A stretch of DNA of 44,382 nt from Gammaproteobacteria bacterium RIFCSPHIGHO2_02_FULL_42_13. Its GTDB lineage: Bacteria > Pseudomonadota > Gammaproteobacteria > UBA12402. Made by a program: the position numbers and the translations under genes. A model generated the notes under the pieces. The model ran no database searches and was not told the origin of the DNA. It saw only the letters and a program-made list of their open reading frames with translations. The stretch is taken from positions 3,066-47,447 of the forward strand of contig MGXQ01000064.1 of the NCBI GenBank assembly GCA_001801405.1, read 5' to 3'. This document shows, one piece after another, positions 1 through 44,382 of the stretch (within the stretch, counting starts at the first letter, position 1; the number at the start of each line of letters is the position of its first letter).

Positions 1-7
1 ATACAGG

Positions 8-784
8 CTACGTTTCTATTTCTAATACGGACGTAATTTCGCCGCTCGTGATCGTATGCTCCATGTCCGGCGCAGTTTTGATCAATAACTGTCCATTCTT
101 ATTAATGCCTTTCGCAATTCCCGAAATCAATCTGTTCGGCGAATGCATGGTCACAAATTGTTCTTTTAATATGTCGAATTGATTCCACTCATCTTGAAAA
201 GCGACAGCGCCTTCTTGGTAAAATAAATTTAACGAGTCAAACAACTGATTAATTAATTTGCCGATAATTTGATTGCGATCAAGCGATTGATCAGTAATCT
301 CAAACAAATCAATCCATGGTTGATCGATACTCACCGTCTTCGGCAGCTGCACATTGATCCCGATGCCAATAATCACATCCGTTTTCGTCGTTTCAACTAA
401 AATACCGGCCAGTTTTCGCTGTTGCCACATAATATCGTTCGGCCATTTGATACCGATATGTTCTGTCACATCAAAATATGCAAGCGTTTTGATAATTGCA
501 ATGGCCACCACCAAACTCAAACCCATGATGTTTTGATACGCTTCTTTTAATGGCCAGCGCATCGAAAAATAAATATTATTAGCCGGCGACGCCCACGTTC
601 GATTAAATTGACCGCGCCCGGCGGTTTGTTGTTCGGCAATACAAACCGACGCTTTATCCACATGCGCTTGTTTTAATAAATAAGCGTTTGTCGAATCGAT
701 TGTTTTTAAAATTTTTATCTCTTGAATTTGTGATCGTACATTTTTATCGAGCAGTGCTTCAATCGTCTCTTTTTGCAAGCCCAT
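8..784 (-). CDS. birA: biotin--[acetyl-CoA-carboxylase] ligase, short class-I form without an N-terminal HTH
   Basis: 258-aa ORF with GRGQFNRTWASP and KWPNDI motifs of biotin protein ligases. Its TAG stop lies inside a GTAGCCTGTAT repeat end at the window edge. Confidence 0.85.
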   Translation of the reverse strand: MGLQKETIEALLDKNVRSQIQEIKILKTIDSTNAYLLKQAHVDKASVCIAEQQTAGRGQFNRTWASPANNIYFSMRWPLKEAYQNIMGLSLVVAIAIIKTLAYFDVTEHIGIKWPNDIMWQQRKLAGILVETTKTDVIIGIGINVQLPKTVSIDQPWIDLFEITDQSLDRNQIIGKLINQLFDSLNLFYQEGAVAFQDEWNQFDILKEQFVTMHSPNRLISGIAKGINKNGQLLIKTAPDMEHTITSGEITSVLEIET

Positions 785-1657
785 TTAGTCGTCCTCAAGT
801 TGTAAAATGCGTTTCCATTTATCTGTAAAACAAGACAGGTGCGAATCATGAATATTAATACCAATAATCTGTTTCATATTTACCGTCTGGACAATCACAT
901 CATCGTTGTCAACGTAACTTAAAATTTCACCGCCCTCGGTATTAATAAGCACTTTTTGATTTAAACCAACATGCTGTTCATGATACAAAAAACGCATAAT
1001 GGCTGCTGCTCCGCTGCCACACGATAACGTATGACCACACCCACGCTCAAAAAATAACGCTGAACACACCGGCATATTGCGTTTACGACTTTCATCCGCA
1101 TTGATCCAAACATATTCGATATTAGTCCGGCCGGGAAAAGCCTCGTGTTTTTCAATCAACGACCCATATTGTTTCAACCATGACAACGAAACTTGTTTAA
1201 GAATCACAAAATGCGGATTACCTAAATTAACACAATGCCCTGAAATTTTTTGATCATTAACGGTAATCGATAAAGGTTTTTCGTACCGCGAAAATGACAC
1301 ACGCAATATCATATTTTCTTTGTCAATTTCAAATGGCACATGATACTCGAACATGCTCAGTATAAATTGATGGGGGAAATCATAATGCTCTAACAAATAA
1401 TGAGCCACACTTCGCAATCCATTTAAGCACATGCTGCCCGCAGAACCATCTGCGTTAAACATCAGTATTTTCACTGATTGCGCAATAGATTGTATGATGA
1501 CAACGCCGTCTACATTAAAATCATTACAAATTTGATGAATAATTTTTTTATATTCGGGATGATTCAATGCGGCGTTAATTTTATTGATCTGCTTTTCAGA
1601 CCAATCAAATAAAATAAACGAATTGCCTAATGTGTGATATTGATATAACTTAGACAT
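785..1657 (-). CDS. dapF: diaminopimelate epimerase
   Basis: 290 aa. Has GNSFILFD, NADGSAGSMCLNGLRS and ERGCGHTLSCGSGAAA (the two catalytic Cys regions) and GNPHFV. Abuts birA with no gap. Confidence 0.85.
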   Translation of the reverse strand: MSKLYQYHTLGNSFILFDWSEKQINKINAALNHPEYKKIIHQICNDFNVDGVVIIQSIAQSVKILMFNADGSAGSMCLNGLRSVAHYLLEHYDFPHQFILSMFEYHVPFEIDKENMILRVSFSRYEKPLSITVNDQKISGHCVNLGNPHFVILKQVSLSWLKQYGSLIEKHEAFPGRTNIEYVWINADESRKRNMPVCSALFFERGCGHTLSCGSGAAAIMRFLYHEQHVGLNQKVLINTEGGEILSYVDNDDVIVQTVNMKQIIGINIHDSHLSCFTDKWKRILQLEDD

Positions 1658-2606
1658 TAAACACCTTACTTAAATAAGCACGACCCGAGTCGGCAAAAAT
1701 GGCTACCACTATATCATCAGCGGATAATTTATCCGCATAGCCTAATATGGCATGCACAACCGAACCGCTGGATAATCCCACTAAATAACCCTGCTTTGCT
1801 ATTTTGCGCGTTGTTGCAAAGGCATCCTCATCTTTCATTAATACAATATCATCAATGACAGACATATCTAGTGTATCACTGATCACATCGACGCCGATGC
1901 CTTCTGTTTTATACGCTTTTGGATTGTCGGGACAAGAACGCTTTGAGGTCGCTGCATCCACCCCGATAATTTTAATGGCAGGATTTTGTTCTTTCAAGTA
2001 ACGTCCAATACCCGAGATTGTGCCGCAACTGCCCATGCCTAAAAAAACATGCGTAAGCTTGCCTTGTGTTTGCTCCCAAATTTCTGGACCGGTGGTCGTA
2101 TAATGCGCCTTCACATTCTGTACATTGTAATATTGGTTAGGCATAAAAGCACCTGGCGTTTTTTTACAAATTTCTTTCGCTTTTGCATGATACCCATCCG
2201 GATCCTCTAAATCATCCGTATCAGGGCACACATAAACTTTGGCGCCATAGGCTTGCAAGGTGGCAATTTTTTCAAAACTGGTGCGATCGGGCACCGTAAT
2301 AATAACTTGATAGCCTTTGATCGCACCAATCATCGCCAATGCAATACCTTGATTGCCCGATGAGGCCTCAACAATAGTGCCACCGGGTTTTAAGCGACCA
2401 TCGTGCTCTGCTTGTTCGACCATGAAAAGAGCCGGACGATCTTTGATACTGCCACCTGGATTGAGATATTCCAGCTTCGCCAAAATGGTCGGCTTGATAT
2501 CAAATTCCAATCGCGCCAAAGGCGTATTGCCGATGCGCTTTAATAATGTTGGGTAATAAGGGGTTGTGATTGTCATAGATAATCCATCTGGTTTATTTTT
2601 ACTCAA
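1650..2606 (-). CDS. PLP-dependent cysteine synthase / cystathionine beta-synthase family enzyme (catalytic core only)
   Basis: 318 aa. Has GNTPL, the PLP-lysine motif GGSIKDR, SSGNQGIALA, PNQYYNVQNVKAHYTTTGPEI and GMGSCGTISG. Overlaps the dapF start by 8 nt. Confidence 0.8.
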   Translation of the reverse strand: MSKNKPDGLSMTITTPYYPTLLKRIGNTPLARLEFDIKPTILAKLEYLNPGGSIKDRPALFMVEQAEHDGRLKPGGTIVEASSGNQGIALAMIGAIKGYQVIITVPDRTSFEKIATLQAYGAKVYVCPDTDDLEDPDGYHAKAKEICKKTPGAFMPNQYYNVQNVKAHYTTTGPEIWEQTQGKLTHVFLGMGSCGTISGIGRYLKEQNPAIKIIGVDAATSKRSCPDNPKAYKTEGIGVDVISDTLDMSVIDDIVLMKDEDAFATTRKIAKQGYLVGLSSGSVVHAILGYADKLSADDIVVAIFADSGRAYLSKVFNV

Positions 2607-2705
2607 TTCGCGCTAACTAACTAATTAGGGTATTCTAGCAAGAAATCATTTGAAATTCTTATGTTGGCACTGCAAAATGTAATAAAGTTAACTAATGGCA
2701 ATAGC

Positions 2706-4298
2706 ATGAAGAGATTATTTTTATTCTTGGCGATCGGACTCATGACGGCGCAATGTGCGAATGCCGCCAATTTGATGGACATATATCAAAAAGCATTAAC
2801 CAGCGACCCGACGTTTCAAGAAGCGCTGGCCAAAAAAATGTCTGATGCCGAGGCAACGCCTGCGGATCTTGCCGTACTTTTGCCAACGGTTAAATATACG
2901 GGCTCAGCCGCCTTACAAAAAACAATCACCCATTCAACCATCACAAGTAATTCAACTGCGCGCACGCGAACATTGGGCTGGACATTGAGTTTAACGCAAA
3001 GCGTTTTTAATTTTACCAATTGGAAAAATCTCGCCGCAGCACGAGATTCCGTAAAAGCCGCCGATGCCACGTATAACGCCGCCGCACAAAATTTAATGAC
3101 ACGCGTTGTCAATGCTTATTTTGCCGTATTAAATGCACAAGATGTGCTAACTTACACAGCGGCAGAAAAGCGCGCCTTTTATCGCGAGTATCAACAAGCC
3201 CAACAAGGTTACAAAGTGGGCGTTAATACCATAACGGATGTTTACAATGCAAAAGCCTCTTACGATGGCGCCGCCTCGGATTATGTGTCGGCACAAAATA
3301 ATTTGTCCAGTTCGCGAGAAGATTTACGTGCGATTACCGGCGTATTGTATGATCATACGGCTCCTCTTGCGCAATCACTTCCGTTGGTCGGCCCCGAGCC
3401 ACATGACATAGATGCCTGGGTAGATATCTCCAACAAACAAAACTGGAATATCGTTGCTGCTCGATATAAAGCATTATCCGCACATAATGATGCGTGGGCC
3501 GCGCGCGGCGGACATTTGCCGACGGTTTCTGCCACCGCGCAATATGATCACAGCTATGCGCGCAACTTTGATACGGGACGCGCACAAACCAAAGGCCCTT
3601 CGGCAGAGTTAGATTTAACGGTACCGTTGTTTAGCGGCGGCAGTGTAACGTCTGCAACGCGAAAAGCGATAGCCGATTATGAATACTTGCTTCAAAAACA
3701 AGAAGAAACTTATCGCACCGTCAATACGCAAACACGACAAGATTATTTATCGGTTATGTCTGATATCAGCAAAGTAAAAGCGGATAACCAAACGATAATA
3801 TCCAACCAAAGCTCATTGGAATCAATGAAGCAAGGTTACAAAGCAGGCACACGCACCATCGTCGATGTTTTAAATGCAGAAGAAACACTTTATAATGCTA
3901 AAAAAACTTGGTCAGCCGATCGTTATGATTATATTAAAAAAACGATTTCACTCAAAGAAGCGGCCGGCACGTTAAATGCGAATGATTTACAAATTATTAA
4001 TACCTGGCTATCTTCCGAAGCAACCGCGCCGACGCAAACCAAAACGCCTGCGGCTGCTATCGGAAAACAAACTTATTTACAAATCGGCGCCTATTATAAC
4101 GAGCGCATCGCGCAGGATATTTTGGCTAAAATAAAAAAACAAACCACGGCACCAGCAGAAATTGATACGCAGACAACGACAACGCGAAAAATTTATCGCG
4201 TACAAGCAGGGCCGCTGACAACAAACGGCATGATACAAAAAACAAAAATACAATTAAAACAAGCGGGTTTTTCTGATATATTAATTGTTGAAAAATAG
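2706..4298 (+). CDS. tolC: TolC-family outer membrane efflux channel with a C-terminal SPOR-like domain
   Basis: Start moved to MKRLFLFLAIGLMTAQCANA (signal peptide). The TolC-like N-terminus is LMDIYQKALTSDPTFQEA, followed by a duplicated alpha/beta-barrel repeat body. The last ~75 aa (YLQIGAYYNERIAQDILAKI...IYRVQAGPL...LKQAGFSDILIV) match the SPOR pattern. Confidence 0.8.
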   Translation: MKRLFLFLAIGLMTAQCANAANLMDIYQKALTSDPTFQEALAKKMSDAEATPADLAVLLPTVKYTGSAALQKTITHSTITSNSTARTRTLGWTLSLTQSVFNFTNWKNLAAARDSVKAADATYNAAAQNLMTRVVNAYFAVLNAQDVLTYTAAEKRAFYREYQQAQQGYKVGVNTITDVYNAKASYDGAASDYVSAQNNLSSSREDLRAITGVLYDHTAPLAQSLPLVGPEPHDIDAWVDISNKQNWNIVAARYKALSAHNDAWAARGGHLPTVSATAQYDHSYARNFDTGRAQTKGPSAELDLTVPLFSGGSVTSATRKAIADYEYLLQKQEETYRTVNTQTRQDYLSVMSDISKVKADNQTIISNQSSLESMKQGYKAGTRTIVDVLNAEETLYNAKKTWSADRYDYIKKTISLKEAAGTLNANDLQIINTWLSSEATAPTQTKTPAAAIGKQTYLQIGAYYNERIAQDILAKIKKQTTAPAEIDTQTTTTRKIYRVQAGPLTTNGMIQKTKIQLKQAGFSDILIVEK

Positions 4299-4317
4299 CT
4301 ATTTCAGAGAGTATATT

Positions 4318-4875
4318 ATGGACGTTGCAATTTCGATAGAAGACAATGTTGACGTAGAGCGTGTTGAATCATCTGCTGTCCCGGAAAATATTTTTTGGGA
4401 TTTTTCAACCGCATTATATATTCGTAAAGATGTAAAAGATGCCTGTGAATGTTTGCGGCGCAAGTATCAACTCAATATTAACATTGTCATGTTCTGCTGC
4501 TGGGCTGCTCAAAAACAATATGATATTTTTTCTGTTGATGATATGTCTTTTATTGCAAATCATATTAACACTTGGAATCACGGTATTGTCGAAGGATTGA
4601 AAAATGTCTACGCAAAATTAGCGAGTCATTCGATTGGCGATGAAACAGCTAATTTAGCAAATGGCACATTAAATGATATCCTGTTAGCCGAAAAAATTGA
4701 ACAATGGTTGATTCTGCAGGCAGTGGATCAACTGGGCGCACGACAATCTATCACTCAAGATCCAACAGAAATCGCTTTAAAAAATATTTTTAATTACATC
4801 AACAGCCAACAAGTCGCGTTACATAAAACGGATTTAGAAAAAGTGTATCGAATTGTGAAGGAATGTTTTGCGTAA
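4318..4875 (+). CDS. conserved hypothetical protein, TIGR02444/DUF2390-like
   Basis: Start set at MDVAISIE, with GAGAG 8 nt upstream. FWDFSTALYIRKDVKDACECLRRKYQLNINIVMFCCWAA resembles the DUF2390 signature as I recall it. Confidence 0.5.
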   Translation: MDVAISIEDNVDVERVESSAVPENIFWDFSTALYIRKDVKDACECLRRKYQLNINIVMFCCWAAQKQYDIFSVDDMSFIANHINTWNHGIVEGLKNVYAKLASHSIGDETANLANGTLNDILLAEKIEQWLILQAVDQLGARQSITQDPTEIALKNIFNYINSQQVALHKTDLEKVYRIVKECFA

Positions 4876-4879
4876 TATC

Positions 4880-5037
4880 GTCATGCCGGAATCCAATTAT
4901 CCGTCATCCCGGAAAATGCGAAGCATTTATCCGGGATCCAGCGAATACTTTAGTTCTGCACGTCGATTCCCCTGGATTCCGGATATTCCGCCGTTGGCGG
5001 AATTCCGGAATGACGGGGAGAGGAGAGCCGGCATGAC
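4880..5037. repeat. composite nested palindromic element of the GTCAT(G/C/T)CCGGAAT family, in a convergent intergenic gap
   Basis: GTCATGCCGG (4880) pairs with CCGGCATGAC (5028). CCGTCATCCCGGAA (4901) pairs with TTCCGGAATGACGG (about 5013). An inner hairpin has a GCGAAGC apex at 4918-4924. Confidence 0.65.
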
Positions 5038-5052
5038 GAAACAGCACAATAA

Positions 5053-5895
5053 CTACTTACTTCTCTCGTACTGATCCAACTGCAGAATCGTTTCCACGCT
5101 CAAATCAATCAAATCTTTCGTGATTTTTGGTATTTGCTTTTCATCAACCCAATCGGGCCCGTTGCTCACAATCGCACAAACCGCCCCTGCAAAAATTCGA
5201 AAGGCATAACCTTCGCCATACTTTTGCAGTTTTTGATTGTAACAAGCGCAAATGACAAACAGTACAGATGCTTCCATTTCAGAGGCAATGATGCCGGCAT
5301 CCTGTAAAATTTCGTGATAGCGAGCATTTTCCTTTTCGGACGGTCCGGATTTAAATTCACGCGCATACAATGAATCCTTTGTATGAAGTGTGCCAATATG
5401 CGTTTTTGATTTCATATTTAATTTTCGGCTGGCAAGATACGCACAGCGCAACATTTCAAACGACGCAATGGCCGGAAATTCTGGCGGCAAATAAGCCAGC
5501 GATGCGCCTTCATCACGCACGGCACCATTGGCAATGACTAAATCACCGAGTTTCGTTTTTTGGTATTGCAATGAACCTGATGTACCAACACGTAAAAAGC
5601 GCTTAGCGCCTAAGCGAATCAACTCATTTAAAATAATATCAACACTCGGCGTACCCATGCCTGACGAAACTGACGCGACCTCAATAATGTTATCATCGTA
5701 ACCTTTAATGGTGCCAAAATAAATGTCATGTCCACGCGAATGTTTTTGAACGGTCACATTATCGAAACGTTCTGCGATTTCCTTAGCGCGACCGAAAGAA
5801 CCGGGGAAAAAGATATAGCGACCCGAATCATTATTTCCATCAAAATCACCGAATTTTGCGTTGATATGAATCGGCTGAAAATCTTCATCGTACAT
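5053..5895 (-). CDS. nucleoside phosphorylase, uridine-phosphorylase-like (PNP/UDP family 1)
   Basis: Start set at MYDEDFQ (ATG 5895), because the longer ORF runs through the tRNA gene. SSGMGTPSVDIILNELIRLGAKRFLRVGTSGSLQ and VRDEGASLAYLPPEFPA align with Udp-type enzymes. Confidence 0.7.
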   Translation of the reverse strand: MYDEDFQPIHINAKFGDFDGNNDSGRYIFFPGSFGRAKEIAERFDNVTVQKHSRGHDIYFGTIKGYDDNIIEVASVSSGMGTPSVDIILNELIRLGAKRFLRVGTSGSLQYQKTKLGDLVIANGAVRDEGASLAYLPPEFPAIASFEMLRCAYLASRKLNMKSKTHIGTLHTKDSLYAREFKSGPSEKENARYHEILQDAGIIASEMEASVLFVICACYNQKLQKYGEGYAFRIFAGAVCAIVSNGPDWVDEKQIPKITKDLIDLSVETILQLDQYERSK

Positions 5896-5990
5896 AACAC
5901 ACACTCCACGGCGGATTAAAGTTGAGCCATTATACGATATATGTGGGTATACACAAGAGTTTTGATTGTTTTTCGACCTCGCCGAAAGCG

Positions 5991-6065
5991 TGGTGGGTGA
6001 TAGTGGGATCGAACCACTGACCCCTGCCGTGTGAAGGCAGTGCTCTACCGCTGAGCCAATCACCC
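5991..6065 (-). tRNA. tRNA-Val (anticodon CAC), CCA encoded
   Basis: The reverse complement is GGGTGATTGGCTCAGCGGTAGAGCACTGCCTTCACACGGCAGGGGTCAGTGGTTCGATCCCACTATCACCCACCA. It forms a cloverleaf with anticodon stem CTGCC/GGCAG, loop TTCACAC and a GGTTCGATCC T-arm. Confidence 0.9.
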
Positions 6066-6071
6066 AATGTT

Positions 6072-6088
6072 GTAACTATTCAGCAAAC
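6072..6088. mobile_element. orphan terminal inverted repeat of the 173-bp MITE (GTAACTATTCAGCAAAC)
   Basis: The first 14 nt are identical to the MITE end GTAACTATTCAGCA at 34218. It lies 6 nt from the tRNA-Val 5' end, and the rest of the element is absent. Confidence 0.5.
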
Positions 6089-6167
6089 GTAGCCTGTATG
6101 GAGCGAAGCGGAACACAGGAACAAATCCCCCGGATTACATGTACTTCGCACATTTCATCCGGGCTAC
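6089..6167. repeat. pair of inverted GTAGCC...GCGAAG... REP-like units
   Basis: GTAGCCTGTATGGAGCGAAGCGGAACACAGG (6089-6119) faces the reverse-oriented unit GTAGCCCGGATGAAATGTGCGAAGTACATGTAATCCGGGG (6127-6167). The GTAGCCTGTAT end recurs at window positions 1-11. Confidence 0.6.
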
Positions 6168-6202
6168 ACTTGCTTCGTTTCGCTTACCTGTGAGCTCAGT
6201 TA

Positions 6203-7576
6203 TTAGAATGGCAATTCTAAACCATCATCTAATTTAATCAACTCTTGACGGAATAAATCTTGAATACGCTTCAATTCGATCTCGTCTTTCGCTTCAAATC
6301 GCAAAATTAAATATGGCGTCGTATTCGACGAACGAATTAATCCCCAGCCATCGGGATAATCAACACGCAAACCATCCAGCGTCGTGAGCGTGCCTCCTGC
6401 AAATTTCGCGTCTTTCATAAATCGATCCATAAATGCAAATTTCTTATCATCGTCAATCGGTAACTTCAACTCTGGTGTATTAATGCTTGTTGGAATCGCA
6501 TCAAAAATTTCTGCGAGAGTTTCCGTCCGCTTAGCTAAAATTTCTAATAACCGAACGCCCGCATAAATTCCATCATCAAATCCATACCAACGCTCTTTAA
6601 AAAACACATGGCCGCTCATTTCGCCGCCGAGCAACGCGCCAGTTTCTTGCATTTTGGCCTTAATAAAAGAATGTCCCGTGCGAGACATGACGGGTTTGCC
6701 ACCATGACGCAAAATTTCTTCGCGCAAATGACGCGTACATTTTACATCATACACAACCGTCGCTCCGGGATTGCGCGACAACATATCCTCGGCAAATAAA
6801 ATCAAATAACGATCCGGCCAAATGATATCGCCCTTGTTCGTCACCACACCCAACCGATCAACATCACCATCAAACGCCAAACCTATATCTGCACCAACTT
6901 TTTTAACTTTATTTATTAAATCCTGCATATTAGCTTCAATGCTGGGGTCAGCCGGATGATTGGGAAAATGTCCATCGACCTCGCTAAATAATTCCGTCAC
7001 ATCACAACCCAGCGCTTTAAACAATTGTGGCGCAACCGCTCCGCCAATACCATTGCCGCAGTCAATGACGATTCTTAATTTTTTCTTAAGCTTAATATGA
7101 TTTACAATGTTTTTAATATACTGATCAATAATCTCTGAGTGACTTTCTTCTCCGACACCAATATCTAATTCATTATTCACAATCCGATCATAAAGTGCTT
7201 TAATTTCATCTTCTACTAGCGTCACTCCCTTTAAAACTACTTTAATCCCGTTGTATTCTGGCGGATTATGACTGCCGGTCACCATAACGCCTGAATGTGT
7301 TTTCAACATATACGTAGCAAAATATAACACGGGGCTAGGCATTGCGCCGAGATTAATAACATGACAACCACTTTTAATAATACCTTTGGATAACGCGGCT
7401 AAAAAAAGCGGCCCTGATATACGACCATCGCGTGCAATTAACAAGGTGCTTTCGCCACGCGCACGCGCTTCGGTACCAATGGCTTGACCAATTTTCTCCA
7501 CCACCTCGGGCGTTAATGTTTTATCAACAATGCCGCGAATATCATAAGCACGAAAAATTGTAGGGTCTATATTCAT
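6203..7576 (-). CDS. algC: phosphomannomutase/phosphoglucomutase
   Basis: 457 aa. Has the active-site loop TGSHNPPEYNG, metal loop FDGDVDR and sugar loop GEMSGH. The dut-algC adjacency matches Pseudomonas-type synteny. Confidence 0.85.
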   Translation of the reverse strand: MNIDPTIFRAYDIRGIVDKTLTPEVVEKIGQAIGTEARARGESTLLIARDGRISGPLFLAALSKGIIKSGCHVINLGAMPSPVLYFATYMLKTHSGVMVTGSHNPPEYNGIKVVLKGVTLVEDEIKALYDRIVNNELDIGVGEESHSEIIDQYIKNIVNHIKLKKKLRIVIDCGNGIGGAVAPQLFKALGCDVTELFSEVDGHFPNHPADPSIEANMQDLINKVKKVGADIGLAFDGDVDRLGVVTNKGDIIWPDRYLILFAEDMLSRNPGATVVYDVKCTRHLREEILRHGGKPVMSRTGHSFIKAKMQETGALLGGEMSGHVFFKERWYGFDDGIYAGVRLLEILAKRTETLAEIFDAIPTSINTPELKLPIDDDKKFAFMDRFMKDAKFAGGTLTTLDGLRVDYPDGWGLIRSSNTTPYLILRFEAKDEIELKRIQDLFRQELIKLDDGLELPF

Positions 7577-7609
7577 TGCTTTATCTCCATTAATACTGCT
7601 TTGTCATTG

Positions 7610-8065
7610 TTACTCTCTCCCCGAACTACCAAAACCGCCCGTGCTGCGCACCGTCTCTTCGAATGTCGTCACCAACTCAAATCCGGCCTGAACCACCGGC
7701 ACAAAAACCATTTGTGCAATCCGCTCGCCCGGCTGAATTGTAAACGGTTCTTTGCCCCGATTCCAACAAGAAATTAATATTTCCCCCTGATAATCAGAAT
7801 CAATTAACCCCACCAAATTGCCCAAAACAATACCATGCTTATGACCCAACCCCGAACGCGGCAAAATTGTCGCAGCCAATCCCGACTCGCCGATATGAAT
7901 CGCAAACCCCGTGGGAATTAATGTCGTCTCGCCAGGCTGCAATATAATCGGCTCATCCAAACACGCGCGCAAATCCAATCCGGCAGAACCCTTCGTCGCA
8001 TAATGCGGCAATGAAATTTCCCGACCCATTTTTTTATTTAAAATCTTTAATTGAATGTTTTTCAT
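7610..8065 (-). CDS. dut: dUTP diphosphatase
   Basis: 151 aa with [22 protein letters not shown] and C-terminal GGFGSSG motifs. Confidence 0.92.
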
Positions 8066-8177
8066 TTCTTTCCTTGCATCATCACATAAATATAGATATT
8101 GTTATTTCTCATCTATCCGCCATTCTTTTTATTCCCACTAAAACGATCTACATTGCATTCTATCCACGAGGCAACCA

Positions 8178-8852
8178 ATGTCAATCAAAACCTGGCCAGA
8201 AAACGAGCGTCCGCGCGAAAAACTCTTAATGCGCGGTGAAAACGCGCTATCTGACGCTGAATTATTAGCCATTATTTTACAGACCGGCACGAAAGAAAAA
8301 AACGCACTCGATTTATCACGAGAATTACTGCAATATTTTGGGAGTTTACAGGAGTTATTAAATTGCGATTTAGAAACATTCTGCCAATTCAAAGGTCTGA
8401 ACAAAGCAAAATTTGCATTATTAAAAACAATTTTAGAAATCAACCGACGTTATTTTTTTGAAAAAGCAAAAAAGACGATTGCTTTAAAAAATTCAAATGA
8501 CACGCGAAATTATTTGCTTTCCAAATTAAGTTATCGCGAACAAGAAGTCTTTGCCTGTCTATTTTTAAATAACAAAAATCAAATTATAAAATATAAAGAA
8601 TTATTTTACGGCAGCATCGATCGCGCTGAAATTTATCCGCGCGAAATCATGAAAGCCGCGTTAAAATACAATGCCACATCAATTATTATTGCGCATAACC
8701 ATACATCCGGCGATCCAACACCGAGCAATGCAGATATTCAATTAACTAAACAGTTAAAGCATACATTAGGCTTAATCGATATTACTTTGCTCGATCACAT
8801 AGTGATAGGCAAAGACGCGACAAGATCGTTGGTGACCAATCATCTGTTTTAA
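8178..8852 (+). CDS. radC: RadC-family JAB/MPN-domain protein
   Basis: 224 aa. The N-terminal part is HhH-like (LSDAELLAIILQTG). The C-terminal part has HNHTSGDPTPSNADIQLT. Confidence 0.85.
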   Translation: MSIKTWPENERPREKLLMRGENALSDAELLAIILQTGTKEKNALDLSRELLQYFGSLQELLNCDLETFCQFKGLNKAKFALLKTILEINRRYFFEKAKKTIALKNSNDTRNYLLSKLSYREQEVFACLFLNNKNQIIKYKELFYGSIDRAEIYPREIMKAALKYNATSIIIAHNHTSGDPTPSNADIQLTKQLKHTLGLIDITLLDHIVIGKDATRSLVTNHLF

Positions 8853-8862
8853 AACGAGAAAA

Positions 8863-9033
8863 TCAACAGCTCAGAGCTGCGGCAAGTAGGTGTCTGGAAA
8901 GACTTGCTATGACTGCTTTCCCGCAGCTCAGAGCTGCGGGGATTAAAATGTTGTATGATATTGCTTACTTCGCAGCTCTGAGCTGCTAAAAACCAGTCAC
9001 AGCCTGCCTCTCATCTGCTCAGAGCTGCAGAGG
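8863..9033. repeat. composite array of 4 CAGCTC[A/T]GAGCTG palindromes with conserved inter-core modules
   Basis: Cores lie at 8867-8879, 8923-8937, 8972-8986 and 9015-9030. The reverse complement matches 15031-15195 with about five mismatches by eye. Confidence 0.85.
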
Positions 9034-9106
9034 TTAATAACGCAAATTCCGGATAAGCTTTGTCAAGACTGAAATTTTTAATATAGTGTGCTTAACCCAT
9101 AAACCC

Positions 9107-9135
9107 TTGCCCTTTTGACCAATATTTGCTATAAA
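9107..9135 (+). promoter_or_regulatory. putative sigma70 promoter of rpmB-rpmG
   Basis: TTGCCC, a 17-nt spacer, then TATAAA about 33 nt upstream of the rpmB ATG. An alternative is TTGTCA (9060), 16 nt, TATAGT (9082). Confidence 0.35.
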
Positions 9136-9168
9136 TCTCGCCTCAACTGAACTTAATGGAGCTGAATT

Positions 9169-9408
9169 ATGTCTCGAACATGCGATGTCACCGGGAAAAG
9201 CCCGATGAGCGGACACAACGTGTCACATTCAAACCGCAAAACCAACCGGCGCTTTTTGCCGAATTTGCACGTACGTCGATTTTGGCTAGAAGCTGAAAAA
9301 CGCTTTATTAAGCTACGCGTCAGTCAAAAAGGATTGCGTACGATCGATAAACTAGGGCTAGAAAAAGTTCTCGAAAATATTCGAAAACGAAAATCAGCTA
9401 ATCAATAA
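9169..9408 (+). CDS. rpmB: 50S ribosomal protein L28
   Basis: [10 protein letters not shown]...[35 protein letters not shown] is collinear with E. coli L28. Confidence 0.93.
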
Positions 9409-9419
9409 AGGATTCCACT

Positions 9420-9638
9420 ATGGCTTCTGTTCGTGAAAAAATTCGTTTAAATTCAACCGGCAAAAATAAAGCTGGCAAATCGACTGGCTACTTCAAAACT
9501 ACAAAAGTGAACAAACGCACGCGCGTTAACAAAAAATCGACCAAGTTAGTTTTAAAATGCTTTGATCCACGCGCTTATAACAAAGAAACGGGCAAATGTG
9601 GACAACATGTGATCTTCGAAGAAGGCAAGATTAAATAG
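9420..9638 (+). CDS. rpmG: 50S ribosomal protein L33, unusually long (72 aa)
   Basis: The conserved ends MASVREKIRL...FDP...HVIFEEGKIK and the position after rpmB fit L33. About 17 extra residues sit in three insertions. Confidence 0.75.
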   Translation: MASVREKIRLNSTGKNKAGKSTGYFKTTKVNKRTRVNKKSTKLVLKCFDPRAYNKETGKCGQHVIFEEGKIK

Positions 9639-9683
9639 TTGTTTTTTTGAGCATGATAAATTTCAAAATCCATGTGATTCTTG

Positions 9684-9692
9684 TGATATAAT
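9684..9692 (+). promoter_or_regulatory. putative extended -10 promoter (TGATATAAT) for the ankyrin gene
   Basis: A TGnTATAAT match lies 28 nt upstream of ATG 9720. The SD AAGAGGA is at 9708-9714. Confidence 0.35.
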
Positions 9693-9719
9693 AGAAACAA
9701 TATTCGCAAGAGGATCATT

Positions 9720-10526
9720 ATGCCTCCACCGCCGCCTGGCACATTAGAACTGTTGTTTCGTGCGATCGTGAATAATAAAATCGAGGATGTTGGTAGTCTT
9801 TGCAGAAAGTTTGGTAAGGATCTTGTTAATCAATCAGATAAATACGGGCGTACGCCGCTTTGGATAGCCGCTGATTGTTCTTCTACAACAGCGACAGGGT
9901 TCTTATTAAAATATGGCGCCAACCCAATGACTGCGGACGTCTGGAAACTCACGCCACTACACCAGGCCGCTATTAGAAATAATGCCAATATAGTTTCACA
10001 ACTCATAGAAGCGATCCCTGATAAAGGAGCGCGCACTGCTTACGTCAATCAAACCGATGCAACAGAAGAATCCGCGCTCTTTGTCTCTGCAGGTGAAAAC
10101 AATCATCAAATCGCTCTCATCTTAACAAAGGCCAAAGCAAATATAGCGTTACAAAACAGTCAAGGAGATACGCCTTTACATAGAATAAAAGATATCAGGA
10201 TGGCTGACATACTACTAAAAAACATCTACCCAGAAGATATGCGGCGAGCTCTTTCAATCAAAAATATTGATGACAAAACTGCTGCAGAAACTGTCACGGA
10301 GCCAAACGTTAGTGCATATTTAAAAAAGATGGAAGAAGATATCTTGCTTAAATTACAACAAGAACAATTCAAAAAACGATCTGAAAAAAAAGATAGCGTT
10401 CCGCCATCAGCCCTGCTGGTTACGGGAATGTTTGCTACTCGTCCCACCAGCCCATCCATTGCGCGATGTGGCTCTGATCGCGATTTAGTCGGGCGGGTGG
10501 CGCTTCTTCTCCAACGACGAGTATAA
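9720..10526 (+). CDS. ankyrin-repeat protein (about 4 ANK repeats plus a coiled/charged region and a GC-rich tail); effector-like
   Basis: The ANK consensus recurs (GRTPLWIAA..., LTPLHQAAIRNNANIV, ESALFVSAGENNHQIALIL, GDTPLH). The N-terminus starts MPPPPPG. Confidence 0.8.
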   Translation: MPPPPPGTLELLFRAIVNNKIEDVGSLCRKFGKDLVNQSDKYGRTPLWIAADCSSTTATGFLLKYGANPMTADVWKLTPLHQAAIRNNANIVSQLIEAIPDKGARTAYVNQTDATEESALFVSAGENNHQIALILTKAKANIALQNSQGDTPLHRIKDIRMADILLKNIYPEDMRRALSIKNIDDKTAAETVTEPNVSAYLKKMEEDILLKLQQEQFKKRSEKKDSVPPSALLVTGMFATRPTSPSIARCGSDRDLVGRVALLLQRRV

Positions 10527-10584
10527 AAAAACTGTTTGGCTTTTTTCGTGATATAGCACATTTCTCAACAGGAGGATATCGCCT

Positions 10585-10791
10585 ATGCCATTACCTAATG
10601 ATGATCACGCTCCGTATAATTGTCCGCCCGCCCCCAAATTACCTCGCGCTACCCATGAAGCTGTGCCAAGTCAATCCGTCCTCACTCCTGCTGTCAGCAC
10701 GCTCTTTGGTCGACAATATCACTCAACACCAAATCTTATGCAACTCACCGCCGCTGCTGAACACTCGTTAAAAATAATACGTCATCCCTAA
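10585..10791 (+). CDS. small Pro-rich hypothetical protein (68 aa)
   Basis: A strong SD (AGGAGG) lies 8 nt upstream of the ATG. No recognisable domain. The 3' end overlaps the convergent OMP gene by 24 nt. Confidence 0.3.
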   Translation: MPLPNDDHAPYNCPPAPKLPRATHEAVPSQSVLTPAVSTLFGRQYHSTPNLMQLTAAAEHSLKIIRHP

Positions 10792-11550
10792 GCTAATATT
10801 ATAATTTCGCGGTTGAAAAGATGTGCTATCGCTATGACTAAAAACACCCGCATGAGTATATACGTTATCGTAAAAGATAAACTGACGATACTGCGTAAAC
10901 ACCACTTCGGTTCTCACGGTCATATGTTTAAAAACAAAAAATTCTATGCCCGCTCCTTCTCGCACACCCAAAGCACTTTTGGTATCGGTAATATCTTGGA
11001 ACGTCGACAATTCTCGTATCATTTCATATCGTGCATAGCCGGCACCTAAACGTGCATAGAGCAACGCTTGATCATTAAAAATTGAAAAGCCCGGACGAAA
11101 ATCTAAATACACTGGATATCTTGCTTGCGCACGTAATCCATTTATATGAACAGAAGATCTATATGCCTTATCCTCTCCACGATGCATATCGGCACCCAGC
11201 TCCCCACCTACATAGTATCGGCCAAAATAATATCGGCTAATATAAAATCGCGGTCCAATCAGTCCGCCATAACCCGCAAATGAACCAATAAAACGAGTAT
11301 CTTGATCTGGAAAACGTCGATGACCTTCTGTTACATTACCTCTGGTGTAGTGATAGTGTTTATCTTCATGAAAATAACCACCGTGCACACCAACATAAAA
11401 ACCATTGCTATTGCCAATATCAGAAAAAGTATTGCCACTACTACTACTAATTAATGCATTAGATGATGCAAGAAAAGGATCATAGGCCTGAGCAAGAAAG
11501 CAAAAACCAATCAGTGATAAACACAGAAATCCAATTATTTTTTTTAACAT
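10768..11550 (-). CDS. outer-membrane beta-barrel protein (OMP_b-brl/OmpW-like porin family)
   Basis: Signal peptide MLKKIIGFLCLSLIGFCFLAQA. Alternating aromatic/Gly beta-strand patterns (GFYVGVHGGY, GAGIEFFVF). The C-terminus is LGMTYYF with a terminal Phe. Confidence 0.7.
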   Translation of the reverse strand: MLKKIIGFLCLSLIGFCFLAQAYDPFLASSNALISSSSGNTFSDIGNSNGFYVGVHGGYFHEDKHYHYTRGNVTEGHRRFPDQDTRFIGSFAGYGGLIGPRFYISRYYFGRYYVGGELGADMHRGEDKAYRSSVHINGLRAQARYPVYLDFRPGFSIFNDQALLYARLGAGYARYEMIRELSTFQDITDTKSALGVREGAGIEFFVFKHMTVRTEVVFTQYRQFIFYDNVYTHAGVFSHSDSTSFQPRNYNISLGMTYYF

Positions 11551-11881
11551 AAATACCTCTTTTTAAATACTGCTGTCATCATTCCTTGGGAATAGTAACG
11601 TATTTGCGCATTCAAAATCAACCTATCTGTGCTGTTTTTGAGCGTGGGAACGCCAAAATATCTTGCATTTGACACCTTTCATGGTTAAATAAAATTTTTA
11701 ACAATAAAATCAAAACCTTACAAAATATGCGTCTATATTAACACCTCTATAAATACGCAAGAACTGACATCCACGGTAATTATTTTGTGCAATTTTTGAT
11801 CTTTTGACTATACTCAAAATAAGACTGGGCAAAACATGAGCAATTTAAGGCTCATAGCCCGCTCAATAACAAGGAGGTTAT

Positions 11882-12541
11882 ATGTCATCCGCTCATTCAT
11901 CCGCCGAGTTACTGCATCGATCTTTTAAACTTATAATGGGCGCTACCCTTATCATTTTTGGGACCTATTTTTTGGTCGACAAACCAGTCGCCTTTTACGC
12001 CTATAACCATCACATCAATCATTACGATATTTTGAAATGGATGACTTATATTCCAACAACGCTGGAGTCCATCGCACCCATCGTGCTCGTGTTGATCATC
12101 GTCGATCTTTCGCGACATTCGCTGTCCCATTTTCAAAAAACATTGCTCGCCATGATTATTAATCTCGCCGTTACTTTACAAATCAAAGAAGGACTAAAGT
12201 TTATATTTGGTCGATATTGGCCAGCCACTTGGACCAATCATAATCCCTCGTTAATACAAAATCATGCGTATGGTTTTCATTTGTTTCACTCGGGTTCCGC
12301 ATACCAATCATTTCCATCCGGACATACGACGATCATTTTTTCGGTGATGAGTATTTTGTGGATGGTGTATCCAAAATGGCGATGGCTAGCCACTGCATCA
12401 TGTGCCGCTGTTATTATCGGATTGTTAGGAATGGATTATCATTTTGTCAGCGATATTATTGCTGGCGCAACATTAGGAATTATTACAGGGATGTATGCAG
12501 TTTATTTCTTTGGTTTGGAAAAAAGTGATTCATCACCTTAG
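11882..12541 (+). CDS. PAP2-family membrane phosphatase
   Basis: 219 aa with multiple TM segments. Has FPSGHT and HFVSD (HxxxD) acid-phosphatase motifs. AAGGAGG SD upstream. Confidence 0.75.
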   Translation: MSSAHSSAELLHRSFKLIMGATLIIFGTYFLVDKPVAFYAYNHHINHYDILKWMTYIPTTLESIAPIVLVLIIVDLSRHSLSHFQKTLLAMIINLAVTLQIKEGLKFIFGRYWPATWTNHNPSLIQNHAYGFHLFHSGSAYQSFPSGHTTIIFSVMSILWMVYPKWRWLATASCAAVIIGLLGMDYHFVSDIIAGATLGIITGMYAVYFFGLEKSDSSP

Positions 12542-12585
12542 CGCCTTAGCGCCTTTCCGTCAGAAATTGTTGCGCCAGCAGTTTT

Positions 12586-12665
12586 GTCATTCCGGAATTG
12601 CTGCGTCAGCAGTCACGTCATTCCGGAATTGTTGCGCCGTTGCGCAACAATATCCGGAATCCAGG
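12586..12665. repeat. tandem GTCATTCCGGAATTG units ending in a long hairpin (CCGGAATTGTTGCGC/GCGCAACAATATCCGG)
   Basis: GTCATTCCGGAATTG occurs at 12586 and 12616. The hairpin spans 12621-12656. It sits between convergent PAP2 and coaD and is a likely bidirectional terminator. Confidence 0.6.
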
Positions 12666-12669
12666 AGAA

Positions 12670-13152
12670 TTACGCAAACTTTTCTTTCAACGCATTTGCA
12701 ATAACGGGCGGCACAAAATATGAAACATCACCATGCGAAGATGCAATGTCGCGCACAATGCTAGAAGAAACATAACTATATTTATCATCCGGTCGTAAAA
12801 AAACCGTTTCAACATCAGGCGATAACAAACGATTCACCCCTGCCAATTGAAACTCATAATCAAAATCAGAAATCATACGAATGCCACGCAAAATAATTTT
12901 TGCATGTTGCTCTTTTGCAAAATCGACTAATAAATTTTTAAATCCAACGACTTCAACATGATCAAAATCTTTTAAAACTGTCCGCGCCAAATTAACGCGC
13001 TCGTCGAGCGAAAACAAAGGCGATTTTTCCTCTTTCGCAGCAACCGCAACAACAATATGGTCAAATAAATTGAGCGCACGCTTGACCAGATCAAGATGGC
13101 CAAAAGTAATCGGATCGAATGTTCCGGGATAGATAGCAATTTTAGTTTTCAT
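12670..13152 (-). CDS. coaD: phosphopantetheine adenylyltransferase
   Basis: Start set at MKTKIAIYPGTFDPITFGHLD (T/HxGH motif). The longer ORF extension has no support. Confidence 0.9.
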   Translation of the reverse strand: MKTKIAIYPGTFDPITFGHLDLVKRALNLFDHIVVAVAAKEEKSPLFSLDERVNLARTVLKDFDHVEVVGFKNLLVDFAKEQHAKIILRGIRMISDFDYEFQLAGVNRLLSPDVETVFLRPDDKYSYVSSSIVRDIASSHGDVSYFVPPVIANALKEKFA

Positions 13153-13224
13153 GACGAAATTATAACCGAATCGATATGCCAAGACCACGCCAAATATGAT
13201 ATATTTAGGTTCAGGCAAGGTGAT

Positions 13225-13350
13225 TTCCTACAAAACTTTAATCCTCGCAGCTCTGAGCTGCTATCAAGCAGGTGGGGCAAGGAATAGAAAGGGGCTCATT
13301 CTCGCAGCTCTGAGCTCGCCGAGTTTATGCTCGCAGCTCAGAGCTGCAGC
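13225..13350. repeat. array of 3 GCAGCTC[T/A]GAGCT(G/C) palindromes plus an AAACTTTAATCC module
   Basis: Cores lie at 13247-13261, 13304-13318 and 13333-13347. The TTTAATCC(N)GCAGCTCTGAGCTGC module is shared with 15113-15137 and 17961-17986. Confidence 0.8.
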
Positions 13351-13368
13351 AAATAACACGAGGTACGC

Positions 13369-15018
13369 ATGACAACCATCGCGAAAACCAACATCTCTGG
13401 CCAAACGCTATTAAACGATAGTCGTTTCAATAAAGGCTCGGCGTTTACCTCGGCCGAACGCGAACTATTTAATTTAACTGGATTATTGCCGGCGCGCGTT
13501 GAAACGATCGCAGAACAATGTGCTCGCTGTTATCAAGAATTTAAACGACAACCTACTTTGCTCGATAAAAATATTTATCTCACTAAAATACTTAATCAAA
13601 ACGAAACCCTATTTTATAAATTAGTTTATGATCATGTCGCAGAAATGTTACCCATCATTTACACGCCCGTTGTCAGTGAAGCTGTCGAGCATTTTAATCA
13701 CATCTTTCAGCGACCGCGTGGATTATTTCTTTCTTATCCAGAACGCGATTCGATGGAAGAAGTTTTAAGGAGATACGATCACGCCAATATCGACATCATT
13801 ATTGTCACCGATGGTGAACGCATCTTAGGTATCGGCGATCATGGCGTGGGCGGCATGAGCTTATGCATCGGAAAACTTGCGCTTTATACATTATGCGCGG
13901 GCATACATCCTTCGCGCACCTTACCCATTTGCATCGACATCGGTACAAATAATAAAACATTATTAAATGATCCATTATATCTTGGCTGGCGCCATGAACG
14001 TCTCACGGGACAAAAGTACGATCATTTTATTGATCAATGCGTCATGACAATTAAAAAAATATTTCCCGATGTTTTGTTGCATTGGGAAGATTTTGGCAGA
14101 GATACGGCGCGCAAACATCTCGATCGCTATCAAAACACGATGTGTACGTTTAATGATGATATGCAAGGCACCGCGGCCGTTTCTTTTAGCGCTATCGAGT
14201 CTGCATTACAAACTATACGCCAGGATATCACACAACAATGTATTGTGTTTTTTGGCGCAGGCACCGCAGCCACCGGCATTGCAGATTTTATCGTAAAAAT
14301 TATGGTAAAACGCGGACTGTCATTGGAAGCCGCTCAAGCTCGCATTTGGTTATTAGGCCGCCGCGGTCTCTTGATGCAAGACATGGATAATTTAATGGAT
14401 TTTCAGAAACCGTATGCCAAATCAAAAAATGCGATGGCAGAATGGAAATTAAAAAATGTTTCACATATTGACTTATTTGAAGTGGTACGTCACGTTAAAC
14501 CAACTATTTTGGTGGGTTGTTCTACTGTAAAAGGCGCATTTACCGAAACGATCATAAAAACAATGGTCAAATACACCCCGCGCCCAATTATTTTAGCGCT
14601 ATCGAATCCCAATTCAAAAACCGAAGCAACGCCACATGATTTATTAAATTGGACAAATGGCAAAGCGTTAATCGCAACCGGCAGTCCTTTTCCCGATGAA
14701 GTAATTAGCGGCAAAAAAACGCCGATCGCACAATGCAATAATTTATTTATTTTTCCGGGGCTTAGTTTGGGCGTGATCTCAGTGAAAGCAAAACGCATTA
14801 CACATGACATGTTTGTTGTGGCGAGTCATACACTCGCCAAACATTCTCCCGCACAACAGGATGCCTATGGATCGCTGTTACCTGATTTAACTCATATTCA
14901 AGAAATCTGTTTCGATATCGCTGTAGCCGTTGCCGAACAAGCGATCAAAGAAGGCGTGGCGCATAAAACTGATGTAGAAAAAGCGATTTTAGCTAATATT
15001 TGGGAACCCAATTATTAA
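13369..15018 (+). CDS. maeA: NAD(P)-dependent malic enzyme
   Basis: 549 aa with LLNDSRFNKGSAFT, VTDGERILGIGD, FNDDMQGTAAV, GAGTAATGIA and LSNPNSKTEA. Confidence 0.9.
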   Translation: MTTIAKTNISGQTLLNDSRFNKGSAFTSAERELFNLTGLLPARVETIAEQCARCYQEFKRQPTLLDKNIYLTKILNQNETLFYKLVYDHVAEMLPIIYTPVVSEAVEHFNHIFQRPRGLFLSYPERDSMEEVLRRYDHANIDIIIVTDGERILGIGDHGVGGMSLCIGKLALYTLCAGIHPSRTLPICIDIGTNNKTLLNDPLYLGWRHERLTGQKYDHFIDQCVMTIKKIFPDVLLHWEDFGRDTARKHLDRYQNTMCTFNDDMQGTAAVSFSAIESALQTIRQDITQQCIVFFGAGTAATGIADFIVKIMVKRGLSLEAAQARIWLLGRRGLLMQDMDNLMDFQKPYAKSKNAMAEWKLKNVSHIDLFEVVRHVKPTILVGCSTVKGAFTETIIKTMVKYTPRPIILALSNPNSKTEATPHDLLNWTNGKALIATGSPFPDEVISGKKTPIAQCNNLFIFPGLSLGVISVKAKRITHDMFVVASHTLAKHSPAQQDAYGSLLPDLTHIQEICFDIAVAVAEQAIKEGVAHKTDVEKAILANIWEPNY

Positions 15019-15028
15019 CGCGAATTCC

Positions 15029-15236
15029 GGAGCAGCTCTGAGCAGATGAGAGACAGGCTGTGACTGACTTTTAGCAGCTCAGAGCTGCGAAGTAAGCAAT
15101 ATCCTACAACATTTTAATCCCCGCAGCTCTGAGCTGCGGGAAAGCAGTCATAGCAAGTCTTTCAAGACACCTACTTGCCGCAGCTCTGAGCTGATAAAAT
15201 CCAGTCATAGCATGGATTTTATCAGCTCAGAGCTAA
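15029..15236. repeat. composite array of 6 CAGCTC[T/A]GAGCTG palindromes; an inverted copy of 8863-9033 plus an extra doublet
   Basis: Cores lie near 15032, 15074, 15123, 15181 and 15223. The last doublet is CAGCTCTGAGCTGATAAAATCC...GGATTTTATCAGCTCAGAGCT. Confidence 0.85.
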
Positions 15237-15258
15237 TTTTTATTTTTTTTGGAATTTG

Positions 15259-15431
15259 GTAACTATTCACCGCAAAACTTAAAACACGGAGAACGTTCAG
15301 ATTTTGGATGATTTTGGGTGAAAAATCGATGAGAAAGCGGAGTGTACACGATAGTACATGAGCATTTTGAAGAGATTTTTCACCCAAAAGCACCAAAATA
15401 TGGACGTTCCTTGTTTGTGCTGAATAGTTAC
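15259..15431 (-). mobile_element. 173-bp MITE, copy 1 (GTAACTATTCA... terminal inverted repeats), flanked by the 8-bp TSD GGAATTTG
   Basis: GGAATTTG occurs at 15251-15258 and 15432-15439. One mismatch in 173 nt versus the reverse complement of 34218-34390. The internal arms are self-complementary. Confidence 0.85.
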
Positions 15432-15447
15432 GGAATTTGATGTTACA

Positions 15448-15967
15448 ATGGCATCCATACATCAACGACTGAGAAAAATTATGCCAAAGATAAAAACAAA
15501 AGACATAGAATTGCAACCGATGGGTGATGTTGCCGATGCAGCACCAATAACGCTGGATTCCGCAGTGCTACAAGCAACACTAGCAGAAATGCAAGCAAGA
15601 ATAGCAGCGGAGATGAATGCTACATTCGCGCGATTAGCGGCACCCCCCCCTTCCTATTGACGCATTATTTGATCCCCAAAAAAATAGTCCAATTGATTTC
15701 GGAGCACAGCTCACGTTACCCGAGCCTAATCCCCAAGACAATAGACCAATTGATTTAGGAGCACAACTCATGTTACCCGAGCCTTTCCCTGAACCACGAG
15801 CATATTCAACCTTGATGCACAGGCTCATAGAATCGGGGTTTTTTCATCGCCCTCCTGTTGATTTAACTTGGCTCATCCGCAATCCTAGTGGCGCCCGTGT
15901 GGAAGAATGCGATGTCCCACGAGGCTGGCAGCCATCTGCGCCTGGTGCCGGCGGTGATCCGAGCTAA
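15448..15967 (+). pseudogene. orphan gene split by a C8 homopolymer (frameshifted or phase-variable); the product contains two 19-aa tandem repeats
   Basis: Frame-1 ORF 15448-15660 ends 8 nt after C8 (15643-15650). Frame 2 is open from the tract to 15967. Loss of one C would fuse them into a protein of about 170 aa. Confidence 0.5.
15671..15784 (+). repeat. 2 x 57-bp tandem repeat (DPQKNSPIDFGAQLTLPEP / NPQDNRPIDLGAQLMLPEP)
   Basis: A direct comparison of 15671-15727 with 15728-15784 shows an in-frame repeat in the downstream reading frame. Confidence 0.8.
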
Positions 15968-16024
15968 TATTAGGGTCTGTCACAAAATAACTTGAACATC
16001 TAGCCTCCCATCTTGGCAGCATCT

Positions 16025-16489
16025 TTAAATCGCTTTCTTAAGATCTGACAACTGCACGGTATGCTGCACTTCTTCTTTAATGATTGCATCAACTTGCGAT
16101 TGATAAGGCTCAGAAACATAATCGCGCAAACCAACATAAAACAACACCGATTCTTTTTCGCGTAAAACCGCATAATCTAATAGGTCATGTAAATCTTCCA
16201 TCTGCACGACCGATGGCGTTCCGCTTTCTTGATGACTCGTGTTAATTAATTCATGCATATAAGACATGTATTCGTCGAGATCTTTAACGTGCTGGTCTTC
16301 GTCAACATTTGCCAACATGTTTTTATACAGGTCTTCGTGCTTTTTTTCTTGTATCACAAATTCTTTAAACAACGACTTGGCATCCGGGTTGCCAACCTGC
16401 GCCGCGAGCTCTTGATATAATACTTGGCTTTCATGTTCCTTTTCGACAGCAAATTGCAAGATCTCTTTGATCGAAAATATTTTAGACAT
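16025..16489 (-). CDS. ferritin-like/rubrerythrin-type diiron four-helix-bundle protein
   Basis: 154 aa. Paired E...ExxH patterns (VEKEHES, EKKHED, REKES, EEVQH) are spaced as in rubrerythrin-domain proteins. It is the last gene of the hydrogenase operon. Confidence 0.6.
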   Translation of the reverse strand: MSKIFSIKEILQFAVEKEHESQVLYQELAAQVGNPDAKSLFKEFVIQEKKHEDLYKNMLANVDEDQHVKDLDEYMSYMHELINTSHQESGTPSVVQMEDLHDLLDYAVLREKESVLFYVGLRDYVSEPYQSQVDAIIKEEVQHTVQLSDLKKAI

Positions 16490-16512
16490 ACACTCTCTCC
16501 TTTTAAGACCTG

Positions 16513-17820
16513 TCAGGACGTAAGCGTCGCTTCAACGACGCCAATATCTGTCGGCGCTCGCCCTAACGAATATAATAAATCTAGCGCACTTTGTATACCA
16601 ACCTTCACCGTTTGATTGCGATCAGCTCGATTATCATAAATTTGGTAGAACACACGATATTCCATCGGCGTAACATTGATCATCATCGAGTTGGCACCCG
16701 CCAATAACGCGATTTTTTTGGCGCTCGCATCCAACGTCTCTAATGCAGTGGTCACCAAAATATTTGAATCCGGATCAACAAAACGTGTCAGCGCAATAAT
16801 CTTTAACATCGCATCAATCGATAATTTGCTCTGCGCGGCCAAAGGCGTATCAATAGCTGGAATCAACGGCCCAAACGAATACATGTCGGGGCCCAACGAT
16901 TGAGTTAGTAATATATTATTAACAATATCCTCAGGGGTTTCGTCAGGCAACCCTGCAATAAATCCCGTCGCAATAATATAACCCATCGATTTTAGCTGTT
17001 TAATCAATGTTAAGCGCTCGTGTAATGACGCGCCAGGCCGCAATTGTCTAAAAATATCCTCATTGGATGTTTCGAATCGCAATAATGCAGCACGTGCGCC
17101 AGCTTGATATAATTTTTGATACAACTCTTTATCGCGCATACCAATACTCAAAAAAACCAAAATGCCCATTGCTCGCAACGTGCTAACGATTTTTACTAAT
17201 TTTTTTTCGTCATACCAAGGATCTTCGCCCGATTGCAATACTAATGCTTTAAAACCATATTCATCGACAGCATGCTGTGCTACTTCAATAATTTCGTCAA
17301 CACTCATCCGATAGCGCTTGACTACGCGATCAGAACGAATGCCGCAATAATGACAATTTTCGCGACAATGATTTGAAAATTCAATGATACCGTGAATACA
17401 GCTTGCATTATCATGCTCACGATGCCGGATGTGATTGGCTAATTCATATAATACTTTTAACTCGCGCGGGTCTTCCAATTTCAAAAGCGCCAGCATGTCT
17501 TGTCGCGATAACGGTTTTTTTAAATTTACTTTTTGTAAAATTTGTAATGTATTGGCCGGCAAATCGCTTTCTGAAAAATGCGATAACCGCTCATCCATTT
17601 TTTTTAATTCAAAAAATTTATCTTTCCAGAGTGATAAAATCTCCAGTGCTTCTTCTGTAGAAATTTTGCGAACTAAAATACCGCCTTGTGCATAAACATA
17701 ATCACCCACTGCTGCGTCACTAAGATCCAATAAGATATTACGTTTTTCACCAAAATAATCGACTACGCCGCCGCCATTTTCGCGAATTTCAATTAATTGT
17801 CCTGGAATCGCATAGCACAT
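16513..17820 (-). CDS. fusion protein: N-terminal HypC/HupF-like chaperone domain plus a HydE/BioB-class radical SAM enzyme
   Basis: MCYAIPGQLIEI...GDYVYAQGGILVRKISTEEA gives the HypC signature. CRENCHYCGIR (CX3CX2C), IIEFSN, VLQSGEDP, LLRFETSN, GLPDET, ALTRF.DPDSNI..TTA and YQIY give a HydE-like radical-SAM/BATS core. Confidence 0.75.
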   Translation of the reverse strand: MCYAIPGQLIEIRENGGGVVDYFGEKRNILLDLSDAAVGDYVYAQGGILVRKISTEEALEILSLWKDKFFELKKMDERLSHFSESDLPANTLQILQKVNLKKPLSRQDMLALLKLEDPRELKVLYELANHIRHREHDNASCIHGIIEFSNHCRENCHYCGIRSDRVVKRYRMSVDEIIEVAQHAVDEYGFKALVLQSGEDPWYDEKKLVKIVSTLRAMGILVFLSIGMRDKELYQKLYQAGARAALLRFETSNEDIFRQLRPGASLHERLTLIKQLKSMGYIIATGFIAGLPDETPEDIVNNILLTQSLGPDMYSFGPLIPAIDTPLAAQSKLSIDAMLKIIALTRFVDPDSNILVTTALETLDASAKKIALLAGANSMMINVTPMEYRVFYQIYDNRADRNQTVKVGIQSALDLLYSLGRAPTDIGVVEATLTS

Positions 17821-17840
17821 ATTTTCACCATTTTCTTCAC

Positions 17841-18046
17841 CAACAGCTCTGAGCTTACAATTTTTTACTTGGCAGCTCTGAGCTGCGACAAGCCAGTCAC
17901 AGCAAGGGTTTTATCCCGTCTCGCAGCTCTGAGCTGTGGTGTAGGAAATATCATACAAAATTTTAATCCGCGCAGCTCTGAGCTGCTACAACAGAGGCGC
18001 AGCAAGCCTCTCCCGCCCCTTGATTGCGTCAGCTCTGAGCTGCGAT
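17841..18046. repeat. array of 5 same-orientation CAGCTCTGAGCT(G) palindromes inside the hydrogenase operon
   Basis: Cores lie at 17844, 17872, 17923, 17972 and 18030. The CCAGTCACAGC and TTTTAATCC modules are shared with other loci. Confidence 0.85.
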
Positions 18047-18472
18047 GAGGGTGATGATGTCGTTTAGGCAATCTCGTACACAATCGCTTAACCCTTCACC
18101 TAACGAAATATCTTTTGGCTGAATACCAATGATATCTATTTCTGTCTCACCCCCTAATTGCATCAACAACTCTAACACTTCGGCTAAGCCAAAACCATGT
18201 GTCGAAAGCGAATCCGATTTGACATAAATCTTGGCCTCTTCAGGCTTGAATCGCTTTATCGTCCCAGGCGGCATTTGCATGTTCACCGCATCAATAATCG
18301 TCACCTTTTTATACTGCGAAATTAAATCAATCAGCGCCAGTCCATCCGTGCCTCCGTTCACATAATCAACGTTTGGTTTTGGATATTCAGATAATAATTT
18401 TAATGCGGCTGGACCAACACCATCATCACGACGCAATAAATTTCCGATGGAAAGAATTAATATATGGGCCAT
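18029..18472 (-). CDS. [NiFe] hydrogenase maturation endopeptidase (HycI/HoxW/FrhD family)
   Basis: 147 aa with GNLLRRDDGVG, GGTDG and a conserved His region (STHGFG). The last 5 codons and the TGA come from the repeat core at 18030-18043. Confidence 0.8.
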   Translation of the reverse strand: MAHILILSIGNLLRRDDGVGPAALKLLSEYPKPNVDYVNGGTDGLALIDLISQYKKVTIIDAVNMQMPPGTIKRFKPEEAKIYVKSDSLSTHGFGLAEVLELLMQLGGETEIDIIGIQPKDISLGEGLSDCVRDCLNDIITLIAAQS

Positions 18473-18474
18473 AT

Positions 18475-19755
18475 TTACACGAACTCAACATCCAACATAT
18501 GCGCCGAACAAGAAATACAAGGATCGTAAGCGCGCACGAGCATTTCCAATAAAAGCGTAATTTCTTTCTGTGATTTTTTAGAAATGCCCGGCAATAATGC
18601 TTTAAAATCTTCTTCGATATTATTTACATTCTGTCCAGTAGGAATAACACAATTCGCATCTTGAACAATACCTTTATCATTAAATATATATTCATGATAC
18701 AACGTGCCGCGCGGCACTTCAACGGCACCCACGCCAGAACCCGGCGTCACGACAACAGAACGTTCTTCTAATTTTAAATTCATGTTTAATAAACTCTCTG
18801 CGGCCGCAATAGAATCATCCGCCACATGCACAAGCTCAACAAACTGTGCAACGGTATTTAAATAAGAATTATAACACGGCGACTTCAATCCTAAATCTCG
18901 CGCAATTTGTTTGGCATCATCCGACAACCATTGCCCATTGTTATTAAACCGCGCCAAAGCGCCCACCATGTATGATACGCGATTATGTTTTGCGCGCTTT
19001 GCGGTTGCATAATCAACAATATATTCGTTCACCACATTACGATAATTTTTATATGAAATCTCACCGACATCACTCGAATAAATGTTACCTTCTAACAAGG
19101 TATAAAACCCTTTTTTCTGCAGAGAAATATATTCTGTTTCTCTCTCAAACGCTGGAAACTTCAATCCCTTTAAAATAGAAACACCTTGTTTTAACTCTTC
19201 CTTTGCTTCGTGCAAGCGCTTTAATACTTCTTCTAATTCTTTTTTTGTCGGCAACTTTGACATCGCTTTAACATCCGTCGTCGTTGAATGGATCAAGCGA
19301 CCGCCAATAACCCCGCCGATGTAATGTCCAAATCGTTTTAAATTTAACGCATGCACAACAACATCTTTATTCGTTTTCGCGAGTGGAAAAACTGACTTAA
19401 TGCCTTTGAAATCAGGTACGGCCAAAAAATAAATATGTAATACATGACTTTCAAAAAACTCACCGCAATTTAACAATCGACGCAAACATTTTTCTTGTTC
19501 AGAAATCTTAACATTAAATGCGTCTTCAATCGCACGCAATGCCGCCAACTGATGCCCGACCGAACAAATACCACAAATGCGACTCGATACAATAATCGTC
19601 TCATCATAATGCCGACCTCGCAACATCGCTTCAAAAAAACGTGGTGCCTCGACAATTTCGAGCCGGCACATTAAAATTTTTCCCTTATTGATATCGACTT
19701 TAATATTCCCGTGCCCCTCGACTCGCGTAATGTGATGTACATCAATTTTTGTCAT
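18475..19755 (-). CDS. [NiFe] hydrogenase large (alpha) subunit, group 3b-like
   Basis: Start set at MTKIDVHHITRVEGHG. Has RICGICSVGH (L2) and C-terminal DPCISCSAH followed by a short cleavable extension. Start overlaps the small-subunit stop (ATGACAAAAATTGA). Confidence 0.88.
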   Translation of the reverse strand: MTKIDVHHITRVEGHGNIKVDINKGKILMCRLEIVEAPRFFEAMLRGRHYDETIIVSSRICGICSVGHQLAALRAIEDAFNVKISEQEKCLRRLLNCGEFFESHVLHIYFLAVPDFKGIKSVFPLAKTNKDVVVHALNLKRFGHYIGGVIGGRLIHSTTTDVKAMSKLPTKKELEEVLKRLHEAKEELKQGVSILKGLKFPAFERETEYISLQKKGFYTLLEGNIYSSDVGEISYKNYRNVVNEYIVDYATAKRAKHNRVSYMVGALARFNNNGQWLSDDAKQIARDLGLKSPCYNSYLNTVAQFVELVHVADDSIAAAESLLNMNLKLEERSVVVTPGSGVGAVEVPRGTLYHEYIFNDKGIVQDANCVIPTGQNVNNIEEDFKALLPGISKKSQKEITLLLEMLVRAYDPCISCSAHMLDVEFV

Positions 19756-20506
19756 CTGGAAAAATCTCCTTATCCCGCTCAAGAAATAATTTAAATTTAT
19801 CCAGCGCATCCGCTGCACTTAAATTATATTTCTGCAAAATTTCTTTCATCGATTCGATATTGGCTTTTGGAATAGCGCCGCGACAACCAAAACAGTAACC
19901 ACCATTGCTCGGGCAAATTGCATTACAACCCGCACGAATCACAGGCCCCAAGCAATGTATACCCTTTTCATATACACAGGTGTTTTCATTCATCTTACAT
20001 TCGACACATACTGGATAGGTCGGTATTTCAGGCTTTTTTCCCAACAATAAATCTTTTACAACACGTAAAAACTCATGCGTATCAATCGGGCACCCGGGAA
20101 TCATTGCATCGACCTTTACGACTTCACTCACACCTCTCGCAATCGTTGTACGATCAATCTCGGGATGACCCGGATACACTAAATGCAATAATTTGTCATC
20201 GGGATAAAAATTTCGAAGCGCATTCACGCCCGCAATGGTCGAACACGCCCCCAATGTCACCAATAATTTTGACCGCGCCCGAATATCTTTAATTTTTTCT
20301 TCATCGGGTTTACGCGAAATCGATCCTTCGATAAAAGCAATATCATAACTTTCCGCTTTATCGGTCATCACTTCACGAAATTCAACGATGTCGACTAACG
20401 CCAACAAATCAAATAATTGTTCCGGCGTTAAATCAACGGCACACAACTGACAACCTTCGCAACCGGTAAAATCAAAAAATGCAACCTTGGGTTTTTTAGA
20501 CATCAA
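19742..20506 (-). CDS. [NiFe] hydrogenase small (delta) subunit, NuoB-like
   Basis: 254 aa with FDFTGCEGCQ, GACS and GCP cluster-ligand motifs and distal Cys clusters (CVEC...C, CNAICP...C.GC). Confidence 0.85.
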   Translation of the reverse strand: MMSKKPKVAFFDFTGCEGCQLCAVDLTPEQLFDLLALVDIVEFREVMTDKAESYDIAFIEGSISRKPDEEKIKDIRARSKLLVTLGACSTIAGVNALRNFYPDDKLLHLVYPGHPEIDRTTIARGVSEVVKVDAMIPGCPIDTHEFLRVVKDLLLGKKPEIPTYPVCVECKMNENTCVYEKGIHCLGPVIRAGCNAICPSNGGYCFGCRGAIPKANIESMKEILQKYNLSAADALDKFKLFLERDKEIFPDDKN

Positions 20507-21363
20507 AATAACTCCTCGTTATGTTCGACATCCGCATAATTAAACACCGGCCCCTTCTGACACACATAAACACCTTCCATCTGACAATGGCCACATTTAC
20601 CTACGCCGCATTTCATACGACGCTCTAACGACATATAAATATTTTCTTTCGGCATGTGCTTATCCATCAATGATGTTAAGACAAACTTATACATGATCGG
20701 TGGCCCGACAATAATGGCGATTGTCTCGGCAGGATCAAAATCAATTTTAGGAATTAACGTCGTAATCACACCAACATTGCCAGTCCAATCTGCTTCGGGA
20801 TGATCCAACGTTTCAAGCAATTCAACATTGCTACCGACTGACAAGTGATGAATTTTTTTAAGTTCATCCGGAAACATACGATCTTGCGATGTTTTGCAAC
20901 CGTATAAAATTGAGATTTTTTTATAATTTTTTGCATTTGGAATGACTTGATTGATGAGCGACCGCAACGGAAAATAACCAATACCGCCTGCAATAAATAA
21001 CAAATGTTTCCCTCGCATGCGCTGAAAAATTTTATCATCAAAGCCGTGACCAAAAGGCCCGCGAATATAAATCAAATCATTTTTTTTAAATGTAAATAAT
21101 TTTTTAGTGACATCGCCAACCGCACGTGCGCATAAATCAAAACGATTACCCGAATCAGGCGGCGATGCAATTGAAATGGGTGCCTCACCTATTCCCAAAA
21201 TAGATACTTCAACAAATTGTCCTGGATCATGCCCCAAACTTCCTTTGCGTAACAATTCAATCTGAAAAAACTTTTCATGCTCGGTAAAATTTCTAACCTT
21301 AACGATTCTTGCAGGTTCCGGCAAATACAGTTTTGCATTGGATTGAACTAATGCTAATTCCAT
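20503..21363 (-). CDS. hydrogenase gamma subunit: FAD/NAD(P)-binding oxidoreductase with a C-terminal 2Fe-2S cluster
   Basis: 286 aa. Ferredoxin-reductase-type fold signatures (GIGEAPISI, LLFIAGGIG) and CGVGKCGHCQ. Start/stop overlaps with its neighbours. Confidence 0.8.
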   Translation of the reverse strand: MELALVQSNAKLYLPEPARIVKVRNFTEHEKFFQIELLRKGSLGHDPGQFVEVSILGIGEAPISIASPPDSGNRFDLCARAVGDVTKKLFTFKKNDLIYIRGPFGHGFDDKIFQRMRGKHLLFIAGGIGYFPLRSLINQVIPNAKNYKKISILYGCKTSQDRMFPDELKKIHHLSVGSNVELLETLDHPEADWTGNVGVITTLIPKIDFDPAETIAIIVGPPIMYKFVLTSLMDKHMPKENIYMSLERRMKCGVGKCGHCQMEGVYVCQKGPVFNYADVEHNEELF

Positions 21364-22385
21364 TCTTTTTCATCCTCACCATTAATCGCTTCTGCAATGG
21401 TTTTTGGACTGATGTCGGCCAGACACGCACGCACACAGCGTCCACAACCCACACAAACCGATTGTCCATGTTTCTTCATCAAATAATTAAATTTTCGATT
21501 GATGCGATGATGTAATCGCGCAGTCGCCGTCGGGCGAAAGTTTTCACCCGTTGCCACCGTCGTAAAATCATGCAGCATACACGCATCCCAATGACGCTGG
21601 CGCTTTCCGGCCCGCATATTCAGCTCCCAATCATCGGTAACATTAAAACAATAGCAGGTGGGACAAACCATAACACAAGAACCGCAGCTCAAACAGCGCG
21701 CACCTTCATGCTCCCAAACCGGATGATGCGTGTTTTCTTGAAAAAGCTCGGGGAATTTTTCTAAGTCTTTAAATGGCTTTAATGATTCAAATGCTTTTGC
21801 TTTCGCTTGTTGGTATTCCTCTAATTCTTTTTCTTCACCTTTGATCGCCCGCAAGAATTGTTCGGCAAACACATTTCCGCGATCGGTTGCGACCTCAACA
21901 AGATATTGATCATCTTTCAGCGGATATAACATGATATCATAACCCGTCTTTGCATAATGTGCGCCGACCTTATAACAAAATGAGTCTTGATCACAGGTTT
22001 GATGACAATCCAATCCAATGATAATTGCTTTCTCGCGTCGCTCTAAATAATTGGGATCACCATGCAGATCGGCAAACGCTTCATCTAATATTTGAATGCC
22101 GCGCAAATCACATGGATGAATACCAAATAAGACGAGCGGTTTAGATTCGATCTTCGCAATAATTTGTCCATCGGCAGTATAATCAAGAAGCGTTTCATGC
22201 GGCGGAAAGAAAAATTTCTTTGGCGGTAACACGGTCGGTCGACAACCCCAAAAAATATCGTGACTCGTCTTTACATAGTTATACAAAACTCGACTATCTT
22301 GCTTCGTTAAAGCGGCCACTTGATAAGTTGATAAAACTTGATCGATCCCTTTCAAAAGCGCCGTTTTTGTGGTTTTGAGCAGCAT
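21354..22385 (-). CDS. hydrogenase beta subunit: 4Fe-4S dicluster protein (sulfhydrogenase beta-like)
   Basis: 343 aa with CLSCGSCVMVCPTCYC and CVGCGRCVRAC ferredoxin-type motifs. Confidence 0.8.
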   Translation of the reverse strand: MLLKTTKTALLKGIDQVLSTYQVAALTKQDSRVLYNYVKTSHDIFWGCRPTVLPPKKFFFPPHETLLDYTADGQIIAKIESKPLVLFGIHPCDLRGIQILDEAFADLHGDPNYLERREKAIIIGLDCHQTCDQDSFCYKVGAHYAKTGYDIMLYPLKDDQYLVEVATDRGNVFAEQFLRAIKGEEKELEEYQQAKAKAFESLKPFKDLEKFPELFQENTHHPVWEHEGARCLSCGSCVMVCPTCYCFNVTDDWELNMRAGKRQRHWDACMLHDFTTVATGENFRPTATARLHHRINRKFNYLMKKHGQSVCVGCGRCVRACLADISPKTIAEAINGEDEKEWN

Positions 22386-22412
22386 GGCAATCCGTTGTTT
22401 TATATCTCTACC

Positions 22413-23084
22413 TTATTGCACAGATGTAACAATAACATTTATTGGGTGGGATGACAATAGCATCTGACACCACGCATCAACCCCTTCTCCCGTCGTGCAC
22501 GAGACTTCCAATATCTTTACTTTTGGATTAATCTTTTTAAGATCTGCATAAAAACGCGCGCGATTAAAATTAAGATACGGCAAGAGATCAATTTTGTTTA
22601 GCACAACTATGCTGGCTTCGCGAAACAACAAGGGATACTTTATCACTTTATCATCTCCTTCGCACACGCTTAACACGGCAATTTTGAAATTTTCACCCAC
22701 ATCAAATTCCGCCGGACAAACTAAATTACCAATATTCTCCACAAAAATTAAATCTAACTTTTTCAAATCAAATGCATTCAGTGCCTTCTCAACACTCACT
22801 GACTCCAAATGACATGCCCCGTGCGTATTCACCATCGCAATCGGCACTTGATAGGGTGCTAAACGTTTGGCATCCTCGTCCGTTTCAACATCACCTTCAA
22901 TCACCGCCATGCGATAACGTTGACGCAATATTGAAAACGTTTTTTCCAAAAGAGATGTTTTGCCTGCGCCGGGCGAGCCAATTAAATTTAACATGCAAAT
23001 GTTATGTTGTTTCAATCGCGCGCGCAAATCATTTGCTTTTTCTTCATTGGCGATTAACAAATCTTGTTTAATTAAAATTTCCAT
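22413..23084 (-). CDS. hypB: hydrogenase nickel-incorporation GTPase
   Basis: 223 aa with P-loop GSPGAGKT, ENIGNLVCPAEFD and NKIDL. No His-rich N-terminus. Confidence 0.9.
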   Translation of the reverse strand: MEILIKQDLLIANEEKANDLRARLKQHNICMLNLIGSPGAGKTSLLEKTFSILRQRYRMAVIEGDVETDEDAKRLAPYQVPIAMVNTHGACHLESVSVEKALNAFDLKKLDLIFVENIGNLVCPAEFDVGENFKIAVLSVCEGDDKVIKYPLLFREASIVVLNKIDLLPYLNFNRARFYADLKKINPKVKILEVSCTTGEGVDAWCQMLLSSHPINVIVTSVQ

Positions 23085-23087
23085 ATG

Positions 23088-23429
23088 TTAGTCCCCATCA
23101 ATACTGCTTAAAATAATTTCTTTTCCGCTTAAAATATCCAACTCGACACTATCACAGTGCGGACAGCAATAACTATCACCGATCACTTTAAATTCTTTTT
23201 TACACTGTACACAAAGTGCTTTTACTGGAATTTCTCGAATAATTAATTTAGATCCTGATGCAATCGTATCTTTCGCTAACGTTTCAAACGCAAACTGCAA
23301 AAATTCGGGAATGCATTGCCGCATTTGACCAATTTCTAATGTCGCTTTATTGATTTTTTTTAGATTGTTTTTGACCGCCGTTTGCTCAATGGTTTTTAAA
23401 ATATCTTGTATGATTGAAAACTCGTGCAT
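23088..23429 (-). CDS. hypA: hydrogenase nickel-insertion metallochaperone
   Basis: Canonical MHEFSI start (ATG 23429). The zinc site is CVQC...CPHC. The 6-codon GTG-initiated extension in the ORF track is unsupported. Confidence 0.88.
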   Translation of the reverse strand: MHEFSIIQDILKTIEQTAVKNNLKKINKATLEIGQMRQCIPEFLQFAFETLAKDTIASGSKLIIREIPVKALCVQCKKEFKVIGDSYCCPHCDSVELDILSGKEIILSSIDGD

Positions 23430-23479
23430 AAGATTGTATATTATCACACTTCAAATCACTAACAAGGAGAATAAAATTC

Positions 23480-24094
23480 ATGCGCACTGCACAGCATCCT
23501 CAACATGAACAATTAAAACAGTATCTCGCAAAGGATCAATGGATCCGCATGTTACCACTCGTTGACAAAACAGAAGATCCCGCTTTGCATTGGACGATTT
23601 CGCATGTAACAGAAATTCAAGACAAAAAAGAACGCAACACCTATCACAATCTCACCAAGGCGCTGATTGATGCGGATTTTAATTTAGCGTTACGTGGCGC
23701 TGCGTGTGGTGGACTAACAGAATTAGTAGGTATCCTATTAACATATCGACAAATACTCGGTATTGATATCGATGCACGAGGCGCCCATACACAACAAACC
23801 GCCTTGCATCGTGCCACCAAAGGTGGTCATGCTGCTATCGTTCGACAATTATTGGCACATGGTGCAACGCTCACACCAAAAGATCAGGCAGGAAAGACAG
23901 CAGAAGATCTGGCTCAAAAAGATGATATACGAGATTTATTAACACGACCCACCACATCACCAACCGAATCCGATGGCTATGACGCCGATGGGGAAAAAAC
24001 AAATGGTTCAGAACCAGAAATGGTAGATAGTCCCGCGGTCTGCGACAAGGAAGTAGAGGAGGGATTCACATTGGTTAACGCCACAGGCAATTAA
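23480..24094 (+). CDS. ankyrin-repeat protein (2-3 ANK repeats) with an acidic C-terminal tail; effector-like
   Basis: QTALHRATKGGHAAIVRQLLAHGATLTPKDQAGKTAEDLA matches the ANK consensus. It diverges from hypA with only about 50 nt between start codons. Confidence 0.75.
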   Translation: MRTAQHPQHEQLKQYLAKDQWIRMLPLVDKTEDPALHWTISHVTEIQDKKERNTYHNLTKALIDADFNLALRGAACGGLTELVGILLTYRQILGIDIDARGAHTQQTALHRATKGGHAAIVRQLLAHGATLTPKDQAGKTAEDLAQKDDIRDLLTRPTTSPTESDGYDADGEKTNGSEPEMVDSPAVCDKEVEEGFTLVNATGN

Positions 24095-24103
24095 TGCGAA
24101 CAA

Positions 24104-24169
24104 GTACGTTGGCCGTAAGGCCCAACAAATTGTTCCCGTTGGGCTTCGCTTCGCTCAGCACCAACCTAC
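24104..24169. repeat. GTAGGTTGG...GAGCGAAGCGAAGCCCAAC-type REP-like element (two hairpin units)
   Basis: GTTGGCCGTAAGGCCCAAC and GTTGGGCTTCGCTTCGCTCAGCACCAAC hairpins, with GCGAAGC twice on the minus strand (24143-24154). The terminal GTAGG supplies the pckA TAG stop. Confidence 0.65.
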
Positions 24170-25794
24170 ATTTTATTTAGAACCAACCGTGCTTCCAACA
24201 CGGGTCCGGCGGTTTGCAATGCGCGGCCGGTGGGTGTATTGGAAAAACGTTCGAAATTTCTAGCAAACCGCGCGGCTAAGTTCTCTAACGCAACATCGTA
24301 TGCATTTTTATCCGTCCATGCGCGCTTGGGATTCAAAATATGCGCATCCACGCCTTTTAGTTGTGTCGGGATTGTTAAATTAAAGATGGGGAATTTTTCA
24401 GTGTTTGCATCATCAATCGAACAATCTAAAATTACATCGATAATTGCGCGCGTCGCTTGAATTGAAATACGTTTACCCACGCCGTAACCACCACCAATCC
24501 AGCCCGTGTTCACTAAAAATGCGCGCGTTTTATGCTGCATCATTTTTTCGCTTAATAATTTAGCGTAACAAACCGGATCCAATAATAAAAACGGCGAACC
24601 AAAGCAGGCGGAAAACGTTGCAACCGGCTCGACTACCCCTAACTCTGTTCCCGCCACTTTTGCCGTATAGCCAGACAAAAATTGATACATCGCTTGTGCA
24701 GTATCTAAAATAGACACTGGCGGTAATACGCCATACGCATCACAAGTAAGAAAAATAATTCTGTTAGGATGCGTGCCACGCGAAACCGGCTTGACGATAT
24801 TATCAATATGATAAATTGGGTATGAAACCCTTGTATTTTCAGTCTTTTTGGCACTATCAAAGTCAACAACACCCTGTGCATCAACCACCACATTTTCTAA
24901 TAATGCATCGCGCTTAATTGCATTGTAAACATCGGGTTCTTTTTCTTTTGAAAGACGAATAGTTTTTGCATAGCATCCTCCTTCAAAATTAAACACCCCG
25001 TCATCATCCCAACCATGTTCATCATCGCCAATTAATTTTCGCTTTGGATCCGTCGATAACGTTGTTTTACCCGTACCGGATAATCCAAAAAATAATGCCG
25101 TATCACCTGATTCACCTTGATTAGCAGAGCAATGAAACGAGCCAATTCCTTTTAGCGGCAGAAAATAATTCATCATCGAAAAGATGCCTTTCTTCATTTC
25201 ACCGCCATACCATGTGCCGCCGATTAATGTCATGCGTTCCGTCATATGAAAAGCAACAAAATTTTCTGAACGCAAACCAAATTTTTTATAATCGAGACAA
25301 GTTGTTTTGCAAGCGTTTAAAATCGTCCAGTCGGGTTTAAAGTTCTCGAGTTCTTCTTCGCTCGGGCGAATAAACATATTTTTAAAAAAATGCGCCTGCC
25401 ACGCAACTTCTGTCACCAAACGCACACAAAGACGGGTATCGGGATTCGCGCCACAAAATCCATCGATGATATACAATGTTTTTTCGGATAATTGTTGTGT
25501 CGATATTTTTTTTAAATAATCCCATGTCGCTTGATCAATCGGCTGATTATCTGAGCCAGCGGCTTTCCACCAAACATGTTTTTCGGTTTGCGGATCTTTA
25601 ACAATATATTTATCTTTTGCTGAACGTCCGGTAAAACGCCCTGTTTCAACGGAAACCGCGCCATGCTGCTGGGTTAATACCCCTTTTTCATAGCCACAAA
25701 GAGATGGGTCGGTTTCATGTTTAAATAAAATTTCATAGGAGGGATTGTGATGGATTTGTTGAACATTGTTGATGCCAAGAGTTTTTAAATCCAT
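24166..25794 (-). CDS. pckA: phosphoenolpyruvate carboxykinase (ATP)
   Basis: 542 aa with [19 protein letters not shown] and NTGWIGG. Confidence 0.92.
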
Positions 25795-25832
25795 CGGGAT
25801 GCTCCGTATTAATAACGCGAGGATGACAAGTA

Positions 25833-28211
25833 CTATTTTTTAGCTTTCTTCTTCGCTATCTTTTTCTTCGCCGTTGTCTTCTTCGCTGCCTTTTTCTCTG
25901 CAACTTCCTTCGGGGCTGATTTATCCGCTCTTTCTGGCGCTTGTACGACTTTCACATAATCGCAATTTTTCTGCGGACAGGCATGTTCTGTCCCGCGACG
26001 CTTTGTTATCTTAAGCATGAGCATTGGCCATTTACATTTTGGGCATACTTCATCAATCGGCTCATACCAAACCGCGTATTTACAATCCGGATAACGCGAA
26101 CAGGAATAAAAAATCTTTCCATAGCGTGATTTGCGTTTCAATATAGTTCCTTTGTGACATTCTGGACAACGCACGCCTGTATCCGCCGGTTTTTCGAGCG
26201 GTTCGATATGTTTACATTTAGGATAATTCGTGCACCCAATAAATTTACCGTATCGCCCACGACGAATTTGCAGATCTGAACTACAGTCCGGACATTTACG
26301 TCCTTCTACAATTTCAGGGGTATCCGGCTCGTTCTCTTCCGGATTTAAACTGCGCGTGTAATCACATTCGGGATATGTAGAACAACCAATAAATTTTCCA
26401 TTACGTCCGAGACGAATGACGAGCGGCGCACTGCATGTCGGACATTTTTCGTCAGTTTTTTCTTGCGTCACATCGCTACGTTTAACGTCTTTTTCAATTT
26501 TATCGATTTGTTTTTTGAACGGCACCCAGAATTTTTCCAATAATGGCACCCAAACGGTTTCGCCGCGTGAAACTGCATCCAACTGTCCTTCTAAATGTGC
26601 TGTAAAATCGTAATCCACATATTGCGTGAAATAAGTGGTTAAAAACTTAGTGACAATTCGACCGACATCCGTTGGGTGAAATCGCTTTTGCTCCAGAATG
26701 GCATATTTTCGATACTGTATGGTTGAAATAATTGCTGCATATGTTGAAGGGCGGCCAATATCATGTTCTTCCAACACTTTAACTAAACTGGCTTCTGAAT
26801 AACGTGGCGGCGGCTCTGTAAAATGCTGATCGCACAAAATATCTAACAAATCAACTACATCACCTTTTTTAAGTTCAGGCAATAAATTTTCTTCTTTGAT
26901 TTCTTCTAAATCCGTTCCTTCTTGATACACTTTAATAAACCCCGGATTGGCAATGGTCGATCCCGTCGCACGAAACATATTGTCGGAGCCGCATAACAAA
27001 TCAACGGAAACCGTAAAAATATCCGCATGAATCATCTGACAAGCAATCGTACGCTTCCAAATTAAAGCATATAATTTATATTGTTGCGCGCTTAAGTATG
27101 TCTTAATGGATTCGGGCGTGCGCATAGCTGACGTCGGACGAATCGCTTCATGTGCTTCTTGCGCATTTTTACTCTTTGTTTTAAATACTCTTGGCGCATC
27201 CGGTAAATCATCTTTGCCGTAATGCTTGGCGATAAACGCGCGAATTTCCTCCAACGCTTCATTGGCCAAACTGACTGAATCTGTACGCATATACGTAATC
27301 AAACCCGTGGTGCCCATGCCAATTTCAATACCTTCATATAATTGCTGCGCAATCATCATGGTTTGTTTGGCAGAAAAACCTAATTTATGCACTGCTTCTT
27401 GTTGTAACGTAGAGGTGATAAATGGCGGAGCGGGATGGCGCTTTCGCATTTTTTGCTCGACTTGCTCAACAACCAGTTTCCCTTTTGCAGCGCGTGTTAA
27501 TTTTGTTTTAATTTCTTTGGCTTGTTTTTCTTCCGTAACCGTGAATTGCTCAACTTTTTCATTTTCATATTTTGTGAGGCGAGCATTAAATCCTTGTTTC
27601 TTCGCTTTACAATCTGCAACAACCGTCCAATATTCTCGCGACTTAAATGCTTCGATCTCTTCCTCACGCTCAACGATCAATCGTAATGCGGGACTTTGTA
27701 CACGGCCTGCCGACAATCCTGTTCTCACTTTTTTCCACAACAGTGGGGACAACGTAAATCCAACCAAATAATCTAATGCGCGACGTGCTTGCTGTGCATT
27801 GACAAGATTCATATCGATTTGACGTGGATTTTCAATCGCATGTTGCACGGCCGTTTTTGTAATTTCATGAAAAACAACACGATGCACCATTTTGTTTTTT
27901 AATGCGCCTTTCTCTTGCAACATATCGTAAAGATGCCATGCAATCGCCTCTCCCTCGCGATCCGGATCGAGTGCAAGATACAATGTGTGTGCTTTTTTTA
28001 AGGCTTTACAGATATCATCCAGACGTTGTGCGTTTTTTTCAATGACCTGATAACGCATGGCAAAACCATTTTCGGTATCCCCCGAGCCACTCTTCGGCAA
28101 TAAATCCCGAACATGTCCATAAGATGCTAAAATAGAAAATTCTTTCCCCAAATATTTTTGAAGCGTCTTTGACTTCGCTGGTGATTCGACAATAACAAGA
28201 TTTTTAGTCAT
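25833..28211 (-). CDS. topA: DNA topoisomerase I
   Basis: 792 aa. Has the TOPRIM motif [11 protein letters not shown], active-site ITYMRTDS, several C-terminal CxxC zinc ribbons and a Lys-rich tail. Confidence 0.93.
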
Positions 28212-28220
28212 AGTATTTTA

Positions 28221-28700
28221 TCAATGTTGTATTTCGCATGGCTCATTAAACACAAAGTCTTCGAGCCATCCTATTTGTTCACTACGCTCTGGTAAATTAT
28301 ATAATACCAATAAACTCACCCATTTAATTTCCGACACTTCAATCACGGGTTCCGCTAACGCCATGACGCGATCAATAATTAATTCTCGCGTACGCATATC
28401 TAAAATACCGGTTTGCTCAAGATACAAAATACAACCGCGCGCTTCAGGTGTGATTTTTGCAAGTTCTGGTGGCGAATAAATTCGAACATTCTGTGTGCTC
28501 GTCGATTTATTCTTGCCAAATTCAATCGCCGATTTTTTTAACACATCGAACCATTCGAATGCTTCATACACCCGATCATGTTGGAATCCTGCCGTAACCA
28601 TTTCTGTTTTAATGATTTGTTTGTTCGCTTGCAGCGGAATCTCTTCGCTGACATAGTTCTCAAACAAATACATGAGCACGTCTAATAAGTTTTCTTTCAT
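28221..28700 (-). CDS. smg: Smg protein (DUF494)
   Basis: 159 aa. LLDVLMYLFENY is collinear with E. coli Smg. Sits in the dprA-smg-topA synteny. Confidence 0.85.
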   Translation of the reverse strand: MKENLLDVLMYLFENYVSEEIPLQANKQIIKTEMVTAGFQHDRVYEAFEWFDVLKKSAIEFGKNKSTSTQNVRIYSPPELAKITPEARGCILYLEQTGILDMRTRELIIDRVMALAEPVIEVSEIKWVSLLVLYNLPERSEQIGWLEDFVFNEPCEIQH

Positions 28701-28709
28701 GGCTCTCTT

Positions 28710-29750
28710 TTATTTAATCCGACAATAGCCACCCGGCACCTCTTTTATATAACCACCAAGCTCTAACGATAGCAACAGTGATGATATTATTTCAATCAAA
28801 CAACCGCTTCGAATGATCAAAACATCGAGTGTTGTAAGCTCAAATCCGATGCAGGATAACAGCTTCTGGTGTTGATCGTCTAGTGGGTGATGTGGCTTTT
28901 TCGGCTTATCTGGCGATATTTTGGACAAATCGAGGTCAAATCCGCTCAATTCATTGATCACATCTTGAGCGGTTTCAACTAATTTAGCCCCATCACGGAT
29001 CAGACAATGACTGCCCTTGGACAACGGATTATGGATTGAACCAGGCACAGCAAAGACTTCACGACCTTGCTCGCCTGCCAATCGCGCAGTAATCAGTGAT
29101 CCGCTTCGCGCAGCAGCTTCCACTACCAAAACACCAAGACTCAGCCCACTGATTAAACGATTGCGTCGGGGAAAATTAAATTTTTGAGGACGCATCTCAA
29201 GTGGAAATTCAGAAATCACCGCTCCACATTCGGCAATACGAGCGCTCAGATTTATATGCTCTTTTGGATAAATATGACGCAAACCACCACCCAACACCGC
29301 AATAGTTTCTCCACCGCAAAGTGCTCCCTCGTGACTCGCCGCATCAATACCACGAGCCAAACCACTGGTTATAACCAATCCACATTGAGAAAAATATTGC
29401 GCAAATTGATAGGCCGTTTCACAGCCTGTCGAGGTCGGCGTACGACTACCGACGATGGCTAATTGCGGTTTTGCCAAACAATCAAGATTTCCCCATATAT
29501 ACAAAATATGTGGCGGATCCTGGATTTCTTTTAATAACCTCGGATAATGATCGTCTTCACAAGTCACAATGTGATGATTTTTTTCTTCTGCCCATTTTAA
29601 TTCTGCATCGATTAATGACCAATTTATATTGGAAAATTCTTTTAATTGCGAAAAATCATCGTCACCATATTTTAGAATCTGTTGGATATCACTCGATTTT
29701 AATCCGAGAATATGATTCAGCGCTAAATAATTTCGGAGATTGCTGTGCAT
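28710..29750 (-). CDS. dprA: DNA-processing protein A
   Basis: 346 aa with a Rossmann-like core (VGSRTPT, GLARGIDAASH, GSLITA). Confidence 0.85.
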   Translation of the reverse strand: MHSNLRNYLALNHILGLKSSDIQQILKYGDDDFSQLKEFSNINWSLIDAELKWAEEKNHHIVTCEDDHYPRLLKEIQDPPHILYIWGNLDCLAKPQLAIVGSRTPTSTGCETAYQFAQYFSQCGLVITSGLARGIDAASHEGALCGGETIAVLGGGLRHIYPKEHINLSARIAECGAVISEFPLEMRPQKFNFPRRNRLISGLSLGVLVVEAAARSGSLITARLAGEQGREVFAVPGSIHNPLSKGSHCLIRDGAKLVETAQDVINELSGFDLDLSKISPDKPKKPHHPLDDQHQKLLSCIGFELTTLDVLIIRSGCLIEIISSLLLSLELGGYIKEVPGGYCRIK

Positions 29751-29933
29751 GGCTGTTGTCCATTAAAAAACAAAAAGTTATCTACAATATGAACAATATC
29801 CAATCTGAATTAGCTGAAATGCATGTCAGCATTTTACTGATGAGCTTTGCTCAAGGGATAAGAATTTTCTAGACGATGAGATCACTTTGCCTTACAATGA
29901 AAAATCCGTTCTGATAACTAATGGAGATGGCAA

Positions 29934-30317
29934 ATGCGCATCAAATTCTTAGCACTCCTGGGCATGATGTTGTTCTCGTTTTCTGCTTCTGCCACAGACA
30001 TAACGATATATAACCAATTATCCACAAAGATCACAGCACATATATATTTGAATCCCGGAATCCTCGGTAGCTGCGGAACAACCTCTGATTTCACTGTGCC
30101 CGCACAAGCTAGCAAAAACAAAGCATACGGACTCTGCACGGTTGCCAGTGTCACCGCAACCGGCACCATACCGCCCGGCTGGTCAGATGCGGGTCAAACT
30201 AAATTGCTCTGCATCTGGAATGATAGCATCCTAAGCAATTTAGGTTATTTTCCACTCTATATTGATCCAAGCAAAGGATGTCGCTATGGTGACGCCTCAT
30301 ATGTAAGCTTTTTTTAA
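29934..30317 (+). CDS. small secreted Cys-containing hypothetical protein
   Basis: GGAG SD lies 7 nt upstream. Signal peptide MRIKFLALLGMMLFSFSASA. The mature part has four Cys and no recognisable domain. Confidence 0.5.
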   Translation: MRIKFLALLGMMLFSFSASATDITIYNQLSTKITAHIYLNPGILGSCGTTSDFTVPAQASKNKAYGLCTVASVTATGTIPPGWSDAGQTKLLCIWNDSILSNLGYFPLYIDPSKGCRYGDASYVSFF

Positions 30318-30366
30318 TTCAACAACTCGTTGCTCATACGATTTTTCTAAATAGCCCTAAATAGCC

Positions 30367-30395
30367 CTTGAAGTTTCAGCGTTTTGCCCCTATAT
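30367..30395 (+). promoter_or_regulatory. sigma32 (RpoH)-type heat-shock promoter of groESL
   Basis: CTTGAAG, a 13-nt spacer, then CCCCTATAT, compared with the consensus CTTGAAA-N13-15-CCCCATnT. Confidence 0.6.
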
Positions 30396-30421
30396 TAGCA
30401 CTCTCTTGAAGAGAGTGCTAA
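30395..30421 (+). promoter_or_regulatory. CIRCE operator (HrcA binding site)
   Basis: TTAGCACTC-N9-GAGTGCTAA is a perfect consensus match. It overlaps the -10 element and lies about 60 nt upstream of groES. Confidence 0.85.
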
Positions 30422-30479
30422 TCCCATGAATTATGCATTTTGATCACTTTTAACTCAAATAACTTAAGGAGAAATAGCT

Positions 30480-30767
30480 ATGTCGTCATTTCGCCCATTA
30501 CATGACCGAGTACTGGTCAAGCCAGTCAAAGAAGATGTGAGCAAAGGCGGTATTGTCATTCCAGACAATGCCAAAGAAAAACCCAGCCGAGGCATCGTTG
30601 AAGCGGTAGGCCCAGGCAAGCTTGATGACAACGGCCATCGTTCGCCGATGGATGTCAAAAAAGGGAACACGGTATTGTACGGAAAATATTCCGGTACCGA
30701 GGTCAAACTCGACGACAAAGAACTCGTCGTGTTACGCGAAGAAGATATTTTAGGCATCATTGAATAA
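30480..30767 (+). CDS. groES: co-chaperonin GroES
   Basis: 95 aa with [10 protein letters not shown]...GGIVIPD.... Confidence 0.95.
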
Positions 30768-30800
30768 TTGAATAATTTAATAAAACAAGAGGATATGATT

Positions 30801-32465
30801 ATGGACGGTAAACAAATTGTTTTTGGACATGAAGCCCGCGATCATTTAGTCGCTGGCATCAATATTTTAGCAGACGCAGTCGGCGTAACGATGGGGCCAA
30901 AAGGCCGCGTGGTCATGTTGGGTCAATCTTTTGGCGCACCACGTGTCACCAAAGATGGCGTCTCTGTTGCAAAAGATATTAAATTAAAACACCCACTTCA
31001 AGACATGGGCGCACAAACCTTACGTGAAGTCGCCTCACAAACATCGGATGATGCGGGCGATGGCACAACCACGGCAACCGTTTTGGCTCGCGCAATCGTC
31101 ACTGAAGGAATGAAGGCGGTTGTGGCCGGGATGAATCCTATGGATTTAAAACGCGGCATCGACAAAGCTGTCAATGCGGCCATCGAACAATTACAAAAAC
31201 TTTCAAAACCTTGTACTGATCAAAAATCAATTGCACAAGTGGGTACGATTTCAGCCAATTCCGACACCGACATCGGTAACATCATTGCAGAAGCAATGGA
31301 AAAAGTTGGGAAAGAAGGCGTTATTACCGTTGAAGAAGGCTCAGGTTTAGAAAATATATTAGATGTGGTCGAAGGTATGCAATTCGATCGCGGCTATTTG
31401 TCACCGTACTTCATCAACAATCAACAAAACATGAGCGTCGAACTTGAAGCGCCTTATATTTTGTTAGTTGACAAAAAGATCGCAAACATTCGCGATATGT
31501 TACCTGTTTTAGAGTCTGTTGCAAAAGCGGGCAAGACATTACTGATTATCGCAGAAGATGTAGAAGGTGAAGCCTTGGCCACGTTGGTCATCAACAACAT
31601 GCGCGGCATCGTTAAAGTCTGCGCGGTTAAAGCACCCGGCTTTGGCGATCGACGTAAAGCGATGTTAGAAGACATTGCACTTTTAACCAATGGCCAAGTC
31701 ATTTCTGAAGAAGTCGGATTGACCCTAGAAAAAACAACGCTGAATGACCTCGGTCACGCCAAACGTGTTGTCATTACAAAAGACGACACCACCATCATTG
31801 ATGGCGCAGGCGGTGCTGATAAAATCAAAGCGCGTATTAAGCAAATCCGAGCCCAGATTGAGGACACTTCTTCTAGCTATGATAAAGAAAAATTGCAAGA
31901 ACGCTTGGCAAAATTAGCGGGCGGTGTTGCGGTTATCAAAGTCGGCGCGGCCACCGAAGTGGAAATGAAAGAAAAGAAAGCGCGCGTCGAAGATGCATTG
32001 CATGCAACGCGTGCAGCTGTTGAAGAAGGCATTGTCCCAGGCGGCGGTGTTGCACTCATTCGCGCATTGCAATCGTTAAAAGATTTAACCGGTGCAAACA
32101 GCGATCAAAACATGGGTATTGCCATTGTGCGTCGCGCAATGGAATCACCGTTACGTCAAATTACCAAAAATGCTGGTGAAGAAGATTCCGTCATTCTTTC
32201 AAAAGTAGTTGCTGGTAAAGACAATTTTGGTTTTGATGCGGCAACCAGTAAATACGGTAACATGATTGAGCTCGGCATTATCGATCCAACCAAAGTCACC
32301 CGAACTGCATTGCAAAATGCTGCTTCTGTGGCGGGTATGATTTTAATTACCGAATGTCTTATCGCCGATCTGCCTAAGAAAGAATGCGAACATGGCGATA
32401 CAGGCGGAATGCCTGGCGGCATGGGAGGTATGGGTGGCATGGGTGGCATGGGCGGCATGATGTAA
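30801..32465 (+). CDS. groEL: chaperonin GroEL
   Basis: Start set at MDGKQIVF, with AAGAGGA 7 nt upstream. Has [25 protein letters not shown] and a (GGM)n C-terminus. Confidence 0.95.
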
Positions 32466-32493
32466 TCAGCCTATTGCTCTTGTTGAGTAAAAA

Positions 32494-32521
32494 CCGGCGC
32501 AGCAATGCGCCGGTTTTTTTA
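32494..32521 (+). terminator. rho-independent terminator of groESL
   Basis: CCGGCGCA-GCAA-TGCGCCGG hairpin followed by T7. Confidence 0.85.
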
Positions 32522-32587
32522 TGCGCTTGACTTCCCCGCTTCTCTGAACTAAGGTACTTACAGTCTAATTAATAAGAGGATATTCCT

Positions 32588-33424
32588 GTGAAACGAAATA
32601 TTATCATCTCGACTATCGTTGGCACTGTCGCCATCCTTGGCGCAAGTTTGTCTTTTGCAGAACCCATTCACGCCATTCCAACTACGGCGCCATTAATGAA
32701 AGAATTAACCCCAGCCACGACCAGCGCAAACAGTTTTAGTACAACACAACAAGCGGATATACAAAAAATCGTACATGATTATCTCATCAGCAATCCAGAA
32801 GTGTTGATGCAAGCATCACAAGTATTGCAACGAAAAATGCTAGAACAACAAAAAACAAAAACAATGAGTGCCATTCGTCAAATGGACTTATCTGATTTGT
32901 TAAATAATCCAAATTCACCGGTTGCCGGCAATAAAAACGGCGCAACCACGCTGATTGAATATTTTGATTATCAATGCCCGCATTGCCGCAACTTGGCTGC
33001 CACGCTTGACACAACAATGAAAGCAAATCCAGACTTGCGTGTTGTCTTTAAGGAATTTCCGATTTATGGCGCAATTTCTGAACTTGGCTCAAGGGCTGCA
33101 CTGGCCGCCAATAGGCAAGGAAAATATTATGCGTATCATCGAGCCTTGTACAACGCCAAAACTCAAATTAATGAACAACTGGTCTTGCAAATAGCCAATC
33201 AATTAAAATTGAATATGGCGCAATTCAAAAAAGATCTCAACGACAACGCGATTGCACAAGAAATTAAGCATAATCAGAAGACGGCAACGCAGCTTGGTTT
33301 CATGGGCACACCGGCTATTGTTATCATGCCAACAAAGGGTGATGCTCAATCGCCGATACAATTTTTCCCAGGTGACACATCACAAGCGAACTTGCAGAAA
33401 ATGATTGATGCGGTGAAATCATAA
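32588..33424 (+). CDS. periplasmic DsbA-family thiol:disulfide oxidoreductase (Com1/DsbA2-like, with an N-terminal dimerisation region)
   Basis: GTG start with AAGAGGA upstream. Has a signal peptide, IVHDYLISNPEVL, the CPHC active site, and GTPA near the cis-Pro loop. Confidence 0.75.
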   Translation: MKRNIIISTIVGTVAILGASLSFAEPIHAIPTTAPLMKELTPATTSANSFSTTQQADIQKIVHDYLISNPEVLMQASQVLQRKMLEQQKTKTMSAIRQMDLSDLLNNPNSPVAGNKNGATTLIEYFDYQCPHCRNLAATLDTTMKANPDLRVVFKEFPIYGAISELGSRAALAANRQGKYYAYHRALYNAKTQINEQLVLQIANQLKLNMAQFKKDLNDNAIAQEIKHNQKTATQLGFMGTPAIVIMPTKGDAQSPIQFFPGDTSQANLQKMIDAVKS

Positions 33425-34072
33425 CGCTGTATCCAAAATCTCCCAATGCTGCTTTTTAGCCAGTCGACGAAGCCGTCGATCCGGCGTAACCGCAATCGCC
33501 ACATGCACCGCTTCTAACAAAAAGCGGTCATTAAATGAATTGCCATAAGCAACACAATCAAATAACTCTACGTGATATTTATCACATAATTTTTTCGCCG
33601 CTGTTAATTTTTCTCGCTTAAATAAATGTTGATTAGGCGGCAATGCAGTAAAAAATCCATTTTTCGTATTGTATTCGGATGCGACCACTTCATGAATGCC
33701 TAAACGCGATGCAATTTCATTCGCGATAAAATTGGGCGCGCCTGTTAACAATATAACAATATCGCTTGCCTGGTGATGCGCTTCGATACGCTCTTTTATA
33801 AAAGGTCTTACGCGTTGCAACAAGTAATCTTTGACAAACTGTGCTCCCAAAACAAATATTTCATCTTCAGACAAACCTGTAAAATATGCTTTATCTTTGA
33901 TGAACACTTCGGTTTTAAATTTAAAAATCCATCGACATAAAAACCACAAGGAATAAAAGGTTTGTTTAATGCCGAACTTGCCTTTTTTGAATAAATACCA
34001 AGAAAACGCCGTGCCGGCGCTTTTGTTTTCAAGAATTGTGCCATCCAAATCAAATAAAATTAATCGCATCAC
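33419..34072 (-). CDS. HAD-IB family hydrolase (SerB-like)
   Basis: 217 aa with LFDLDGTI (DxDGT), LLTGAP and GNSFNDRFLLE motifs. Confidence 0.7.
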   Translation of the reverse strand: MMRLILFDLDGTILENKSAGTAFSWYLFKKGKFGIKQTFYSLWFLCRWIFKFKTEVFIKDKAYFTGLSEDEIFVLGAQFVKDYLLQRVRPFIKERIEAHHQASDIVILLTGAPNFIANEIASRLGIHEVVASEYNTKNGFFTALPPNQHLFKREKLTAAKKLCDKYHVELFDCVAYGNSFNDRFLLEAVHVAIAVTPDRRLRRLAKKQHWEILDTAL

Positions 34073-34104
34073 CTCATCATATCAAATTTTGTTCAAATAT
34101 CAAC

Positions 34105-34170
34105 CTGCGCAGCTCTGAGCTGCTACAAGATAGGCTGTGACTAGATTAGAGCAGCTCAGAGCTGCGCTGC
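34105..34170. repeat. REPIN-like doublet: GCAGCTCTGAGCTGC - 27 nt - GCAGCTCAGAGCTGC
   Basis: Cores lie at 34109-34123 and 34151-34165. About 3 mismatches in 57 nt versus 36039-36095, in the same orientation. Confidence 0.85.
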
Positions 34171-34217
34171 TTGCTATTTAGATAAGATGCGTTATCATTT
34201 CCGTACTCAAAAAAAAT

Positions 34218-34390
34218 GTAACTATTCAGCACAAACAAGGAACGTCCATATTTTGGTGCTTTTGGGTGAAAAATCTCTTCAAAATGCTCATGTACTATCG
34301 TGTACACTCCGCTTTCTCATCGATTTTTCACCCAAAATCATCCAAAATCTGAACGTTCTCCGTGTTTTAGGTTTTGCGGTGAATAGTTAC
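34218..34390 (+). mobile_element. 173-bp MITE, copy 2, flanked by the 8-bp TSD AAAAAAAT
   Basis: AAAAAAAT occurs at 34210-34217 and 34391-34398. The TIRs are GTAACTATTCAGCACAAA / TTTGCGGTGAATAGTTAC. Confidence 0.85.
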
Positions 34391-34410
34391 AAAAAAATAG
34401 GAAAATAAAA

Positions 34411-36030
34411 ATGCCCATTCACAAAATTGATTTACTCAACATTATTAGGCAACAATATGACGAACGAAAAGGCGCAATACGCAAACGATTAAACACTCGT
34501 TCATTCGGCATGAAAAAACTATTTAACATCATCGATGCATTTCCCGATGGTGATCTCTCACAAAAAGATTTAATCAAAATTCTGAATGGAATTTTCGGCC
34601 TTTCGTCTTGGAATCGTAATACACTAACCGGCGAAATTGCGAACCAAATGAGAGAGCATATTCTCTGTCAATTAGATACTCACTTGCATCGCATATTTTT
34701 TCTCGACAACTGGACAGCCCTATCGCTCGGCAAAGGCGCGGCTGAAGATAATTTTTCGATCGGTTTTGCAAAAAGTTTATTAGCTCGAATCCTCACTCTA
34801 GTAAACAAAGATGAAAAAGAAATATTCCGAGAAGAATTTATCAAAATTTTAGAACGCAATCCTAACTTGCGTATGGCAATATTATCAGAAACCACACAAC
34901 ATACTCATGAAATACAACAGCGGGCGCAACGTGCCATTAAAAATTTACTCGATGGCGACCCGATACTCGCAACACTCGTACATAAAACATTTAAGCGCGC
35001 CAACAAACAGTTATTCGAGGAACATAGGCAAAGCTGGGCCAGACGCGGTTTAACGAACGCCGAGCAAATTTTCTCATCCCTCAAAACCGATACCGCACGC
35101 AACGAATTTGCCACTCATTTGTTAGCACAGCCGCTCGATCCCAATATGGAACTCGATATTGTCGCGGCAGATGGGAAGTTATGCCAAACAATACTGACCA
35201 GCGTCATCCCTATAAATGAGTCACGACATCTTTATTTTCAAGCTCGCAATCGACAAATTCACTCTCAAAATGACATTAAAAACACACTCGGTTTTTCCAA
35301 AATATCCCCCAACTCCATTCCCGCTGCGCTCGCTGCTGTCGTATTGCGCGTTAAATCACTCTGGAAACAAGTCGAGCCATCCTGGTGGGATAATTTTCGT
35401 CATTTGGTAGGCTGGGAATCAGAACATATCTCGACGTTGCGTAAAAATAACCCTTTATTTGAAATCGCACTGGACTCGCCTAAAAATAAATTAAATTCAT
35501 TATATAGAGCATTTTGCAATAGCGCTCTGAGCCATCCAGATCGATCTGTTATCGCACATCACTTATGCGAAACATTGTTAGCTGAAACAACCCACGCTAA
35601 TTTTACCGCCTGGATGACGCGAACTGATTTAGAAAATCAACAGTTGCTCGCTTACGCTTTAACCGTCGGTCGCTATCGCTTAATATTATCACTACATCAT
35701 GGCGTAGCGGATTTGCGAGAACTACTTCCGACATCTGATTTACAAACAGCAATTAATCACATGGGGGACAATGTGGATCCATTTATTCAATCCAAAATAC
35801 CGCCAATCAGGGAGCCTTTGCGCACACGCGTAAAACCTGTCATTCCTGGATTGAGCTCTGCCTTTATGAGATGCGGTTTAGGCGCAGGTCGCGACACCCA
35901 TCCAACCGTTGAACAAGATGAACCTGCTGCTGGCGCTACGGCTGATACAGCTTCGCCACATCCTCAACCCGCCCCGGCAAGCAAAAACCCACATGCACCG
36001 CTTTTAGCAAGATCAACTCACTCTCGCTAA
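34411..36030 (+). CDS. orphan 539-aa protein with no recognisable domain and a Pro/Ala-rich GC-rich C-terminal tail; effector-like
   Basis: A long uninterrupted ORF with AGGA 8 nt upstream. It is bracketed by direct repeat doublets and preceded by the MITE. Confidence 0.6.
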   Translation: MPIHKIDLLNIIRQQYDERKGAIRKRLNTRSFGMKKLFNIIDAFPDGDLSQKDLIKILNGIFGLSSWNRNTLTGEIANQMREHILCQLDTHLHRIFFLDNWTALSLGKGAAEDNFSIGFAKSLLARILTLVNKDEKEIFREEFIKILERNPNLRMAILSETTQHTHEIQQRAQRAIKNLLDGDPILATLVHKTFKRANKQLFEEHRQSWARRGLTNAEQIFSSLKTDTARNEFATHLLAQPLDPNMELDIVAADGKLCQTILTSVIPINESRHLYFQARNRQIHSQNDIKNTLGFSKISPNSIPAALAAVVLRVKSLWKQVEPSWWDNFRHLVGWESEHISTLRKNNPLFEIALDSPKNKLNSLYRAFCNSALSHPDRSVIAHHLCETLLAETTHANFTAWMTRTDLENQQLLAYALTVGRYRLILSLHHGVADLRELLPTSDLQTAINHMGDNVDPFIQSKIPPIREPLRTRVKPVIPGLSSAFMRCGLGAGRDTHPTVEQDEPAAGATADTASPHPQPAPASKNPHAPLLARSTHSR

Positions 36031-36034
36031 TCGC

Positions 36035-36097
36035 CCACGCAGCTCTGAGCTGCTACAAGATAGGCCGCGACTGGATTAGAGCAGCTCAGAGCTGCTC
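36035..36097. repeat. REPIN-like doublet, a direct copy of 34105-34170
   Basis: Cores lie at 36039-36053 and 36081-36095. Confidence 0.85.
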
Positions 36098-36162
36098 ATT
36101 GTGCCTAAAACGCGAATTCGTTATAATGCAAACATCGCATCTAATGAATAGGATATGCACCG

Positions 36163-37068
36163 GTGTTTACATCAAAAAAACCTCAGACCTTTCAGGACAT
36201 GATCTTGGCGCTCCAAGCCTACTGGGCAAAACAAGGTTGTATGATCACACAACCACTCGACATGCCCGTCGGTGCGGGGACTTTTCATCCGTCGACTTTC
36301 TTGCGCGCAATCGGACCCGAACCTTGGCGCACAGCATTTGTACAACCCTGCCGTCGCCCGACGGATGGTCGTTATGGTGACAATCCCAATCGCACACAAC
36401 ATTACTATCAATTTCAAGTAATTCTAAAACCCTCACCCGAAGATATTCAAAAACTTTATTTAAATTCCATCACGGCACTCAGCATCGATCCGAAACAATG
36501 CGATATCCGATTTATGGAAGACAATTGGGAATCACCAACACTCGGCGCATGGGGACTCGGCTGGGAAGTTTGGTTGGATGGCATGGAAATTTCACAATTC
36601 ACTTATTTTCAACAAGTGGGTGGCTTAGACTGCAAGCCAGTCACTGGTGAACTCACCTACGGACTCGAGCGCATCGCCATGTATTTACAAAATGCCGACA
36701 GCATGTTCGATATTCTGTGGTCGCATACACCGCGCGTTACCTACGGCGATATTTTTAAACAAAATGAAATTGAAATGTCTGCTTACAATTTTGAATATGC
36801 CGATGTCAACGCATTATTAAAACAATTTGATAATAGTGAAGCACAATGCAAAACATTGCTTGAAAATAAATTGCCCTTACCCGCTTATGAAATGATATTA
36901 AACGCATCACATGCATTTAATTTATTGGATGCGCGTCATGCGATTTCGGCAACAGAACGTCAACAATATATGCTGCGCATTCGCACGCTCGCCAAAGCGG
37001 TGGCGGAGCAATATTATGCATCTCGCGAAACGCTTGGATTTCCATTACTTAAAAAAGATGAAGCATGA
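36163..37068 (+). CDS. glyQ: glycine--tRNA ligase alpha subunit
   Basis: GTG start. 301 aa nearly collinear with E. coli GlyQ ([40 protein letters not shown]). Confidence 0.95.
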
Positions 37069-39167
37069 CAAAGAAAGCCAACTTGTTGCTCGAAATTTTA
37101 ACCGAAGAGCTACCGCCAAAAAATTTGACGCGACTCGCCATGAGCCTTAAAGAATCTATTGCCGAAGGTTTAAAAACATCGGGGTTTGAATATGAACTCG
37201 ACGACGTATTGCTTGCCACGCCGCGTCGATTAGCTGTTATTTTAAATAACGTCACGGCCAAACAACCCGATCAAGTCATCGAGCGAAAAGGCCCGTTGAC
37301 GTCTATCGCATTTTTTCCCGACGGCGCGCCCAAACCACAAGCAACAGGGTTTGCAAAATCATGCGACGTATCTGTCGAACAACTCGAACGACTTGACACG
37401 CCCAAAGGTGAATGTTTATATTTTAAAAAAACCGAATCCGGAAAATCAATTTTTGATTGTTTACCAGACATTGTCACCGAAGCAATAAAAAAATTACCCA
37501 TCAAAAAACAAATGCGCTGGGGCGATCATGACATTACTTTTGAACGACCGGTGCATGGCATTATGTTGATGTATGGCCGAAAAATTGTGCCTGGCATCAT
37601 TTTAGAAAAAACCACCAGCAATAAAACACAAGGCCATCGTTTTTATAACCTATCGCCCATCACTATTTCATCACCCAAAGCCTATGTTAAAACACTCAAA
37701 AAATATGCGCATGTATTCGTAGATTTCAACGAACGAAAAAACATCATTCGAACACAAGCCATCCATGCAACCCAGCGTATTGGCTCCCCGGTAATCAGCG
37801 ACGCATTATTAGATGAAGTGACCGCCTCCACCGAATGGCCGCTAGCGCTGTTAGCCAACTTTTCAAACGATTTTTTAAGTTTACCAAAAGAAGTATTGAT
37901 CGCCTCGATGGAAAAACATCAGCGCTGTTTTCCGGTCGTTGATCAATATAATCAATTACTACCACATTTTATTACGACCGCCAACATCAAACCATATCGC
38001 ACAAAATATATTATCCGCGGCAATGAGCGCGTGATGCGCGCACGCCTTTCGGATGCAAAATTCTTTTATGAAACAGACTTGAAACATCCGCTCAACATGT
38101 ATGTCGAGCAATTAGGTCATGTGGTTTTTCAAAAACAACTCGGAACATTATTAAATAAAACTCAACGTCTACAAAAATTGTCGAGTTATATCGCAAAACA
38201 ATTAAAAATTAAAACCACTGATATTGAGCGCGCCGCTTTGCTTTCTAAAACAGATCTGATGACGAGCATGGTTGGCGAATTTCCCGAATTACAAGGCATC
38301 ATGGGCGAATATTACGCGCAAAATGACAACGAGCCCGAAACCGTTGCGATCGCATTAAAAGAGCAATATATGCCCCGTTTTTCGACAGATGACCTACCCA
38401 AAACAGAGACCGGCCAAACGCTCGCCATTGCGGATCGCATTGACACGCTCGTCGGCATGTTTGGCATCAATCAAATTCCCACGGGCACCAAAGATCCGTT
38501 TGCATTGCGTCGTGCCGCATTCGGGTTGATTCGTATTATGATTGAAAATGAATTGCATTTAAATTTAAATGAATTAATCAAAGAAACCTATAACATCTAC
38601 AAACATTCCGATCATCCGCTACCAAAAGAACATCTCGGCGTCACGCTCGGCGCATTTATTTTAGATCGTTTAGCAACATGGTCTCAGCAAAACGGCTTTA
38701 CGCTCGACCAACATAATGCAACGCTCGGCGGGCCGATTTGGCACGAAGATTTAGTCTTATTTCATGCGCGTCTAAAAGCCGTTCAACATTTTGCAACATT
38801 GCCCGAAGCAGAAAGTTTAGCCGCCGCAAACAAGCGCGTTAAAAACATACTTATTAAAAATGAAGCGGACATATTAAAACACGCATTTAAAATGGATCTT
38901 TTGAAAGAATCAGCCGAAATTCAGCTCGCGCGCGACATCAGCAAAAAAATTGAAGCGGCAGATGCGTTTGAAAAAAATCGTGATTACACCGGATTATTAA
39001 TTGACCTTGCTAAATTGCGCGACCCCGTCGATCGATTTTTCGAAACCGTCATGGTGATGGATGAGGATCCAAAGCTACAACAAAATCGATTAGCACTCTT
39101 GGTAAAACTGCGCGAACTCTTCTTAAAAGTCGCCGACATTTCTTTATTGCAGATTGGCGCATCATGA
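37065..39167 (+). CDS. glyS: glycine--tRNA ligase beta subunit
   Basis: 700 aa. Has [12 protein letters not shown] at the N-terminus. Its ATGA start/stop overlaps glyQ. Confidence 0.95.
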
Positions 39168-39727
39168 AAAAATTAATTATTCTCGATCGTGATGGAGTCA
39201 TCAACAAGGAATCCGCTGCGTATATCAAATCACCCGATGAATGGATCCCGATTACCGGTAGCTTAGAAGCCATTGCGCAATTAAATAAAGCAAATTTTAC
39301 TGTCGTGGTCGCGTCAAATCAATCCGGCGTAGGTCGAGGTCTTTTCTCGCCAGAAACCTTAGAACAAATTCATCAAAAAATGCAGCGCGCATTAAAAAAA
39401 TACGGCGGCCATATCGATAAAATTTATTTTTGTCCGCATACGCCTGATGATCATTGCAAATGCCGAAAACCGAAAAGCGGTTTGTTCGATCAAATTAAAA
39501 AAGATTATGATATCAATTTAAAAAAAATCTATGCGGTTGGTGATTCAAAACGTGATTTAGATGCTGCGAAAGCATGCAAAAAGATTCTTGTCTTAACCGG
39601 TCACGGGAAAGAAACACTAGACGAAAATCCAGCTATTATAAAAACAGTCACCGTAAAAAATAATTTGGCGGCAGCGGCTGCATTTATCTTGTCATCCCCG
39701 GCTGCGCGTTCCGCACACCGGGAATGA
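39164..39727 (+). CDS. gmhB: D-glycero-beta-D-manno-heptose-1,7-bisphosphate 7-phosphatase (HAD-IIIA)
   Basis: Has ILDRDGVIN, NQSGVGRG and the Zn site CPHTPDDHCKCRKP. Follows glyQS as in many gammaproteobacteria. The last 12 codons lie in a palindromic repeat. Confidence 0.8.
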   Translation: MKKLIILDRDGVINKESAAYIKSPDEWIPITGSLEAIAQLNKANFTVVVASNQSGVGRGLFSPETLEQIHQKMQRALKKYGGHIDKIYFCPHTPDDHCKCRKPKSGLFDQIKKDYDINLKKIYAVGDSKRDLDAAKACKKILVLTGHGKETLDENPAIIKTVTVKNNLAAAAAFILSSPAARSAHRE

Positions 39728-39728
39728 C
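39691..39728. repeat. single GTCATCCCCGG...CCGGGAATGAC palindromic unit
   Basis: An inverted repeat whose right arm contains the gmhB TGA stop. It lies 7 nt from the convergent M50 protease stop. Confidence 0.6.
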
Positions 39729-39734
39729 AAACAA

Positions 39735-40394
39735 TCAATATAATCCAAATAAATTAAACAAAATATTTATCAACTGCATCGCTGGACTTAATAACATACT
39801 CAGTACGCCAGTCACAATTAATAACACCAAAATATAAAATCCATACGGTTCGATGCGATCATATTGATAGGCCATTTTTCCTGGCAACAAACTCGATACA
39901 ATTTTTGCACCGTCGAGCGGCGGCAAAGGAATTAAATTTAGGACGCCTAAAATACAATTAATAATGATGCCAGCTTGCCCCATTAAAATAATGGGATATA
40001 AATTTGGCATACCCTGTGCAACGAATAATTTACCCGCAAAACCAATACCGCCCCAAACAAATGCCATCAAAAAATTTGATACAGGGCCCGCCAACGAAAC
40101 CCAAATAATATCACGACGCGGATGACGAAAATTGCGCGGATTGATCGGCACTGGTTTTGCCCAGCCAAACATAAATCCACCCAAGTATAACAATGCCAAG
40201 GGCACAACGATGGTGCCAATGAGATCAATATGCTTAAACGGGTTAATCGTCACGCGACCCAAAAACTGCGCCGTCTTATCGCCCGCTTTCGACGCCACCC
40301 AGCCATGCGCAACCTCATGTATCGTGACCGCAAACAAAACAGGCAATGACCAAATGGCGATGCTTTGCATGATATTCAGTTGCATAAGACCCAT
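39735..40394 (-). CDS. site-2 protease family (peptidase M50) membrane metalloprotease
   Basis: 219 aa, polytopic, with the HEVAHG (HExxH) motif in the first TM region and an LDG motif later. Confidence 0.75.
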   Translation of the reverse strand: MGLMQLNIMQSIAIWSLPVLFAVTIHEVAHGWVASKAGDKTAQFLGRVTINPFKHIDLIGTIVVPLALLYLGGFMFGWAKPVPINPRNFRHPRRDIIWVSLAGPVSNFLMAFVWGGIGFAGKLFVAQGMPNLYPIILMGQAGIIINCILGVLNLIPLPPLDGAKIVSSLLPGKMAYQYDRIEPYGFYILVLLIVTGVLSMLLSPAMQLINILFNLFGLY

Positions 40395-40473
40395 ATTTTA
40401 TTCCCTCTAGTGATTGGCTAATTTATGACAATATCGTATACTGATTCTAACATAAATAGGGGGGAATTAGACT

Positions 40474-40878
40474 ATGCGCAGATTTGTATTAATTTTGTTC
40501 GGTGCAATAATTATTTTACCTTTTACTGCCTGGGCAGTATGGCAAGTCGCCAACCCAGTGCGCAGCGATTCATCATCCAACAGCATCGTCAATCCCGCAT
40601 TAGGCAAGAGTGATTACCCCTCTAATTACACCATGCGCCCCGCATTTAATGTTCATCTCAGCAATGCATCCTTGCAAATTAATATTGAAAAATTCGCGGC
40701 AGCACATCAATGGAATGTCATCTGGCGAACAACTCAACAGTTTCCCGTTTTAAATCGATCGCCCATTTCGGGATCGACTTTTCCGATTACACTCAATCGT
40801 TTATTAGAGCATTATCCCTTGTACGCACAATATGACATGAAAACGAAAACGGTTTGGATTTTTCCGAAGAAAAAATAA
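40474..40878 (+). CDS. secreted protein with a TcpQ/PilL-like C-terminal domain (tentative)
   Basis: Signal peptide MRRFVLILFGAIIILPFTAWA. LQINIEKFAAAHQWNVIW...FPITLNRLLE resembles the TcpQ-type pattern as I recall it. Confidence 0.4.
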   Translation: MRRFVLILFGAIIILPFTAWAVWQVANPVRSDSSSNSIVNPALGKSDYPSNYTMRPAFNVHLSNASLQINIEKFAAAHQWNVIWRTTQQFPVLNRSPISGSTFPITLNRLLEHYPLYAQYDMKTKTVWIFPKKK

Positions 40879-40881
40879 ATA

Positions 40882-41022
40882 CTATTTTTTAGGCGGTGTT
40901 TTGACATGGGCCGTCTTGCTCGGCGCTTTTTTAACAACTTTTGGCGGCGACGGCAGATACAGTGGACCGCTCTGTCCACAGCCAACTAAAGAAAGCGATA
41001 AAAATAAAATAATAAAACGCAT
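40882..41022 (-). CDS. lptM: small lipoprotein LptM (YifL)-like, 46 aa; below the ORF-track size cutoff
   Basis: The manual translation is MRFIILFLSLSLVGCGQSGPLYLPSPPKVVKKAPSKTAHVKTPPKK. It has the lipobox LVGC and the GCGQxGPLYLP signature of LptM/YifL. Confidence 0.65.
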   Translation of the reverse strand: MRFIILFLSLSLVGCGQSGPLYLPSPPKVVKKAPSKTAHVKTPPKK

Positions 41023-41099
41023 TAAGATACCTACTATTATGATTGCAATAAATTTTCTGAACGTTCATTATAACCCTCTCTAGCAACACGAGACAACTC

Positions 41100-41771
41100 A
41101 TGATTAAATTATTACCGTACATCGAAATCAATCCAAACATCGCTCCTATTGCGAGTGTTATCTGGCTGCATGGATTAGGCGCAGACGGTCACGATTTTGA
41201 ACCCATTGTTGCCGACTTAAAGTTACCCAAAAATCTGCCGATACGCTTTGTTTTCCCCACTGCGCCTGATCGCGCCATCACCATTAATCAGGGGATGATC
41301 ATGTCCGCATGGTATGACATCGCACAGCTGGATCCCAATAAACATGATGAAAAAGGGATTTTTGAATCTGAAAAAATGATTGGTCAACTCATTGAACATG
41401 AAACAGCACGCGGCATTCCATCCGATAAAATCATCTTGGCCGGATTTTCACAAGGCGGCGTCATTGCATTACATACGGGTTTGCGTTATCCGAAAAAATT
41501 GGCGGGGATTTTAGCACTGTCGGCATATTTACCCCTCGGCGAAAGATTAAAAACAGAACGCTCAAAAGAAAATATTAATACGCCGATTTTTATGGTGCAT
41601 GGTATCACGGATAATATTATTCCTATTCAATTTGCACGATTGTCTTATAATGTATTAAAACAATTAAACTACAAAATTGCTTGGCATGACTACCCCATGG
41701 AACATAGCGTCTGCACAGAAGAAGTGAATGATATCAGTCAATGGCTGCAAGCAATTTATTTCACTTCGTGA
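41100..41771 (+). CDS. alpha/beta-hydrolase carboxylesterase/phospholipase (YpfH/EstB family)
   Basis: 223 aa with [12 protein letters not shown], the nucleophile elbow GFSQGG, and a C-terminal HS. Confidence 0.8.
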
Positions 41772-42793
41772 TGCGAATACACCTCGTTGAGCTGTTGCGT
41801 TACGCGAATAAATGTTGTGCGCTTAGATAATTCTTTTAAACTACACGCGCCAACATATGCGCAAGCGGATCGCAATCCACCTAAAATATCGAACACCGTG
41901 TTTTCAATCGCGCCACGATAAGGAATATCAACCGATCGACCCTCGCTCGCACGATAATCTGAAATCTCACCATAATATTTTTGCATCGCTTCCGCAGAAC
42001 TCATGCCATAAAAACGCTTAAATTTACGGTCATTTTTTTCTTCGATATCACCGGCACATTCATCATGACCCGCAAACATCCCACCTAACATCACAAAATC
42101 AGCACCCGCCGCAAATGCTTTTGCAATATCGCCCGGCACCACACAACCGCCATCCGCGCACACATGTCCTTTTAGCCCATGTGCCGCATCGGCGCATTCA
42201 ATAATCGCAGAAAGCTGCGGATAACCAACACCCGTTTTTGTACGCGTGACACAAACCGATCCGGGACCAATACCCACTTTCACAATGTCGGCACCAGCAA
42301 TGACTAACTCTTCCGTCATTTCGCCAGTCACCACGTTGCCGGCCATAATAATTTTATTGGGAAATGCTTCGCGCGTTCGCTTTAAAAAATCGACAAAATG
42401 TTGTGAATAACCATTTGCAATATCTAAACAAATGAGCGATGTGTTGGTCGTTTTTAGTATTGTCGTTAAGCGTTCAAAATCCTCTTTGCGCGTACCCGAT
42501 GTCACAAAACAATGTTTTAATGTTTCTTTATCAAGCGCTTGCCAATCTTTTGCATCGGCAAATTTATAAATAGCCGTTAACAATTTATGTTTTGCGAGCG
42601 CTTTCGCAACTGCAAACGTGCCCGTGTGATCCATATTCGCCGCAATAATCGGTATCCCTTGCCACGTCAAACCGCAACGAAAAAATTTGTATTCTCGAAT
42701 GAGATCCACTTCAGAACGGGAATTTAACGTGCTGCGCTTGGGCCGAATTAACACATCCTTAAAATCTAATTTGATATCTTCATCAATACGCAT
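41756..42793 (-). CDS. guaC: GMP reductase
   Basis: Start set at [21 protein letters not shown], collinear with E. coli GuaC. The active site is [11 protein letters not shown]. Confidence 0.9.
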
Positions 42794-42857
42794 AAACAGA
42801 TCCTCATCAATAAAAACCGATTGTATCAAAAACGAACGGCGAAGTTAAGAACTCACT

Positions 42858-42928
42858 CTGCGCCAGCTCTGAGCTGATATCAGGCGCGCTGTGACTGCGT
42901 TTTATAGCCATCGCCAGCTCAGAGCAGT
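42858..42928. repeat. REPIN-like doublet CAGCTCTGAGCTG - 37 nt - CAGCTCAGAGC
   Basis: Cores lie at 42864-42876 and 42914-42925. The loop contains the GCTGTGACTG module seen at other loci. Confidence 0.8.
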
Positions 42929-42945
42929 TGACAATTGAAAAAATA

Positions 42946-43224
42946 TTATTTCTTTCTATATATGAAAATCAATACCGTCACAACACTACAAGTGACCATA
43001 CTGAGCATGTAACCAAACGCCAACACATAATCATTATTGAAAAACCCATACAGCACAGCCGCCAACTGAGTCAATAAAAAACCAATAAACATCGTCAGTG
43101 ACAAATTTTCAGACGTTTTATTTTTAAAAATACGAGTGGCTTGCGGCACAAAAAGCAAAGCATTAATAAATAAACCGGCAGCAAAAATAATGTCAATAAT
43201 ATCTCTAAGCCACTGCATAAACAC
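42946..43224 (-). CDS. PQ-loop / SemiSWEET-like 3-TM membrane protein
   Basis: 92 aa with three hydrophobic helices and a PQ motif in TM1 (LLFVPQATRIFKNK). Confidence 0.6.
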   Translation of the reverse strand: MFMQWLRDIIDIIFAAGLFINALLFVPQATRIFKNKTSENLSLTMFIGFLLTQLAAVLYGFFNNDYVLAFGYMLSMVTCSVVTVLIFIYRKK

Positions 43225-43286
43225 CTCTCTCGTTCATATTATAAGAATCCCCGCCGCACGCGGACGGGGTGTTTTTATTTCTTTCA

Positions 43287-43580
43287 TTATTGAAGAATCT
43301 CGTGATGCGTCAAAATAATTTTCTGAAACGACTTGTCAATTGTTGTCCAATCGATAAGATCGACCTTAAAAGTTAAATCCGATTCTGAAAATGCCTCGCG
43401 TAGTTTCGCAAACGTTTCAACAGGCACCGCCTCATCGCTAATAATCGCAAGATCAAGATCAGAAAATTGCTTGTTGCTTCCTGTCACGCGCGACCCAAAC
43501 ACCCAAACAGGATAAGTAGGCGCGTATTGTACCAAAATATCTTTGACGATTTGTAATTCGCGCGCTGTTAAATTAAGCAT
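43287..43580 (-). CDS. minimal nucleotidyltransferase (MNT), antitoxin of a HEPN-MNT (type VII) module
   Basis: 97 aa with the GSRVTGSNKQFSDLDLAI (GSx10-11SDxDL) polbeta-NTase motif. Overlaps the upstream HEPN gene by 8 nt. Confidence 0.8.
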   Translation of the reverse strand: MLNLTARELQIVKDILVQYAPTYPVWVFGSRVTGSNKQFSDLDLAIISDEAVPVETFAKLREAFSESDLTFKVDLIDWTTIDKSFQKIILTHHEILQ

Positions 43581-43974
43581 TACGTTTTTCTAAGCTCTGT
43601 AATAAAAGTTCAGCATCCTTAACAAAATCTAACGCAGTCATATAAACACTTTTCGCCTTATTTGCATTATAAGCGTGCGAGGTAATATTGCGTTGCTCAC
43701 GATAAACAAACCAAGGTTCTATATCGGTCAAAATACCTTTTTCCGCCGCATCACGCAATAAGTCTCTAAATGACAGCTGATCAATAAGACCCGGTGTAGA
43801 CGATTCTTGCTCCAACTGCCTTTTTAACATTTTCCAACTGAGCTCGTATGTATATTCAAAACGCTGGATCACACCATCACGCACTTCTTCATCTTGCCGA
43901 TTTTTTTCTGCACGATTAATGGCCGCCTGTAAGCTCAATAATGCTTTTTGTAATGATGACAAATCTAATTTCAT
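43573..43974 (-). CDS. HEPN-domain protein, HI0074-family (nucleotidyltransferase substrate-binding protein); putative toxin
   Basis: 133 aa with the Rx4H motif RNITSH and QRFEYTYEL typical of the HI0074 family. Confidence 0.8.
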   Translation of the reverse strand: MKLDLSSLQKALLSLQAAINRAEKNRQDEEVRDGVIQRFEYTYELSWKMLKRQLEQESSTPGLIDQLSFRDLLRDAAEKGILTDIEPWFVYREQRNITSHAYNANKAKSVYMTALDFVKDAELLLQSLEKRNA

Positions 43975-44015
43975 AATACCCTCGCAACAGGCGATTATAT
44001 GCCATTCCAGTGGTT

Positions 44016-44382
44016 TTACAAGATCTCAGGTTTTTTTAAACATGCGTAATAAAACCCATCAGAACCGCCAACGGTCGGCAAAAGCTGTTGTTCATGTGCT
44101 AGCACATGAACATCGAGTTGGTTTTGATGCAAAAATTTTTGAATCACCTGTTGATTCTCTTCCGCTAAAACTGAACAAGTTGAGTACAGCAACTTTCCAC
44201 CTGGCTTTAGTAACAACCATAACGATTGCAAGAGCTGTAACTGTGTCTGCGCTAATGCTGCAATATCTTCTTCACAACGTAAAAATTTGATATCGGGATG
44301 TCGGCGAATCACGCCTGTCGCGGAACAAGGTGCATCCAACAAAATGCGATCAAACACTTTCCCATCCCACCAACCTGCCGGC
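44016..44382 (-). CDS. rsmB: 16S rRNA (cytosine967-C5)-methyltransferase, C-terminal part (truncated by the window edge)
   Basis: Has [17 protein letters not shown] and LLYSTCS motifs. The reading frame stays open to position 44382. Confidence 0.8.

Follow-up and report, generated by a model that had tools for sequence, protein, structure and literature searches.

The ERIC/IRU elements of enterobacteria and the Correia elements of Neisseria are palindromic over their whole length of 100-170 bp, and can fold as RNA when they are co-transcribed with neighbouring genes. MITEPsy1 has IS5-like ends and a 4-bp duplication, and its mobilisation was shown by entrapment (PMC3189936). In the IS66 family, the ends of canonical members start GTAAGCG (PMC11946415). 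ISDge4 of Deinococcus geothermalis, a member of the ISBst12 group of IS66, encodes one transposase of 449 aa and has an 8-bp repeat, and its transposition has been observed (PMC12898284). We found no MITE described for the ISBst12 branch of IS66 in the literature searched. The 173-bp repeat considered here is a genuine MITE, non-coding and recently active in its genome, and it raises the question of which transposase moved it.

The window, by which we mean the whole stretch of 44,382 nt that was analysed, comes from contig C64 of the source genome (G000; 1.48 Mb, 84 contigs, 42% G+C). Identical contigs occur in the source samples Ga0209343, Ga0209541, Ga0155964 and Ga0155284. A preliminary description, made from the letters of the window, had reported two copies with a single mismatch, perfect 8-bp direct repeats that differ between the copies, inverted-repeat ends, and a non-coding interior in the form of a long hairpin. 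All of these features are found where they had been placed (Table 1). The one difference between the copies is at element position 21, which is T in copy 1 and C in copy 2 and all others; copy 2 is identical to a copy on another contig (G000:C39:26470-26642). Folded as DNA, the whole element gives one long hairpin of -42.5 kcal/mol (z = -9.6), and as RNA one of -74.8 kcal/mol (z = -11.3); none of 200 shuffles folded as well as the element. There is no transposase gene, and the ORFs that overlap the element are mechanical read-throughs. A repeat finder stretches the similarity between the copies 21 nt beyond the left end, the extra sequence being T-rich target DNA only. This T-rich sequence is also present at the empty copy 2 site of a sister species, and the duplications therefore do not belong to any longer duplicated flank.

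Table 1. Positions of the MITE copies and their parts in the window
Feature	Positions	Strand	Remarks
MITE copy 1	15259..15431	+	173 bp, sense, left end GTAACTATTCACCGC first; single hairpin
Copy 1, left target-site duplication GGAATTTG	15251..15258		Read directly; same as 15432-15439
Copy 1, right target-site duplication GGAATTTG	15432..15439		Read directly
Copy 1, left terminal inverted repeat GTAACTATTCACCGCAAA	15259..15276	+	16/18 against right end; 11/12 against single-ORF IS66 consensus GTAACTATTCAG
Copy 1, right terminal inverted repeat, reading GTAACTATTCAGCACAAA on the - strand	15414..15431	-	12/12 against IS consensus
Copy 1, conserved hairpin-tip core GAGAAAGCGGAGTGTACACGATAGTACATGAGCATTTTGA	15331..15370	+	40 nt; recurs across the class
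MITE copy 2	34218..34390	-	173 bp, inverted relative to copy 1
Copy 2, target-site duplication AAAAAAAT (+ strand)	34210..34217		Read directly; single in the sister species' empty site
Copy 2, target-site duplication AAAAAAAT (+ strand)	34391..34398		Read directly
Copy 2, conserved hairpin-tip core	34279..34318	-	Same sequence as 15331-15370

Both insertions are close to the starts of ORFs. Copy 1 has on one side a REP-like cluster, which follows a malic-enzyme gene, and on the other a small ORF, and its right duplication ends 9 bp before the ATG of that ORF at 15448. Copy 2 separates a promoter-like site (34171-34198, 9/12 matches) from a 539-aa ORF with its ATG at 34411. The insertion has left intact the AGGAAA that precedes this ATG, and the start of the ORF is present in the sister species without the MITE. 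A search for promoter-like or terminator-like signals inside the element found none. Just 3' of the small ORF that follows copy 1 are two tandem 57-nt units with 89% identity (15672-15784).

The two copies in the window are not the only ones. A search of the source genome found 12 full-length copies, three more that are cut by contig ends, and about five short internal-deletion derivatives, one of which is a 64-bp element on contig C10 with an 8/8 duplication, AAAATTTC. Ten of the full-length copies are intact; of the other two, one is degenerate at its right end and the other has diverged (87% identity). The ten intact copies have a mean pairwise identity of 97.9%, two being identical, and each has its own private 8-bp direct repeat, nine matching at 8/8 positions and one at 7/8. 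Nine insertions are intergenic. The exception, on contig C36 (G000:C36:932-1104), is 89 nt before the stop codon of a gene for a BepA-like secreted protein of ~498 aa, and it exchanges the last ~30 residues of the protein for seven that the MITE encodes.

Do the sites exist in an uninterrupted form? Pre-insertion sequences were rebuilt for ten sites of the source genome and searched for in relatives, and the junctions were aligned base by base. In the sister species of the same genus (G001), four junctions are uninterrupted, with exactly one 8-mer at each. At the site of window copy 2 the 8-mer is AAAAAAAT in both species, and at the C36 site it is TTCTAATT in both, the empty site being 93% identical. 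At the C35 site the source genome has AAAAGATC and the sister species AAAAAATC, and at the C3 site the two read ATCTGTTC and ATCGGCTC, respectively. For copy 1, only the left flank of the site is conserved in the sister species, which bears MITE copies of its own elsewhere, at 84-93% identity. The recent transposition that had been proposed from the window is thus borne out by the 12 copies and their 97.9% mean identity, by private duplications at 10/10 intact copies, and by the four empty orthologous sites.

The surroundings of the element contain many other repeats. REP-like palindrome clusters built on CGCAGCTCTGAGCTGCG are found in the window at 8867-9028, 13198-13365, 15030-15236, 17844-18042, 34097-34166, 36038-36098 and 42864-42905, and the 162-nt composite at 8867-9028 is 97% complementary to 15032-15193. 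These clusters are unrelated to the MITE in sequence, yet they occupy the same intergenic regions. Most contigs of the source genome end in multi-copy repeats of 35-200 bp, with up to 82 matches per end, and small repeat families are unusually dense in this genome of 1.48 Mb. Might the element itself be a palindrome of REP/REPIN type that a RAYT (HUH) transposase has spread, as with the neighbouring CAGCTCTGAGCTG palindromes? It is palindromic, intergenic and multi-copy, and it adjoins REP-like clusters. Every intact copy, however, has a private 8-bp duplication, its inverted ends of 16-18 bp are shared with a DDE-type IS, and no sequence relation to the neighbouring REP-like family is seen. 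The duplications and the empty sites refute a REP/REPIN identity, and we give this explanation practically no chance of being right.

The preliminary description had assigned the element to the IS66 family and had predicted an autonomous partner elsewhere in the genome. The one canonical IS66 of the source genome, on contig C11 (about 13320-15839), has tnpA, tnpB and a 536-aa tnpC frame, and there is a further IS66 fragment on contig C39. A MITE copy is 3 kb from the canonical element on C11. Could this resident IS66 cross-mobilise the MITE? Its transposase is the only intact one of the IS66 family in the genome, and it has in common with the MITE the GTAA of its ends and the family's 8-bp duplication. 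The agreement of the ends goes no further than those four bases, since the resident ends, GTAAGCGCCGCATCAACC and ATAAGCGCCGCACCAACC, read GTAAGCG or GTAAGCC and those of the MITE read GTAACTA; the MITE's inverted repeats therefore do not start GTAAGCG as those of canonical IS66 do. The order's remaining IS66 copies likewise have ends of GTAAGC type. The resident element is moreover single-copy, its flanks have no matching 8-bp duplication, and its TnpC can hardly be aligned with the single-ORF transposases described below (E = 0.44). Finally, the sister species has many MITE copies and yet no IS66 transposase at all. Mobilisation by the resident IS66 is in our opinion very improbable. The C39 fragment was considered as a remnant of the right IS and rejected, as it has a GTAAGC end. 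Inside this fragment is a run of N (G000:C39:1295-1321) with the same 44-nt sequence on either side, which looks like a scaffolding or masking artefact.

A far better match to the ends of the MITE is found among single-ORF members of the family. A metagenome scan with the end pattern gave, among the matches listed, many that are ~35-120 nt from contig edges and also complete single-ORF elements, 1.56-1.72 kb long, whose two ends carry GTAACTATTCAGC. In the five best-resolved of the metagenome elements (1.69-1.72 kb) the ORF is 470-476 aa long, and there is neither tnpA nor tnpB. In six of seven elements the stop codon of the ORF is inside the right inverted repeat (...GCT GAA TAG TTAC). The encoded protein matches PF03050 (DDE_Tnp_IS66) with E about 1e-45, has an N-terminal DUF6444, and scores 290 bits against the NCBIfam model NF033517, 'IS66 family transposase', for which the cutoff is 180. 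The 18 nt at the right end of the MITE are identical to the ends of ~1.7-kb ISs in L164, L225, L135, L121 and L178. The metagenome contigs that bear the ISs belong to other organisms.

A second scan, of species genomes, was based on the protein and left the ends unconstrained. It found 563 relatives, and at 57 of the best 80 loci, GTAACTATTCAG-type ends are present, 1.57-1.87 kb apart. In the consensus of these 57 pairs of ends, positions 1-12 are conserved at 89-100%, and the MITE agrees with it at 12 of 12 positions at the right end and 11 of 12 at the left, including the group-specific terminal sequence GTAACTnnTCAGC. Perfect 8-bp duplications flank 23 of the 52 evaluable IS loci, among them several differently flanked copies within single long-read assemblies. 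Many short-read IS loci are without matching duplications; their mismatched flanks are probably due to chimeric assembly across copies. The duplications are rich in A+T for the ISs (80%) and the MITE (78%) alike, versus 58% for the genome. The IS66 affiliation is thus upheld, and can be refined to the single-ORF ISBst12 group: autonomous elements of ~1.7 kb that end in GTAACTATTCAGC encode a PF03050 / NF033517 transposase, and ISs that share the termini of the MITE do exist, in other organisms.

How, then, would the element have moved? A non-coding and fully palindromic MITE would be incapable of moving by itself. To judge from the sequence comparisons, the single-ORF, ISBst12-type group of IS66 DDE transposases is the one that recognises its terminal 12-18 bp (GTAACTATTCAG...). 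Most likely such a transposase, acting in trans, binds both ends and inserts the element into A+T-rich DNA, and the repair of staggered cuts made 8 bp apart would leave the 8-bp duplication. We infer that a transposase of this type did the moving and was present in the lineage recently. Mobilisation in trans by an ISBst12-type transposase that recognises the ends of the MITE is the best explanation that we can offer, and we consider it very probable.

Where is the transposase now? The assembled genome does not confirm the prediction of an autonomous partner. A single-ORF IS66-type transposase is absent from the source assembly, where the best tblastn match (E = 0.44) is to the canonical TnpC, and that assembly holds no autonomous IS that shares the ends of the MITE. 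None was found in the order's other MITE-bearing genomes, all of them draft bins, or in G062, G258 and G018, for which the search had no positive control. A genome of the same bacterial family (G011) has a decayed homologue with 38% identity, which is interrupted by an IS of GTAAGCG type and retains no intact end. This G011 assembly, of 8.3 Mb and with 5% contamination, gives 88 IS66-family transposase hits in two size classes, and its genus-mate, of 2.4 Mb, has a single 44-residue fragment; the abundance in G011 is either a massive IS expansion or the mark of a mixed bin.

One reading of these absences is that the MITE is an orphan, its ISBst12-type transposase having since been lost from the lineage, so that the copies seen today are immobile relics. 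The transposase is indeed missing from the source assembly and every related MITE-bearing one, the sole homologue in the bacterial family is decayed and cut by another IS, and short deletion derivatives and degenerate copies of the MITE exist. Set against these points are the signs of recent movement, namely the mean identity of 97.9%, the two identical copies and the four empty sites in the sister species. The source assembly moreover has no contig below 5,013 bp, so that a collapsed multi-copy IS of 1.7 kb would have been filtered from the bin, and the relatives are likewise fragmented drafts. Because all of the assemblies are draft bins, the absence of the partner is not decisive. We regard the loss of the transposase as a possibility of some weight, if a rather unlikely one. 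The contig-end repeats of the source genome were inspected as candidates for the collapsed IS, and only short repeat families were seen.

The ends recur on other small elements. With up to two mismatches allowed, the end pattern occurs 30 times in the source genome, 18 times in the sister species, and nine, seven, seven and three times in G004, G005, G012 and G006, while a reversed-pattern control gave 0-1 per genome. An element of ~145 bp in G004 shares the terminal 14 nt and has an 8-bp duplication (AAAAAAAG) and an unrelated interior. It is the ends, rather than the interior, that define the family. Unpaired MITE-like ends in the relatives were considered as possible IS ends, and all proved to be those of smaller elements, 32-197 bp long and with 8-bp duplications. 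The smallest of these, GTAATTATTCAGCAAAAATGCTGAATAATTAC (G005:C60:10960-10991; L082), has 32 bp and a perfect 8-bp duplication, AAAAACTC; it consists essentially of two inverted ends, and suggests that about 14-16 bp per end are enough for insertion. A MITE family of ~149 bp with the same GTAACTATTCAGCAC ends as the window MITE, 8-bp duplications and a different interior was seen in L114, L172, L197, L212, L214 and L219, on contigs of 50-56% G+C from metagenomes Ga0265295 and Ga0302252, and three more elements with GTAACTATTCAGCAC ends are 443-529 bp long. A metagenome contig that resembles the left end of the MITE beyond the inverted repeat (L127) was rejected as an unrelated, GC-rich contig without a transposase, and three matches in viral contigs were rejected as unrelated to the MITE.

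Is the MITE simply an IS that has lost its transposase gene? The sequence shared by MITE and IS is limited to 24 nt or less at each end, and descent of the interior from the IS cannot be shown beyond those ends. Other genera and families have the interior without these ends. On this comparison, simple deletion from an IS does not account for the element: to IS-like ends of at most 24 nt is joined a hairpin module, the tip of which is common to other MITEs of the class.

The tip recurs widely. Of 301 genomes sampled evenly over the class, 46 contain its core; they represent 45 of 271 genera. The core also matches Halomonas and Klebsiella plasmids. Across 32 genera the core is at least 90% conserved, a figure that is inflated to some degree by the collection of the sequences through their similarity to the query. 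The consensus is GA[GA]AAAGCG[GC]AGT[GT]TACA-loop-GTA[CA]ATGAGCATTTTGA. Nearly all of the stem (99%) is paired; five of ten pairs show compensatory changes, a number reached by none of 500 shuffles, and one G.U pair is kept in 27 of 29 sequences. The sense strand folds as RNA better than the antisense strand in 30 of 31 genera, by ~12 kcal/mol. In the arms, with the tip excluded, G:T is more frequent than A:C (87 vs 54, p = 0.007; p = 0.08 by a per-element sign test).

The tip is found in two shells with different ends. In the first, which we call shell A, it is part of a hairpin MITE of ~140 bp with CAGGCTGTTGAAA ends and 4-bp YTAR flanks (CTAG, TTAA, and the non-palindromic TTAG/TTAG), present in nine genera. 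Carriers of shell A include L318, L329, L331, L334, L038 and L040, from other families of the class, and in this shell the tip is bordered by two conserved blocks that are not complementary, GACAAGGC and AACGC[CA]G. The second, shell B, has ISBst12-type ends and 8-bp duplications, and is represented by the window MITE and by a 174-bp relative in G062 with the duplication GAATGGGA.

These properties could mean that the tip is a functional, strand-specific module, of RNA or of single-strand DNA, carried as cargo by at least two unrelated MITE classes and spread through at least 45 genera of Gammaproteobacteria. We put this forward tentatively, and with more doubt than belief. If it is true, the window MITE is one vehicle of an undescribed and widespread element, and the part under selection is the tip rather than the transposon ends. 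A search with the covariance models of Rfam 15 gave nothing at the gathering score, and only sub-threshold, microRNA-like noise at E <= 10; a literature search by tip sequence turned up unrelated primers only. Relative to neighbouring genes, three cases are co-oriented and nine anti-oriented (p = 0.15), if anything the reverse of what an RNA role would lead one to expect.

A related idea is that the element is mainly such a structured module, that its ends are only a vehicle, and that the copies are kept for their effect on neighbouring genes. The recurrence of the core in 45 of 271 genera and in two unrelated shells, the compensatory changes and the retained G.U pair, and the asymmetry of strands in both folding and arms all speak for this idea, and both window copies are 9-12 bp from an ORF start. 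The window copies face their ORFs with opposite ends, however, and the orientations among genes show no bias in the expected direction. The lack of an Rfam family match and of a promoter or terminator signal within the element also tells against this idea, as does the gathering of tip sequences by query similarity, which inflates their conservation. That the copies owe their presence mainly to such an effect seems to us unlikely.

What does the element add? It provides a clean and well-documented MITE family for the ISBst12 branch of IS66, a group for which the transposition chemistry is still poorly characterised. The sister species could plausibly have come to differ in regulation and coding through the recent burst of insertions, which fell beside gene starts and, once, in a BepA-like gene at its 3' end. 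As the missing transposase reminds us, autonomous ISs are systematically lost when bins are filtered by size. The tip, conserved across many genera and found in MITEs whose ends differ, is a candidate for a new functional motif of RNA or DNA. In sum, the element is an ordinary kind of MITE, the autonomous partner is unaccounted for in the lineage, and the unexplained part is the conserved tip.

The comparison with the known systems can now be drawn. Like the ERIC/IRU and Correia elements, the window MITE is a palindrome over its whole length, whereas its ends and the length of its duplication differ from theirs. A resemblance to ERIC/IRU was also rejected on the grounds that the 143-nt tip-bearing shell A relative L318, used as the query in place of the window element, gave no blastn hit (E <= 0.01) among 5,426 E. 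coli genomes. With bacterial MITEs in general it shares its small size, the absence of a transposase, inverted ends that are conserved among the copies, private duplications of fixed length, dispersed copies and empty sites. MITEPsy1 (PMC3189936) is similarly short, non-coding, multi-copy and mostly intergenic, with inverted ends shared with an IS and duplications of fixed length; it depends on another transposase family and has another duplication length, and its mobilisation was demonstrated, whereas that of the window MITE is deduced from comparison. Canonical IS66, the resident copy included, has in common with the MITE the GTAA start and the 8-bp duplication, and the autonomous ISBst12-type relatives of the MITE also encode PF03050 proteins; canonical elements differ in that their ends diverge from those of the MITE after base 4 and that they are ~2.5 kb long with three ORFs. 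From the autonomous members of the ISBst12 group the MITE differs in its length of 173 bp, its lack of a transposase, its unrelated interior and the absence of an autonomous copy from the same assembly. The terminal sequence and the 8-bp duplication are nevertheless those of this group, and the ends of ISDge4, GTGACTACTCAGCA and GTAACTGCTCAGCA, each agree with the MITE end GTAACTATTCAGCA at 12 of 14 positions (PMC12898284).

Follow-up and report, generated by a model that had tools for sequence, protein, structure and literature searches.

The window analyzed here, a DNA stretch of 44,382 nucleotides, contains a [NiFe] hydrogenase operon in the order hypA, hypB, β, γ, δ, α, HycI-type protease, fusion gene, and rubrerythrin-like gene (Table 1). 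The fusion gene joins a HypC domain to a HydE-type radical-SAM barrel. The large subunit of the hydrogenase carries the motifs RICGICSVGH and DPCISCSAH and a 7-aa C-terminal extension. Its best PDB matches are the α subunits of the T. kodakarensis cytosolic hydrogenase and P. furiosus sulfhydrogenase I (5yxy, 9nez; 220–225 bits), with lower scores for Mvh (193 bits) and Frh (140 bits). Judged by sequence, the adjacent enzyme, with its four subunits and a large subunit nearest to those of T. kodakarensis and P. furiosus, is a group 3b [NiFe] hydrogenase.

Table 1. Features of the hydrogenase operon and of the fusion gene (window coordinates).
Feature	Position	Strand	Basis or remark
HypA nickel metallochaperone	23088..23447	(-)	PF01155 111.8 bits, aa 7–117; likely start Met7 of listed ORF
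HypB nickel GTPase	22413..23084	(-)	PF02492
β subunit (Fer4_22 iron-sulfur)	21354..22385	(-)	PF17179 108.5 bits
γ subunit (FAD/NAD(P)-binding, [2Fe-2S])	20503..21363	(-)	PF00175, PF10418
Hydrogenase small (δ) subunit	19742..20506	(-)	PF01058
[NiFe] hydrogenase large subunit (α), group 3b-like	18475..19818	(-)	PF00374; true start probably Met near 19755
[NiFe] maturation endopeptidase, HycI family	18029..18472	(-)	PF01750 82.3 bits
Intergenic gap (about 209 nt) with REP-like palindromes	17821..18028	(.)	most of five-copy array
HypC-HydE fusion gene	16513..17820	(-)	uninterrupted ORF, 435 aa; Pfam, NCBIfam, PDB, AF2, Foldseek
HypC domain, aa 1–79	17584..17820	(-)	five-strand barrel and long helix; PF01455 51.9 bits
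Linker, aa 80–91	17548..17583	(-)	pLDDT ~70, no regular structure (AF2), weak conservation
HydE-type radical-SAM (βα)8 barrel, aa 92–435	16513..17547	(-)	TIGR03956; TmHydE; Foldseek TM
Radical-SAM cluster motif CX3CX2C (C152, C156, C159)	17344..17367	(-)	aligned to Tm C63/C67/C70
Family-specific S140-C141-I142-H143, barrel strand 1 start	17392..17403	(-)	fusion versus unfused HydE alignment
Rubrerythrin/ferritin-like four-helix protein, 154 aa	16025..16489	(-)	PF02915 39.2 bits; directly downstream of fusion

An earlier note on this DNA had described the operon as holding hypA, hypB, and the protease gene but none of hypD, hypE, and hypF. Indeed, tblastn, a motif scan, and Pfam, the last covering the larger ORFs (approximately 40 of the 61 ORFs of at least 90 aa), revealed no hypD, hypE, hypF, hydF, or hydG in the 44-kb window, which for hydG means 16 kb on one side of the fusion gene and 26 kb on the other. 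The palindromes upstream of the fusion gene have the unit CAGCTC-A-GAGCTG, and the fifth copy (18031–18041) lies inside the 3′ end of the protease gene. This array was considered as a regulatory site and rejected, as it is a REP-like element dispersed across the window (20 copies versus 0 expected); the palindromes are also present at the related locus L046. A biotin ligase gene is located at 8–784. The rubrerythrin-like neighbor is specific to the gammaproteobacterial clade of the window, in which it occupies the +1 position at 11 loci by clustering and 13 by HMM, and it is more simply read as protection against oxidative stress.

Domain structure of the fusion protein

The presence of HypC and a HydE-like radical-SAM enzyme in one ORF, as first noticed from the letters alone, was borne out by Pfam, NCBIfam, PDB searches, and an AF2 model (pLDDT 88.8, pTM 0.88). 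Every motif quoted at that time was located in the 435-aa translation, which starts with MCYAIPGQ and continues with GDYVYAQGGILVRKISTEEA (aa 39), IIEFSN (145), CRENCHYCGIR (152), VLQSGEDP (194), LLRFETSN (246), GLPDET (290), and YQIY (392). Pfam assigns HupF_HypC to residues 1–65, Radical_SAM to 146–301, and BATS to 319–398.

The N-terminal match covers the full PF01455 model (1–65) and lies above its curated cutoff of 28.5 bits, while on the narrower HypC model TIGR00074 the protein scores 41.4 bits, under the cutoff of 48. In the PDB, T. kodakarensis HypC (2z1c) matches residues 1–67, and the domain is also matched by 3vyr. The AF2 model places strands at residues 7–12, 17–22, 25–30, 41–45, and 48–53 and a helix at residues 55–79, a predicted OB-like β-barrel followed by a C-terminal helix, as in HypC. 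Because this helix extends to residue 79 and the HydE homology starts at residue 92, the linker comprises approximately 12 residues (80–91), not the 60 or so estimated earlier.

The radical-SAM half is a HydE-class enzyme. Its best NCBIfam model is HydE (TIGR03956), on which the protein of the window scores 250.9 bits, 3.7 bits short of the cutoff (254.6); two other family members (P0242 and P0252) reach 348–371 bits. The suspected resemblance to Thermotoga HydE holds over the whole barrel: T. maritima HydE aligns end to end with 242 bits and 40% identity to this half, and the AF2 model superimposes on it with TM values of 0.93–0.96 and an rmsd of 1.3 Å over 334 columns (Foldseek). The other classes considered were rejected. 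The protein scores 115.2 bits on the BioB model (TIGR00433; cutoff 225) and lacks the CPEDC and YNHNLDT motifs, as had been claimed; the scores are 149.8 bits for PylB (TIGR03910; cutoff 348.2), 69.3 bits for HmdB (TIGR03957; cutoff 320.9), and 57.5 bits for ThiH (cutoff 380). Both halves are under strong purifying selection, with dN/dS values of 0.064 for the whole gene and 0.036 for the HypC domain alone in comparison with the 88%-identical copy of L046.

Conserved and replaced residues in the two domains

Residue conservation was counted over 69 fusions. HypC Cys2 is an essential ligand for iron and for the large subunit, and this residue is invariant (69/69). In comparison with HypC/HybG/HupF proteins (PF01455, TIGR00074; E. 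coli HypC, 2Z1C), the fusions have in common the Met-Cys N-terminus within MC(x)(A/G)(I/V)PG and the small β-barrel with a C-terminal helix; the fusion gene of the window also shares their setting, a [NiFe] hydrogenase operon that includes hypA, hypB, and a protease gene. The fusions differ by the covalently attached radical-SAM enzyme, by the lack of a HypD partner gene nearby, and by an invariant Tyr3 and a DYFGE segment (residues 21–25) found in the fusion family alone. A further difference concerns the conserved His51 (E. coli numbering), a proposed Fe ligand on the HypCD scaffold (PMC12134894): it is replaced by Gln45 in the fusion protein, and Gln is present in all 69 fusions.

The barrel resembles that of HydE (TIGR03956; T. 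maritima HydE, 3CIW/7O1O) in its full (βα)8 fold and in the CX3CX2C motif, the three cysteines of which are kept in 69/69 fusions. The residues at the SAM and substrate end are also retained, with M224, M291, R180, R257, and T268 of T. maritima HydE all kept. Among them, M224 and M291, which in HydE hold the Fe(CO)2(CN) species or pass it on (PMC10114646), correspond to M313 and M380 and are invariant (69/69). The auxiliary-cluster cysteines C311, C319, and C322 are absent, so that the fusion belongs with the HydE subset that lacks this cluster.

In contrast, the exit of the barrel is changed. According to a review that describes the S3 exit site of HydE without residue numbers (PMC10114646), this site consists of one threonine and two arginines, which [FeFe] maturation requires; it is presumably formed by R54, T134, and R155 of T. 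maritima HydE. These three are conserved in 87–88% of 98 unfused HydEs (R54 in 88%) but are replaced in the fusions by His (100%), Phe (96%), and Ala or Gly (100%), respectively, and H52 is replaced by Cys. C141 and H143, the latter at the R54 position, are present in 69/69 fusions. The sequences thus suggest that both domains deviate exactly where a partner would be handled, i.e., at HypC His51 and at HydE S3. HydG-linked relatives have Cys-Cys-x-His at residues 140–143, and only the clade of the window has Ser at position 140. Of the 125 positions that HydG-linked fusions conserve, that clade leaves 112 unchanged, among them all substrate-end residues of HydE, which argues for the same substrate class.

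A different domain at the same N-terminal place is found in HydE relatives such as P0276, P0291, and P0292, which carry a Se/S-carrier domain (PF11823). Although this domain belongs to another family and has no HypC signature, these proteins lend support to the notion that a small domain is tethered to the barrel as acceptor or donor.

Distribution of the family and its gene neighborhoods

The fusion family is large and coherent. It is found in at least 304 species-level genomes, including Coxiellaceae-like Gammaproteobacteria, Omnitrophota, Patescibacteria, and DPANN archaea, and is monophyletic relative to T. maritima HydE. In the tree, the clade of the window branches as a derived group at the tips, with HydG-linked clades around it. 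Hundreds of the relatives are from microbes with small genomes.

Gene neighborhoods were compared at 81 loci (the window and 80 relatives). HydG is the gene at +1 in 38 of them, with an intergenic gap of at most 11 nt in 30 of the 38, and the two genes are usually translationally coupled; a typical order is β-γ-δ-α-protease-fusion-HydG. Three representative HydG partners score 486–591 bits on TIGR03955 (cutoff 312), and the partners are approximately 60% identical to a protein named HydG in Thermoanaerobacter. The CX2CX22C auxiliary-cluster motif is present in all 40 full-length partners. At the 46 loci with at least 3 kb on either side, [NiFe] markers were found in 26, HydG in 30, both in 13, and neither in 3. 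Moreover, HypC, HydE, and HydG form a single chain in P0242 (906 aa; five independent contigs) and P0252 (881 aa), and both genes sit within [NiFe] hydrogenase clusters. These single chains are Rosetta-stone evidence for the linkage to HydG.

HydG is thus adjacent or fused to the fusion gene in most lineages. The earlier note had seen no accessory functions besides the fusion and the adjacent ferritin-like gene, a view that the wider family, with its recurrent HydG partner, does not support. Within the clade of the window, no HydG was detected within 10 kb at 15–17 sister loci, and two homology searches gave no gammaproteobacterial HydG among the best 120 of approximately 8000 matches.

To look for HypD, HypE, and HypF, the E. 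coli proteins were run by tblastn against the window and the 80 other loci, which were also scanned for signature motifs and annotated with Pfam. None of the three turned up; for tblastn and the motifs, this holds up to 10 kb from each of the 81 copies. Proteins of approximately 374–384 aa upstream of the sister operons were considered as HypD and rejected, being PAS histidine kinases in some cases and glycosyltransferases in others.

A possible hybrid maturation route and its alternatives

The [NiFe] and [FeFe] hydrogenases are a textbook case of convergent evolution with separate maturation machineries. HydG makes CO and CN from tyrosine. According to current reviews, six Hyp proteins are needed for every [NiFe] enzyme. 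The arrangement described above resembles the HydG-HydE-HydF line of [FeFe] maturation in that the genes for HydG and for an enzyme of the HydE type lie together, in many cases with translational coupling or fusion, and in that the HydG partners keep CX2CX22C. It differs in that the neighboring hydrogenase is a [NiFe] enzyme and that the HydF carrier or scaffold is missing nearby, with a HypC domain in its logical place. The recurrence of HydG as a partner suggests that the [FeFe]-type line from HydG to HydE was taken over as a whole and that HypC serves as its acceptor. The comparative data therefore point toward a non-canonical maturation branch, as the earlier note had supposed; its more specific idea, radical chemistry on HypC-bound iron, taken here as a supply of CO, is not favored, the recurrent partner across the family being a canonical HydG.

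It is tentatively proposed, at slightly less than an even chance, that the fusion is a two-domain maturase for the adjacent group 3b hydrogenase, in which the HydE domain works on an Fe-CO/CN unit of the HydG type that then goes to HypC and on to the large subunit, bypassing HypDEF. HydG would make an Fe(Cys)(CO)2(CN)-type synthon out of tyrosine. The HydE-type barrel would bind it and remove the cysteine scaffold by SAM-radical chemistry, like HydE in the [FeFe] pathway. Instead of going to HydF, the product would leave through the remodeled barrel exit, where Cys141 and His143 take the place of the Arg/Thr/Arg of S3, and the Fe-carbonyl-cyanide unit would be handed to HypC Cys2. The HypC domain would deliver it to the apo large subunit, nickel would be added by HypA/HypB, and the C-terminus would finally be trimmed by the HycI protease. 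The fusion and HydG would then stand in for HypC, HypD, HypE, and HypF. Iron would presumably move in this direction and independently of HypDEF, and in the clade of the window HydG or an equivalent ligand source would be encoded elsewhere in the genome. The known HydG product carries (CO)2(CN), whereas [NiFe] sites carry (CO)(CN)2; this counts against the hybrid route, which would have to include a conversion of one into the other. Also counted against it were the TIGR03956 shortfall of the protein of the window, the lack of HydG near its clade, and the four loci with an [FeFe] hydrogenase considered below.

The literature found on the fusion amounts to a brief remark in a 2026 preprint (bioRxiv 10.64898/2026.04.11.717937), where one sentence refers to a HydE-HypC fusion, which it calls unusual, in Candidatus Centrionella anaeramoebae, an anaerobic Legionellales symbiont. 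That protein has the same architecture, with a 3b-like [NiFe] hydrogenase, a HybD-type protease, HypA, HypB, and an ankyrin gene nearby, and very likely belongs to the clade of the window. Its distribution, HydG linkage, residue changes, and function are not covered in the preprint, nor are HypD/E/F discussed. The gene data point to a hybrid HydG/HydE/HypC route to a hydrogenase active site that is hitherto undescribed. In its general form, put forward with reserve and as somewhat doubtful, the proposal is of a second, HypD/E/F-independent [NiFe] route with HydG ligands, HydE-type processing, and a tethered HypC in place of HydF, which would then occur widely among DPANN archaea, Patescibacteria, Omnitrophota, Margulisbacteria, and symbionts of the anaerobic Legionellales-like kind and would supply a defined anaerobic source of the CO ligand in [NiFe] enzymes. 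If true, the two hydrogenase maturation systems would be joined mechanistically, tyrosine would be a source of CO and CN in [NiFe] enzymes, and the orphan HydE and HydG genes of archaea and candidate phyla would be accounted for. Very small genomes would mature a hydrogenase using two genes instead of four, and a minimal gene set would be at hand for heterologous production of soluble group 3b hydrogenases.

An alternative is that the halves do two independent jobs, HypC in a HypCDEF pathway with hypD, hypE, and hypF located elsewhere and HydE together with HydG and HydF in making the [FeFe] H-cluster, so that the fusion would reflect no more than a shared regulation of genes for hydrogen metabolism. 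Hyp genes are indeed frequently scattered through genomes, and [FeFe] hydrogenases are known in many of the host phyla. Four Omnitrophota-like loci (L062, L066, L067, and L069) even combine everything in one stretch, namely a [NiFe]-3b hydrogenase, protease, fusion, Rex, histidine kinase, HydB, HydA-like protein, HydC, response regulator, and HydG, with the HydB-HydA-HydC [FeFe] hydrogenase lying between the fusion and HydG; here, the HydE half could serve the [FeFe] enzyme. Yet these are the only 4 of the 81 loci with HydA-like motifs, and HydF-like genes were found within 10 kb of none of the 81 copies (crude motif scan, gene clusters, and Pfam-annotated contexts). The window operon and the triple-fusion operons hold [NiFe] genes only. 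In archaea, the presence of HydE and HydG does not follow that of [FeFe] hydrogenases, and the full HydEFG set occurs in only 5 of 130 genomes with such enzymes (PMC11216029). The S3 residues and HypC His51, which the two separate jobs would use, are replaced in all fusions, and a tight, invariant architecture in both bacteria and archaea with dN/dS values of 0.04–0.07 is not normal for incidental fusions. Two independent jobs are accordingly considered unlikely.

It is also improbable that the HydE-like domain performs accessory radical chemistry within the canonical Hyp pathway, acting on iron or cysteine held at HypC Cys2, for example in making or inserting the anaerobic CO ligand or in delivering iron or sulfur, without HydG while HypD/E/F encoded elsewhere provide cyanide. 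This would fit the lack of an adjacent HydG in the clade of the window and in several others, and reviews still treat the anaerobic source of CO as unsettled. The N-terminal Cys of HypC may resemble the free cysteine ligand of the HydG/HydE substrates, and the clade-specific C140S and rubrerythrin neighbor hint at a modified mode. Against it stand the derived position of this clade among HydG-linked clades, the 112 of 125 positions it left unchanged, the loss of His51, which is needed in the HypCD scaffold, and the finding of HypD/E/F within 10 kb of no copy.

Finally, a housekeeping radical-SAM enzyme (BioB, PylB, or ThiH-like) that acquired a HypC-like N-terminus and has no role in hydrogenase maturation would agree with the biotin ligase of the window and with the label ‘biotin synthase’ on many relatives, but it is effectively refuted by HydE being the closest structure by a wide margin and by the consistent placement of the gene in hydrogenase operons. 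That label was given by JGI, and NCBI names several relatives HydE. Both ‘biotin synthase’ and ‘[FeFe] maturase HydE’ are widespread misannotations of this family, which the present analysis corrects.

The fusion protein and its family

The N-terminal part of the fusion protein is a HypC domain: HupF_HypC covers residues 1–65 (Pfam, 51.9 bits against a cutoff of 28.5), and T. kodakarensis HypC aligns to residues 1–67 among solved structures. Pfam places Radical_SAM at residues 146–301 and BATS at 319–398. The top NCBIfam model is HydE TIGR03956 (250.9 bits, 3.7 bits short of the equivalog cutoff); PylB, BioB, and HmdB (149.8, 115, and 69 bits) lie far behind and were rejected as identities. 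Residues 92–423 align end to end with the solved structure of T. maritima HydE (TmHydE, 242 bits), while the other radical-SAM structures PylB and BioB score 106 and 50 bits. The AlphaFold2 model, for which 43 family members were used, has high confidence (pLDDT 88.8, pTM 0.88). It consists of a five-strand barrel with a long helix (residues 1–79), a short linker (80–91), and a (βα)8 barrel in the remainder, and superimposes on TmHydE with TM values of 0.93–0.96 and an rmsd of 1.3 Å. The unbroken fusion of HypC and HydE-class halves, claimed in the earlier note from sequence, is thus backed by Pfam, NCBIfam, solved structures, and the model; every motif quoted there occurs in the protein, and the BioB motifs are indeed missing. 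The sole correction to that observation is the linker, which has ~12 residues instead of ~60. Since dN/dS values for the two halves are 0.036 and 0.067 relative to the 88%-identical relative L046, both are under strong purifying selection.

More than 120 protein-database clusters at 90% identity share this three-domain architecture, under inconsistent names ("biotin synthase", "HydE", "radical SAM protein"). With each GTDB species represented by a single genome, a scan turned up 304 genomes that encode a relative. Nearly all of the best 80 of these 304 cover both domains, a few being truncated at contig ends; they come from bacteria (Coxiellaceae-like Gammaproteobacteria, Omnitrophota, Patescibacteria, Margulisbacteria, Elusimicrobiota, Planctomycetota, and Nitrospirota) and archaea (Nano-, Woese-, Aenigmat-, Micr-, and Altiarchaeota). 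Among 1.84 billion representatives, searched exhaustively, there are ~20 full-length fusion clusters at 50% identity; below these comes a sharp fall to ordinary unfused HydEs. In a neighbor-joining tree with TmHydE, the fusions form a single clade that is set apart by a long stem. Related architectures were also found: the HydE-like radical-SAM proteins P0276, P0291, and P0292 have a PF11823 domain ("putative Se/S carrier") at the N-terminus, where the fusions have HypC, and P0267 (803 aa) joins HydE to HydG but lacks HypC.

Association with HydG and [NiFe] hydrogenase genes

ORFs were called and clustered in 80 loci encoding fusion relatives plus the window. The next same-strand gene 3′ of the fusion encodes a 455–465-aa paralogue in 38 of these loci, with a gap of ≤11 nt in 30 of the 38 pairs and frequently a 4-nt overlap. 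Three scanned representatives are HydG by the NCBI criterion (TIGR03955, 486–591 bits, cutoff 312); the CX2CX22C auxiliary-cluster motif is kept in 40/40 full-length partners, which are ~60% identical to a Thermoanaerobacter protein named HydG. In profile searches, [NiFe] markers (large and small subunits, HycI-type protease including its divergent archaeal form, HypA, and HypB) adjoin many fusion copies. Where the fusion is flanked by 3 kb or more in both directions (46 loci), [NiFe] markers are present in 26 loci, HydG in 30, both in 13, and neither in only 3. The usual order is β-γ-δ-α-protease-fusion-HydG (e.g., L059, L073, L078, and L088). Searches with E. coli seeds and signature motifs matched no HypD, HypE, or HypF in the 80 loci or the window; HypD-sized neighbors turned out to be histidine kinases or glycosyltransferases. 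A motif scan of the loci detected no HydF-like gene, and HydA-like motifs were restricted to four loci.

Two proteins, P0242 (906 aa) and P0252 (881 aa), contain HupF_HypC, a HydE domain (348–371 bits, exceeding the cutoff), and a HydG domain (607–631 bits) in a single polypeptide. P0242 occurs on five independent contigs and sits right behind β-γ-δ-α-HycI in a Nitrospiraceae genome; P0252 is flanked by β/γ genes on one side and small/large subunit genes on the other, with HypA nearby. Such single chains within [NiFe] clusters are Rosetta-stone evidence of the classic kind for HypC, HydE, and HydG working jointly in a [NiFe] setting. The non-canonical maturation branch suggested in the earlier note finds partial support, in a sharper form: the missing partner is HydG, adjacent in 38 loci and fused in P0242 and P0252.

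A proposed hybrid maturation line

The most economical reading is a hybrid line in which HydG would produce an iron-carbonyl-cyanide synthon and the HydE domain would process it. The tethered HypC domain would accept the product, whereas HydF is the recipient in the [FeFe] pathway, and would pass the iron unit on to the large subunit of the [NiFe] enzyme, whose maturation HypA/HypB and the protease would then complete. The fusion, made of known parts in a new combination, matters as part of a possible HypDEF-independent route to the [NiFe] site. If this is true, two genes would stand in for HypC, D, E, and F, which would suit the small-genome lineages bearing the fusion. We found no published description of such a line, and a 2025 review of [NiFe] maturation mentions neither radical SAM, HydG, nor HydE (PMC12134894). 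The hybrid line is consistent with a report that, in archaea, HydE/HydG are distributed independently of [FeFe] hydrogenases: of 130 genomes with such a hydrogenase, only 5 have the full HydEFG set (PMC11216029). It gives no explanation for the mismatch between the (CO)2(CN) product of HydG and the (CO)(CN)2 of the [NiFe] site.

Residue patterns were compared across 69 intact fusions. Cys2 is kept in all 69, and all have Gln at the position of E. coli HypC His51, a conserved residue that probably binds iron on the HypCD scaffold (PMC12134894). The radical-SAM cysteines and TmHydE R159, R180, R257, T268, M224, and M291 are unvarying; M224 and M291 bind or relay Fe(CO)2(CN) species (PMC10114646). 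Auxiliary-cluster cysteines are absent from the HydE half in the alignment. An unbiased comparison with 98 unfused HydE representatives, seeking positions conserved in both groups with differing residues, singled out Tm R54, T134, and R155: R/T/R in 87–88% of the unfused HydEs, and His, Phe, and Ala/Gly in 96–100% of the fusions, where Tm H52 is an invariant Cys. R54, T134, and R155 are probably residues of the S3 product-exit site. By this pattern, the barrel has kept its substrate end, and the putative exit end has been rebuilt with a Cys/His pair.

In some lineages, the two halves may instead do independent jobs. Indeed, four Omnitrophota-like loci (L062, L066, L067, and L069) contain [NiFe]-3b, protease, fusion, Rex, histidine kinase, HydB, HydA-like, HydC, response regulator, and HydG genes, placing a HydB-HydA-HydC [FeFe] hydrogenase between fusion and HydG. 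HydB is NuoF-like and HydC NuoE-like there; TSCSPGW replaces the usual TSCCPxW motif in the HydA-like protein of L062 and L067.

The window's clade and its genomic context

In the neighbor-joining tree, the window's gammaproteobacterial clade is placed at a tip, as a derived group embedded among HydG-linked clades. No HydG lies within 10 kb in any of its 15–17 loci, or within 16 kb on one side and 26 kb on the other of the window fusion; a rubrerythrin-like gene or dapF occupies the downstream position. Chemistry on HypC-bound iron, as first suggested, may apply to this clade, independent of HydG and inside a canonical Hyp pathway. Of the 125 positions that HydG-linked fusions conserve, its members retain 112, among them every catalytic and substrate-end residue. 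Because of this retention and the strong purifying selection, HydG or another synthon source would be expected elsewhere in the organism's genome. HydG homology searches gave no gammaproteobacterial HydG among the 120 best matches listed, which is weak evidence only. One conserved cysteine is lost (CCxH to SCxH at 140–143): Cys140 is present in 98% of 41 HydG-linked fusions and is Ser in 14 of 15 clade members, coinciding with loss of adjacent hydG and gain of the rubrerythrin-like gene.

In the window operon, β is Fer4_22, γ FAD/NAD, δ the small subunit, and α the large subunit. The latter carries canonical RICGICS and DPCISCSAH motifs and is nearest to T. kodakarensis cytosolic hydrogenase and P. 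furiosus sulfhydrogenase I (220–225 bits), a similarity that supports group 3b. Translation of this subunit probably begins at the Met of MTKIDVHH near 19755. The remaining content comprises housekeeping and ankyrin-repeat genes, with no HypD/E/F or HydF/G anywhere in the 44 kb. The two ankyrin-repeat genes fit a Legionellales/Coxiellaceae-like organism that lives with a host, similar to the one in the Ca. Centrionella preprint.

Features of the window
Feature	Position	Strand	Basis or remark
HypC-HydE fusion gene, 435 aa, unbroken ORF	16513–17820	-	ORF call
Ser140 codon of fusion	17401–17403	-	Alignment, 15 gamma-clade vs 41 HydG-linked fusions
Operon in fusion-strand order: hypA, hypB, β, γ, δ, α, HycI-type protease, 209-nt gap, fusion, rubrerythrin-like		-	Pfam
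Large-subunit ORF	18475–19818	-	Called start probably too far upstream; 77-nt overlap with small-subunit gene
HypA ORF	23088–23447	-	Called start probably too far upstream; Pfam match opens at Met7 (MHEFSI)
Ankyrin-repeat protein	9720–10526	+	One of two
Ankyrin-repeat protein	23480–24094	+	Directly upstream of hypA, opposite strand
PNP_UDP_1 ORF, 336 aa as listed	5053–6063	-	5′ end overlaps tRNA-Val(CAC), so real start further downstream
tRNA-Val(CAC)	5991–6065	-	
539-aa ORF without Pfam match	34411–36030	+	REP-like repeats on flanks; could be a lineage-specific, possibly effector-like, protein

The palindromic 11-mer AGCTCAGAGCT, the core of CAGCTC-A-GAGCTG, has 20 copies in the window against 0 expected (8868–8984, 13249–13345, 15076–15234, 17845–18041, 34111–34163, 36041–36093, and 42865). 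The copies are clustered at ~29–57 nt spacing, all inside or bordering intergenic gaps. Common only to the window and L046 (9866–9982, 12907–13023, and 14761–14828), this REP-like repeat is dispersed and specific to the lineage; it gives rise to spurious ORFs at ~17797–18083 that encode "SSELR" peptides. Between protease and fusion, just upstream of the latter, sister loci (L001, L003, L004, L006, L007, L014–L016, and L019) encode a DsbD_2-type membrane protein of 214–277 aa with a His-rich loop (HTHIHMHADGTKHIHDHGHCYEHAHMH), a possible nickel transporter; in the window and L046, the REP array takes its place. At the sister locus L002, an AbiEi/AbiEii toxin-antitoxin pair and a 656-aa orphan gene (6272–7761) lie between protease and fusion, showing that this junction is an insertion hotspot.
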